From the NCBI GenBank assembly GCA_964016885.1, contig OZ024746.1, positions 23,374,001 through 23,438,000 on the forward strand: a stretch of DNA of 64,000 bases. Reading direction: 5' to 3'. Position 1 is the first letter of the stretch. Each line of letters opens with the position of its first letter. This document shows, piece by piece, positions 1 to 64,000 of the stretch. The position numbers and the translations under genes were made by a program. The DNA comes from Eledone cirrhosa (lineage: Eukaryota). Below the pieces are notes generated by a model. It did not search any database. It saw only the letters and a program-made list of their open reading frames with translations, and was not told the DNA's origin.

Positions 1-166
1 TCCTGCTTCTCATCACCAGAAAAACGATAGTAGGAATTGTGACCAGCAGATAGTAACAATAGAGAGACCAGGTGAATCATTTTCTTGAACTGATCTGATG
101 ATCGGCTCCTTTTCTTAGGGGATTGATTCTCTTTCAAGTGAATTCAAAGCTTGAGTTGCAGAATCC
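1..166 (-). other. Candidate exon of an unidentified host gene (continues beyond window start); may contain the start codon
   Basis: Minus strand reads TTTCTTCTCCCTGCCAG|GGATTC, a pyrimidine tract plus CAG acceptor at 167/166. The sequence is non-repetitive. ATG at 80 gives MIHLVSLLLLSAGHNSYYRFSGDEKQ, open to the edge. All three frames from the acceptor hit stops, so the 5' part would be UTR. Confidence 0.45.
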
Positions 167-259
167 CTGGCAGGGAGAAGAAACATGTTTTAAACAAACT
201 TTCCAACAATATACATATATTCTAGCCTAACATATATACATATTCAAGTTATATAATGC

Positions 260-500
260 TTTCTGATTTAGGCACCTGGCCAACAATTTTATGTATGTAT
301 GTGTGTGTGTATGTGTGTGTGTGTGGGGGGGGGGGGGGGGGTTATTGAATTAACCCCAATACATACTTTATATTATAAACCCCATAAGGATGGAAGGCAA
401 AGCTAACCGTGACAAGATTTGAACTCAGAATGTAAAGGGACGTAACTATATGCCACAAAGCATATTGTCCGACACTCTACTGATACTGCCAACATCTCCC
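260..500 (-). mobile_element. tRNA-type SINE (family A, Meta-domain-like), diverged
   Basis: Reverse complement matches the intact copy at 44197-44379 (GAGTTCAAAT B-box, TTTGCCTTCCATCCTT, CCTAAATCAGAAA end). Confidence 0.75.
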
Positions 501-714
501 TTTCAAATTATATAAAACAATTCAGTTAGAATCTCCTATCTGCACTCCCCTTATAGAAGAATGCAGTCTCATAAAACCACCACCTAACTCAACATCCTAC
601 TTCTGAAACAGCCAACTAAACATGAATTTTCACAAAAAGTCTTCACAAAACCAACCAATCGAAATCTTCCTTACATTACCTCCTGTTACAAAAAACATTA
701 TGGGAGAAGATTAT

Positions 715-795
715 CATCCTTACGGGGTCGATAAAATAAAGTACCAGTAATGCACTGGTAATTGCTGGCCTTGTGCCTAAAGTAGAAACAATTAT
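715..795 (+). mobile_element. SINE family A, 3' fragment
   Basis: TCATCCTTACGGGGTCGATAAAATAAAGTACCAGTAATGCACTGG...AGTAGAAACAATTAT, near-identical to 44302-44385. Confidence 0.85.
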
Positions 796-1499
796 CATAT
801 GACAGGTGTGTGAAACATTCAAACTTGAAATAGCTCACTGGTGAAGTAAATAAAAACTTGTAAAGAAAAGTTCTAAAACCAAAACTAATTTAACACTTTA
901 GCATCTAAACTGGCCACATCCGGTCAGAATTCTCTCCTCATTCTGTTCAAACTGGCCACTCATACAGACGTTAAAGTATTGTTCTCAAAATAAATAACAT
1001 AAAATTCTCATAGCTTTGATATGTGAGATAATTATGTGAAATAAAGCCTTATAAAGTAATATAAATACTAAAGGGTTAACACCAACTCAACCAAAATTGG
1101 CTCTGGATCTATGAAACAAAACCACCCATTTTAAATTTAAATCTTCCAGCATAATTTTATATAAGAACCACATCTTAAGTTAAATCCATCAAAATTCATC
1201 AATTTATTGAAATGGACAGTATTTTATTAAAAATACTGTCATGAAAAGGCTAAAATAAGTTACAGATTAATTATTTTACTCAGCACAAGCATGATTTCCG
1301 AGGCGTTTTGCAATTTTCCCCTGATACTATAAGTTTTCCCCCCTTTGCTCTATGTAGTCATGTGAGAGAGAGCAGCTACATGCCTTCAAATCACATTACC
1401 ATCCTAAAAAGGGGCAGAAATATTTGATGTAATCCCTGATAAACAAGACAAAATGGCAACAGCCTGACCACCTTAACTCAAAGCTGACAGTATAAGCAT

Positions 1500-1728
1500 A
1501 TGATATATCATCATCACTATTTAACACCTATTTTCCATACTTGCATGGGTTAGACGGGTCATTACGTTATCAGACTTGTCAAGTTAGGTGACCATTTTCT
1601 GTTTTGGACTTGGTTTCTACAACTGGATACCTTTTCTAACACCAACCATATTTACAGCATGGACATGGCGAATTGTGTGCTTTTGTTATTGTGACACCAA
1701 CACTCTCACTATACAGGATGGATGGATG

Positions 1729-1788
<60 letters not shown>

Positions 1789-2095
1789 TACTCTGAAAGG
1801 ATGAAAAGTAAAGTTGACCTCAGTGGGATTTGAGTTTTGAGTTTTGAGTGAGAACATCATCATCATCGTTTAACGTCCATCTTCCACGCTTGCATGGGTT
1901 TGGACGGGAATTTTCCCACTTGAGGCAAGATTGGTTGTCTTGCTCATATAGGACTGTCTGGCGGGTTTTCTACGGCTGGATGCCCTTCCTAACACCAACC
2001 ACGTTTACAGTGTGGACTGGGAGGTTTTTACCATGTTACCTACATGGCCACATTACAGCGTGGACTGTGTGTTTTTTTGTCGTGACACCTTCATG
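1500..2095 (-). mobile_element. Two copies of SINE family B (RTE-like CCCATGCAAGCATGGAA...(GAT)n tail) separated by (TA)n
   Basis: GGCTGGATGCCCTTCCTAACACC core and CATCATCAT...TTCCATACTTGCATGGG end, which recur many times in the window. Confidence 0.75.
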
Positions 2096-3090
2096 ACCTC
2101 ATTTGTTTCGGACTGGAAGTTCTAGCAACTGCCATTTTGCTACCTAAATATTGAAAATTTCACTAGAATTACAGTGATATCACAGAAATGTATCTCAGAC
2201 AGTGAATTGTTATCTTTGTCATCATCATTTTCACGACAATCTTTTCTTGAAGCTATCAACTTAACATCAACTTAAGAAAATTAGTTATATAACAAAATCC
2301 CTCAAAATTCTTTATTTTTCAAATTAACTGGAAATCATTGTCTTTCATTAGAAAATCATTAGATCAGTATATATCAATATATAGAAATAATTCCAATATG
2401 TTATTTCTAAATTAATGGCTGGAACAGGTAAAAGTATATATATATATATATATATATATATTAGTTCTCACCTTTCAGAAACAGGAAAAGAAATTACAAA
2501 GAAATGCAAGGATTTAATTTTTCTAAGTTCTCATTTGTAGACTTCCTAAAAATATTTAATGACAACATTTGATATAATTACGTTTAGAGATGTTACTAAT
2601 TCCTCATAAACTACTTTTTTTTTATTTTCTAACCCCTCCTGCTACGACAAAGAACATAAGTCGAATGTTGAGATTTTTTTTTTTCTCCAAGCAATAATTA
2701 TATAGTATTACAGCTACTTATTTAACTGAAATGTAATAATAATGAGCACATATGTTAATGCAAAAGAAACTACAACACTGGTCTACTTGGGAACAATAGA
2801 AAATATTTCACTGTACATGACTATTGCTGATACAGAGATATGACAGAACAACAGTTTGGCAGTGATATTACAACATGAAAAAAAAGTTCTACTTAGCGCC
2901 AAGATTAAAATAAACTTGTACAAAATCAAAATGAAACCTTTAAAAGTAGGTCAAATTCACAATGTTTGAATATAGTTTTAAATAAATAAGGACCTTTAAA
3001 ACATGTGCGCACATGCTACAGCATCTCTAGAGTAAAAATACATGCAGTAAAATCTAAAAGGTTATATATATATACATACATATATATATT

Positions 3091-3122
<32 letters not shown>

Positions 3123-5324
3123 AAATAAAAATTTATATTGCACCAACTGGGAATTTACAATAAATCATTGTAAATATTTGCAAGTTTACCTTCAGGCTCA
3201 GCAAGACTGGCAAAGTGTTTGGCCCAAGAAGAGGGATATTCCATATGCTATCTAGAAATATATATACATATAGACATACACACACACATCCATTCTTAGA
3301 GACTCGAGACCTACACATACTTTATATTTCTCTACACATAAAACAATGAAATTTAACTTACATTTTTAAAACAACCCAACTGACCCCCACCCCTGGTTTT
3401 ATGATCAAGAACCATATATTTAAAGTGTACATATTTAACCCTTTCATTAACATATTTCTAATAAAAACTAATTTTCAATTAATTTTAAAAATAAGAATTT
3501 GGAGAGACTTAGTAATATAATCTTAAGATGGTGTTTGGAACACAAACGTTCTTGCATAATATCATGACAGAACAATTTAAAATAAATAGGGGCAATTTCA
3601 GAAGGTTTGGTGTCCAAATGTTTAATTAATATAGAAAATTATAAAATATTTTATGTAAGAAACTATGTTTAAATGTTTAAAACACCAGCTTAAAAAATTT
3701 ATCTAAATTAATTGAAAAATCATAATCTGTATATTTCATTAGATATGTGGACATGAAATGGTTAAACATCTAAATTACTTTGATTATTCAGAACTGGATG
3801 AAAAATGGAATAATAGATTATTCATAATGTTAACTGATACACACAGAGAATCTGTGTATTCATAAGTGAACCACCATGGGCTTTAAACTACATAACATGA
3901 TATATGTACAGGCACACATAAATATGCTATAGTTAGATAAATATTTAAAATACACAATTTCTGAATATCTTATAAAATTCTAAAACTTCATTAATCAACT
4001 AAAGTCTATAAAAAGTATATACCGTCTGTACATACTTGTTTGTGTATATGTGGCATCTTTTTCCATGAAAACATGAAAAACCAGCATGTGTTGGATCTAT
4101 AAAATCTCAATATTTATTTAAAATGAAGGTGTGACATATATACAAGTATATGATGATGATGATGACTGTATCTCAATTTCGAGTGTACAAGTTGCACATT
4201 TTTTTCCAATAAGACATGTAAAATCAAGAACACTGTAAATGTTAAATATAAAATAGAGGCATGACCTATACACAAGTATAAACAGGGGGGGGGGGGGGGG
4301 TGGATATATATCATCATGCCTTCCCTTGTAACAAGTGTTGGAGAGGTCGTCAAAGATGAAGTACTTAATCAGAGCTAGACTTTTCAGATAGGAAAGGGTC
4401 TACATGACACTAACAAACGTTCACATATTTTACAGAACCATTCCCCTCCTTAAATATTTATAGGTCAACACTGAAAAAAAAAAAAATGACCTGTGAACTA
4501 TTGTTTATGAGAAAGAAACTAAAATTTTAAAAAATGTAAATTGGAGATAACTTACATTTTTGATAGTAAGCCATTACTGGTTTTATGATACAAAACTGTT
4601 TTAACCCTTTTGATACGAAAACTGGCTCTAGCTCTATTAAACAAAACCACCCATTTTAAAGAGTTCCTATTTGAATTAAAATCTTCCAATATGATTTTAA
4701 ATAAAATCTCTATAAGTTATTATCCTTAGTAATGAAATAATAAATTTAGTAAAACCCTCAAAATCCTTTATTAATTGATATGGAGAGTCAAGGTAGCACA
4801 ATATTATTGATTTTTCAAAATTCTGTGAAAATCATAAGCAGTGTATTCCAATAGAAATATGGTAACATGTTTCTTGGGTCTTTTAATTACAAGGATCCTA
4901 ACCCAACCAATGTTTAAGATGTCAAGACTAGAAGATGTATAGGTATTACAGGAATAGAAATAGACTTTATCCTTTTTGATACCAACTCACTTGAAACTAT
5001 CCCAGCTTCTATGCAGAAAAGCCATTTGCTTTAAAGCATTCAAGTTTAAATTTGAACCTTCAATTATGATTTTTTATAAAAACGTTTTAAGTTACGTTCT
5101 AAACAGCAACTTAATAAATCCCTTAAACCTCTGATTATTAAAAAATAATTAATTGAAAATTATAGGCATATCATGTCATTAGAAATATGGTAACAAAAGG
5201 GTTAACAGGTGAACTTTCTAAGGTTATCAAGCCAGAATGTGAAGCAGTTATTCTTTCTACAGATACACCAGGAAGAGGGAGGGGAAAATTAAACCCCTTC
5301 ATTATACCTCTTAAGTTCTACATT

Positions 5325-5550
5325 ATGGTCATATGAGGCACATGGATGATGATTGCTGGGTGAAGTGCCAAGTAATCCCAGTAGAAGGAAACCACAGTAG
5401 AGGAAGACCAAGCTGGAAGTGGTGAGAGTTGATCACAGATTGCTGAAGCTCATGGAGATGACAAAGGAAGGCAACAATTGGAAAGGAGATGCTGTACTGA
5501 GAAGGACCCGTCCAACCCATGCAAGCATGGAAAAATGATGATGATGATTA
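5325..5550 (+). mobile_element. RTE-type LINE 3' end remnant
   Basis: Degenerate GH.RHMDDDCWVK...VEG..SRGRP reading followed by CCAACCCATGCAAGCATGGAAAA(TGA)n tail. Confidence 0.7.
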
Positions 5551-6109
5551 GTTGACTCATTGAAACATCTTTGTTAGAGATAAGACATCAAGTGATAACT
5601 TACTGACCAAAAGGTCAACAGTTTAATTCTTTATCAACCTTGCCAGCTATATTTAACACTCTACATTTTTAATTTTCAGTTAATTTTACTGATACTAAGT
5701 GCTGATTGTAGGCCTACCTACCTACCTGTCCATGTTGGCCAATTGCAAATTAAATGGAGTTATTTGACTCATAACTGGGGCAAAGATAGAAGGTATATAC
5801 TTGCCTAATGACATATCTACACATATCACTAGACTACAGGGAGGAAGAGGTAGGGAGCTAGTATCTAGATAATGAAATCAATATGGCAAGGACACCATTT
5901 CATCCAAACTTTTCACATATCTGGAAAACATCTTCAGAATGCTAAAAATGCAATTTACAGCCCATACCTATGTAGGTTACATCTCATAGGAGACTCCTTG
6001 GGTGTTTTAATAAGGGATCTAGTCATATCATGAACAGCCACATGAAATGAAGCACCTATGATCATGAGTCTAACATCCTAACGACTAGGTAACATGCCTT
6101 CAGTACTAG

Positions 6110-6520
6110 ATGAGAGAAGCAAGAAATATCAATGAAAACAGCTTACATCACATCATCTCAGATTTGCTGATGACATATTGATAACAGACAATCTAGAAGA
6201 GATAGGGAATGTGCTGAGAGAATTATGTGCCACAAGCAAGACCTATCAATAGAAAATGAAGAGCAAAACCAAAATCACCACATGAAAGTGACACCAAAAG
6301 TGGTTACGGTAGAAAAGAACTAGAATGAGTTGAAAACTACCCATATAACTGGGACAAAGAAAAGGACCAAGAGAAATCAAACTGCTCTGTTGACCTCAAA
6401 AAGATTCTAAACCATTGCATAATACTAACAGCAATTTATGGATAAAAAATGTGGAATCTAACAGCAGAGATAGAGAAGTAACTGGAAGTGACCAATGAAC
6501 AAACATGGATGCAAAAACTA
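6110..6520 (+). mobile_element. RTE-type LINE reverse transcriptase remnant
   Basis: Translates HHLRFADDILITDNLEEIGNVLREL (RT FADD motif); stops and frameshifts downstream. Confidence 0.7.
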
Positions 6521-6889
6521 TGGTTATGACGAATTTGGTAGCTCGTAGTCAGTTTTGAATCTTGCTGGGGTTGTTTTACTGTATTTTTAAGGATATATGA
6601 AAAGCTGACACACTAAGCAGCATCTCAAGTACTCAGTTTATTTTCATTTATAAAGGGTTTATCATAGCACTACTAGCCAGTAAGACTAGTGATGATCAAA
6701 GCTATACATAATCACCGTAGAGAATTATATCCAAAGTAAGATACAGTTATGATAATGAAATTAAACGGATTCTGTTTATAAACAAAATATGTAATTTTAA
6801 TTTGCTATTGTAAAAGAAAGCAAATGATTTCCTTTCATATAATGAGTATAATAAAGAAATATACAGCAATGAGAAATGAATAGCACATG

Positions 6890-7130
6890 CTCTGTTGAAT
6901 GTGTAATGCTCATCAAAGATAAAGAACAGTTAAGCTAAGAAAAAAACTGGATATGAAAGGAATCAGATGTAGTATGCAGGAGAGAAAATTGTGCCGACAG
7001 AAATGCAATGTATATAGATGATGACGACTGGGTGAAGAAGTGCCAAGAGTTCAAATAGAAAGGCAGCAATGGAAGAGGATGACCAAGAAAGATGTGAGTA
7101 CGTGTGGTGAAAGCTTATCTCAAGAAATAT
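6890..7130 (+). mobile_element. RTE-type LINE C-terminal remnant
   Basis: LRKKLDMKGIRCSMQERKL...DDDDWVKKC...GRG*PRK, related to 5325-5550. Confidence 0.65.
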
Positions 7131-8693
7131 TTCTCAAAGATGGCATTTTATAAAATAGCTGAAATATGTATTATGGATGCAAACAAAACTATTTAGTTAC
7201 TAAACCATATGAAACAATCTCTGGTTCTATGACATAAAACTATGTTTTAAAGTATTTATATTTGTCTAAAAACATTCCATTGACATTTTTTATATTCCAA
7301 ATAGCAGCTTAATAATGAAGCTATATTATCAAACCCTTCTAAATTCTTGATTAATTTCAAAGAGTGTTTATTATAATTATGGTAACAAAAAAGGTTAATG
7401 TCTAAACTAAAAGTTTGATAAATTTCAGTTTCCCTCAAGTACTAAATACATTAATGTCTAAGTCATATCATTTTACATACATTTATAATCTATCGTAAAT
7501 TTTGAACTGAAGTCTTGTTGGTTTAGTACACAAGTTACATGCTGGTTTACACATTTTCTTAGGAAACAGAGTATATATGACACATACAATTTAAAAATTG
7601 AAGTCTACTACTGCAAGCTTTTGCTATGATCTGTTTGCTAATAAAGATACTATAAACAAACTAACAATTTGAATTAACAAACGTGCTTTCAGATATTTTC
7701 TGCTAAATCATTATAGAATGTTAAGAGTTAATACAGTATGTCACCTGTTTTTAGAATAGGTATACCACACACTTGAGTGCTGTAAAAAGTAACTAAAAGG
7801 GTCAGTATCAGGAAAAGCATCCAACTGTAAAACACTGCCTCAAAACAATCTAACCAAGACCAGCATGGATAAATGCACCTAAAAATAATGACATTTAAAT
7901 TTTAATCTACAATTTAAACAACTATTTATAATGACAATAATCAGCTAAATAGTGAAGATCCTCATCTAATTCTTATTTACTTATAAATTATTAAATAATA
8001 TTAACCAAGTAATTATGATGATCAACTTTCAAGTTAGTAGTATTATCTCAATATTTAATGAATCATAACCAGTTTCGTCTCACAGAGAATCTGTTTACAT
8101 AAACAGACTAAGTTATAATGACCACAGTGAAAATGAAAGGAAATGGAAAGAAAAATGAAATTTCCAGTTCACAGGGTATAGGTTTAACTGGTCTTCTATG
8201 AAATATATCTTAAAAATGGTTTCTTCAGTGTTTCAATGATAGACGCCCCAGTCCCCATCAACCTAAGATCACACGTGCAACACCCTAACCAACTAAGCCA
8301 TGTCCTCTGTGTATTTGATCAGAAGAAAGTAATTCTCTTGTTTTTTGTTTAATATGTTAAAACATCAAGATAATCCTAGTAAAAGTGTAAAATGGACCCA
8401 TATGCAACATGCTTATTATACATAATAGTGTTGCTGTAAGCTGTGATTGTATCCTCTACTTCAGCATCTGTGTAAGAGCACTAGTGTGTGAGAATTTCAG
8501 TATTTCTTAATCCATCAACACACTAAGGGATGTTGAGGCAAAAGAAACAAATTTTAATAGATTTTGTAAACAAACTATTTTTGTTGGTAGCTTATTTACA
8601 TCTAGTGCAGCATTAATTAGCAATAACACTAAAATGATGATGATGAATAACAGTATCATTCACAACAAAGGCTTATATGAATCCATATATATA

Positions 8694-9977
8694 CAGGGTG
8701 AGGACGATATTTGTTCGCAATTTTCAACTGCTAATTTTATGCAAAATTTTTTTTTACTTCCGTTGTCACTCTTGTCTTCATAAAAACCGACTATATTTCC
8801 ATTATTTATTTTCAGAATAATTGATTATGAATAATTTTGAACCTCCAAATTTGTGGAAGAGACACAGAGTTCTTCTTGGAATCCATGCCGGGAGGACAAA
8901 TAAGGAAATTTCAGACTTTCTCAGAGTCAGCAGGAGAATGGTGGAAAAGGTCAGAAAGGAATTGGAAGATTCAGGATTCGACTATGAAGCAACATCAGAG
9001 AGGAAAACACATGATCGACGATCTGACGCCTTCAGAACGCCCGAGTTCGTCGCTGAAGTTCAGGATATCATCAACAATGAACCTAGCAAGTCGATGCGTG
9101 CCATTGCAAGGGAGAAAGGCGAGGATGAAAAGCTCATTAGGATGGTGGTACATGAAGACATTTGCTACGTTTCATACAAGATGAGGAAAGAACAATTTCT
9201 GTCAAAGGCGATGCAAGAAAAGCGACTGAAGCACGCAAAGAAGCTGATCAACAAGTTGAAACACCTACTGGAGCCAGACATGCTGTGGTTTTTCTCCGAC
9301 AAGAAAAACTTCTGCCAAGACCAGAAGATCAACTCCCAGAGCAACAGGTGGCTCGCTGTCTCATCCAAAGACGTGCCCAGAGTCATGCAGACAAAGTTTC
9401 CAGCGACAACATTGGTCTTAGGTGTCGTCAGCAGTCAAGGTAACGTCATTCCACCTCACTTCTCTGAGAGCCTCAAGCTGAACACCGATGGCTACATACG
9501 CGTTCTGGATCGACCAGGTAGCTGCAGGTAGGCCATATGTGTGGCAGCAAGACTCAGCGCCCTGCCATACCAGCCGAAAGACCCAAGCCTGGCTGTCAGA
9601 GAACTTCGTCGACCACACTTCACTTGACATCTGGCCTCCCAGCTCGCCTGACTGCAACCCCCTCGACTTCTTTGTGTGGGGCGCAGTGGAACGAGACACC
9701 AACAGATCTAGCTGCAATACGAAAGACGATCTGAAGGCCAGGATCACAAGTGCCTTTAGGGGCCTAAGTCGGGGGACAGTGACGAAGGCCTGTAGCCGGT
9801 TCCGAGGCCACCTTGAGGCCGTCATCAAAGCCAATGGCGGGTTTATCGAGTGAGATCGAAAGAACAAGTCATGAAGACAAACTGACCCCAGTTTGATAAA
9901 TAAATCTTAAAAAATAAAACTACTGTGCTAGTTTTTCCTAGACAGTAATCTTGCAAACAAATATCGTTTGCACCCTG
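8694..9977 (+). mobile_element. Full-length Tc1/mariner DNA transposon, DD37D (maT) family, 1284 bp
   Basis: Left TIR CAGGGTGAGGACGATATTTGTTCGCAA; right TIR (reverse complement) CAGGGTGCAAACGATATTTGTTTGCAA; TA at 8692-8693 and 9978-9979; transposase inside. Confidence 0.95.
8827..9853 (+). pseudogene. Frameshifted DD37D transposase
   Basis: HTH-like N-terminus and WFFSDKKNF (first D) in ORF 8821-9531; VWQQDSAPCH and WPPSSPDCNPLD in ORF 9488-9853; 37 residues counted between the second and third D; frame break near 9505-9510. Confidence 0.92.
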
Positions 9978-12900
9978 TATGTTTATAAACATACATATAG
10001 TCTCAGAGTATTTTAAGCTGTTATCACAGCTACCTCATCACTGCACATATGTATTTCAGGATTTTTATCCATCGTATATGCTTTTATTCTGAATCACTGT
10101 ATTAGTGATGATATTAAGATTGAGAAAATTCTAAGACAATAGTTTCTAAAGTTCTATTTTAATATGCTTATATTATCTAAAAACTCTCCATCATAATTTT
10201 ATGTAAGAAACTAAGTTATGCTCAAAACACACTAGCTTAATAAGGTGTATGTTGTTAAATCCTTGCAAATTATTTTTCAAGTTATTTAACATTATAGGCA
10301 ATGTCTTTCGATAGAAATATAATAATGAAAAGGTTAAATGAAACAATATTTGTTATACAGAATTTGTTCAGATAACAAAAAACGTCAAATTTTTATTCAA
10401 TTCTATCAAAGGAACCTCAGAATTCTTTTGCAGAATCTGCTTAGAAACAGGCTTAAGAAACAGTGAAATCTACTTAACAATAAAGTACTTCAACATTTTT
10501 GTTACCATATTTCTAACAAACTGAGTAAAATAACTTTTTCATTAAGTTGATGTTTAAAACAAAATTTTTTTTACATAAAAATTATGATGAAAGGTTTTGA
10601 TTTAAATATAAACCCTTAAAAAAAGTTTTATATTACAGAACCAGGGGCGGTTTCAAGAAGGTTGATATCAAAATGTTTATGTGATAAATTTTAAGTACTA
10701 TCTTAAGTTCCAATATAAACTTATATGGGTTGATTGGTTGTTCGTACAGGACACACAATTCTTTTGTCTATGTTACTTATGGTGTGTATCCTGTATATAA
10801 CTATAGTAGCTCAATTAAGAACTTGAAAGAAATTAAAACACCCATCCTTTCACAATGTTCCCCTTGCCACATATTCTGTTTGAAATATTTATATAAACAA
10901 TATGCTTGAAGGAAATAACTCAGGGGAGTGTTCTACATACTAAATACATAAAACATTGATCTTTCAACTAGTTTGGTCATCTCTGCTTCATAAACTCACA
11001 CCATGAAATTCTCATGAAATTCCAGATTTTCTAAGCAAAATGAATTAAAACATTTTTCATAGATTCCAAGAATGAAAATCCTAGCAGTTTTATTCAGAAA
11101 ACAATTTATTGGTGGCATTCAAACATGTTTCTATTATGAGGTTCTTATACATTCTTTAGAGACAATACTTTATAAGATATAATACCTATAGATCAATTTA
11201 GAAAGACCTAAGTATATACATACTCCACCTTACATTCGCATTTTTAGGATACAATTAAATTCCTTCAACTGGTCCATTAGTAAGCCAACAACTCTTAGTC
11301 AAAGAAAGCAAATTAGCTTTGAGAAGATCTAACATTGCTAAGATATTTATTTCAACTAAATGCTAAAGTAGATGACAATTGCACAGATCAAACTGACATT
11401 AACCGTATTTATAATCATGACTATCATCTCAGTTGTACACACATCTTCAATATAAACTAAACCAAATTCAAATCAAGAAACAATTACATGCATTTTTAAC
11501 CCGTTATATGCTGTAATTGTACGCAACACTTAAAAGCTACCATCATTAATTTACGTTCGGATTTTTTCTTCAAAGTTGGCATGAGTTGGACAAAATCTTT
11601 TTGAGGCAGAACTCTATGGCTGGATGCCCTTTCTGATGCCAAACATCACTTTTTTTATTTTAAGTAAGGTACAAATCTTCACATGTCTAGCTTCTAAGTA
11701 GGATCTCAAGCAGTACACGAACATCATTGCCTAGATTGTAGAATGCAAAGGAAAGAGAAGAAACACACAGACAGATTCTATGCAATTTCTGTCTTCTAAA
11801 TTCACTCAATGGCTGGAGATAGTATATGAGTTGACTAAGGTGCCACAAATCTATTTTAAAGTTATAGTATACTGTAAATGAAATGTGGAGAGTTGAGCAT
11901 AAATTTATAGAAACACGAAACCTCATTTACACAAAAAAAGGAAAATAAGAAATTCTAATAGGAAAGACATGTAATGCATGTGAAGTAATTTAAGTTAAGA
12001 ATGAAAACTAGCTTAAAAGTCTTACAATCATGGTCTGGTAGGACAAGCAGTTGTCCTTGCACCAGTATTATCAGAACAAATACTCCAGGCATCCAACACA
12101 AACAACAATTCTACTAATCCATCATCCTGGACAGATATTTTGATCATCAATCTAAGAAAGATGAAAGGCTAAGTTGATCTCAGCAAGACTTGAACTAAGA
12201 ACATAAAGAAATGGAAGAAGTAATGCAAGGGCATTTTGTCTGATGCTCTAACATTTCTACCAATCCTTCACAATAGTTAATGTATTGACTATGTATAAAA
12301 AAAGATATTTGGATTGTCTTATAATTTGAATTTCAAGTGTAACTGGCAAGTGTAGTCTTGAAAATGGCAAGTAGTCAGATTTCTCAAAGAAAAGGTGGAA
12401 AATGCAATCATACATAATCAACATAAGGATTTTTTCTATCAATGTTATTTAGTATAATGTGGAAATAAAAAAAAACCTAATGTTGTTGGTGTTAAGGAAG
12501 AAACCAAGCCGAAAACAGACCATATAGGCAAGACATGGTTGTCAGACTAATGTAGCCACAGTATGTGGCAGCCCATCTAACCCATGCAAACATGGAAAAC
12601 AGACAGACACTGATGATGATGAGGGTTTGAATTGGCAAAAATGATGAATACAGGGGGGGAGTTTGTAGGTGTCAAAAACTATTTACCACTAGCCATGAGA
12701 AATACTAATGTTTTAGTTTAGGATTCTCTGAAAGGTTATAATGACCTTTAGAAGGGACTATAGCCTGAAATATCAACTTTTTCCACTCCTCACAGCAACA
12801 GAAGCTTTTAACTCCTACTTAACACTTTTATTACATTTCTAATAAAATGTAATAAATGTAAATGTGTTTCAATTTTGAAAATATTCAAAAAATTTGGAAA

Positions 12901-13719
12901 AATTTAGTAAAATAACTTTTATTAAGATGATATTTGGAACATCATTTAACAAAATATTCTTAAAATTATGTTGGAAGGTTTAAATATAAATATGAACACT
13001 TTAGAATGGATAGTTTTGTATCGCAGAACCAGGGGTGGTTTCAGGCAGTCTGGTATCAAAAGCGTCAAGTTTTTCATCTTATTGATTCCAGGATAAAAGT
13101 CTCTCAAGATTATTCAAATTTCAGCAGTTGTAAACAAAGATTAATGTGAAGAATACTATAAAAGCTATTAGTACAGCATTAAAGCAGTTAACTCCTTTCA
13201 TACCAACCTGACTCTGGTTCTATGAAAAAGTCACCCATATTAATGGGGTCCTATGTAATTTTATATAAGAACCATATACTAAATAATGAAATCATTAATA
13301 CATCCCTCAAAATTCTTTGTTAATTAGAAATATGGTAACAAAAAGGTAAATGTTGAGACTTCCACCTGAATGAAAACCCTTCAAAAAGTAGTACAAGACG
13401 TTCCTAAGAGATAGATGTAAAGCAACATGAAAGGTAAAAATAGATAAATCTCACTTCAAAGTCAATATTAGGAAATATTACAAGCTTGTGATGATCATCT
13501 ACTCTAAATATTCTCACAAATATACAAAGATTTCAAAACCTGTGAAACTAAGCTAAGATAGTACAATATAAAAAATATCAATAAACTTTACAAATGTTAA
13601 GAGAATATATAGTGCTTTGCATATAACATTACTGAATGCTGTTGTAACCCTGAAACAACTGGCTTTCTTCACTTTACATTGGAAATGTATAAATATTTTA
13701 AAATTCTAGTAATGAATGT

Positions 13720-14005
13720 TCCAACTGATTCAAAGAGAACAGCTTGCCTATGAAATTAATGTTCAAGTGGCTAAGCATTCCACAGACATGTACATGCTTG
13801 ATGTAGTTCTCAGGAAGATTCAACATGACAAGGCTGCCCTTTGAATTACAGGCACAATTAACTCATTTTTAGCAGCTGAGTGGACTGAAGCAACATAAAA
13901 TTGAGTCTTGTTCAAGGACAATGCACTGCTTGCTTCAAGAAACAAACTTACAACCTTATGATCCTGAATCCAGCTCCCTAACCACTAAGCCATGCACCTT
14001 CACCT
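13720..14005 (-). mobile_element. tRNA-type SINE family C
   Basis: Reverse complement has GGCTTAGTGGTTAGG A-box and TGTCCTTGAACAAGAC...CAGTCCACTCAGCTG; related copies at ~17130, 19530(+), 29295(+), 43640, 54910, 55490, 56290. Confidence 0.7.
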
Positions 14006-14039
14006 AATATATATATATATATACATACAGTAAAATTGT

Positions 14040-14550
14040 TAATGGTTTGCTCAGGACAGTTGCATAATCGTTAGTGGTTAAGTGTTAAGCATACCAGACT
14101 AGCTGCTGGATTTAACAAAGGCCTCCAAGACCAGTGAGAATGTGGTTGAAGAGCTTCAGGAAAAAAACATAGGGTGGGGGGGAAATTCCAGAGGGTTAAC
14201 ATTCTGCGAAGAAAGGACTAGGCAAAATGACTAGTGTGGGGCCTAAGATAGATAATGTAAGTGATAGGAAGGGGTGAGATAAATGAATTAAGCAGACCTG
14301 GGTAGTGCCCATATCCAAAGAGCAAATGCCATTGTAGTGGTAGAAATGTCAGAATGAGAAGATAAGGTGTATGTGGGCCAAAGGTTGGAATGTGTTGGTG
14401 AGCAACCCAATGTTTAAAGTGGCATATATTTAGATGTAGTCTAGGCTATTCAGTTTTGTTTTTTTTATTGGTTTGGTGTGGAGTGTGGTGGTGCTGTCAT
14501 GGCTCTCCAAATCAGGTGAGATTAATCCTGTCAATGTCTCTCTTAACCCT
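14040..14550 (-). mobile_element. Old CR1/Jockey-type LINE 3' remnant
   Basis: Minus strand TSHFA*SFLRRMLTLWN resembles the SF..RT...WNSLP C-terminal LINE motif. Confidence 0.45.
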
Positions 14551-16599
14551 TTAATAAGCATGTTTTTAATAAAAGTCATTGCCTATTACTTTTACAACAA
14601 TCATGAATTTGTAGGGATTTACTAAACTAACTTTTGTATTAAGTTGGTGTTTGGAATGTAACAAAGGTTCTTACATAAAATTGATAAAAGGGTGTTAAAT
14701 ATATTTTAAAACTAGCAACTCTGTACCATAGAATCAAGGTTGGCTTAGTACCAACAGAGTTAACAAATGGAAATTAATGACTGCAGGAAAAACACTGCCC
14801 CAGAAATGAAAGCAATATTCCCTTGTGGGTTTTAAATGAGCTTTATATCTAAAGTAATTTATAGATAATCATTCTTATGAATTTTAATTTAAGCAATCAA
14901 ATGAATCTCAATTCCCTTATGCTAGAATGAAATTCAATATGATAAAAATTCTATTTAACCCTTTTGATATCAAACTGCCGAAAACCATCCCTGGTTTCAC
15001 CATACAAAACTGTTTTAATGTATTCATGTTTAAAAATCGTAATTCTATAATTTAATGAAAAAAAAACTTTAAATTATTTTCCAAACAGCAGCCTAATAAT
15101 GGAGAAAGTTATTTTACTAAATGCCACCAAGTTCTTATTTTCAAAATTAATTGAAAAATCATAGGTAGTGTCTTTTATTAGAAATATGTTAATGAAAGGC
15201 TTAAAGATTGTTGATAATGTGTTTCAGGTTTACTGGTGAAATCTACAAGTTACTTACATAAAATTTTCAAGACCATATTTATGACATTTAGATAATTATA
15301 TAGAGTGTAACATCTGAGAGTTAGGTTTATCGCATATAGACATGAATACATTAATAATAATTGTTTGATCATGAATGAAAAACAAAACCTTCCACTATAA
15401 AAAAAGAAACAAAGAAATTTCAATTCTATTTGTCTAAGGACAAACCAAATACAGAAGTATATTTAAATAGCCAAGAAATACTTGGGCAGGGGTGGTAAAA
15501 TCCAGCCATAAGAAACTACACATTACAAAGGAGATAAAAGAAAACAACACAAAGAGATTCTGTACTGGAGAAGACTTGTTTGACCCATGCAAGCATGGAA
15601 GAACAGATGTAAAATGATGATCACCAGCTTTCATTTTTGCAGGTAGAGACAACATTGTAAAGAATGACATGGAATTTTATGAGTTGTTAAAATATACAAG
15701 TCATCAGATTTGACTAAGAGAATCATCATCATCATCATCAAGCCAAATGAGTTTTTTTTTCTAATTCATGATTTAAAGAAATGCTCATATGAACAAATTA
15801 AATAGAAAAAGAAATGACAATTGTGAAAACTGAGAAACACAATAGATACATTTTTTTGGCATTAAATCCAAATCTGTAATTATGAGTTTCTAATTAAAGT
15901 CTTCTAATTATTTGATGACTAATAATAATTAAAGCAAAAGAGATTAGATTCTGCTGACTGGTGAAATATCTCGGTACTATTTCCTTTTTAATACAAGATA
16001 TAACTTTCATCATTAACTACTTACTTTAACCCTTTGGTGACCATATTCCTAATGAGATATATTATTTTGAAAATGTATTTGAAGAAATTAATATAACTTT
16101 CTCATCAAGCTGGCGTTTGAAGCAATAACAAAGGGTTTTTACATAAAATTATGGAAGGTTTTTAGATAAATATAAACACTTTAAAATAATCAGATTTGTA
16201 ATGTAGAACCAGAAGTGATTAGCATTAGAAGGGTTAAAACTCAGATCATGTGCAAGGAAATTTTAGTTCTTATATTAGCACAACTATTTAGTCTCCTTGA
16301 AGATATTGGACAAATCCAGATTTTAAAAAATGCTGGTGTCATTGAATTTTCTTGACACTGAATTTAGTTTCAACCTTTTTATTCCACTTTTATATAACTT
16401 TTGCTCTCTTCTATTTCTTTGGTTGTACCCACCTTTTTGTCAAAAAAAAAAAAGGTCACCTATCTAATTGATTAAAAGTTAACCAAAATTTGAGGCCATA
16501 AACAACCACTACATTTATTTTGAGTAAGAAAGGAAAAGAAAATCTAATGAGTAGCTGCTCTTGAAATAAGAACATGATTAACAGAGGATTTTAAATAAG

Positions 16600-18600
16600 A
16601 TTATATCCATTATGGAGAAAGTTATTTCGATCAGACAGATGTGTAAGAAAAGAAACTACTGGAGTAGAAATAGAAACTTACAAGGGGACACTGACAGTGA
16701 AAGGATGAGAATAAGTTGAAAGATGAGTCACATACTAGCAACCTTAAGAGAAAGAACAAGTGAAGAAAGTTTAATAGAACAATGACCATGGAAGTATTTG
16801 TATGATAAAGATAATAATAGAGCTATGTCCCAGTATATAAACCATGGTTGAAATTTAGCTACCAAATCTGGATCAGCCAAACCCGACTGAATTAGATAAA
16901 GGAGCAAAAGAGCACCAACAGAGATGTGACAAGTGTTCCACACAAGTGAGTTATAAAAATGAAGAATACATTCAGAGCAAAGATAATAAACACACTTAAA
17001 ACCTTCACCAGATTTTCTCATGAACTCTCCACCGAAAATATGGAAAAAAAAAACTATTAGTGACCTACTAGGTTGTATCTCATGGGAGGTTTCTTGAGAG
17101 TTTTAATGATAGAAGTTCCAGTCCAATCATGAAAAGCAAAGTGAAATGAAGTATCTTGCTCAAAAAGACAATGCACTATCTGGTTCAGGAATCAAACCAA
17201 CTTTATGATCATTAATACAACACCATAACCCATAGGCCATGTGTCTTCATGCCTAGAATATAACCCACCATCTCTGTAAGGATTCTTTAGCTGTGTCAAA
17301 TGCATGATAACCTCTATAGTATTCATGAAACAATAAAACACACCCAATACTCTAAAGTATTTAATCATAGAAAACTTGCCAAACAAAGGTAAATACATGA
17401 CAACGTCCTAATGCTGATGCCATGATAAAATGGGCAGTGCACTCTAAAGTGTGGAAATGTGTGTAAGCAAGATGCAGAAAAAAAAAACAGAGGTTAGAAT
17501 GAATCACTAATGAATATTGTAAACAATAATTCTAAAGTAGATAAATAGTTGAAACAGAGCTGCAGTTAATTAGGAGGTAAAAATAAAACAGATATTTGTT
17601 TTTACAGTATATCTATGGGTCAGAGGTTAGAGTGCGTTGGAGAGTGATCTGATGCCTTTCTCTGAATGTAGTCCAGAATGTCTGTGTAGCAGCAAGCCAT
17701 CCCAGATGTGTGAGCAATACTACATCGTAAGTTCTACCTGTGCTCTTGGGAGCCTAAAGTATTTTCTGGACTTGGAGAGAAAGATCAATCTCTGAAATGC
17801 AATATTTTGCTGTTATCATGAGAAATATCCAGTGATAGTGAAGCATGACATTTGAAGTGATTGTGAGAGCTCTAGTTGCATGCAGTTATAATTGTTTAAG
17901 CAGGTTGAAAGATGATGTTTACTTGATATGTGCAATGTTTTGGTTTGTTAAAGGTGACAGGACTGGCATACTCCATTGGAGGATTGTTTTCAAGATCTCC
18001 AATAATGGACACAGTGCTGATATTTAGCACAAGGTTGTCCTGGTTGTATGCGGATGTTTGATGCAGATGGTTATGATAAAATGAAGGGTGGTATCTGGTT
18101 TTACTAAAGTCATAGTAGTGGTTATTAAGAGGGAGAAAGAGATCCAATGTGTTAAGATATTCATGGCTTTCTCCTTTCAGTGCAATAGGACAACAATTGG
18201 CATGGTCGAATGGGTTGTGAATTGGACATGCATATATCCTTGGAGAGAGAGAGAGATGGAAGAGTTTGGTGAGCATTGGATTTAGCTCTGGGGCATCCTG
18301 CTTGAAATAAATGGAAAGAATAATTTCAAGTGTCATTGCCTTGTTTGTTTAAAGGGATTAGAAGTACTTGTACATTTGGCACGGTGGTGGTGATTGGTGG
18401 AATAGAATGGAAAAGGACGGAAGTTTTCTCTGCAGGAGGACAGCCCACAGAACCATCATGCTTGAAAAATGAAAGAAAGAATGACTCTGCATTCAGCAAA
18501 GCTGGATGAGATCCTTTTGGCAAGGACCATAAAGATCAGCTAGAGGTTGGGAGGCAAGAGAGCTTGTGGACTATGTATGCTATGTATAGAGGCTAACTGA
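16600..18600 (-). mobile_element. Degenerate CR1/Jockey-type LINE ORF2, interrupted by SINEs
   Basis: ORF fragments KQDAPELNPMLTKLFHLSL...PFDHANCCPIAL (RT start) and LSLSYKYFHGHCSIKLSSL (C-terminal region) are in collinear order. Confidence 0.7.
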
Positions 18601-20435
18601 GCTTTTGTTGTGTGTGGAATGTGAGTGGGTTCAGACACCTAGAGTAGTTTCTGGTGGATCAATGGTAGAGTAAATGTGTTGTCAGGTATAGTTAACAGAG
18701 CTCCTTCTAATCAACTGACTTAGCATCATAGGGACTGAGAAGTGAGGGGCAATGTGGATGTATGATGAGTGCTTGTGATAAGGGAGCAGTCAGACAATCC
18801 AATAAGTGCACAAAGTTGTAGTCTGACAGTTATTGAGTTAGAAGTGAGAAAGAGATTAAGGGTGTTTGGAGTGTCTGTAACTGTCAAGAATATAGGGGAT
18901 GAAACTAGTTAATATTGAGTGTTGGTATTCGTAAAATATTCAGTTTTTACACTGGTGGTATCAGTATAGGATAAATGTGAAAGTAAAAGTTTATAAGTGC
19001 AGAAATAGATATGGTCAGAGTTGGTGGTAGTTGTAGTAGTTTGGAACATAGTAGAGGAAACATGTATATGGAGAAAGAAAGTTTGAGAGTGGCTGGAAAT
19101 CTTGGTTGTTGATATCCAAGTCAGTAGAGTGAATGGCAAGGAGAGTGGAATCTACATATGTATAGACAACACGAGTATAGAATGTAACTTAGACAAAGAA
19201 ATACTATAGATGAAGGTTGAGAGATTTGTTTTGGAAAGGTATATATGTGGTGGGTTTTCATATTTAAGAAAATGAAATGAGCGCAAACTATTTCAACACT
19301 AGAAGAAACATTTTTTAATCATAGACAGGAAAAGATTTCATTAAATCAGAATCTTAACTCAAAACAATAAGCATAATTTTATTTTTTAAATTTCAGCTTC
19401 CATCTCAAAACATGGACAAATGAAGGACACTATGCAATAGTTTAGCCTGCTAAAAATAACCAAATTTCCCTTAAACCACAACCCTCTTCTATAAAGGACA
19501 TATTTTTCAATGAAGGAGCAGACATGACAGTGGTTATGAAATTTGCATCGATATCATGAGCTTCTGGGTTTGATCTCACAGCATCGCATCTTGGGCAAGT
19601 ATTTTATCATAACCTTGAGTTAACCCAAGGCTTGTGAGGAGTTGCTTGGAAGCCCATCAGATTGTCTGTATCTGTAATTTAAGGGTACACTGCCTTGTCA
19701 CATACTTCATCACATTGATTCAGCTTGTGAATATGTTAAAAGTACACAAGTCTGTGGAATACTCAATCACTTACATGTTAATTCACGGGACCAACAGAAA
19801 ATCCTTCATCTGATATAGAAATAGACTGGTTAATCATTTAGTAAAACGGAAATTTCACGTAGTCTAAAACATCTCTTAACCATTATATATTACTTATTTC
19901 ACAACAAAATCATGTTTATTCTATGTGAAATATTTAACATTACTTCTATATTTGGTTAGCAACGACAAAATGCATTCTGTAGACTAGCTGGTGTTAGGAA
20001 GAGCATCCAGCTGTAGAAACTGTGCCAAACAAAGGGTTGAAAAGACTACGGTTGTGTCAAGGACATGACAACCTCACTAGTGCTGGTGCCAGATAAAATG
20101 CACCCAGTACATTTTATAGATTGGCTGGCATGAAGCAACCAAAACCTGGACGTATTTAAGTGAGATGTGGCCCTCGGCATCCCCGATAACAGCAACTTCA
20201 ATTAAATACTTTGTCTACCGGTCTAACACAAGTCAACATGGAAATATAGACGTTATATGATGATGACTGGGGTTTTATCAAATCAACGATTAAACTATTT
20301 CTCTACAATATAAGCATGCATCTATCAGATTTAAACAACATACATAAATATAAGCACCACTTTAGAAAATTATCTACTAATATATCACAGGCAATTTATT
20401 TACAATCTGAACTTTAAAAGAAGATTAGAACTCAC

Positions 20436-20700
20436 GGCATAACGATATCAAGAGTTTCAACAATCGGACTTTGAAACTTTTGGGAAACTAAATGAGGATA
20501 AAGCAAAAAACATCGGGCTTGAGAACCATTCTTTAACCTACGTCGGAGATTTAAAATATAAATAAAACGCCGCGCGTAGATTTCGAAGTAGTTCTGCAGG
20601 TCACTCATGGTTATGAAATATTCCAAAATTTACGTTATATGTAATTAGCTATAATTTGGAGACGCCAATGGTTAAGAAGTAGAGCGTCATTGTTCGGGGA
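20436..20700 (-). promoter_or_regulatory. CpG-rich candidate alternative promoter / first exon
   Basis: Local CpG cluster (CGCCGCGCG) in a CpG-poor background; donor GCC|GTGAGT at 20436/20435. Confidence 0.35.
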
Positions 20701-21713
20701 AAATTTAGATGTAGTTTCCTGATAAACGAGAAAGATAGTCTCCTTGACTTTCATCCATTAGACTACATACACAAACTGGTCGTTAAAAACTTAACTGATA
20801 GCAAACTGTTCGAGAAAAATTGGAATAGTTCCTACACAAGTTGGTACAGGTTGTGTAATTTTGGCGAAAAAAAAAAACATCAGTAGAGAGTGTATTACGT
20901 TTCAAGTATATCGACATTATAAATAAATTTTAGTTTTAAACCAATACTTGCCTAGTGAACTAAGTTTTATATCAAACCTTTGAATATATAATAAACTCTT
21001 TTTAACTATATATTCTTTGTTTAACCTATAAACATCCGGTAACAGATAGGGTTTTTTTATTTTATTTATTCATAATTTACAGTGCTCTATTTCTCAAAGG
21101 GCGGTAAATAATGTCCCCCAAATAAGTTAACTAAGTATTTACTTAAAAGTTTAAAAAAAATAAATTTCAACATCAATTTCAGCAAATATACACTCAGATT
21201 CGGATTAATAAACAAGTTTTTATCTTCTAAATTAAAACTATAGGTAAAAAATAAACAGTAAAAACCTTTTATATATATAATATATATATATATATGCGTG
21301 TGTGTAACACATACACACACACATTGAATATGTGCGAGTATGAAAGTGAGCACATGAGAATGTGTGTTAAAGGGAGTTAATTAGGTAGGTGCAATGAAGG
21401 TAAGCTATCTTTAGAACTGGTTTCCTCTCAGCTCCATGTCTTTAACTCCGATTGCAGTCAGAACAGGGATGGTGAGGAGGAAGGTGATAGAATTGGGCAA
21501 ATCAAAAATAATACCAGTCATCTACTCCAATAGCAAAATTCGATGCATCATAAATATCTAAAGTTAGAAAAGGTTATACGTACATACAAATCAACAGGAG
21601 GTAATCAGGGAATATTGTAAAGTACGTGTTTAGGGAGGGGGGGGGGGGATTTAAATAATATATAAATATATATTTTTTTTTAATGGTATACAAGTTTGAA
21701 ACGACTTTCTCAC

Positions 21714-21927
21714 CTTATTCCACAAGGTTCTACTCCTGATGGTGTCTGCATATACAAACAACAATCAGATAACGACAACAGGATGCTCTCTGGCTTGCCT
21801 CCTCCTCCTCTTTTACATAAAAGTGACGAATCAGTTTTTTTAAACGTTTTCCACTTTTTATTTATATATATATATTTAGAAATTGAAGCAGATTTTTGTT
21901 TACAAATATATATTAATCTGTTATCAC
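21714..21927 (-). other. Candidate 5'-UTR exon (214 nt)
   Basis: Acceptor ATTTCAG|GTGATA at 21928/21927; consensus donor AAG|GTGAGA at 21714/21713; non-repetitive sequence. Confidence 0.45.
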
Positions 21928-23091
21928 CTGAAATATATATTTAAAATATTTTTAGAAGTCATTCCACTTAAAGTATTTATTTTATTTCTCCCATATCACT
22001 AATTCCAGTAAATGCCATTTTCTCTCTCCCTATACACAGTATATATATTCAAATACCAAGCATGAAGCAGTACAGATAAAAGTTTAGAGAATACTAATGA
22101 CCCTATCGTATTATAGAAACATTAGACGACTAGCTTTTGTCCTTTTTCTTTTTATAGTTTTATATTAACCCGAATCAGAAAACCCAACAAAAACAATATA
22201 ATATATAAATTTAACCAGAGCAAAAATAAGAATTAAAATCAAAAGCGATTACATATTAAAAATAACGGTCTGGACCAATCATGATACATTATGTTGGGAT
22301 AGAAAAAATATTGTTGGGAATGATTATTGAGGCAGATAGAGTTGCTTTTAAAGTACGCTTACTGGTGAATAACACACACGTATATACAAACATAACACAC
22401 ACGTATATACAAACATACCACACAATATATATATATATATATATATATACAAGTTTGGGGTACAAACGAGAGAAAAGAGCAATCAACACAATGTTAATCG
22501 CATTTGAAAGAGCTGACTGTATTTACGGTCACGAAACCGTTTGGTAATGTAAAAATAAGTCATACTGTTAATATGAATATATGTATGTGTGCGTATATAT
22601 ATATATATATACACATACATATATATATATACATATACACATATATATATATATATATATATTAGTGCTATAAAGACGCGATGTTATGATGTAATTCTAA
22701 TCCTAACCCAGTAGCAGTTAGAGAGGAAGTCGTGATAATAGAACACACCATACTCTTAAAATCTATTGATAGATTGCTGTCGGGATATTTTTTTTCATCT
22801 TTTTAGTTGTTTTGTTAAATCAACCTGTAATTCTAAATATATTTAAATATAACCAACAGAAAAAAAAAAAACTGTCGACATTATTTTCAGTATAAATCAA
22901 TTTTTGTTTTTTTTACTGTGGTTATTTCAACTGAAAACTGAATGTTAATGAATGTATAAACCATATTAACTTGCGCAAAGAATCACATTTTTTACTGTTT
23001 CAGCTATCGTTACTATACTTATTCCCCCCTCCTTTTAGGGTTTACCCAGAACATTTCAAATACAAAAGACATTTATTTTAGAACTACTTAC

Positions 23092-23830
23092 TTTGTTTTT
23101 AAAAAAGGGGAGAAACAAAGACTAGTTGGAGATAGAAAAAAACTTGTTCCGTATCGCGTATAATTAAGGCTTCTTTCTACAATAATAGTCTCTTGTTTAT
23201 CAATCCGGTCCAACGTATGTATATCGGTTTGTGTATACATAGAAGTGAGTGTATATATATGTATGTGTTATGTGTGCAAAAGCGTAAATACTGAGATAGA
23301 AAGAAAAAAAACGGGGGTGGTTGATATTAGAGTTTTTAGGTGAATGTGTCGTTATCTTGCACAGTTATCATAAAAACAAGGTACTCGTTTGATTAAAACA
23401 GAAACACTTCTACATACTATATATATTGAAGTTGTAAGTTATCGCTATTTATATCGAATATTGACGATATACATTGGTTTTTCCTTTCGCTCTGTAATGT
23501 TTTAAAGCGTATCTACTTTGTTGTTTTTCGAATCCGAAGTAGAAGGGAAAATGATGGATTGTCGGACGGACTTGCTCTTGCGTTTAAGGATGTAGTGTTG
23601 TATGTTTGTAGCTTATGTTTATATCCACGGCGAAGGAAGAATATCTCTTCCGAGATAATGTCGTTTCAGTAGTTTTTGTCGACGTCAAAAAATCTTAGAA
23701 GGGCGGTGCAGCAGTGATAGGTGAGGGTAAAGTTTCGGAGGTGACGGCTGTAGTAAGAGTAATATCTGCCATAACCGTCTCAACATGATAGCCACTGCGC
23801 ACGCTCCAACTGTAGTGAGCTGCAGAGAGG
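23092..23830 (-). other. Candidate non-coding first exon with short uORFs
   Basis: Unique CpG-rich sequence, donor AAA|GTAAGT at 23092/23091, uORFs MLRRLWQ..IF* and MADITL..PF*; the 5' boundary is a guess. Confidence 0.4.
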
Positions 23831-24470
23831 GTGGGGGGAGAAGACGAAGATAAGTCGGAGGAGTGTCTGAGAAGAGAGGTACTAAGAACAGAAAGAGAAG
23901 AGAATGACGGCCGAGAAGTAGTAAAAACAGAGAGAGAGGGAAAGAAGACTAAGAAATACTAAAAGCAAAGAAGAGAGGGGGAGAAATCGACGATTGGTCG
24001 GAGGAGTGTCTGAGAAGAGAAGTACTAAGAAGGGACAGAGGGGGAGAGAAGGAACGCAGAAATCTAGAATGAGATATGAAAAGGAACTAATAAACATAGA
24101 GAGGGGAAGAAAAAAGAAAAGGGGGAAAGAAAATTTAGGATAAATACGCATAAAGAAGTACGTAGGCTTTCCGAGTCAGTGATAGAACTGAAGGTGATCG
24201 GGTGATAAATACATACTTTCTGTTTCTGAATATAGAAAATATAAAATATGAATTGGTGAAAAAGAAAAAAAAAATCTATATATATATATATATGAAGAAA
24301 TGAGAACAGAAAATAAACTGAAATAATTGACATTAAGAAGAAAAAGAAGTGCCGCCACCCCCTCACCCCCCTTTTAATCAGAATGATGTCATCATTGACC
24401 AATCAAATGACTCCATTCTAACATTCTGCTTTCTCTTTGGTAAATACAAATATACACGTTACGTCTTAGA
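23680..24470 (-). promoter_or_regulatory. CpG-island-like promoter
   Basis: Transposon-free, high CpG, GA-rich tract, CCAAT motifs (ATTGG ~23993, CCAAT ~24399), CRE-like TGACGTC ~23681-23687, TGCGCACGC ~23796, 35-bp direct repeat. Confidence 0.55.
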
Positions 24471-25106
24471 AAATATTTCCATTTACTATTAAAATACTTC
24501 ACATCAAAACCTCTTCTGACACTATTAATCAATGGGTACACTAAAATTTTTTTTTTCTTATTTTTTTATATTTTTGTAAACATATCGTAATTATTGTTCA
24601 GAATAAGATAAGACATATATACATATATAATTTTTTTTAAGGTGTGACAAGGATCGAAACCTGACGCATTTATTTTGAATCTCCGTTGTAAAAGAACGGA
24701 CGGCCTGTCTGTATTGTTAATATTATATCATTTTCTGTCGTTATTTTTAGGTGTCATTTGAGAAGGAACTTTAGCGTTTCGTTATTGCTAATTAATAATT
24801 CCAGTTCCGTCATATCTATCAACTATTTATTACAACACTCCCACATTAATAACTCCATCTGTCATTATTCAAAACTTTTAGAATTTAACGCTCCTCTAAG
24901 CATGATTGTCTTAGCAATATAGGTCCCCACCATGCGGGCAAAGCACTTGGTCCCTTACATAAACTACTAGCATTGGGGCCTAGATCCTATGGGCCACTAG
25001 GCAAAGCAATGCACCGAAGATCCTAAGATCCTAAATATACAATCGCAGTATTTATAAATTAGCATTGGGACTCTAGGCCGGTGTTCCACTGGACAAAGCA
25101 AAATAC

Positions 25107-25224
25107 TGTGTGTGTGGGGGGGGGGGGGGGGAGATGCAATGCTAAAGTGTGTATGTAGAGTATATATATATATATATACCCTACATACACAGCAACAGCA
25201 TTGCACCCCCACCCCACATACACA
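25107..25224. repeat. Imperfect ~118-bp palindrome centred on (TA)n
   Basis: TGTGTGGGG..TGCAATGCT..TGTGTATGTAGAGTATA pairs with TATACCCTACATACACA..AGCATTGCA..CCCCACATACACA. Confidence 0.85.
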
Positions 25225-25941
25225 ATCCAGAGGAAACTGTCCGTGCTTGAAGACGGCATACATATATGCTGCAGCTAAACATACATACTATATCTAGACA
25301 TAGATACATACACACTGCATCAAGGCAAACATACATACACACTGCATCTTGTTATACATACGTATACACTGCACCTAGGCATACATACATATACACATAC
25401 TTCCTCTCGTGTAATTTCCGTCTCAAGGGAAATCCAACATTTTCTGTAAAAGTGCCAATAATACATTTATGATTCATTTACAAAACATCTAATCTAACTT
25501 ACGAAAGTAAAAATTTCATATTGTTTTCAATGTGTCATTACAATTTTTATAACTTTGTTTATAGATTCATCTCTCACCTTTTTTTAATGGTGTGTTATAT
25601 ATATATATATATGCCTATAAATATCGTTAAATGGCAAACCATAAATTTTATCTCTTGTACTTAAGCTTATAAACTATTCAATGTCACATCAGATGCATCT
25701 GGCTTCAGGTGGCTGCTGCTGTGTAAACACACCATGTCATATCACCTATCCCAAAATATATGTAAAAAATAATATGTATATATATATCTTACTGATATTA
25801 TTTCTGCAATAATGCATCGTTTACCTCTGAAGAATCAATCAAATTTTTGTGTCTATGTATGTGTGTGTTTTAATTTAAAAAAAACTTGATAAATAAAATA
25901 AATGCATTTATCATCATCATCATACACGCTTTAATGTTTAC

Positions 25942-26400
25942 CTTTTTTCTTTTAATGCCGTTGTGGGTTTTTTATATTGATTCTGTAGAATAGTCAACTT
26001 TTCAGTTACGAAAACTTTATCCTATCAGATATCCTGCAAGTATTACCAGTTAATTCTAACAACTCGATTTTAGCGTCTTCGTTGTGTTACATAATTCTTC
26101 ACTGATATGGAGTTTTCATAAGCCATTTTCGCCAATACTCCGCATCGAGTCTGTCGTCTCTAGCAATCAGTTCTTTGATGATTGATGATACCGACTCTAA
26201 TATATATATACATATATATATACGGTTGATACTTTAACTCATGTTCCGGTTCTACTTCCGCGGAACTTCAAATATAATCCCACTCCGGTACACTTCGTCA
26301 CATATTTAAAGGGTTCTTTAAACTTAGCTGTTACGGAGAACCAATGATGGAGCCTCTGCGTTTTCGTTCGACGTGCTCGACAGCGCCGTCAAATATTTCT
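25942..26400 (-). promoter_or_regulatory. Second CpG-rich promoter-like region / candidate upstream first exon
   Basis: ETS-like ACTTCCG and TTCCGG at ~26244-26260, CCAAT at 26341, YY1-like AAAATGGC on the minus strand ~26122-26129, donor AAG|GTAAAC at 25942/25941. Confidence 0.35.
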
Positions 26401-27254
26401 AAAGCCACACCCTATCTTCTTTAAAAAAAAAAAAAGGACTCGTTAGATTATGTTCTTTTTGCTTCCTTGAACATGGGATGCTCGATCGAGACTGACCTGG
26501 GGTTATACAACAACAATCTGCAGGTGTTTAACTTTCATTTATACTAGACGTCCTGGTGTGACAGGATGGAACAGCTACAAGTTTTTTTCTATTTCTAAAA
26601 TGTGTCTTTTTTTTTTCTTAAAGTAATAAATACCCCCTCCCACACATTATTTGTGTAGGTTGAATAAGTCTTCAAATATACGCTTTAGAAGGATGCGTTT
26701 CATAGTCGGACGTTCTTCAGTACTAATACGAAACTGGCAGCTAGTTTCCAGGTATATCTACACCAAAAGTCAACAGAATAAAATGACTTGCCCAAAGATA
26801 TGCCATCATAGTTGTATATAAAATTTTAAACGTTAGATGAGACAATCCTCACCTTATCGTTTTATCATTTGGTTTATTTTTGTTTTATTCACTTTTTCGT
26901 TGCATAAATATGAAAACTTTGTCCTATTACAAATATAGCTATGTCGTTAAAAAGTTTGCAACCATGTGGTGCTTGGTTTAGTCGCACTGCACGACACCTT
27001 GGGCAAGTGTTTTCTGCCATAGCCACGGGTTGACCAATATATTGTGGGTGGGATTTGGTTGATGAAAACTGCAGAAGCACATGTATGTATGTGCGTGTGT
27101 ATAAAAAATTAGATATTTGATATAATGTCATATATTGCTATAATTTTGACAAATTACTCAACATTAAGCATGCTTAGTCATGTTGTCCTAGACTTTGTAG
27201 TTTGGATATTTACATCTCAAATGATATCTAATATGGACCTGTTATTTTTCTCTC

Positions 27255-27440
27255 AAAACATTTTTTTCCAGTTCCACCCGCCCGTCCCTTCAATCCATCT
27301 AATTTCTCATTCTTTCTTCTGATGAATGACTAGCGTCCGAAACGTTGAGACCCTCTTCCTGCTATTTCAAGCATTAACCTAATATATTCCTTCCATATAC
27401 TGTACCGATTGTGTTATTTCTGTTTACCTTTTTCATACAT
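27255..27440 (+). mobile_element. Short interspersed repeat with minimal hammerhead motif (PLE-derived); second copy at 36305-36470
   Basis: TCTT-CTGATGA-ATGAC-TAGC-GTCC-GAAACGT-T-GAGA at 27315-27350; flanks are homologous to 36305-36470; ends in (CATA/TA)n. Confidence 0.7.
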
Positions 27441-28584
27441 ACATATATACACATCATCAACAGCAGCAGTACATTTAGTTTAGTTTAGTTTTCAACTAGC
27501 AATAACCACGCCTCGGATAACCCTCATTGGCTATGGTACTGCCTAACGTCCACCTTCTCTGTTAGCAAGGGTTGGATGAGTCTTCACAGACCAAGTCTGT
27601 ACTATAGTGGGACCACTGACATCCCTGACAGACTGGGGGTTTGCATCCCGTTTACATATAGTTCTGCATTTAACCAAGTGCATTTTATCATGGCACCAGC
27701 ACCACTTTTTCCATGCTGGCTTAGGTTTGTTGAGACTTTTGAGACTGTTTTACAGCTTGATGCCCTTCCTAACATCAACCATTTTAGTCGCCTCATACAA
27801 CTTGCAGGGACACAGTGTACCTATTCTAAAAGCTAGGATATATCGATGTAAATTCTATAAAACATTAAATGATTACTGAAGAAATGCTTAAATGCTAATA
27901 ATTGAATAATATTGATTTATTTTTACTAAGCCATCAGGGTGAGGGTGAGCAAAGTGGCTTGGGTATATCCCAATAATATTTGAATTAATTTTCTTGATCC
28001 CTGAGGGATGGAGAACAAAGTTGACATTGAGCTCAGAATAATATGAGATGAAACTAAAAAGGTATTAAAATTGGCAAATTTGAATTCGCTGAAGAAGGGC
28101 TCAGTCTCAAGTGTTAAAAATTAAGCTACTCACAGCATACAAACTTATCCTGATTTGTAAATTGTATTAACTTATAGTTATGACAGACCATCACTTTTAA
28201 TCAACAAATTAGTAGAATTGTTAGAACATCAAACAAAATGCCTTGTGGTATTTTTTCTAGTTCTAAGTTCAAATCCAGCCATGACTACTTGGGTGGTAAC
28301 TGTCATTTGTCCCCTAGCTTAACACCACCACATCATCCTTTAGTGGAGATTATTGAATTGCAAACATTCTAACCAGGTCTCCAGTTTGAGGATATCTTCC
28401 TCCCTCCCTCTTACCAGTCTCAGAAGTCTTAAAAAAGGGACATAGGTTAAATCATTTGATCCTGCATCCTACCCATTCTGCTATTCCTTTTCATAAATAA
28501 AAGGTATTTAAGAAGAATTAATCTAAACATTTTCTTCTCTAACCAATAATTACTGTACACTTGCATGTAAAATATCTAAGGTAT

Positions 28585-28970
28585 CAACATCACTGTTTAA
28601 CGTCCATTTTTCCACACTAGCATGAGTTAGACGAGTAGTCCCATTGTGAGACAAGTCAGATCAGATGACTGCCTTGCTCATAAAGAACTGTTTCTGGCTT
28701 GGTTTCTACGACTGGATACCCTTCCTAGTGCCAACATCTACAGTGTCGACTGGGCGCTTTTTGTCATGACACCAACATGATCACTTTACAGTGTGGACTG
28801 GGCACTTTTTGTTATACACCAACACAACCACCTTACAGTGTGAACTGGGTGCTTTTTATCATGTCACCAACATGACCACTTTACAGTGAGTGCTTTTGCC
28901 ATGTTACCAGTATGAACTGGGCACTTTTTGTCATGGCACCAAAACAACCACTTTACAGTGTGGCTGGGTA
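28585..28970 (-). mobile_element. SINE family B with internal ~48-bp tandem amplification (about 5 units)
   Basis: Repeated CCACTTTACAGTGTGGACTGGGCACTTTTTGTCATGACACCAACA; the same amplification is seen at ~2000-2095 and ~34170-34280. Confidence 0.75.
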
Positions 28971-30076
28971 TCAAAATATGTTTCTACAAATTCTAAAATT
29001 TACAGAATATTTAAAAAAAATGGAGACAACACAGAATGGAAAGAAAATATGACACAAGATGACAATCTCTTTAGTATTGATGGCACACTAAAATGCCCTC
29101 AGTACACTCTTTAAAGTAATTGGTGTTAGGAAGGGCATCCAGCCACAAAAACCATGGAGAAATGTACAAATGAGGCATGGTCCTTTGATTCATCTAATAA
29201 AACAATTGATTATGAACTGACTTGGAGTGCAACAACCCATCCAACCATGTCAGTATGGAAAAGTGGATGTTAAATGATGTAAGTAGATAAAGTTAGGCAT
29301 GGCTGGGTGACTCAAGTTTGCTTTTCAGTCATGAGGTCCCGGGTTTGATTCCACTGTGGCATCTTGAGTAACTGTCATTTACCATAGCTTCGAGTCCACA
29401 AACCTTGAGAGTAAAATTGCGGAGACAGAAACTGTGTGGAAGCCCATCTAATGGACTGTTCCTGTAAGTCAAAAGGTCCAGCTTTGTCACTTATTGTGTC
29501 ATGATGGTTTTTGCTTGAGAACTATGTTAAGGGTACATATATCTGTGGAATATTCAACCACTTACATTTGACTTAGGAAACTAAAATGGCTTCTAATTTA
29601 GGTACAAGTCCAACAATTTCTTTTTTTTTTTTTTTTGGTGGGGAGACTAGTACTTCATTTTATCAACAATGGAAGGATGAGAAGCAAATTTGAACGTAGA
29701 GAACTGGAACAAATACTGCATTGTATTTTGTCTGACGCTCTAATGATTCTGCTAATCTACTGCCCTTCTTAGGAAACTAAAATGAAAGAATCCTAATAAA
29801 AACTGATCTACATTTCTTTAAGTGGAAGATGACTTTTCAGAATAACCTTTTAAGTACATGACATACTGCCTAGAAAAATCAATAACATTATTTTCATAGC
29901 CTCATAGAAAAAGGTAGCATTGTGAATCTAATAGTTGAACAGATTGAATGTAGGATTGGATGATATAAAATATCATTTATAACCAGTACGCAATTCATTG
30001 TTTTACACATGGAACAAGTAGTATAGGAATATTTGGTTTCTTCACCAAACTTTAACAAAGCTACATTAACAGATTG

Positions 30077-30115
<39 letters not shown>

Positions 30116-31271
30116 ACATATATATATCATCATCATCATTAGCATTTAATGTCTATTTTTCCACTATTTGTTTGTTAATTGATTAATATTAATTTTGTTG
30201 ATAACGGCAATTACTTTGTTCGATTATTGCCACCCACTACTGAATCTATATGAGTATGTTTTGGTTTTGAAATTTATCTCAGTTGTCATTGAGCAAGATA
30301 CTGGGTGGCATGGTGTGGCACTGCCCTAGGTATATAATATTTACATATATATTTATATAAAGAGTGCTCTGCTCATGTGCAGAGATGATAGCTTATAAAA
30401 TAGGGTGAAAACCTTTAAAATTGGCTACATCTTTTTCTGTTTTTAAGGGTCTTCACCCTATATTTTAAGCTATTTTATAGCAACTCCGGGTGAACTAACA
30501 GTACCATTGGTAGGGGTCAAAACTGCCAAAGTTCACCTCAATGGCCGATGACTCTGGAGTTGTGTCTATCATTTGTATTTTTTTTTTTTTAAATAAATTT
30601 TTAACGTTTCCCCTTAAAAAATTGTTTTTCGTTGCCTTGTCCTCTGTTAATTTTCTTAAGTTTATATACACACACATATGCTAATTGATATATTGGGCCT
30701 CATCAATATCTTTTCAGTTACAGATCATGGGTTAGTGGCAAATTTGCTCTCATGTAAATAGTCATTAAGACTATCATTTTGCCTTTGATCCATTTCTTCC
30801 TGTCCTCTGTTTGCCTTTCATCCTTAAGGGGGTCGATAAAATAAAGCACCAGTAATGCATTGGGGTAATTGCTGGCTTTATACCAAAAATAGAAATAATT
30901 ATTTGTAAATAGTCATTAAGACTATTATCATTATCTCATTTCGCCATTTGTTACTGTCCCTTGTGCCAGTTGTATACGAAACAACAGTGGTTAACTGATA
31001 AGATGGGACTGCTGTCTGTATTCGTTCATTTTCCTGTCTTCGCCCATATTTTTTATTCATTTGTATGTTTTTAGCCATGCGGGACACTTTTTTTTTCAAA
31101 TTGATATGTTCTATCTTACACCTTTGCATTTGTCTTTCTTCACTTACTCTCTCTGCTCGTTGTATTTGTATTTTTAGGACTTAACATCCAAACAAACTAA
31201 AAATAATTTTATTTTAATATTGTCTATCTCTTTTCCTTCTTGGCTAATCGATATGTTGGGCCTGTATATTT

Positions 31272-31467
31272 TTAAGAAAAACCAACAAGGTTTCATTTAC
31301 ATGTGTTTATTCATGCTATGGTTTTGGTTGAATCACCAAATCTGACGAGCAGATTGATGCTGGAGTCCATAGCTTCCATAGGTGACCTTCAGCCAACCAT
31401 CTGTGAAATGTATGTAACAGGTCAATAATCAATAAAACATGTAAATAAAACCTTGTTTTTTTCTTAA
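31272..31467 (+). mobile_element. Miniature element: hammerhead motif boxed by ~40-bp inverted repeats
   Basis: TTAAGAAAAACCAACAAGGTTTCATTTACATGTGTTTATT ... AATAAAACATGTAAATAAAACCTTGTTTTTTTCTTAA; inside, CTGACGA(31342)-GCAGAT..ATCTGT-GAAA(31405)-TGTATG-TA. Confidence 0.7.
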
Positions 31468-31566
31468 TATATATATATGTATATATAAGTTGTGTTATGT
31501 ATTTCCGTAGAAAAGGTAAAGGAAAGAAGGGTGCTCTATGTATAGTACAGAGCTTTTTAATGATAT

Positions 31567-31634
31567 TTCATCTGATGAACGAACTGGATGTTTCTGTTAG
31601 AATCGTCTAATTTCATGAAACCTTAGGTAATGGA
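31567..31634 (+). ncRNA. Type I hammerhead ribozyme motif
   Basis: TTCAT-CTGATGA-[long stem II]-GAAA-CCTTAGG-TA-ATGGA: intact core, stem III ACCT/AGGT, GUA cleavage triplet, stem I TTCAT/ATGGA. Confidence 0.7.
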
Positions 31635-32819
31635 TTAATTATATTGTGTTGTTTATCATAATTATATATATATATATATTTTTTTTTCTAAATTATTTGA
31701 AAATCATAGGCAGTCTTTCATTAGAAATATGGTAATGAAAGTGTTAAAGTGTTTATATATACCTAAAGACATTCCATCATAATTTCATGTAAGAACCTTT
31801 GTTAAGTTATGCTCCAAATAGCAATTTAATAATGAGAAAGTTAGTTATATTACTAAATGTCTTCAGATTCATGATTATTTTCTAAATTATTTGAAAATAT
31901 AGACAGTCTATTTCATTAGAAATATCATAATGAAAGTGTTAACTTATTTTTATTTTTAAATGTCAAATTTTTTTCCAGTTATAAATAAACTTTAGTCAAG
32001 AGAACATTCTTGATTGTGGTAGCTGTGGTGGGTGGTGGTAGTTGTAGTAGTTGTAGTAGTAATAACATTAATAATACTATTATACAATAAATTTGCAAGT
32101 TTTGTTGACACAAACCCGGACCTAGCATAAATTCCATTATGACGATCTGAGCCAACATAAATGTAGTGGTGGTTATGATGTTGGTGGTAGGGGGTGTGGT
32201 ATTGGTGTGTGTAGTCGTTTTGGTGAAGTGTTGTGGTGATTGTGTGGTTTGTAGGAGAGTGGAGATGATGTATGTGGTGGTGGTGTTGCGTTTGTGGTGA
32301 GGGGGTTTGCTGTACTATAAAGTTGTTATGTTGTGATTAAATGCTTTTATTATATGCTTTATGGCAAAAGTGGTCACATGGTGGACAAGATTGGGTGAAC
32401 TGAGGACTGACACTTTCTTCTGCGGTGAAACTCTTATTGATTTTTTTAAAGTTCCACTTAAAAAGAAAGTTGTGGGTGGAGAGGGAGATGCTCTCTTCCA
32501 GTGAATTTTATAAAAGATGAGTGACTGAGGTGAAAATGGCAAGAATGAGTGGTTCTACTTTCAGCATGAGCCTGTAGGTTGAAGAAAGAAAAACAGATGA
32601 GGACATTTGCTTGTGTTGATCTGGGTGACAGTGGGTTTGTGGGATTCTCCTGTATCATTAGGACTGTTTATCATCATCATCATCATCATCATGGATGTTA
32701 TGTATACATTTCTTTCTTATCTTACCAACATTTTATGCCAATCTCCCCAACAATTTATGTAATATGTCATTGTAATGTCCCTCTCATTTGGCAAATAAAA
32801 AAAAAATCATTATTATTAT

Positions 32820-33425
32820 AAAGATTGGCAGTATCGGTAGAAGTCAGACAAAATGCTTTATGGCATATAGTTATGACCCTTTAGATTCTGAGCTCAATTC
32901 CCACTGAAATTAGCTTTGCTTTCATCCTTCCGGGATAAAAAAAAATAAAGCACCAATAATGCACAGGGGTCAATTTAATCGATTTCCCCTGCACCCCCAA
33001 AATTGTTGACCTTGTGCCTAAATCAGAAACCATTAGGGTGGTGGACTGGTAGATTTATTAGAGCATCATCCAAAATGCTTTGCAGTATTTGTTCCAGCTT
33101 TTTACATTCTGAATTCAAATCCTACTGAGGTCAATTTTGTTATCCATCCTCCTGGGCTCAATGAAATAAAGTACCAGTTAATTACTGGGTCAATATAATC
33201 AACTTTCCCCTTCGTTTAAAATAGTTGGCCTTGTACCAAAAGTAGAAACAAATATTATTGATAGTTTACACAGTAAATATGAGCAACAAATTGGCAGAGT
33301 TGCTAGAATGTTTGATAGAATACTTTGCAGTATTCATTTTGACACTCTGCTCTCTGAGTTCAAATCCCTCCAAGGTCAACCATTGAAGGTTGATTAAAAA
33401 AGTACCAGTCTAGTACTGGGGTTGA
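32820..33425 (+). mobile_element. Three tandem SINE family A copies
   Basis: Repeated TTGGCAG...GAGTTCAAATCC...TCATCC...AAAGTACCAG units. Confidence 0.8.
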
Positions 33426-34684
33426 TTCTTCCTCTATATCTCTTTCTTACTTCCTTTCTCTCACTCTCTATCCTTCTCTGGAAGAAATCTGCTGTATTCA
33501 GACCTGGAGAGGAGATAGGCTCCACTAGGTTTTAAAATGCCCAAGAAATGCTGTATGTCAATACAACACCCCTATGATACCCCAGGAGTTATGGGTCCAT
33601 ACATACATACATACACAGTAAATATAAATTACTACATCTACTGTCTGTCAAGTCTCAATAAAAACCTTAGACAGATTTTATTATGCGGATGTGTACAGTG
33701 CCCTTAGCAGAGCAGTCTTTTGTATGAGAGGAATTTGTGATTTACATGCTCTCAGTTTCAGTGGTATTGAACCTCTAACTCTTATGGGAAATGAAATTAT
33801 CTTAATGTTATTAAGTGGTAATTGACCACATTCATGCAGTTTTGATCTTTAAATCAGGATACTTCATTATTTTTTCAATTTCCTTCAAGGCTATGTTTTG
33901 GTATCCTGAGATAGTAACATCCGTAACCTGCCATTGATGGCTATTTCTGTGCATAACTACAATATTAGTTCTGTTGTGTTCAAACCTGCAGTTTCTTCTG
34001 TTAGGATAGGGAAGTCCCAAAATACCTTGGGACATGTTGGTACCACTTGTCAGACACTTGATATCCATATGTTTGGCACATTGACCAGTAAATGTGAATA
34101 CAGACCTTCTTTTCCTCCTCCTGTTTTTTTGCTTAGTTTCTATGGCTGGATGCCCTTCTGAACACCAACCACTTTCCAGTGGACTGGGTGCTTTTTATTG
34201 TGGCATCGAAACAACCACCTTTTGGGTGCTTTTTGTTATGTCACCACCATGACCACCTTACAGTTTGAACTGGGTATTTTTTCTTGAAGCCGTGACTCGT
34301 GGTTTTCTTCAAACATTTATAGAAAGATACACTAACATTCCCACATTCCCTGTTGTAGTGTACAATTGTGAAACTCACTGTCACTCCAGGAAATGCCATG
34401 AATGTTTTGGCTTGCCTTAAACATTTTTAGGGAGCAACACCAGCATTGTTGAATGTAATTGCTTGAGCTTACATGTCTTTCATTTGTTTTTCTCATTTCT
34501 ATATATTTTTTATTGATTTGTTTCTTTTGTAAATAATAAACATCAGCAAAATACACCCAGCTAATTGTTTTGTCAACTTATTAAACTATATGTATGTGTG
34601 TGTGTGTATATATATATAACGAAGGAGTTGTGGTAAGGAACCAGATGGACTATAACGCACCAGAGTACTCAATACTTAGGGTAG

Positions 34685-34801
34685 TAGGAAAATGTATGAT
34701 CCCGACGGCAGAGCTCAAGCCGTTTCGACGGCTATTTCTGGGCTCCAGAAATAGCCATCAAAATGGCTTGAGCTCTGCCGTCGGGGTCATACATTTTCCT
34801 A
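34685..34801. repeat. Near-perfect 117-bp palindrome (57-bp arms, 3-nt loop)
   Basis: TAGGAAAATGTATGATCCCGACGGCAGAGCTCAAGCCGTTTCGACGGCTATTTCTGG-GCT-reverse complement with 4 transitions. Confidence 0.95.
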
Positions 34802-36124
34802 TATATTAATATAAATTCAGCGAGAATCGCATTTCGGTGGGTAGAAAAAGCGAAACATAACGCACATTCCAAGTCATTCTGGCAAGCGCTCCATGGGCAT
34901 ATATACCATAGCTATCCATACTAGTGTGGAAGATGGATGTTAAATGATGATGATGATATATATAAGTAACAATACAAATCAACCAATGAAAGGTTGTCAC
35001 AGTCTTTCATTCACTTAATCTGTTTTTCTGAAGTGTGAGACCTTCGGTGGATATTGCCTTATGATCCTAATGGTCTCAGCAGACACAATTGCAAAGGACT
35101 TATCGCAAAGGATAGGGAGGGAGATATGCTAAAAATAGTTAGTACAACTTGCATGGCTTTTACTTGCAGGTAACCAACTCCATCCTGATAGCAGTAAGTA
35201 GAGAGGTGGTTCAGTGACCCAGTATACCAGATGTTTCCATGGCTATAGGTTCAATGATAAATCTATATAAAAGAAGCTGGTACTACAACAACTTACCATC
35301 TTCTGCTTGTCATACAACAAAACCTGGGTTTGCTGATGAATTATTTATATATCAATTACATGGATAAAGAATAACAATATCTTGTAATAAAAGTGAGATA
35401 TTTGTTTTTTGTTTCACCTTGGGCAGAAATTGTCTGTCAGACTGTAAGATCTTTTGAAATGGAAGATATATTTATTTGGGTGTGAGGTATGTGCAGGGTT
35501 GGCACTACCATTAGGTCAACTAGGCAGCTGCCAAGGGCACATACCTCAGATAAGTGCATTACTAAAACATAAAAGATTACAGTTTTATACAAATTTGTAG
35601 AATTAAATGATATATATAATAATTTCCTGTGATCTATAAATAAATCACTAAACATCTTTGCCGAGTCACAGCATTGTGGAAATATAGAAAGTAATGGAAG
35701 GGGTTGTATGGTGTTATGACTTGTCACATTATTTTGTGTGAGAGAGTGGGAAATACAGGCTTAGTAAATTTCTTTGTGTGATCAGAGAATGAATTGTCAA
35801 GAACTTAGTTCAGCTTACCAAACTAAGCTAAACTTTATAAATTTGAGAGAATGGGGCACACATTATAGAGCTAGCCTAGGGTGCTGAATATCTCAGGAAC
35901 CAACTCTGAGTATATGCAGGGTATTATTGTTGTTGTTTTTTTTTTTGGAGTGGGAGTGATTTTTATTTGCTTCTATTGAAAGGAAGTCATTTTCAATGAG
36001 TTCATCTGGTGGTGTGTGTGAGTGAGTGCAAGTGGGCAGGCTGCTCAATTTTCTAAAGTTAAGTCTCTGATTTTGTGATTAGAATAAAATTTAGAGTAAT
36101 TGTTGATAAGCTTAAGTCATCATG

Positions 36125-36165
<41 letters not shown>

Positions 36166-36939
36166 CAGAAATTACTGAAGACCACAAGGGCTGGCGCTAC
36201 ACAGTGCTGAAGAAGATCCGACCTGCAGCTTACAATGAGACCTGATCTACCCTTCCCCTAGCACTCCCTAACAGTTATTCTCAACTCACTACTTCATTTT
36301 TTAAAAACATTTTTTCCGATTCCGCCCTTCAATGTTTCTAATTTCTCATTCTTTCTTCTCATGAGGGACTAGCATCTGATACGTTAAGACCCTCTTCCTG
36401 CTATTTCAAGCATTAAACTAATATATTCCTTCCATACCGATTGTGCTGTTATTTCTGTTTACCTTTTACATACATATATATATATATATATATCATCATC
36501 ATCATCATCGTTTAGCATCTATCTTCCATGCTAGCATGGGTTATATATATATATTATGAAATGGACTTCCACACAGTTTCTCTCTATCAAATTTCACTCA
36601 CAATGCATTAGTGAATCTGAGGCTTTCGTAGACCCATGTTCAAGGTGCCACGCAGTGGGACTGACCCCACCAAAAAAACTGCAGTCATGATGAGATCAGG
36701 AATATGACTTAAAACATTCTTACATATAATTATGAGAGACAGATTTGAATTTAAATATAAACATTTTAAATATAGACTGTTGTATCATAGATTTAGGAGT
36801 GGTCCTAAGTGGGTCAGTTTCAAAAGGGTTAAATAGTAAATATTTATTTCATTTAATGAAACTGTAACACTGAATTAAGAAAGGAGAAGGGGAAAAAAAA
36901 GTGAAGGAGGAGAAAGGTGAGCTCTGAATAATAAGACAT

Positions 36940-37300
36940 GTGATCAAAAGCATTCTAGACATGGCCATCACTTCTTTATTTCAGGAAGTGTGTCTAGGAC
37001 TCTGTTATCCAATATGTCTATTTTCTCTTTATATACCCCCACCACCACCACCACCACCACACACACACACACACACTCCCTGCAGGCTCCACACTAACCA
37101 CAATTTCCAGTCCTTCCTGCCCAGAACAACAACCCATTGGCACTCCTTCCCTGCTCATGTCTTTCCTACAAGTGTTGACTTGCAACAATTTAACTGTTAT
37201 TGTCTTGTATCACATGAAACCACATTAGCAAGACATTTTTTAGAAAGTATCAAACAGCACTGGGACTGCATTCCATTAGAAATTAGTCTTTACTTTAGTT
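36940..37300 (+). mobile_element. CR1/Jockey-type LINE 3' remnant
   Basis: QSFLPRTTTHWHSFPAHVFPTSVDLQQFN matches the SF.PRT..LWNSLP..VFP...DL..FK C-terminal motif. Confidence 0.6.
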
Positions 37301-38070
37301 TACTGCAAATTTTCACAACAATCTCTCTACTTTGTATATATACCAAAAGCATCTGAATTAACAGACCTGTTTTTAGATATTTTCTACTGAATCCTTCTAA
37401 GATGTTAAGAGTTAAGCAGAACATCAACAGCATCAATCCAACTGATTTTCGAAGGCCTAAGAAGGTCATGGGCACTGCCCTATCCTCTAAACGTGGCAAA
37501 TAATGGTTTCTGATCCAGCTGTAGAAATCATACCAAAACTGGAAAGTACATATGCAAGATGTTGTCCTGGGTTAGCTCCGATTAAATAACAATTTGGTCT
37601 GTATCAACTTGTCCAACTTATGCTAGCATTGAAATGGACATAAAATGATGATGATGACCTTAGTTAAGTGTGGAAAAAAGGATAATGCAACACAAACTGG
37701 GACCCAAGGATACTGAAAAATTGTACTTTACTATGAAGGTCAATATTTTCGACAATATATCTAATGTTGTTTGAAATTGTCTATAAATAATTTCCATTTT
37801 GTCTACCAATACTTTTAAAAGTCATCTAGTATTTTCTTTTATTTTATATGGAAAAATGCCAATGTCTTTTACACAACACCAAAGACAGACATTTGAGATG
37901 GTTCAAATTACCACCTAAAACCTCTTATTTTTCTCCAATATCTTTAAGTAATGAAAAACTACTGACCTACTATCTCTTTATCGCTCTCTTTAACTCTTAT
38001 ACGCTCTCTTAACAGACTATATATCCAGAGATAACCTTCAGTAAGTTAGGGGAGGTAAACCAGAGCCAAC

Positions 38071-38330
38071 TTAACCCTTTCATTACCATATTTCTAATGA
38101 AATAAATACACTGCCTTTCAACGTCAAATCATTTTGAAAAACTAATCAAGAATTTAGATAGATAGTAATATAACTAGCTTTCTCATATAGATGGTTTTTG
38201 GAGCATAAGTTAAAGGTTCTTAAATAAAATTATGATGGAAGGATTTTAGATAAATCTAAACACTATAAAATAGAAAGTTTTGTATCAGGACAAGGTATGG
38301 TGTCAGGAGGTTTGCTATCAAAAGGGTTAA
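38071..38330 (+). mobile_element. piggyBac-type MITE (~260 bp), representative of about 15 or more copies in the window
   Basis: TTAA-CCCTTTCATTACCA...TGCTATCAAAAGGG-TTAA. Related copies near 1070, 3435, 4600, 4970, 10490, 12820, 13190, 14545, 14955, 16025, 31680, 39265, 44430, 44955, 45435 in both orientations. Confidence 0.8.
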
Positions 38331-39057
38331 TGGGGTTTTCTCCAGCCATAAATATCATCTTTCATATCGACAATCAATATGATAGGGGCCAGCCAAAGAG
38401 GGCACCCGTACTCAGTGATTTGACCCATTAGAAATAACAGCCAAATTCACTCAAATTACTCCCAATTTGAAAAAGGAAAAGGTACATTGTATTAATAGAG
38501 GTTGAAATATACAAAAAGATGGAATGATTGTGATTGAGATACATTTGATGATATGACTGCTCTATTAGTGCTGACCTGGGGTTAAACTACATCAGCATCT
38601 GTAAGAAATAGATTTACTTAAGGGTGCTAAGGGAAGATGACAACCTTACAAGAACAATTGACAACTTAATTGCTGATAAATTTGAATCCTTGCCAGCTGA
38701 AGAGAAAAATTATACTTCATTTGTGTCCATCTGTGGAATGTGCAACAATGGTTACAGTCAGAAGTACAGCATCACCTGAAAATTCAGTGCTATACTTTCA
38801 ACAATCTGGAGGATGGAAGAGTCAACCAAACCCTGGATTATTTTCAGAATAGTAACGACAACACACCCAGAGAAGCTAGGAAATTGATAAAAGAACTTTC
38901 TGGTAAGCAGAAGAGAAAGTGGAAGACTGCCTTGTGATTTGGAAGGAACACTTTCACAAACTCTTTCAGTATTTGTAACAACACCTGAAGGAAACTCAGA
39001 CCTAATACCCCATCAATTCTCCAAAATGTTTACAGTAATCAGATACATAGCAGCATA

Positions 39058-39268
39058 TTAACCCTTTAACATTTACATTACTCTATATATTGTATTTTCA
39101 ATTTTAAAGGATTTATCTCATATAATATCGGATCTATGAGATTTTGATATTATTTATTTTGAGAACAATACCTTAACAAGTATGAGTGGCAGGTTATGGC
39201 TAGTTTGAACAGAAAGAGGTAAGAAAATTCTGGCCAGATACAGATGGTTTAAATGGTAAAGGGTTAAA
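39058..39268. mobile_element. Second piggyBac-type MITE family (related copy ~890-1080)
   Basis: TTAACCCTTTAACATT...AATGGTAAAGGGTTAA termini; abuts the next MITE at a shared TTAA. Confidence 0.65.
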
Positions 39269-39820
39269 CCCTTTTGTTGCTATATTTCTAATGAAACAAA
39301 CTGCCTATAATTTTCAAACAATTTTGAAAATACTTAAGAATTTACTTGCGGTTTAGTAATATAAGTGACTTCCTCATTATTGAGCTGGAGTTTGAAGCAT
39401 AACTTACTTAAGATTCTTACACAAGGATTATGATGGACGATGTTTAGATAAATATAGACACTAAAATACAGAGGAACTGACTATTTACAGCAACAAGATC
39501 TGTTTTTCTGTAGAACCTATTTACAGTAAAGTGGGACAAGCAAACGTGAGTCAAGTGTACTGGCTCTGGATACTGGGCCATGATAAATGTTAGGTTATAA
39601 TCTACCACATCTTTCATTGATCCAAAATATTATTGATTTGGCTGGGCAGTGTTAAATGATAGATTACAATCCAGCAGATCTTTTATTGATCCAACGCACT
39701 ATTGATTTGGCTATCTGCCATTCTTCACATACATGTACGGAAAATTATTCAACTTTTTAAATATTTCAAAAATGAATGATTGATTAATTAATTGACTGAT
39801 TGATTGAACATATAACAGCC

Positions 39821-42465
39821 AATATCATCCCAGCTACCATAACTTCAGTCAATATCATCACTGCCACCATAACTTCAGTCAATATCATCACAGCCACCAT
39901 AACTTCAGTCAATATCATCACTACCACCATAACTTCAGCCAGTATCATCACAGCCACCATAACTTCAGTCAATATCATCACTGCCACCATAACTTCAGCC
40001 AGTATCATCACAGCCACCATAACTTCAGTCAATATCATCACTGCCACCATAACTTCAGCCAATATCATCACAGCCACCATAACTTCAGTCAATATTATCA
40101 CAGCCACCATAACTTCAGCCAATATCATCACAGCCACCATAACTTCAGTCAATATTATCACAGCCACCATAACTTCAGCCAATATCATCGCTGCCAATAT
40201 CATCACCATCAATATCATCACAGCCACCATAACTTCAGTCAATATCATCACCATCAATATCATCACAGCCACCATAACTTCAACCAATATCATCACAGCC
40301 ACCATAACTTCAGTCAATATCATCACCGTCAATATCATCACAGCCACCATAACTTCAGTCAATATCATCACAGCCACCATAACTTCAGCCAATATCATCA
40401 CAGCCACCATAACTTCAGCCAATATCATCACAGCCACCATAACTTCAGCCAATATAATCACAGCCACCATAACTTCAGCCAATATCATCACAGCCACCAT
40501 AACTTCAACCAATATCATCACAGCCACCATAACTTCAGCCAATATCATCGCTGCCAATATCATCACAGCCACCATAACTTCAACCAATATCATCACAGCC
40601 ACCATAACTTCAACCAATATCATCACAGCCACCATAACTTCAACCAATATCATCACAGCCACCATAACTTCAGTCAATATCATCACTGCCACCATAACTT
40701 CAGTCAATATCATCACTGCCACCATAACTTCAGTCAATATCATCACTGCCACCATAACTTCAGTCAATATCATCACAGCCACCATAACTTCAGTCAATAT
40801 CATCACAGCCACCATAACTTCAACCAACATCATCACAGCCACCATAACTTCAGTCAATATCATCACTGCCACCATAACTTCAGTCAATTTCATCACAGCC
40901 ACCATAACTTCAGTCAATATCATCACAGCCACCATAACTTCAGTCAATATCATCACAGCCACCATAACTTCAGTCAATATCATCACAGCCACCATAACTT
41001 CAGTCAATATCATCACAGCCACCATAACTTCAACCAATATCATCACAGCCACCATAACTTCAACCAATATCATCACAGCCACCATAACTTCAGCCAATAT
41101 CATCGCTGCCAATATCATCACAGCCACCATAACTTCAGTCAATATCATCACAGCCACCATAACTTCAGTCAATATCATCACAGCCACCATAACTTCAGTC
41201 AATATCATCACAGCCACCATAACTTCAGTCAATATCATCACAGCCACCATAACTTCAACCAATATCATCACTGCCACCATAACTTCAGTCAATATCATCA
41301 CAGCCACCATAACTTCAGTCAATATCATCACAGCCACCATAACTTCAACCAATATCATCACAGCCACCATAACTTCAACCAATATCATCACAGCCACCAT
41401 AACTTCAACCAATATCATCACAGCCACCATAACTTCAACCAATATCATCACAGCCACCATAACTTCAACCAATATCATCACAGCCACCATAACTTCAACC
41501 AATATCATCACAGCCACCATAACTTCAGCCAATATCATCACAGCCACCATAACTTCAACCAATATCATCACAGCCACCATAACTTCAACCAATATCATCA
41601 CAGCCACCATAACTTCAGCCAATATCATCACAGCCACCATAACTTCAGCCAATATCATCGCTGCCAATATCATCGCTGCCAATATCATCACAGTCAATAT
41701 CATCACAGCCACCATAACTTCAGTCAATATCATCACTGCCACCATAACTTCAGTCAATATCATCACTGCCACCATAACTTCAGTCAATATCATCACCGTC
41801 AATATCATCACTGCCACCATTACTTCAGTCAATATCATCACAGCCACCATAACTTCAGTCAATATCATCACTGCCACCATAACTTCAGTCAATATCATCA
41901 CTGCCACCATAACTTCAGTCAATATCATCACTGCCAATATCATCACCGTCAATATCATCACAGCCACCATAACTTCAGTCAATATCATCACTGCCACCAT
42001 AACTTCAGTCAATATCATCACTGCCACCATAACTTCAGTCAATATCATCACCGTCAATATCATCACTGCCACCATTACTTCAGTCAATATCATCACAGCC
42101 ACCATAACTTCAGTCAATATCATCACTGCCACCATAACTTCAGTCAATATCATCACTGCCACCATAACTTCAGTCAATATCATCACTGCCAATATCATCA
42201 CCGTCAATATCATCACAGCCACCATAACTTCAGTCAATATCATCACTGCCACCATTACTTCAGTCAATATTATCACTGCCAATATCATCACCGTCAATAT
42301 CATCACTGCCACCATAACTTCAGTCAATATTATCACAGCCACCATAACTTCAGTCAATATCATCACTGCCAATATCATCACCGTCAATATCATCACAGCC
42401 ACCATAACTTCAGTCAATATCATCACTGCCAATATCATCACCGTCAATATCATCACAGCCACCAT
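39821..42465. repeat. 2.6-kb minisatellite, 30-bp unit AATATCATCACAGCCACCATAACTTCAGTC with 15-bp half units
   Basis: About 88 unit-equivalents read directly; produces the ~900-codon ORFs on both strands. Confidence 0.98.
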
Positions 42466-42580
42466 CTCGCCGAGGTTAACTTTGCCTTTCATCCTTACTG
42501 GGTTGATAAAATAAATAAAGTACCAGTAATGTACTGGAGTACTTGCTGGCCTTGTGCCAAAAGTAGAAACAATTATTATC
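42466..42580 (+). mobile_element. 5'-truncated SINE family A abutting the minisatellite
   Basis: CGCCGAGGTTAACTTTGCCTTTCATCCTTAC...AGTAGAAACAATTATT. Confidence 0.85.
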
Positions 42581-42609
42581 AGTCAGTCTAATATAAACTT
42601 AGCTATATC

Positions 42610-43365
42610 CCCCACTAGTATCACCTCCATAACCTCCCATTCCACCAGTACCCCCACCACTGCAATCACCAGCATTACCAGTCACACCACCATCACCCCC
42701 ACTACAACCAGCCCCACCACCACCACAAACACCACAACCACCACCAGCACGACAACCATAATCCCCAACACCACCACTACCATAAGAACCACCACAAGAA
42801 CCACATCTCCAACCATCATTATAGCCATAAGAACCATCACCATTATAACCACAATGACCACCACAACTACAATCACCACTACAACCACCTCTCTAACTAC
42901 CACAACTACAGCCATCATTATAACCACTAGCACCACCACAACTACAATCATCACACAACTAACATTATAACCATAAGAACCATCACAACTACAACCACCA
43001 CTACAACCACCACTATAATCACCACTACAGCCATCATTATAACCACTAGCACCACCACAACTACAATCATCACACAACCAACACTATAACCACAAGAACC
43101 ATCACAACTACAACCACCACTATAATCACCACTACAGCCATCATTATAACCACCAGCACCACCACAACTACAATCATCACACAACCAACACTATAACCAC
43201 AAGAACCATCACAACTACAACCACCACTACAGCCATCATTATAACCACTAGCACCACCACAACTACAATCATCACACAACCAACACTATAACCACAAGAA
43301 CCATCACAACTACAACCACCACTACAACCACTATTACAACCACCATCACTACCATCACTTAGCCA
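42610..43365. repeat. (ACC/ACT/ACA)-rich low-complexity tract with tandem units of 119, 107 and 95 bp
   Basis: CTACAATCATCACACAAC recurs at 42942, 43061, 43168 and 43263. Confidence 0.9.
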
Positions 43366-44196
43366 TAATGGCCAGTCATTAATATTATTTTATTTTTATT
43401 TGGATTAATTTAATTCATTTTTCAAAATGTTTTTTTTTTAAATTGCCTTATGAATTTTACATTGCAGCAACGTTTAAACTATTGAAAAATCAAGAGGAAT
43501 TTTGAAACAAGTTCCTGATTTTAATCCTAATTGTTTAAAACTGAACATAATTTATTACACTGGATACAGTTTACTTTGATGCCTCACAGAATATAATGAG
43601 AATCATATGAAGAAATGACGGAGAATTGTGGTGACTCATAGAGGAATGGACATTTGTCGCTGTCAACGATGACTGTTTCAGTTTGATCAACTGAAGAGAC
43701 AGCCAGGGAAATTAATATCTAAGTGGCTGACCATTCCACAGGCATGTATACCTTTAAAGGATCATAATTCTTAGGGAGATTCAGTGTGACACAGTGTGTG
43801 ACAATGCTGGTCCTTTGAATTTCAGTATTATAAGTGCCTGAGCATTCCACATATACGTGTACCCTTATGTCTTGGGAGACACAGTGTGACACAGGGTGTG
43901 ACAATGCTGGTCCTTTCAATTACACAAATGACTCATAGATTCAACTCCAATATCCACTTCAACAACAATGACACATCTTCAACTCTTTTTATACTAAATC
44001 TACCCCCAAACCAACCCTGGTTCCACAATTTAGAGGGTTCCTCCTCATCATCATCATTGTTTAATGTCCATCTTCCATGCTAGCATGGGTTAGACGAGAG
44101 TTGTTCCACTTGAGGCAAATTGGTTGGATGACTGTGTCTCGCTCGTGTAGGACTAATAGAGATAAAACTTTTCCAACATTATTTTATATAAGAACC

Positions 44197-44379
44197 GGTG
44201 GATTGGCAATATCGGTAGAGGGTCGGACGCCATGCTTTGAAGCATAGAGTTACCTCCCTGTATGATCTGAGTTCAAATCCCGCCGAGGTTAACTTTGCCT
44301 TTCATCCTTACGGGGTCGATAAAATAAAGTACCAGTAATGCACTGGGTAATTGCTGGCCTTGTGCCAAAAGTAGAAACA
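44197..44379 (+). mobile_element. Young full-length SINE family A with 19-bp TSD
   Basis: A/B-box-like head (TGGCAATATCGG..GAGTTCAAATCC); ATTATTTTATATAAGAACC duplicated at 44178-44196 and 44380-44398; inserted in a MITE remnant. Confidence 0.9.
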
Positions 44380-46070
44380 ATTATTTTATATAAGAACCTT
44401 ATGTTAAGTTATATTACAAATACTATTTTAGCCCTTTTGATACTAGCCTGGCCAAAGCTGGCTCTGATTCTATCTATGAAATAAAGCCACCCATTTTAAA
44501 AGGTTCCTATTAAATTAAAATTTTCAAATATAATTATATCAGAATCATTTGTTAAGTTACTGTCTTAGTAATGAAATAATTAACAATTTTAGTAAATCCC
44601 TCAAAGTTCTCCATTAATTAATTTAAATAGAGTGCATTTCATTAGAAATACAGGCACAATTGGATTCGACAACAACAATAATATCTGAGACAATGAGGAA
44701 GCATCTATGTGGCTGATAGACTACTAGAAATGACAGCAGAATGTTTCTCAAACCTCAACCTACTGCCTTAAAAAAGAAGGATGGGTTAGACAATATAGTC
44801 CTTGATATAAAAATAGACAGAGGAATCATGACAAGAACCCCTTTTATCATAAATTTGTTCGAGCACAGCAGACCTTAGACCAAACAACAACAATGAAGAA
44901 GCCCCTATATGGGTGATTAACATGCTTGAAATATTATCTAAATTTCTCTCACTCTTAACCTTTTTGATACCAAATTGATTCAGGTTCTATTATACAAAGC
45001 TGTTTATATTTTTAAATGTTTATATTTATTTAAAATCATTCCATCATAATTTTATGCAAGAATCTTTGTTAATTTATATTCTTAACTCAATAATGAGAAA
45101 ATTAGTAATATTACTAAATACCTCCAAATTATTGGTTATTTTCAAAATGATTTGAAAATACACAATAGGCAGTGTATTTCATTAGAAAAAATGGTAAGGA
45201 AATGGTTACAATGTTTATATTTATCTAAAAACCTTCCATCATAATTTTCTATAAGAACTTTTGTCAAGACATCTTTCAAACATCAGTTTAATATAGAGAA
45301 AAACTAGATATTACTTAACTCCCTCCAACTTTGTCTTTCAACCTTTCAGTAACAATAAATAAAGTACAAGTCCATTGTAATAAACATCACAACTGACCAT
45401 TGCTCTCTTCAAGAGTTATCAGGGCCTGTCAATTAACCCTTTTGATACCAAACTGCCTGAAACTGATCCTTGTTTGACAACACAAAAATTTGTTTTAGTG
45501 ATTGTATTTATCTAAAAACTTCCATCATAATTTTATGTTAAAGCCTTTATGTTCCAGACACCAACTTAATAATGAGAACATTAGTAATATTACTAAATTC
45601 CTTCAAATTTTGGATTATTTTCAAAATTATTTGAAAACCATATGTAGTACCTTTCATTAGAAATATACTAGCAAACAGGTCAATTTACAGGTAAAAGTAA
45701 CAAACAAACACACACACACATATATATATATGCACAAACACAGATACAGACAAATACATACACATACTCATTTACAAACATAAATACACATTCATGTATT
45801 CACAAACCCACACATACATACTCACACTCACTCATATATGCCCCACCATGCATACAGACAAACATACATAACCACAATCACCTTACATACACAAATACAT
45901 CTACACACAGAGACATGTATACACAATGACAAATATACACGTCCATTAATATTTGATGAGTGACAAAAGATGACATCTAGGGACATTTGATATCTGGTTA
46001 CATCAGTTCCACTTCATTTACATGGCTGATATTGTCAACATTCAGGAACAGACATGAATGGGACAGTATC

Positions 46071-46592
46071 TGTATCTCTATATATGGTCACTGAAACCAA
46101 GGTCAGAGCCTCTAGATGTTCACTCAGGCCAAAGAGAAGGCCACTATATGTTCACTCAAGCCTGTAGCGCTCTCTAGACAGGAAGTAGCTGGAGTTACTT
46201 CCCGTTGAGGTTCCAGAACCTTCTTGGTGACTTCCGTCCAGAGAACTATAAAGAAGAGAGCTGAAAGCTATCTCCCTCTCTTTTCACCTTTTGGCTGCTG
46301 GTCTTCGGCCAGGCATGTTCCGCCAAAGGTATACCCTCTCGCTTCCTGACTGTGAAAAGGTAAACACCTAACTTTCTTTCGTCGTGAAATCACTAGCCAA
46401 CATGTAACACAACAACTTAACCATGGCCTGGCAACATTTCCACCAGTAGACCGTGCCTCCTGAATTCCTTAATTCGTTGTTTCATCTCTCTTGGCATGTC
46501 AGCTATTCAGCTCTACTCAGCTCAATCTTCGTAAATAAATATCGTACATACAACCCAGTGTCCTGTTATAAGCCAAAGATGGAGGCCATACA
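46071..46592 (+). mobile_element. Probable LTR (solo or 5' LTR)
   Basis: TGTAT/TATATGG ... CCATACA termini, TATAAA ~46247 followed by a pyrimidine tract, AATAAA ~46534, then TGGTGGCA (PBS-like); no TSD found. Confidence 0.55.
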
Positions 46593-47169
46593 TGGTGGCA
46601 AGTGTCTTCTACTATAACCTCGATTTAACCAATACCTTGTGAATGAAATTTGAAGCCCATCATATGTATCCTTAATAAGTGAGGTTGTCACATTTGTATA
46701 GCCTGTGTTGTAGCCTCATATCAGAATCTTGAATCATAGAACAACAGAATGGATGGCAAATGAATACAACATGTCTTCATCTATCTCATTCCTACATATG
46801 GTCAATCAATGTAATGCAACCGGAAGTCTGGTATAGTCAGAGTGGAAAACTTATGAATTGTTTCTAAGTAATTCACTTGGTTACTTTTGTACTGCAGGTC
46901 TGCTAGAGTGAACTTAACTCGATAATTAACAACTTCCTACCTCCAAATCTCAACAATATTCAACCCAGCTTTGCCATAACAGGCTAATACTTCTTTAGGA
47001 AAGGCCATTTATGTTAAAGTAGTTCCACAAACTATCAACCACCAATACTCCAAACTTTGCATTAACTTCTTTATACGCTCTCAGTTTGCTCCCACATCTA
47101 ATCCAAGAGGCTATTAATAAACTATTGAAAAATGTTCTTTGACCTTTGACTAAGAAATAAAGCTGTTTA

Positions 47170-47960
47170 CATGTCAAAGTCATTAGGCCATTTGTGACAA
47201 CAAAAAAAAACTATTAAAGTGTACGGTGACATAGTAGCGATGGAATAGTGTTGTAGATAATCATACAAGCTAAGAGACAAGCTAGGAAAGTCTGGGACGG
47301 AAAAGGGAGCAGCAAAGAGCAATATCAAGTAGCTAGAAACAAACAATCTAGGAAGCAGGTATACTTTGCTAAAGGAGAAGCAGAAAGTAAGAGGTTTACA
47401 CATGTTCGTGATTGGAGGATTTGAAGGGTCAAGTTTTCTGGATTGCAAGGCAGCATATGAGAGAAAATCAAGACATTGTTGGTGAAGAAGTCTATTTTGA
47501 ATGATAGAAACCCAATTGCTCTAACCAATACTGAAAAGAAAGAGGTATGGAAGTCCTATTATAAAATAGTATTGAATGAAGAGAATACATGAGAGAGATA
47601 GAGGTCCTTGTACACCCAACAGGGAGGGGGCATCCATTTGTGGTGACAGCAGTACAGTAGAGTGATTGAGATACTGAAAATACCTGTCAAGGAAGGTCAT
47701 ATGCATAGTCAACCAAGAAGCATAGTGAGTTATCAAACACAATGACTGGTGTAGCAGCATCATTGTCGACTGTTACAAAGGGTGTATGAGATACACTACA
47801 GAGATATCAAGTTGATAGACCAGGTTATAAAAGATACTGAAAGAGTTATAGCACAATTGTTTAAAGAGAGAAATAACTTTGATGAGATAGAGTTTGGGTC
47901 TGTGCCACAAAACAGGTACTATCAATACACTTGTCCTAGTGGACAACTGCAAAATCAGAA
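47170..47960 (+). mobile_element. Degenerate RTE-type LINE ORF fragment
   Basis: RKQVYFAKGEAESKRF, IARQHMRENQDIVGE, WCSSIIVDCYKG and YRDIKLIDQVIKDTERVIAQL..DEIEFGSVP segments in order. Confidence 0.8.
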
Positions 47961-48353
47961 CTTAGTTAATAGTCAGTTGCTGTACCTACCATATACTGTG
48001 AGCATCTTTTGTGGCACCAGCACTACCATTTTGCAGGGTGGACTGAGTGCTCATATATATATATATGTAAAAATTGCCTGATGTGTTTTGTTTGTTTCAT
48101 TTATTAACTCTATCAGAACTTAATCAGAGCAACTGGCTTCTAATGACTGAAACTAGTAAATGAATACAATAATGAAAGCATAAAAACAAACACGATGATT
48201 ACATAATATGATATAGATTGTTCACCCTGCCCCAGGGAAAACAAATGTATGTGTGTGTGTGTATGTAATCGAGGTACTCTATTTTGTCTAATGTGTAAGT
48301 ATATATTTATGTCTGTGTGTGTTCGGCGAGTGTGTATATATGTATTTATATGC

Positions 48354-48393
<40 letters not shown>

Positions 48394-48401
48394 ATCTCTC
48401 T

Positions 48402-48601
48402 NNNNNNNNNNNNNNNNNNNNNNNNNNNNNNNNNNNNNNNNNNNNNNNNNNNNNNNNNNNNNNNNNNNNNNNNNNNNNNNNNNNNNNNNNNNNNNNNNNN
48501 NNNNNNNNNNNNNNNNNNNNNNNNNNNNNNNNNNNNNNNNNNNNNNNNNNNNNNNNNNNNNNNNNNNNNNNNNNNNNNNNNNNNNNNNNNNNNNNNNNNN
48601 N
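48402..48601. other. Assembly gap (200 N)
   Basis: Run of N flanked by microsatellites. Confidence 1.
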
Positions 48602-49335
48602 TCACAGATACACATACACACACATGCATATATACACATACACACATATATACACATGTACGTACACACACATTTACATTCACATACATACACACACATG
48701 CATATATACACATACACACATATATACACATGTACGTACACACACAGATACATATACATACATACACACACACACAAATATACAAACACACATGTATACA
48801 CAAAAGTAAATTTTACTTTCATCCTCCTTTCTTTAGTACACTAACAGCCTCACCATATGTATGTATGTATACATGCATGTACATATTGAATGTATGTACA
48901 TATGTATGTATGTGTCTGTATGTATGTATTATATGTATGTATGTGTGTGTCTGTCTGTATGTCTGTATGTATATATATGTATGTATGTGTCTGTCTGTCA
49001 GTATGTATATATATGTATGTATTATATGTGTGTATATGTGTGTGTAGCTATATATGTACTGTATGTATGAATTATATGTATCATCATCATTTAACATCCA
49101 GTTCATATCTCACTTATATACATTCCATCATTTTATAGTGTACTGGGTGTATATGATTGTGGTAACAGCACTAGGAAGGTTGTTATGTCCTTCACACACT
49201 GGCAACACTGACAACATTGGATGTCCTTCCTAATGCCAACCACTTCTATATATGTATATAGGCATGCATGAGTATGTATATACACATGTATGTATGTAAT
49301 TATGTATGTATGTTTTTTTTTTTTTTTTTTTTTTT

Positions 49336-49676
49336 GAGCGGGGACATAGAAATAATCGGGCATCCAGCCCGATCGCGCAGTTAAACCACTGGGAGTGAAG
49401 AACCCCTAGCCCTTGTCAGGGCATTCTTCTAGGAGAAGGCATCTCAGGAAACTGGGTTAACTCCGATATAAAACCTGCGGCTCAGTAGTTACCGATGATG
49501 TTGATCTTTTCTTCTTTTCGGGTTATAGCTACTGTCGCTCAGAGAGTGGGATTGGCTCAGTGCACAGTCTTTCCTCACTTTAAAAATATTAGTCACGCAC
49601 AGGCATTGCACGAGTGCATTATGGCCATACTCGATAACGAGGGGGCAGCCATCATGTATGTATGTATGTATGTATA
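49336..49676 (+). mobile_element. Non-autonomous bipartite RTE-derived element with (TATG)n tail
   Basis: RTE 5'-UTR-like TCTAGGAGAAGG..AAACC segment joined to a 3' hairpin CTCG-ATAA-CGAG and (TATG)n; homologous to 49677-50169. Confidence 0.7.
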
Positions 49677-50169
49677 ACAAAACCTGTCAAAGGGCAAAGG
49701 AGCTCTTGAGAGTCAATGGCCATCCAAAATCACTGGGAGAGATGACCCCCTTAGCCTTTGTCAAGGCAGAATTCTAGGAGAAGGAAAACTCTGATATAAC
49801 CCCTGCAACCCTGATGGTATCCAATGATGTTGACTTGTTCTTCTTTTTGGTAAATATCATCTTGGTTAAGAGAGTGGGACTGGCTTTGTGCAGTGCCTTT
49901 GCTCACTATAAAAACTTCACGGCACAGGCATTGCTTTATATCTGGAGATCTCTCTGCACTTGTCGTCACATGGTACCATGGGCCCAGCACTGTGTGTCAA
50001 TCATTGTCACAAGTGTAGTGTTTGTACCAGAGTTTTCAAGTCGCTGGCTGGACTAAAAGGTCACACTCGTTCAGCGCATTGGTAGGGGTTCTCCTACATG
50101 GATATAAAGTAGTGGCCGTACTCGAAAACGAGTTGGCAGCCACCATGTATGTATGTATGTATGTGTATG
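49677..50169 (+). mobile_element. Non-autonomous bipartite RTE-derived element retaining one C2H2 finger
   Basis: Highly similar to 63524-63885 (minus); encodes [23 protein letters not shown] at 50014-50085; CTCG-AAAA-CGAG hairpin and (TATG)n tail. Confidence 0.8.
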
Positions 50170-51000
50170 AAGCCTGCGTTCTTCAGCCTTGCTATATGGA
50201 TGCCAAACGTGGAAAACTTACAGGCATCATATCAGGCAGCTAGAAAGATTTCATCAGCATTGTATCTGATGCATCCTGAACATTAAGTGGTCTTCTTACA
50301 CACCTGATGTGGCTGTACTTGAGAAAGTGGGTAGCACCAGTATTGAGAGGAAGATTATTATGAACTGCATGCATTGGGCTGGTCATGTGGTCAGAAAAAG
50401 GCCACAGGATAAACCAAAGAAATGGTTAAAGGATTTCATAAAAGAGAATCTTAAAGCTCTGAAGATTGATATGGCGAACTGGGAGAGACTAGCTGAGGGC
50501 TATACACCATGGAGAAAGATCATCAAGTATGAATGTGATGTCTTTCAGAAAAAGCAAGTGGAACATGCCGTTTTGAAATTCTCACTTCGTAAGTGGGACT
50601 CAAGTGCAATGTCTGCAAAAATCCTGCAGGAATTGAGGTGCAATGTATGTGGTCGATTTCTTCTAACAAGAGCTGGATTTGTCAACCATCTGAAATCACA
50701 CGAACCAGGGAGAAATCAAGCCACCTGTGAGATGGTTTGACTGCCGCACATTCTATGCTACATTTGCAGCGAGTGTGGCTTAATTTGCAACTCAGCAGGT
50801 GGACTGACCAGACATGGTAGATTGCATGAAAATACATCCGGTAATGCTAGGAAATAGACAGTTCAAGTGTCATATCTGTGAACATGCCTGCAAAACAAAA
50901 GTAGGTCTGAAAAGTCACCTGTGTGCACATAATTGTGCAATGTTCAATAAAGGGATGGCACTCTTCTGACAAGAAGTAGCAATTAGCATGTATGTATGTA
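50165..51000 (+). mobile_element. 5'-truncated RTE/BovB-like LINE with three C-terminal C2H2 fingers
   Basis: LLYGCQTWKTYRHHIRQLERFHQHCI*CILNIKW, HWAGHVVR, then CNVC..H..H, CSEC..H..H, CHIC..H..H; (TATG)n tail. Confidence 0.88.
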
Positions 51001-51108
51001 TGCACATATATGTATGTATGTGTGTATGCATGTATGTATATATATGTACGTATGTGTGCATTTATGTATAAGTATGTATGTGTGTGTATGTATATATGCA
51101 TATATGTG

Positions 51109-51173
<65 letters not shown>

Positions 51174-51734
51174 TATATACATGTATGTGTGTCTGTATGT
51201 AGGCATGTATATATATATATATATATGCAATAAATGTAATCTGAGTTTTTCGAATATTAATAATAACATTCGATTCGTTTGCAATTATGCAAACAAGCCT
51301 CAATTTTATAGCCATGTCAGTAGAATGAACACTTCATTCTTGCACTTATGTTGGCATGCGAACAGCAAATGTTATTATTAATATTGTATTCAGCCACGTA
51401 GAGCGAAATTTTCTTTTTTATATATATACATATGTATGTATATATGTGGGTGTATGTATGTATTTTAATATTTTTTCACCATAATCTACAATTTCCTTCA
51501 TCCTACATACCATCTGCTTGTTTCCATTCTCTTCAGGGTTACTTAAATTTCTTCCTCGACTACTTCAATTCCAGATCTTCCTTGTTAACATCTTACAACC
51601 ACTGAACTCGTGAAGAATGATATGTATAGGTGATCAGAGCTGGTACCCGGCTATTTAGCACCTTTGGCTAGCCCTGCAATTTATGGACCCTTCTCACAAT
51701 TATGCACCCTCAGTTAACTCTATATATATATATA

Positions 51735-52290
51735 AAGTATGTTGTCTGATGCTCTACAGATACTGACAATCCACCACCATCAATAATAATTGTTTCTACT
51801 TTTGGCACAAGGCCAGCAATTATCCCAGTACATTACTGGTACTTTATTTTATCGACCCTGTAAGGATGAAAGGCAAAGTTAACCTTGGCCAATAATAATG
51901 GTTTCTGATTTAGGCATATAGCCAACAATTTTTGGGGAAGGGAAAGTCGATTAAATTCACCCCTGTATATTACTGATACTTTATTACATCAACCCCTTAA
52001 GGATGAAAGGCAAAGCTAATCTTGGTGGAATTTGAACTCAGAACGTAAAAGGCCATAACTCTATGCCCTTACCACTTACACAATAATTGTTTCTACTTTA
52101 GGCACAAGGCCAGCAATTTGAAAGGGGAGGGGGGGAATTCGATTAAATCGACCTCAGTACATTACTGGTCCTTTATTACATCAACCCCGTAAGGATGAAA
52201 GGCAAAGCTAACCTCAGCAAGATTTGAACCCAGACCGTAAAGGGCCATAACTCTATGCTGCAAAGCATGGTGTCTGACGCTCTACAAATA
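51735..52290 (-). mobile_element. Cluster of nested or tandem SINE family A copies
   Basis: Three repeats of TAAGGATGAAAGGCAAAG(T/C)TAA with AATAATTGTTTCTACTT ends. Confidence 0.85.
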
Positions 52291-52660
52291 CTGCCAACAC
52301 TTACACAGTAATACAAGATGGGTTGTACTTATAATTCTAAGGTCCTCCCTTGTAACATACTATGTCAAGCTGAAACTCCTTGGAATACTCAGCCAAGCTG
52401 GCTGTTCTGTTGAACAACTGGAACACTTGTCATTGAAACAGATGAATGTCCAAGGGTGTATGTGTGTATATGTGTGTGTTGGGGGTAGCATCGGAGGGTG
52501 TCTGTGTCTGAAGGGGTGAGTATGTGTGTCTGGGGATGTGTGTATGCGTGAGTTTGAAGGTGTGTGTTTGCATGTGTATATGAATGTGTCTGTAGATGTG
52601 TGTGTGTGTGTGCTCATCTGAGGGTTTGAGTTTGAGTGTGTATGTGTATATGTGCATCTG

Positions 52661-52700
<40 letters not shown>

Positions 52701-52769
52701 AGATGGTGTGTGTGCATGTGTGTGTGCTCTCACAGATATATGAATTTGGTTTGTATGTGCAGTGATTTT

Positions 52770-53505
52770 CACATATCCAAACATGCACATATACACACAT
52801 ACATACACATGCACACATACTCACATAGTCATGTGTATACACACATACACATGCTACATACACACATAAATACACGTGTATACATATACACATGCACTCA
52901 TATACACATATTCTACATACACACATAAATACACATGTGCGCATACACACATGCACACATACACACATACACACATACAGACATACTCACATACACACAT
53001 ACACACATACAGACATACAGAGATACACACATACACACATACAGACATACACACACACACTCACATAGACACATACACACATGCAGACATACACACACAT
53101 ACAGACATACACACATACTCACATACTCACATACACACATACAGACATACAGACATACACACATACACACATACAGACATACTCACATAGACACATACAC
53201 ACATACTCACATACACACATACAGACATACACACATACTCACATATAGACATACACACATACTCACATACACACATACAGACATACACACACACTCACAT
53301 AGACACATACACACATACAGACATACACACATACACACATACAGACATACTCACACACATAGACATACACACATACTCACATACTCACATACACACATAC
53401 AGACATACAGACATACACACATACTCACATACTCACATACAGACATACACACATACACACATACAGACATACTCACATAGACACATACACACATGCAGAC
53501 ATACA
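52770..53505. repeat. (CA)-rich compound microsatellite
   Basis: ACATACAC/ACAGACAT/ACTCACAT units. Confidence 0.95.
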
Positions 53506-53899
53506 GGCAGTTCTATATTGATGTTCACATGGTAGCTTGCGTGTTGATCAAATATAAAAGTGAATTAACAACCTATTTTGACAAGCAGAGTGAACAATAA
53601 GAAGGACTTTCTGATTTACCTGTAACCATGGTTATACAGTTACCTAAATAAGCTAGTATTTCAGCATACATATACATAGAGGCATCCAGATTATACATAT
53701 ATATATGTGGTGTGTGCGTGTGTCTGTGTATATGTATACATACATAAATATAAATACATGCATATATATATATAAAATTGAGTATGTGTTGGTTGTTTAC
53801 TTTTATATATATATATATATAAACATACATGCAGACAGTCAGACAGACATACCTCCAGATTATACATATATATAAACACACACACACCAACATCCATAC

Positions 53900-53936
<37 letters not shown>

Positions 53937-54439
53937 TGCACACACTCATATATATGGAAAGACTGCCTTGCAGAAGTGAGCACACAGTTGATTCTGTAGA
54001 GTTTGGAAGCTACAGCCCACCCACCAAACCAGTGGGGTGGTCTTATATTGGAGAGAAGTAACTAACAGCCTTTCTGTCTTTAAGAATCTTCATCTTATTT
54101 TGTAAGTTATTTTATAGCATCTCTGCACATGAGTACCACATTTTAATATTAATTTTTGTACTGTTTCTCTCAGTATATGGTTGTTATTGTTGTTATAGCT
54201 CATCCCCATGCAGGTTTGGCTAGCCTCTCCTGTAGATGCATCTCAAAGGAGGTTTCTTAGGTTCTTTAATGATAGTGGGGACCTGTCTTACCATATCATT
54301 TTTCAGTAGAAAGAAGGTGGCATTTGAACACAGAACACATAGTGCTAGAGCAGATATCACAAGGCATCCTGTCCAATTCTCTATAAATTCTGCCATTCCA
54401 CCACCATGGAGAAATATTATATTTATGCTGTAATCTGGC

Positions 54440-54620
54440 CAGTTCCACACATTAAATGAGGTTGGTGTTAGGAAGGGCATCCAGCTGTAGAAAGCCTGCC
54501 AGATAGTCATATATGAGCGAGACACGGACACCCAACCAAGCTTGCCACAAGTGGGACAACTCCCATCTAATCCATGCTAGCATGGAAGATAGACGTTAAA
54601 CGAAGATGATGATGATGAAC
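54440..54620 (+). mobile_element. SINE family B
   Basis: GGTGTTAGGAAGGGCATCCAGCTGTAGAAA...CCATGCTAGCATGGAAGATAGACGTTAAAC(GAT)n. Confidence 0.8.
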
Positions 54621-55795
54621 TCTGAAAGGATGAAAATCAAAAGAGACCTTGGCAGGATTTGAACTCTTGAGTGTAGAAAACCAGAACACATGATGCACGA
54701 TCTAATGACCAATGTGCTACCTTTATTATATACAGTTAAAAAAGGAAGCTAAATTCAATTTGAAGCACGGAGGCTCATCAGGCTGGAGCTTGTTCTGGTT
54801 TTATAGATGTTAAGTGACTGTGAATACAAAACTCTTCCCTGGATAGGATTCCAGTCCAATGCAGAGGTATCTCCCCATCCACCCAGCTACTGTTGGTACC
54901 CATTTCTTTTCAGCTGGGTGGCCTGGAGCAACATGAAATGAAGGGTACAATACTTTGCATTGTCTGGGATTTGAACCCATGAGTTTATGATGATGAGCTG
55001 AACATCCTAACCACTAGGCTGCACACCATCACTACATACGGTTACATCATCTAGGTAGGTGGATGTGCCATCCAACTTGTTTTCATGAATACAATTGTCT
55101 CTAATTCCTAGGAAACATGAAGACCATTTGCAAACAAAGCAGAGACATTTAAACTAAAATAATTGACTCTTTGCCTAGAAAGCAGTAAATGGTTTATCAT
55201 CAAAATGCAATGCAATGAAGTTTTTCAAGCTACAAAAGTTGATAATACTAAACATCATGTAAGAAGATATTTTATTCGCTAAGTTGTCTTAGTTGTGACT
55301 AAGTGTTTAAGTAAGTGAATATCTTAATAGTTTTGCAGTAGTCAACTACTAACCTCTTTTTACTGTTGCTGTTAACAACATTCATTTGTGCTCGAGATTT
55401 AGCTAAGCCTATTGAGTCCTCTCATAAACTTTGCTTGGAAATATGTTTTTGTTGTATTTGAGAAATATGTTATTATATAGCTCCTAATTATCAGTGAGAT
55501 TCAGCATGATGTGGTGTACATCTCATTTTTACCAGGTGAGGGGTCTGGAGCTATGTGAAATAAAGAGTCTTGCTCAAGGGCACAGTGCACTTCCAGGAAT
55601 CGTACACCTGACCTTACGCTTGTGAGCTGAGCACTCTAATTGCTAAACCACATGCCATCACTGTCTTGAATAGGTATACTTGTCATTTCCATTGACATCA
55701 TATACATATATATATATATGAATACAAGCAAAAGGATACTATATGCTGCGAGTGATATTATAGCTAGCCTATTCAGTTTAGCAATAACAGACATA

Positions 55796-55905
55796 CCCCA
55801 CTGAAGACAATATTGCCAGTCCAGGATTGCTTACATAATCAATGTTTGATGTGTGACTGCAACTGTAATAAACAGTTGACACATTAGAAACCAGGTAGTT
55901 TTGGT
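55796..55905 (+). ncRNA. Degenerate hammerhead motif with branched stem II
   Basis: CTGAAGA(55801)...GAAA(55887)-CCAGG-TA; stem III ACC/GGT; internal hairpin CAACTGT/ACAGTTG; stem I poorly paired. Confidence 0.45.
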
Positions 55906-56434
55906 AATTATATATCTTATTAATTAATCTCTTTAGTTTTGTTCATGTATTGTTATATCCTCACTAAATATAATGAGTCCACTCTGGTTCAAGAATATAT
56001 TTCTTGTTTCATTGAGTGAATGGCAAGAAAACAATTAATTTGACTTGTGTTGCCACCTGGCAAAGCAGTATCAGTTAATTTTGAAAACACTATTATATCA
56101 TTTCATTTTACGTCCGATTTTCCCTGCTTGCAAGGGTGGGACGGGAACTGATTCTGGCATGATTTCTACAGCTGGATGCCCTTCCTAACACCAACCTCAT
56201 TTACAGTGAGTGCTGGGTGCTTTTTTTCCGTGGCGCCTACACGTCCACTTTACAGTGGATTGATAGGGACCGCAGTCCCTATCATCTCATTTCCACAGCT
56301 GAGTAAACTGGAGCAATGTGAAATAAAGTGTCTTACTCGGGGAAACAACACATCACCCAGTGTGAGAATTGAACTCACAACCTTTCGATTGCAAGGCCCT
56401 AACCACTAAGGCTCTAACCACTAAGCCATGTGCC

Positions 56435-57803
<1,369 letters not shown>

Positions 57804-57953
57804 CAGTATTTTCCGTTGTGTTGTAATATAAATATTACACACAGTAGATTATCAGCTCACGTAGAGTTTGCTCGACGGTTCCAGTTGTAGTTCCAAAAGT
57901 AATCCGGAGAAAAATAGAAAGATTTGAATGGATACAGTTTAGTTGAAAGGAAT

Positions 57954-58070
57954 TTATTGACACGTGTTTCTATAACAGTTACATAACCTAAAACAGCTAT
58001 CTACAAACTTTTAGTTATGCAGACATTCAATATTTCAATGTTATTATTTACTGTCATTTCATCAGAATAA
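57954..58070 (-). ncRNA. Inverted copy of the 59958-60074 hammerhead
   Basis: TTATTGACACGTGTTTC...TCATCAGAATAA on the plus strand. Confidence 0.7.
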
Positions 58071-58642
58071 TATTACTGAGGACCTATTTAGTTTTTATAG
58101 AGAATATTAGGAGGGAGGGGTGAAGTTGTTAGAAGAATAGTTGAAGGAGTGGTTTTTCGATAGCAGTGAGAATTCTTGGTGGCAGTGAGTAATTAGATTC
58201 CCATCTGTTGTTTTGACATTTTTTATAGAATATATTATTGGTTATTTTTCTAAATTTATAGAAGGATTAGAGATAGTAAAGATATGCGTGGTTGGTTTTG
58301 TGTTTGCACTTAATTAACATTCAGACTTAAATTTTTCTTTCAAGTGTACGTATCCTTTCACCCACGCATTCACACACAAATATATTTGCACACCTTTACA
58401 AAATACATATACTCACAATTCACATATTCATACTTACATATATATACACATGCATACACATATATATACACACATGTATTCATGTACATACATACGCGCT
58501 CATGTGTATACATTTTCATACTCAACTTATCTTTATATACACACGTATAGACACACTCATATATACATACATACTCTAGTCCATGTGTACACACATACAC
58601 ATACTTACACATCCATATACACATATATACATACATATATAT

Positions 58643-58687
<45 letters not shown>

Positions 58688-58718
58688 CATATATACATAC
58701 ACATACATATACACATAT

Positions 58719-59012
58719 GCCTATAGGCATTCTTACTCAATAAAACACCAGAGCCAAAGAAATGTAACAACTTTAGCAGAAAAAGCTTGGACGCTCAGGG
58801 ATAGTGACCAAAAGTTTACCCTAAAATGGGAAAAATTAGCTAAAACCCAAAGCTTTTCCAGGAGCCAAAATTTCTGCAAATTATGTAATCTTGAGATTTA
58901 TTACATAATCACACACAAGAAGAAACTGCTGAATAACAGAATTGAACGAACATTATTCTGCCGTCACAGAACTAAAACCCTTTTTTCCCACTACAAGCCG
59001 AATATTACATAA
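58719..59012 (+). pseudogene. C-terminal fragment of a PLE GIY-YIG endonuclease (absent from the ORF track; no start codon)
   Basis: YRHSYSIKHQSQRNVTTLAEKAWTLRDSDQKFTLKWEKLAKTQSFSRSQNFCKLCNLEIYYIITHKKKLLNNRIERTLFCRHRTKTLFSHYKPNIT*: T.L...W.L, W, CxxC..E, LLN.R.E and CRH motifs, uninterrupted. Confidence 0.85.
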
Positions 59013-59124
59013 AAGAGGGACATCCCCCAACTATATAAACCTTAATCTAGTTAGAAAAATATAAAAACAATCTCTTCTCAACATATATTAATAACCTTAA
59101 ATTACCATACTAATAATGAAAAGA

Positions 59125-59182
59125 TATGCTGATGAGAATAGGTACAAATATGCGATAATGAATGTGTCTAAAAACGTCCATA
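59125..59182 (+). ncRNA. Minimal type I hammerhead (G12 appears mutated or deleted)
   Basis: TATG-CTGATGA-GAA-TAGGTACA..TGTGTCTA-AAAACGT-C-CATA; stem I TATG/CATA, palindromic ACGT stem III, GUC site. Confidence 0.6.
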
Positions 59183-59336
59183 AGTATGTATATATATGTG
59201 AAAATGTATATAAATAAGTAAATATATATATATGTTTGATGTGTATAGTTAGATGTAAGTGTATTCATGTATTAAAGTGCTTATATATATATGTGTATGT
59301 ATATATGTGTATATGTATGTGTATGTATATATGTAT

Positions 59337-59374
<38 letters not shown>

Positions 59375-59957
59375 ATGTATATGTATATATATATGTATAT
59401 ATATATGTGTATATGGATGTGTAAGTATGTGTATGTGTGTACACATGGACTAGAGTATGTATGTATATATGAGTGTGTCTATACGTGTGTATATAAAGAT
59501 AAGTTGAGTATGAAAATGTATACACATGAGCGCGTATGTATGTACATGAATACATGTGTGTATATATATGTGTATGCATGTGTATATATATGTAAGTATG
59601 AATATGTGAATTGTGAGTATATGTATTTTGTAGAGGTGTGCAAATATATTTGTGTGTGAATGCGTGGGTTAAAGGATACGTACACTTGAAAGAAAAATTT
59701 AAGTCTGAATGTTAATTAAGTGCAAACACAAAACCAACCACGCATATCTTTACTATCTCTAATCCTTCTATAAATTTAGAAAAATAACCAATAATATATT
59801 CTATAAAAAATGTCAAAACAACAGATGGGAATCTAATTACTCACTGCCACCAAGAATTCTCACTGCTATCGAAAAACCACTCCTTCAACTATTCTTCTAA
59901 CAACTTCACCCCTCCCTCCTAATATTCTCTATAAAAACTAATAGGTCCTCAGTAATA

Positions 59958-60074
59958 TTATTCTGATGAAATGACAGTAAATAATAACATTGAAATATTG
60001 AATGTCTGCATAACTAAAAGTTTGTAGATAGCTGTTTTAGGTTATGTAACTGTTATAGAAACACGTGTCAATAA
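59958..60074 (+). ncRNA. Type I hammerhead with long branched stem II
   Basis: TTATT-CTGATGA-A-ATGACAG...CTGTTAT-A-GAA-ACACGTGT-C-AATAA; palindromic stem III; GUC cleavage after 60069; A-A mismatch at 10.1/11.1. Confidence 0.7.
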
Positions 60075-60227
60075 ATTCCTTTCAACTAAACTGTATCCAT
60101 TCAAATCTTTCTACATATATATATATATATATACATATATAGAATTAGACAATTTGTATTCCAATGTTACTAAGTAGTTGCATTGGATGGAGTCAACTGA
60201 TGTCAGAGATTGCTCAACGTATACATA

Positions 60228-60299
<72 letters not shown>

Positions 60300-60322
60300 C
60301 ACACATATATATATATACACAC

Positions 60323-60353
<31 letters not shown>

Positions 60354-60494
60354 CATACATATATACATATACATATATAACATATATATACATATATATA
60401 TATACATATATATACATATATATATATACATATATACATATATATATATACATATATACATATATATACATATATATATATATATATACATATA

Positions 60495-61538
60495 TAACTT
60501 TGAATAACTTTGAAATGTTTTGGCCAGTATTGGCCCAGGCCATGTCTAACTTAATAGCACCACCTGGCGAAGTCTTTCAATTCAGGATTTGGGCACCATG
60601 GCCCATTCGAGAAGAGAATTACTGTTTGCGGAGACATATCCGGGTGTGGGTGGTTTGTCCGGGATTACTTGGAGGAATTTGTCCAAAGACTTCTTGAATT
60701 TTGTGTGGTCAATTTCTGTTTTGACGTGTCCTGGTGTGATGTTGAAGAGAGCAGGGCCGATTGAGGTGAAATAATTGTGCCGTATTGTTGTTATGAGTTG
60801 CGATTTAGATTTTTGTATGGGACGGATAGCACGGGGCCCAAGCCTTGGGTGTATCTTGAAGGCGATGCCAACATCATTTGGGCAGTGATGATGGAACATT
60901 TTCCACATCATGCAGATAATATAACGCTCACGGTGATGTTGGAGTGAGTAAAGTTTCAGGTTTTCTAGTCGACCCAGTAGTCAAGGTCTGACATGCCATC
61001 TAACTTTTTCGTGATTGCCCTTTGAGGAGCTTCAAGTTTCATGATACTTTGTTTCGTGTGGGGAGACCACAGTGGACAACAGTATTCAAGGTGTGGTCGG
61101 GCAAAAGTAGAGAAAAGAAGGATAATGGTGTGGGAATCTCTCGACTGGAAGGTTCTGAGGATCCAGGAACACATTCTGCGGGCCATGTCAACTTTGCTGC
61201 TTATATGCGTGGCCCAGCTTATGTTGCTGTCCACGGTTACTCCCAAGTCTCTGATGTTGTTAGATGCCATGAGAGTTTCCCCGGAGGGAAGGAAGTACGG
61301 GAGTTTCAGAGCATCCTCTTTTCCAAAGTGGATCAGTTCGAATTTGTCTTCGTTCAGTAACATGTTGTTCTTTTCAGCCCATTGGGTAACAGCCAGTAGG
61401 TCTGACTGAAGGCTTATCCGGTCATCCACGCCATTGATGACATTTTGGAGCTTGGAATCATCAGCGAAAATTGGAATCATCAGCGAAAATTTTAATGTTG
61501 CTGTGTTTGATGATGTCAGTGATGTCATTAATATAGAT
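60495..61538 (-). mobile_element. 5'-truncated CR1-type LINE (RT C-terminal half to 3' tail)
   Basis: [64 protein letters not shown]; stop at 60582; (TTCAAAGTTA)2 tail; two frameshifts. Confidence 0.93.
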
Positions 61539-61539
61539 G

Positions 61540-61571
<32 letters not shown>

Positions 61572-61578
61572 CATACAC

Positions 61579-61611
<33 letters not shown>

Positions 61612-62194
61612 CATATATACACATACATATATATATACATATATACATACATATATATACATATATACATACATATATATACATATATACATACATATAT
61701 ATACATATATACATACATATATATACATATATATATACATATACATACATATATATATACATATACATACATATATATATACATATACATACATATATAT
61801 ATACATATACATACATATATATATACATATACATACATATATATATACATATACATACATATATATATACATATACATACATATATATATACAATATACA
61901 TACATATATATATACATATACATACATATATATATACATATACATACATATATACATACATATACATACATATATATATACATATACATACATATACATA
62001 CATATATATATACATATACATACATTATACATACATATATATATACATATACATACATATATATATACATATACATACATATATATACATATATATATAC
62101 ATATACATACATATATATACATATATATATACATATACATATATATACATATATATATACATATATATATATATATACATATATATATACATAC

Positions 62195-62225
<31 letters not shown>

Positions 62226-62226
62226 C

Positions 62227-62285
<59 letters not shown>

Positions 62286-62306
62286 CATATATATATACAT
62301 ATATAC

Positions 62307-62365
<59 letters not shown>

Positions 62366-62522
62366 CATATATATATACATATACATATATATATATATAT
62401 ATATACATATACATACATATATATACATATACATACATATATATATACATATACATATATATATATATACATATACATATACATATATATATACATATAC
62501 ATATATATATATATATATATAC

Positions 62523-62553
<31 letters not shown>

Positions 62554-62554
62554 C

Positions 62555-62587
<33 letters not shown>

Positions 62588-63109
62588 CATATATATATAC
62601 ATATACATATATACATATATATATACATATATATATATATACATATATATATACATATATATATATATACATATATATATACATATATATATATATACAT
62701 ATATATATATACACATACATATATATATACACATACATATATATATACATATATATATACATATATATATATATACATATATATATATACACATACATAT
62801 ATATATACATATATATACATATATATACATATATATATATATACATATATATATATACATATACATATATATATACATATATATATATACATATATATAC
62901 ATATATATATATACATATATATATATACATATATATACATATATATATATACATATATATATACATACATATATATATATATACATATATATATACATAC
63001 ATATATATATATATACATATATATATACATATATATATATACATACATATATATATATATACATATATATATATACATATATATATATACATATATATAT
63101 ATACATATA

Positions 63110-63173
<64 letters not shown>

Positions 63174-63197
63174 CATATATATACATACATACATATA

Positions 63198-63238
<41 letters not shown>

Positions 63239-63247
63239 ACATACATA

Positions 63248-63344
<97 letters not shown>

Positions 63345-63353
63345 ACATACATA

Positions 63354-63394
<41 letters not shown>

Positions 63395-63445
63395 ACATAC
63401 ATATATATATATATACATACATATATATATATATACATACATACA

Positions 63446-63486
<41 letters not shown>

Positions 63487-63523
63487 ACATACATATATAT
63501 ATATATACATACATATATATATA
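61539..63523. repeat. ~2-kb (TA)n/(TACA)n microsatellite
   Basis: Read directly. Confidence 0.98.
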
Positions 63524-63968
63524 CATGGTGGCTGCCAACTCGTTTTCGAGTACGGCCACTACTTTATATCCATGTAGGAGAACCCCTACCAATGCGCTGA
63601 ACAAGTGGGACTTTTTAGTCCAGCCAGCGACTTGAAAACTCTGGTACAAACACTATAGTGAGCAAAGGCACTGCACAAAGCCAGTCCCACTCTCTTAACC
63701 AAGATGATATTTACCAAAAAGAAGAACAAGTCAACATCATTGGATACCATCAGGGTTGCAGGTGTTATATCAGAGTTTTCCTTCTAGAATTCTGCCTTGA
63801 CAAAGGCTAAGGGGTCATCTCTCCCGGTGATTTTGGATGGCCTTTGACTTTTAAGAGCTCCTTTGCCCTTTGACAGGTTTTGTTTTTAGTCCTGCAGGAT
63901 ATTCAAAGTCACCCTCCTCACGAAGAAACCTTGGTGGGGTTGCCAGTTTAGTCGCCAACGACCCGACC
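63524..63968 (-). mobile_element. Apparently 5'-complete copy of the bipartite RTE-derived element, with a 107-bp internal deletion
   Basis: Reverse complement matches 49677-49908 plus 50016-50147 and extends ~85 bp further 5' (GGTCGGGTCGTTGGCGAC...); microsatellite on both sides. Confidence 0.85.
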
Positions 63969-64000
63969 ATATATACATACATATATATATATACATACAT

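Follow-up and report, generated by a model that had tools for sequence, protein, structure and literature searches.

Head-to-head insertions of a Hydra-clade Penelope-like element in Eledone cirrhosa pair one tailed with one tail-less end

Introduction

The closest described relatives of the element reported here are the Penelope-like elements of the Hydra clade (Hydra-1_Obim, Penelope-13_HM and Penelope-17_HM; Craig et al. 2021, PMC8557442). In the sections of that paper devoted to the clade, these elements are characterized by a single ORF coding for a reverse transcriptase followed by an endonuclease (RT-EN), by the RWK, DKT and CxCX5C motifs, by the lack of a CCHH motif and by CxxC and CxH pairs flanking the conserved E and N residues of the endonuclease. 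They are inserted in (TA)n and carry a hammerhead near the 3' end; Penelope-13_HM is given with an inverted 5'-truncated copy. The same paper names the formation of the tandem and inverted repeats and of the tail in Penelope-like elements as an open problem.

The other known systems bear on integration. The insertion units of Pen2a_Av (PMC3846280; Fig. 2 legend of PMC8557442) display head-to-head arms, partial tandems and a tail at one end, and in the relevant passages of both papers the tail is optional or often one-sided. In vitro, the protein of the anole Poseidon element PAc nicks and extends both strands, and two internal start sites bracket the tail, while nothing points to a requirement for hammerhead cleavage (Frangieh et al. 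2024, PMC11167929); the passages of that study on initiation draw no connection between this pair of starts and the paired arms of inverted copies. In the twin or dual priming outlined for L1 (PMC2837659), both target strands prime and inverted cDNAs are joined in the middle.

We have analyzed a stretch of 64,000 nucleotides of the Eledone cirrhosa genome (assembly GCA_964016885.1, contig OZ024746.1, positions 23,374,001 to 23,438,000 of the forward strand), hereafter called the window, and the family of elements to which one of its insertions belongs. This family resembles the Hydra clade of PMC8557442 in its single RT-EN ORF and motifs, its (TA)n target, the hammerhead near its 3' end and, as for Penelope-13_HM, its inverted 5'-truncated copies. 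It differs from the clade as described there by a unit of 3,607 bp (generally under 3 kb in the clade), a 1.1-kb 3' UTR containing a microsatellite, a tail of 111 nt (30-40 in the clade), a stem-loop II of 86 nt (roughly 10-25 nt) and a high copy number, with more than 1,400 ends and 11 intact ORFs in our sample. It shares the overall design of the Pen2a_Av units, but its two arms are of shared lineage, junction palindromes are rare, and the tail is one-sided in every intact pair that was counted. The two ends bracketing the tail recall the two starts of PAc, except that the PAc starts lie inside the ORF and have no homology with the target, whereas those of the present family precede the ORF and have 3-5 nt of TA sequence in common with the target. 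Finally, the arms produced by L1 twin priming do not overlap, as the second primer is annealed upstream of the first; in the present family its position would be downstream, and the 3' end is duplicated.

Results and Discussion

Structure of the insertion in the window

The features of the insertion are listed in Table 1. The initial annotation had described two near-perfect inverted arms at 57915-58718 and 59303-60113, separated by a spacer with an open 96-aa frame ending in CKLC..E..LLN.R.E..CRH, and an extension of about 110 bp on the left side. All three were found again: the arms are reverse complements with 800 matching positions and differ at 3 substituted sites, by a single 1-bp indel and by two indels of 4 bp within the microsatellite, the frame lies in a 584-bp spacer, and the extension measures 111 bp. 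The spacer is single-copy, the flanks of the insertion are not mirrored, and no match to the element was detected within the window outside the foldback.

Table 1. Features of the head-to-head insertion, in window coordinates (a dot means no strand)
Feature	Position	Strand	Remarks
Left target: (TA)n-rich array, 1.37-kb	56435..57803	.	final TATA common to site B
111-nt tail, the sequence between site A and site B	57804..57914	-	left arm only; outer end is site B
Left arm: inverted final 804 nt of the 3' UTR (unit positions 2804-3607)	57915..58718	-	
Mirror copy of the predicted hammerhead	57954..58070	-	CUGAUGA 58065, GAAAC 57970, predicted cut 57959
Inversion junction	58717..58730	.	14-bp palindrome containing 3 added bases (58719-58721)
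Right arm: 5'-truncated element (unit positions 2197-3607)	58722..60113	+	ends at site A without tail
Final 96 codons of the 773-aa ORF	58722..59012	+	C-terminal part of the GIY-YIG endonuclease, CxxC-E-N-CxH
Degenerate hammerhead-like motif	59125..59182	+	CUGAUGA kept; AAAA replaces GAAA; core fails
TA/TG microsatellite	59186..59593	+	belongs to the element's own 3' UTR
Predicted type I hammerhead	59958..60074	+	CUGAUGA 59963, GAAAC 60058, predicted cut after 60069
Right target: short (TA)n-type run	60114..60140	.	TA common to site A

The 96-aa frame lacks a start codon and opens downstream of both the GIY-YIG motifs and the catalytic Arg, which are missing; since the RT is lacking as well, this copy is dead and unable to code for a protein. 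Both flanks are (TA)n, which would mask a target-site duplication. The three bases added at the junction likely arose when one cDNA end snapped back over a short distance. Compared with its nearest sampled relatives, the window copy has differences at 4 of about 897 sites. The recent insertion that had been proposed is supported: the locus is a young, 5'-truncated, head-to-head insertion of a Hydra-clade element, and is ordinary for its family.

An abundant Hydra-clade family

When the 96-aa peptide was used to search the 3.0-Gb genome of the species, at least 150 matching places were obtained, all at 100% identity. We examined 120 stretches around such matches, which represent 119 of 125 clusters and include the window; they are referred to below as the 120 loci. 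The recovery of full-length copies, recommended in the initial annotation, yielded a Hydra-type unit of 3,607 bp in which a 773-aa ORF (for instance that of the sibling locus L021) is followed by the 1.1-kb 3' UTR. The ORF is uninterrupted in 11 of the 22 segments that span it.

The 773-aa protein contains RWK at position 37, DKT at 121, YRDD and a CxCX5C linker. Its endonuclease is located C-terminal to the RT and ends with CKLC (729), E (735), N (748) and CRH (757). The absence of a CCHH motif separates it from Naiad, Neptune, Nematis and Poseidon, and the C-terminal position of the endonuclease from the N-terminal arrangement of Naiad. The sequence follows the Hydra alignment printed in Fig. 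S7 of the supplement of PMC8557442, as compared by eye. On the basis of these motifs and of this by-eye comparison, which together set the clade, the predicted product is that of an endonuclease-bearing Penelope-like element of the Hydra clade. Both the Penelope-like identity and the clade had been put forward from the window alone, and the full-length siblings, with their RT and GIY-YIG endonuclease and every listed Hydra motif, are in agreement with them.

The AlphaFold model of the 773-aa protein (pLDDT 90.4) has telomerase RT as its best structural match (Z 16.1, rmsd 4.3, 290 aligned residues), and its residues 648-751 superimpose on the catalytic GIY-YIG domain of I-TevI (Z 9.7, rmsd 2.3, 89 of 92 aligned). 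A single-sequence fold of the endonuclease was uninformative (pLDDT 37). Neither the 96-aa peptide nor the 773-aa protein matched any Pfam entry, and an alignment of 17 members gave no relevant match there; with the same alignment, a PDB sequence search returned 0 matches.

The family is abundant. Exact motifs made of an element end plus (TA)n number 1,429 for the tail-less end (site A, defined below) and 1,115 for the tailed end (site B) genome-wide, and (TA)n adjoins 170 of the 183 outer ends analyzed, as the target proposed from the two (TA)n-type flanks of the window copy would have it. Variants present in at least 4 loci are mostly synonymous (21 synonymous against 7 non-synonymous) while private variants are not (134 against 288; p 1e-5); source copies are therefore under selection, and inserted copies drift. 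An older sister subfamily gave 225 matches. Partial tandems of the pseudo-LTR type occur at several loci, and tandem units inside one arm differ by 0.27%. These data document a Hydra family that is abundant and was active recently, whose tail measures 111 nt and whose hammerhead has a long stem; Pfam and Rfam scans miss it.

Several minor observations concern the family and its surroundings. Next to five site-A ends (L061, L075, L085, L118 and L120), and 0 site-B ends, of the 183 ends, (CT)n is found instead of (TA)n. The protein search found 302 relatives, of which the best 120 have 31-43% identity and lie mostly on short contigs; their number suggests that the Hydra clade, missed by Pfam, is much larger than the 27 families given in the part of PMC8557442 that treats it. 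In sequence runs labelled as two other organisms, near-identical pieces of L026:7170-7725 are present, one of 125 nt without any difference and one of 395 nt with 4 differences, which may reflect close relatives, horizontal transfer or contamination. At about 1000-2350 of L021, a second, unrelated Penelope-like 3' fragment was recognized by eye some 500 bp from the Hydra copy; it has a cysteine pair inside GIY-YIG and its own short hammerhead-like motif. The flank of L021 also includes a SINE-like stretch, presumably of the sort familiar from octopus genomes.

One predicted hammerhead per arm

Three hammerheads had been reported in the window copy. Two of them, at 59958 and, inverted, at 57954, are mirror copies of a single motif present once per arm, and a descriptor search detected only these two in the element; the third, at 59125, is a degenerate relic without GAAA. 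The motif at 59958 and its mirror possess the type I core (CUGANGA, GAAA and NUH) with stems I-III. Stem I has 5 bp, A-A occupies 10.1/11.1, GAAAC is followed by ACGU and GUC, and the 86-nt stem-loop II is closed by an 8-bp base helix. When the 3' region was shuffled 3000 times, the descriptor found a hammerhead in 0 of the resulting sequences. The base helix of stem II appears in the unconstrained fold (whole-region z -1.5), and the full ribozyme fold lies 3.8 kcal/mol above the minimum. In the sister subfamily, 12 of 15 aligned copies have A-U at 10.1/11.1 and the stem II helix has 11 bp. Stem covariation among 22 sequences comprises 0 pairs with a two-sided change and 2 with a one-sided change. 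The motif is thus a predicted type I hammerhead near the 3' end of the element. In the Hydra hammerheads displayed in PMC8557442, stem II is short and, in many of them, the base pair adjoining the core is unpaired; the Rfam scan of 56000-62000 gave no hammerhead, only microsatellite-driven and other sub-threshold noise.

The motif at 59125 keeps CUGAUGA and plausible stems, with AAAA in place of GAAA. Across 118 loci, A stands at the position that we number G12 in 117, and in 1 locus the adjacent base, with which the A run starts, is replaced by G. A genome search returned 0 versions of this motif with an intact core, and 0 variants of the hammerhead with a more diverged stem II were found. 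A more compact hammerhead built on the GAAA around 59992 was rejected, since it has no stem I and the descriptor finds none there.

If hammerhead-cut RNAs served as templates, copy junctions would accumulate at the predicted cut. They fall there in 10 of 23 matches, compared with 8 of 25 and 5 of 18 at two control sites (p 0.21); a third control site gave 28 matches and was left unclassified. This lack of an excess is in line with the in vitro results of PMC11167929, as set out in its main text, in which cleavage is dispensable.

Each head-to-head pair joins one site A end to one site B end

We define site A as the tail-less end (window 60113) and site B as the tail end (window 57804), 111 nt further. 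The head-to-head arrangement was found at 71 of the 120 loci, with both ends intact at 62, one end broken at 8, and 1 running off the examined stretch. The foldback architecture is therefore common in the family, as is already known for such elements. All 62 intact-ended loci of this protein-selected set have one A and one B end. The remaining 49 loci end at A (34) or at B (12), are broken (1) or mixed (2). Two pairs of loci with the same junction, L066/L067 (850 kb apart) and L081/L082 (10 kb apart), look like segmental or assembly duplicates.

The same analysis was carried out on a set in which loci were not chosen by protein, namely all exact A and B ends (100 A, 84 B) on the first 185.7 Mb of contig C1. 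All 45 divergent end pairs are A/B, an outcome with P 2e-14 if the two ends were chosen independently; 11 of these pairs are common to the protein-selected set. The remainder consists of 3 neighbouring non-divergent pairs and of 50 A and 38 B ends that are unpaired. In the sister subfamily, of which the first 100 of the 225 matches were analyzed, the head-to-head pairs are A/B in 20 cases out of 20. No A/A or B/B pair was found among the about 114 distinct loci of the three sets, so that the qualitative statement of a tail often present on one end becomes an exceptionless rule. The ends share 3 nt at A and 5 nt at B with the (TA)n target, and the predicted RNA fold of the tail region is unremarkable (z -0.43).

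In a literature search made on titles and the beginnings of abstracts, in which subscription journals and the older Penelope literature are poorly covered, we found no paper that relates the inverted units of Penelope-like elements to twin or dual priming, or that counts the ends in this way. The rule is likewise absent from the accessible portions of a retrozyme preprint (bioRxiv 10.64898/2026.07.22.740005) and of PMC12910113.

The two arms share a lineage and are joined by microhomology

Outside the microsatellite, the arms diverge by 0.35% within a locus and by 1.01% between loci, the within-locus value being the lower one in 46 of 47 loci. At 46 marker sites, minor alleles occurred in both arms 130 times out of 135, leaving 5 discordant; in 26 new loci of the C1 set, 9 of 10 lineage markers are in both arms. 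The sister subfamily behaves in the same way, with 1.67% within and 3.26% between loci and 15 of 16 loci lower. Variants private to one locus are mostly one-armed (134, against 30 in both arms), which argues against a later homogenization of the arms.

The A arm reaches deeper than the tailed arm in 38 of 73 loci and in 15 of 30 C1 loci, the window copy being one such locus; the C1 figure leaves out 4 of 34 new loci, which resisted parsing. Breakpoints within 15 nt of each other occur at 6 of 30 C1 loci (0.9 expected, p 1.5e-4) and at 3 of 14 sister loci. No such excess exists in the protein-selected set (1 of 59). Near-equal breakpoints would fit a shared broken template or a second enzyme catching up with the first. 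Among the 57 junctions without added bases, 43 show an overlap of at least 2 bp (18% expected), with a mean of 3.2 against 0.75 for random joins; these overlaps were taken from BLAST and may be overstated. Added bases are present at 14 of 71 junctions, and a junction palindrome arm of at least 5 bp at 2 of 71. The arm lengths are thus mostly independent, and the arms are joined by microhomology.

Some arms consist of the tail only. They stop at unit position 76 (L276, L277 and L279, beside a small hairpin) or at unit position 4, right at site A (L030 and L258), and these two positions are possible stall points of a second enzyme.

A model for integration

The fixed A/B ends and the single lineage of the arms suggest that the two cut strands likely copied the same RNA. 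Both nicked (TA)n strands probably prime on a single element RNA, whose two fixed internal start sites are separated by 111 nt. With a little less assurance, we lean towards a wider reading in which Penelope-like elements integrate by twin priming in a reversed form, on a single RNA: each target strand uses one of the start sites, and the first cDNA is displaced by the second enzyme, a single step that would generate the tail, the inverted pseudo-LTRs and the one-sidedness. From the polarity of target-primed reverse transcription, a head-to-head unit with the RNA 3' ends outward would correspond to two target-primed events on opposite strands. Strand 1 would prime at A, and the RNA located 3' of A would stay single-stranded, as is expected if initiation is internal, like that of the anole element. 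Strand 2 would then prime at B and copy the tail and the same 3' UTR while displacing the first cDNA, after which the two cDNA 3' ends would anneal by microhomology and be filled in. With B used first, the RNA:cDNA duplex would cover A, and the products would be single arms with a tail but never B/B pairs; A/A pairs would be excluded because one RNA has one A. The order of A before B is read solely from the absence of A/A and B/B pairs.

Several points weigh against this one-RNA model. The shared lineage would also fit two RNAs from one source locus, and the equal breakpoints, whose excess does not extend to the protein-selected set, would also fit a fold-back; 5 of the 135 marker observations are discordant; strand displacement by Penelope-like RTs is an assumption; and the tail region has no distinctive fold. 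In addition, in the experiments presented in the main text of PMC11167929, the anole system used the same start sites on both strands and priming needed no homology. The end rule and the shared lineage make the mechanism directly testable, with intact 773-aa copies at hand.

The strongest alternative, which we nevertheless regard as rather unlikely, is that an asymmetric protein dimer carries two RNAs of one source locus, one engaged at A and one at B, each priming one strand. Most of the data would be accounted for: the A/B rule would follow from the asymmetry of the dimer, and the shared lineage from the dominance of one source per cell, which the scenario requires. Strand displacement would not be required; a dual priming has been proposed for L1 (PMC2837659), and the anole protein is predicted to dimerize according to the main text of PMC11167929. 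Against it, the asymmetry must be assumed, the excess of near-equal breakpoints is not predicted, and several source lineages coexist (46 marker sites, 11 intact ORFs in 22 segments), yet the arms agree in 130 of 135 marker observations.

Fold-back of a single cDNA is less probable still. Here a cDNA started at B would fold back and copy itself, a nuclease would trim the copy at A, and the centre of the palindrome would later be lost asymmetrically. Identical arms would follow automatically. Self-priming was proposed for rotifer elements from junction palindromes (PMC3846280), and nuclease resolution for the tail (PMC8557442), each in the passages on the respective structures. The 14-bp palindrome at the window junction and the near-perfect palindromes at 6 of 30 loci point in the same direction. 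Nevertheless, the tail-less arm often reaches further 5' than the arm from which it would have been copied, in the window as elsewhere, and some tailed arms are nothing but tail. The A-ended copies are the commonest single ones (34 of 49) and give 0 A/A palindromes, and junction palindromes are as scarce as described above. Owing to the longer A arms and the missing A/A class, a fold-back followed by deletion needs extra rules. The end rule and the arm data together argue against a simple fold-back.

Two independent insertions at one (TA)n site, with arms later made alike by gene conversion, would account for the 30 locus-private variants common to both arms. This scenario is very improbable, in view of the 134 confined to one arm, of older loci that keep 1-1.7% arm divergence while sharing lineage markers, of the lack of target (TA)n between the arms and of a strict A/B rule that independent events could not produce. 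An assembly or read fold-back artefact, which public contigs did not address as they do not cover the window junction, is hardly credible because the arms differ at private sites, the 584-bp spacer and the flanks are unmirrored single sequence, and the A/B design recurs with different junctions at more than 100 loci. The one-RNA model proposed here also differs from ordinary L1-type twin priming, whose product was rejected since the arms duplicate the same 3' end instead of being non-overlapping pieces with an internal deletion.

Double-stranded RNA and other features of the window

The initial annotation regarded any read-through transcript as a potential ADAR or Dicer substrate; judging from the sequence, RNA transcribed through the locus could form a duplex of about 800 bp. 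No host gene was recognized in the 64-kb window. The genomic copies show no A>G excess and thus bear no trace of ADAR editing: private A>G changes amount to 96 on 1,244 A and private T>C changes to 72 on 780 T, and 3 of the 30 shared private changes are A>G.

The remainder of the window contains other repeats. Two open frames at 8821-9850 (+), split by a frameshift, are similar to what we take to be a Tc1/mariner-IS630 transposase, and the frames at 50270-50737 (+) and 60585-60980 (-) presumably represent remnants of the C-terminal part of a LINE ORF2. Positions 39816-43354 comprise a minisatellite with some 88 copies of a C-rich 30-bp unit and, after it, repeats rich in ACC/AAC, with a strong negative GC skew. 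An assembly gap of 200 bases extends from 48402 to 48601, and a second (TA)n array lies at 61531-63526.
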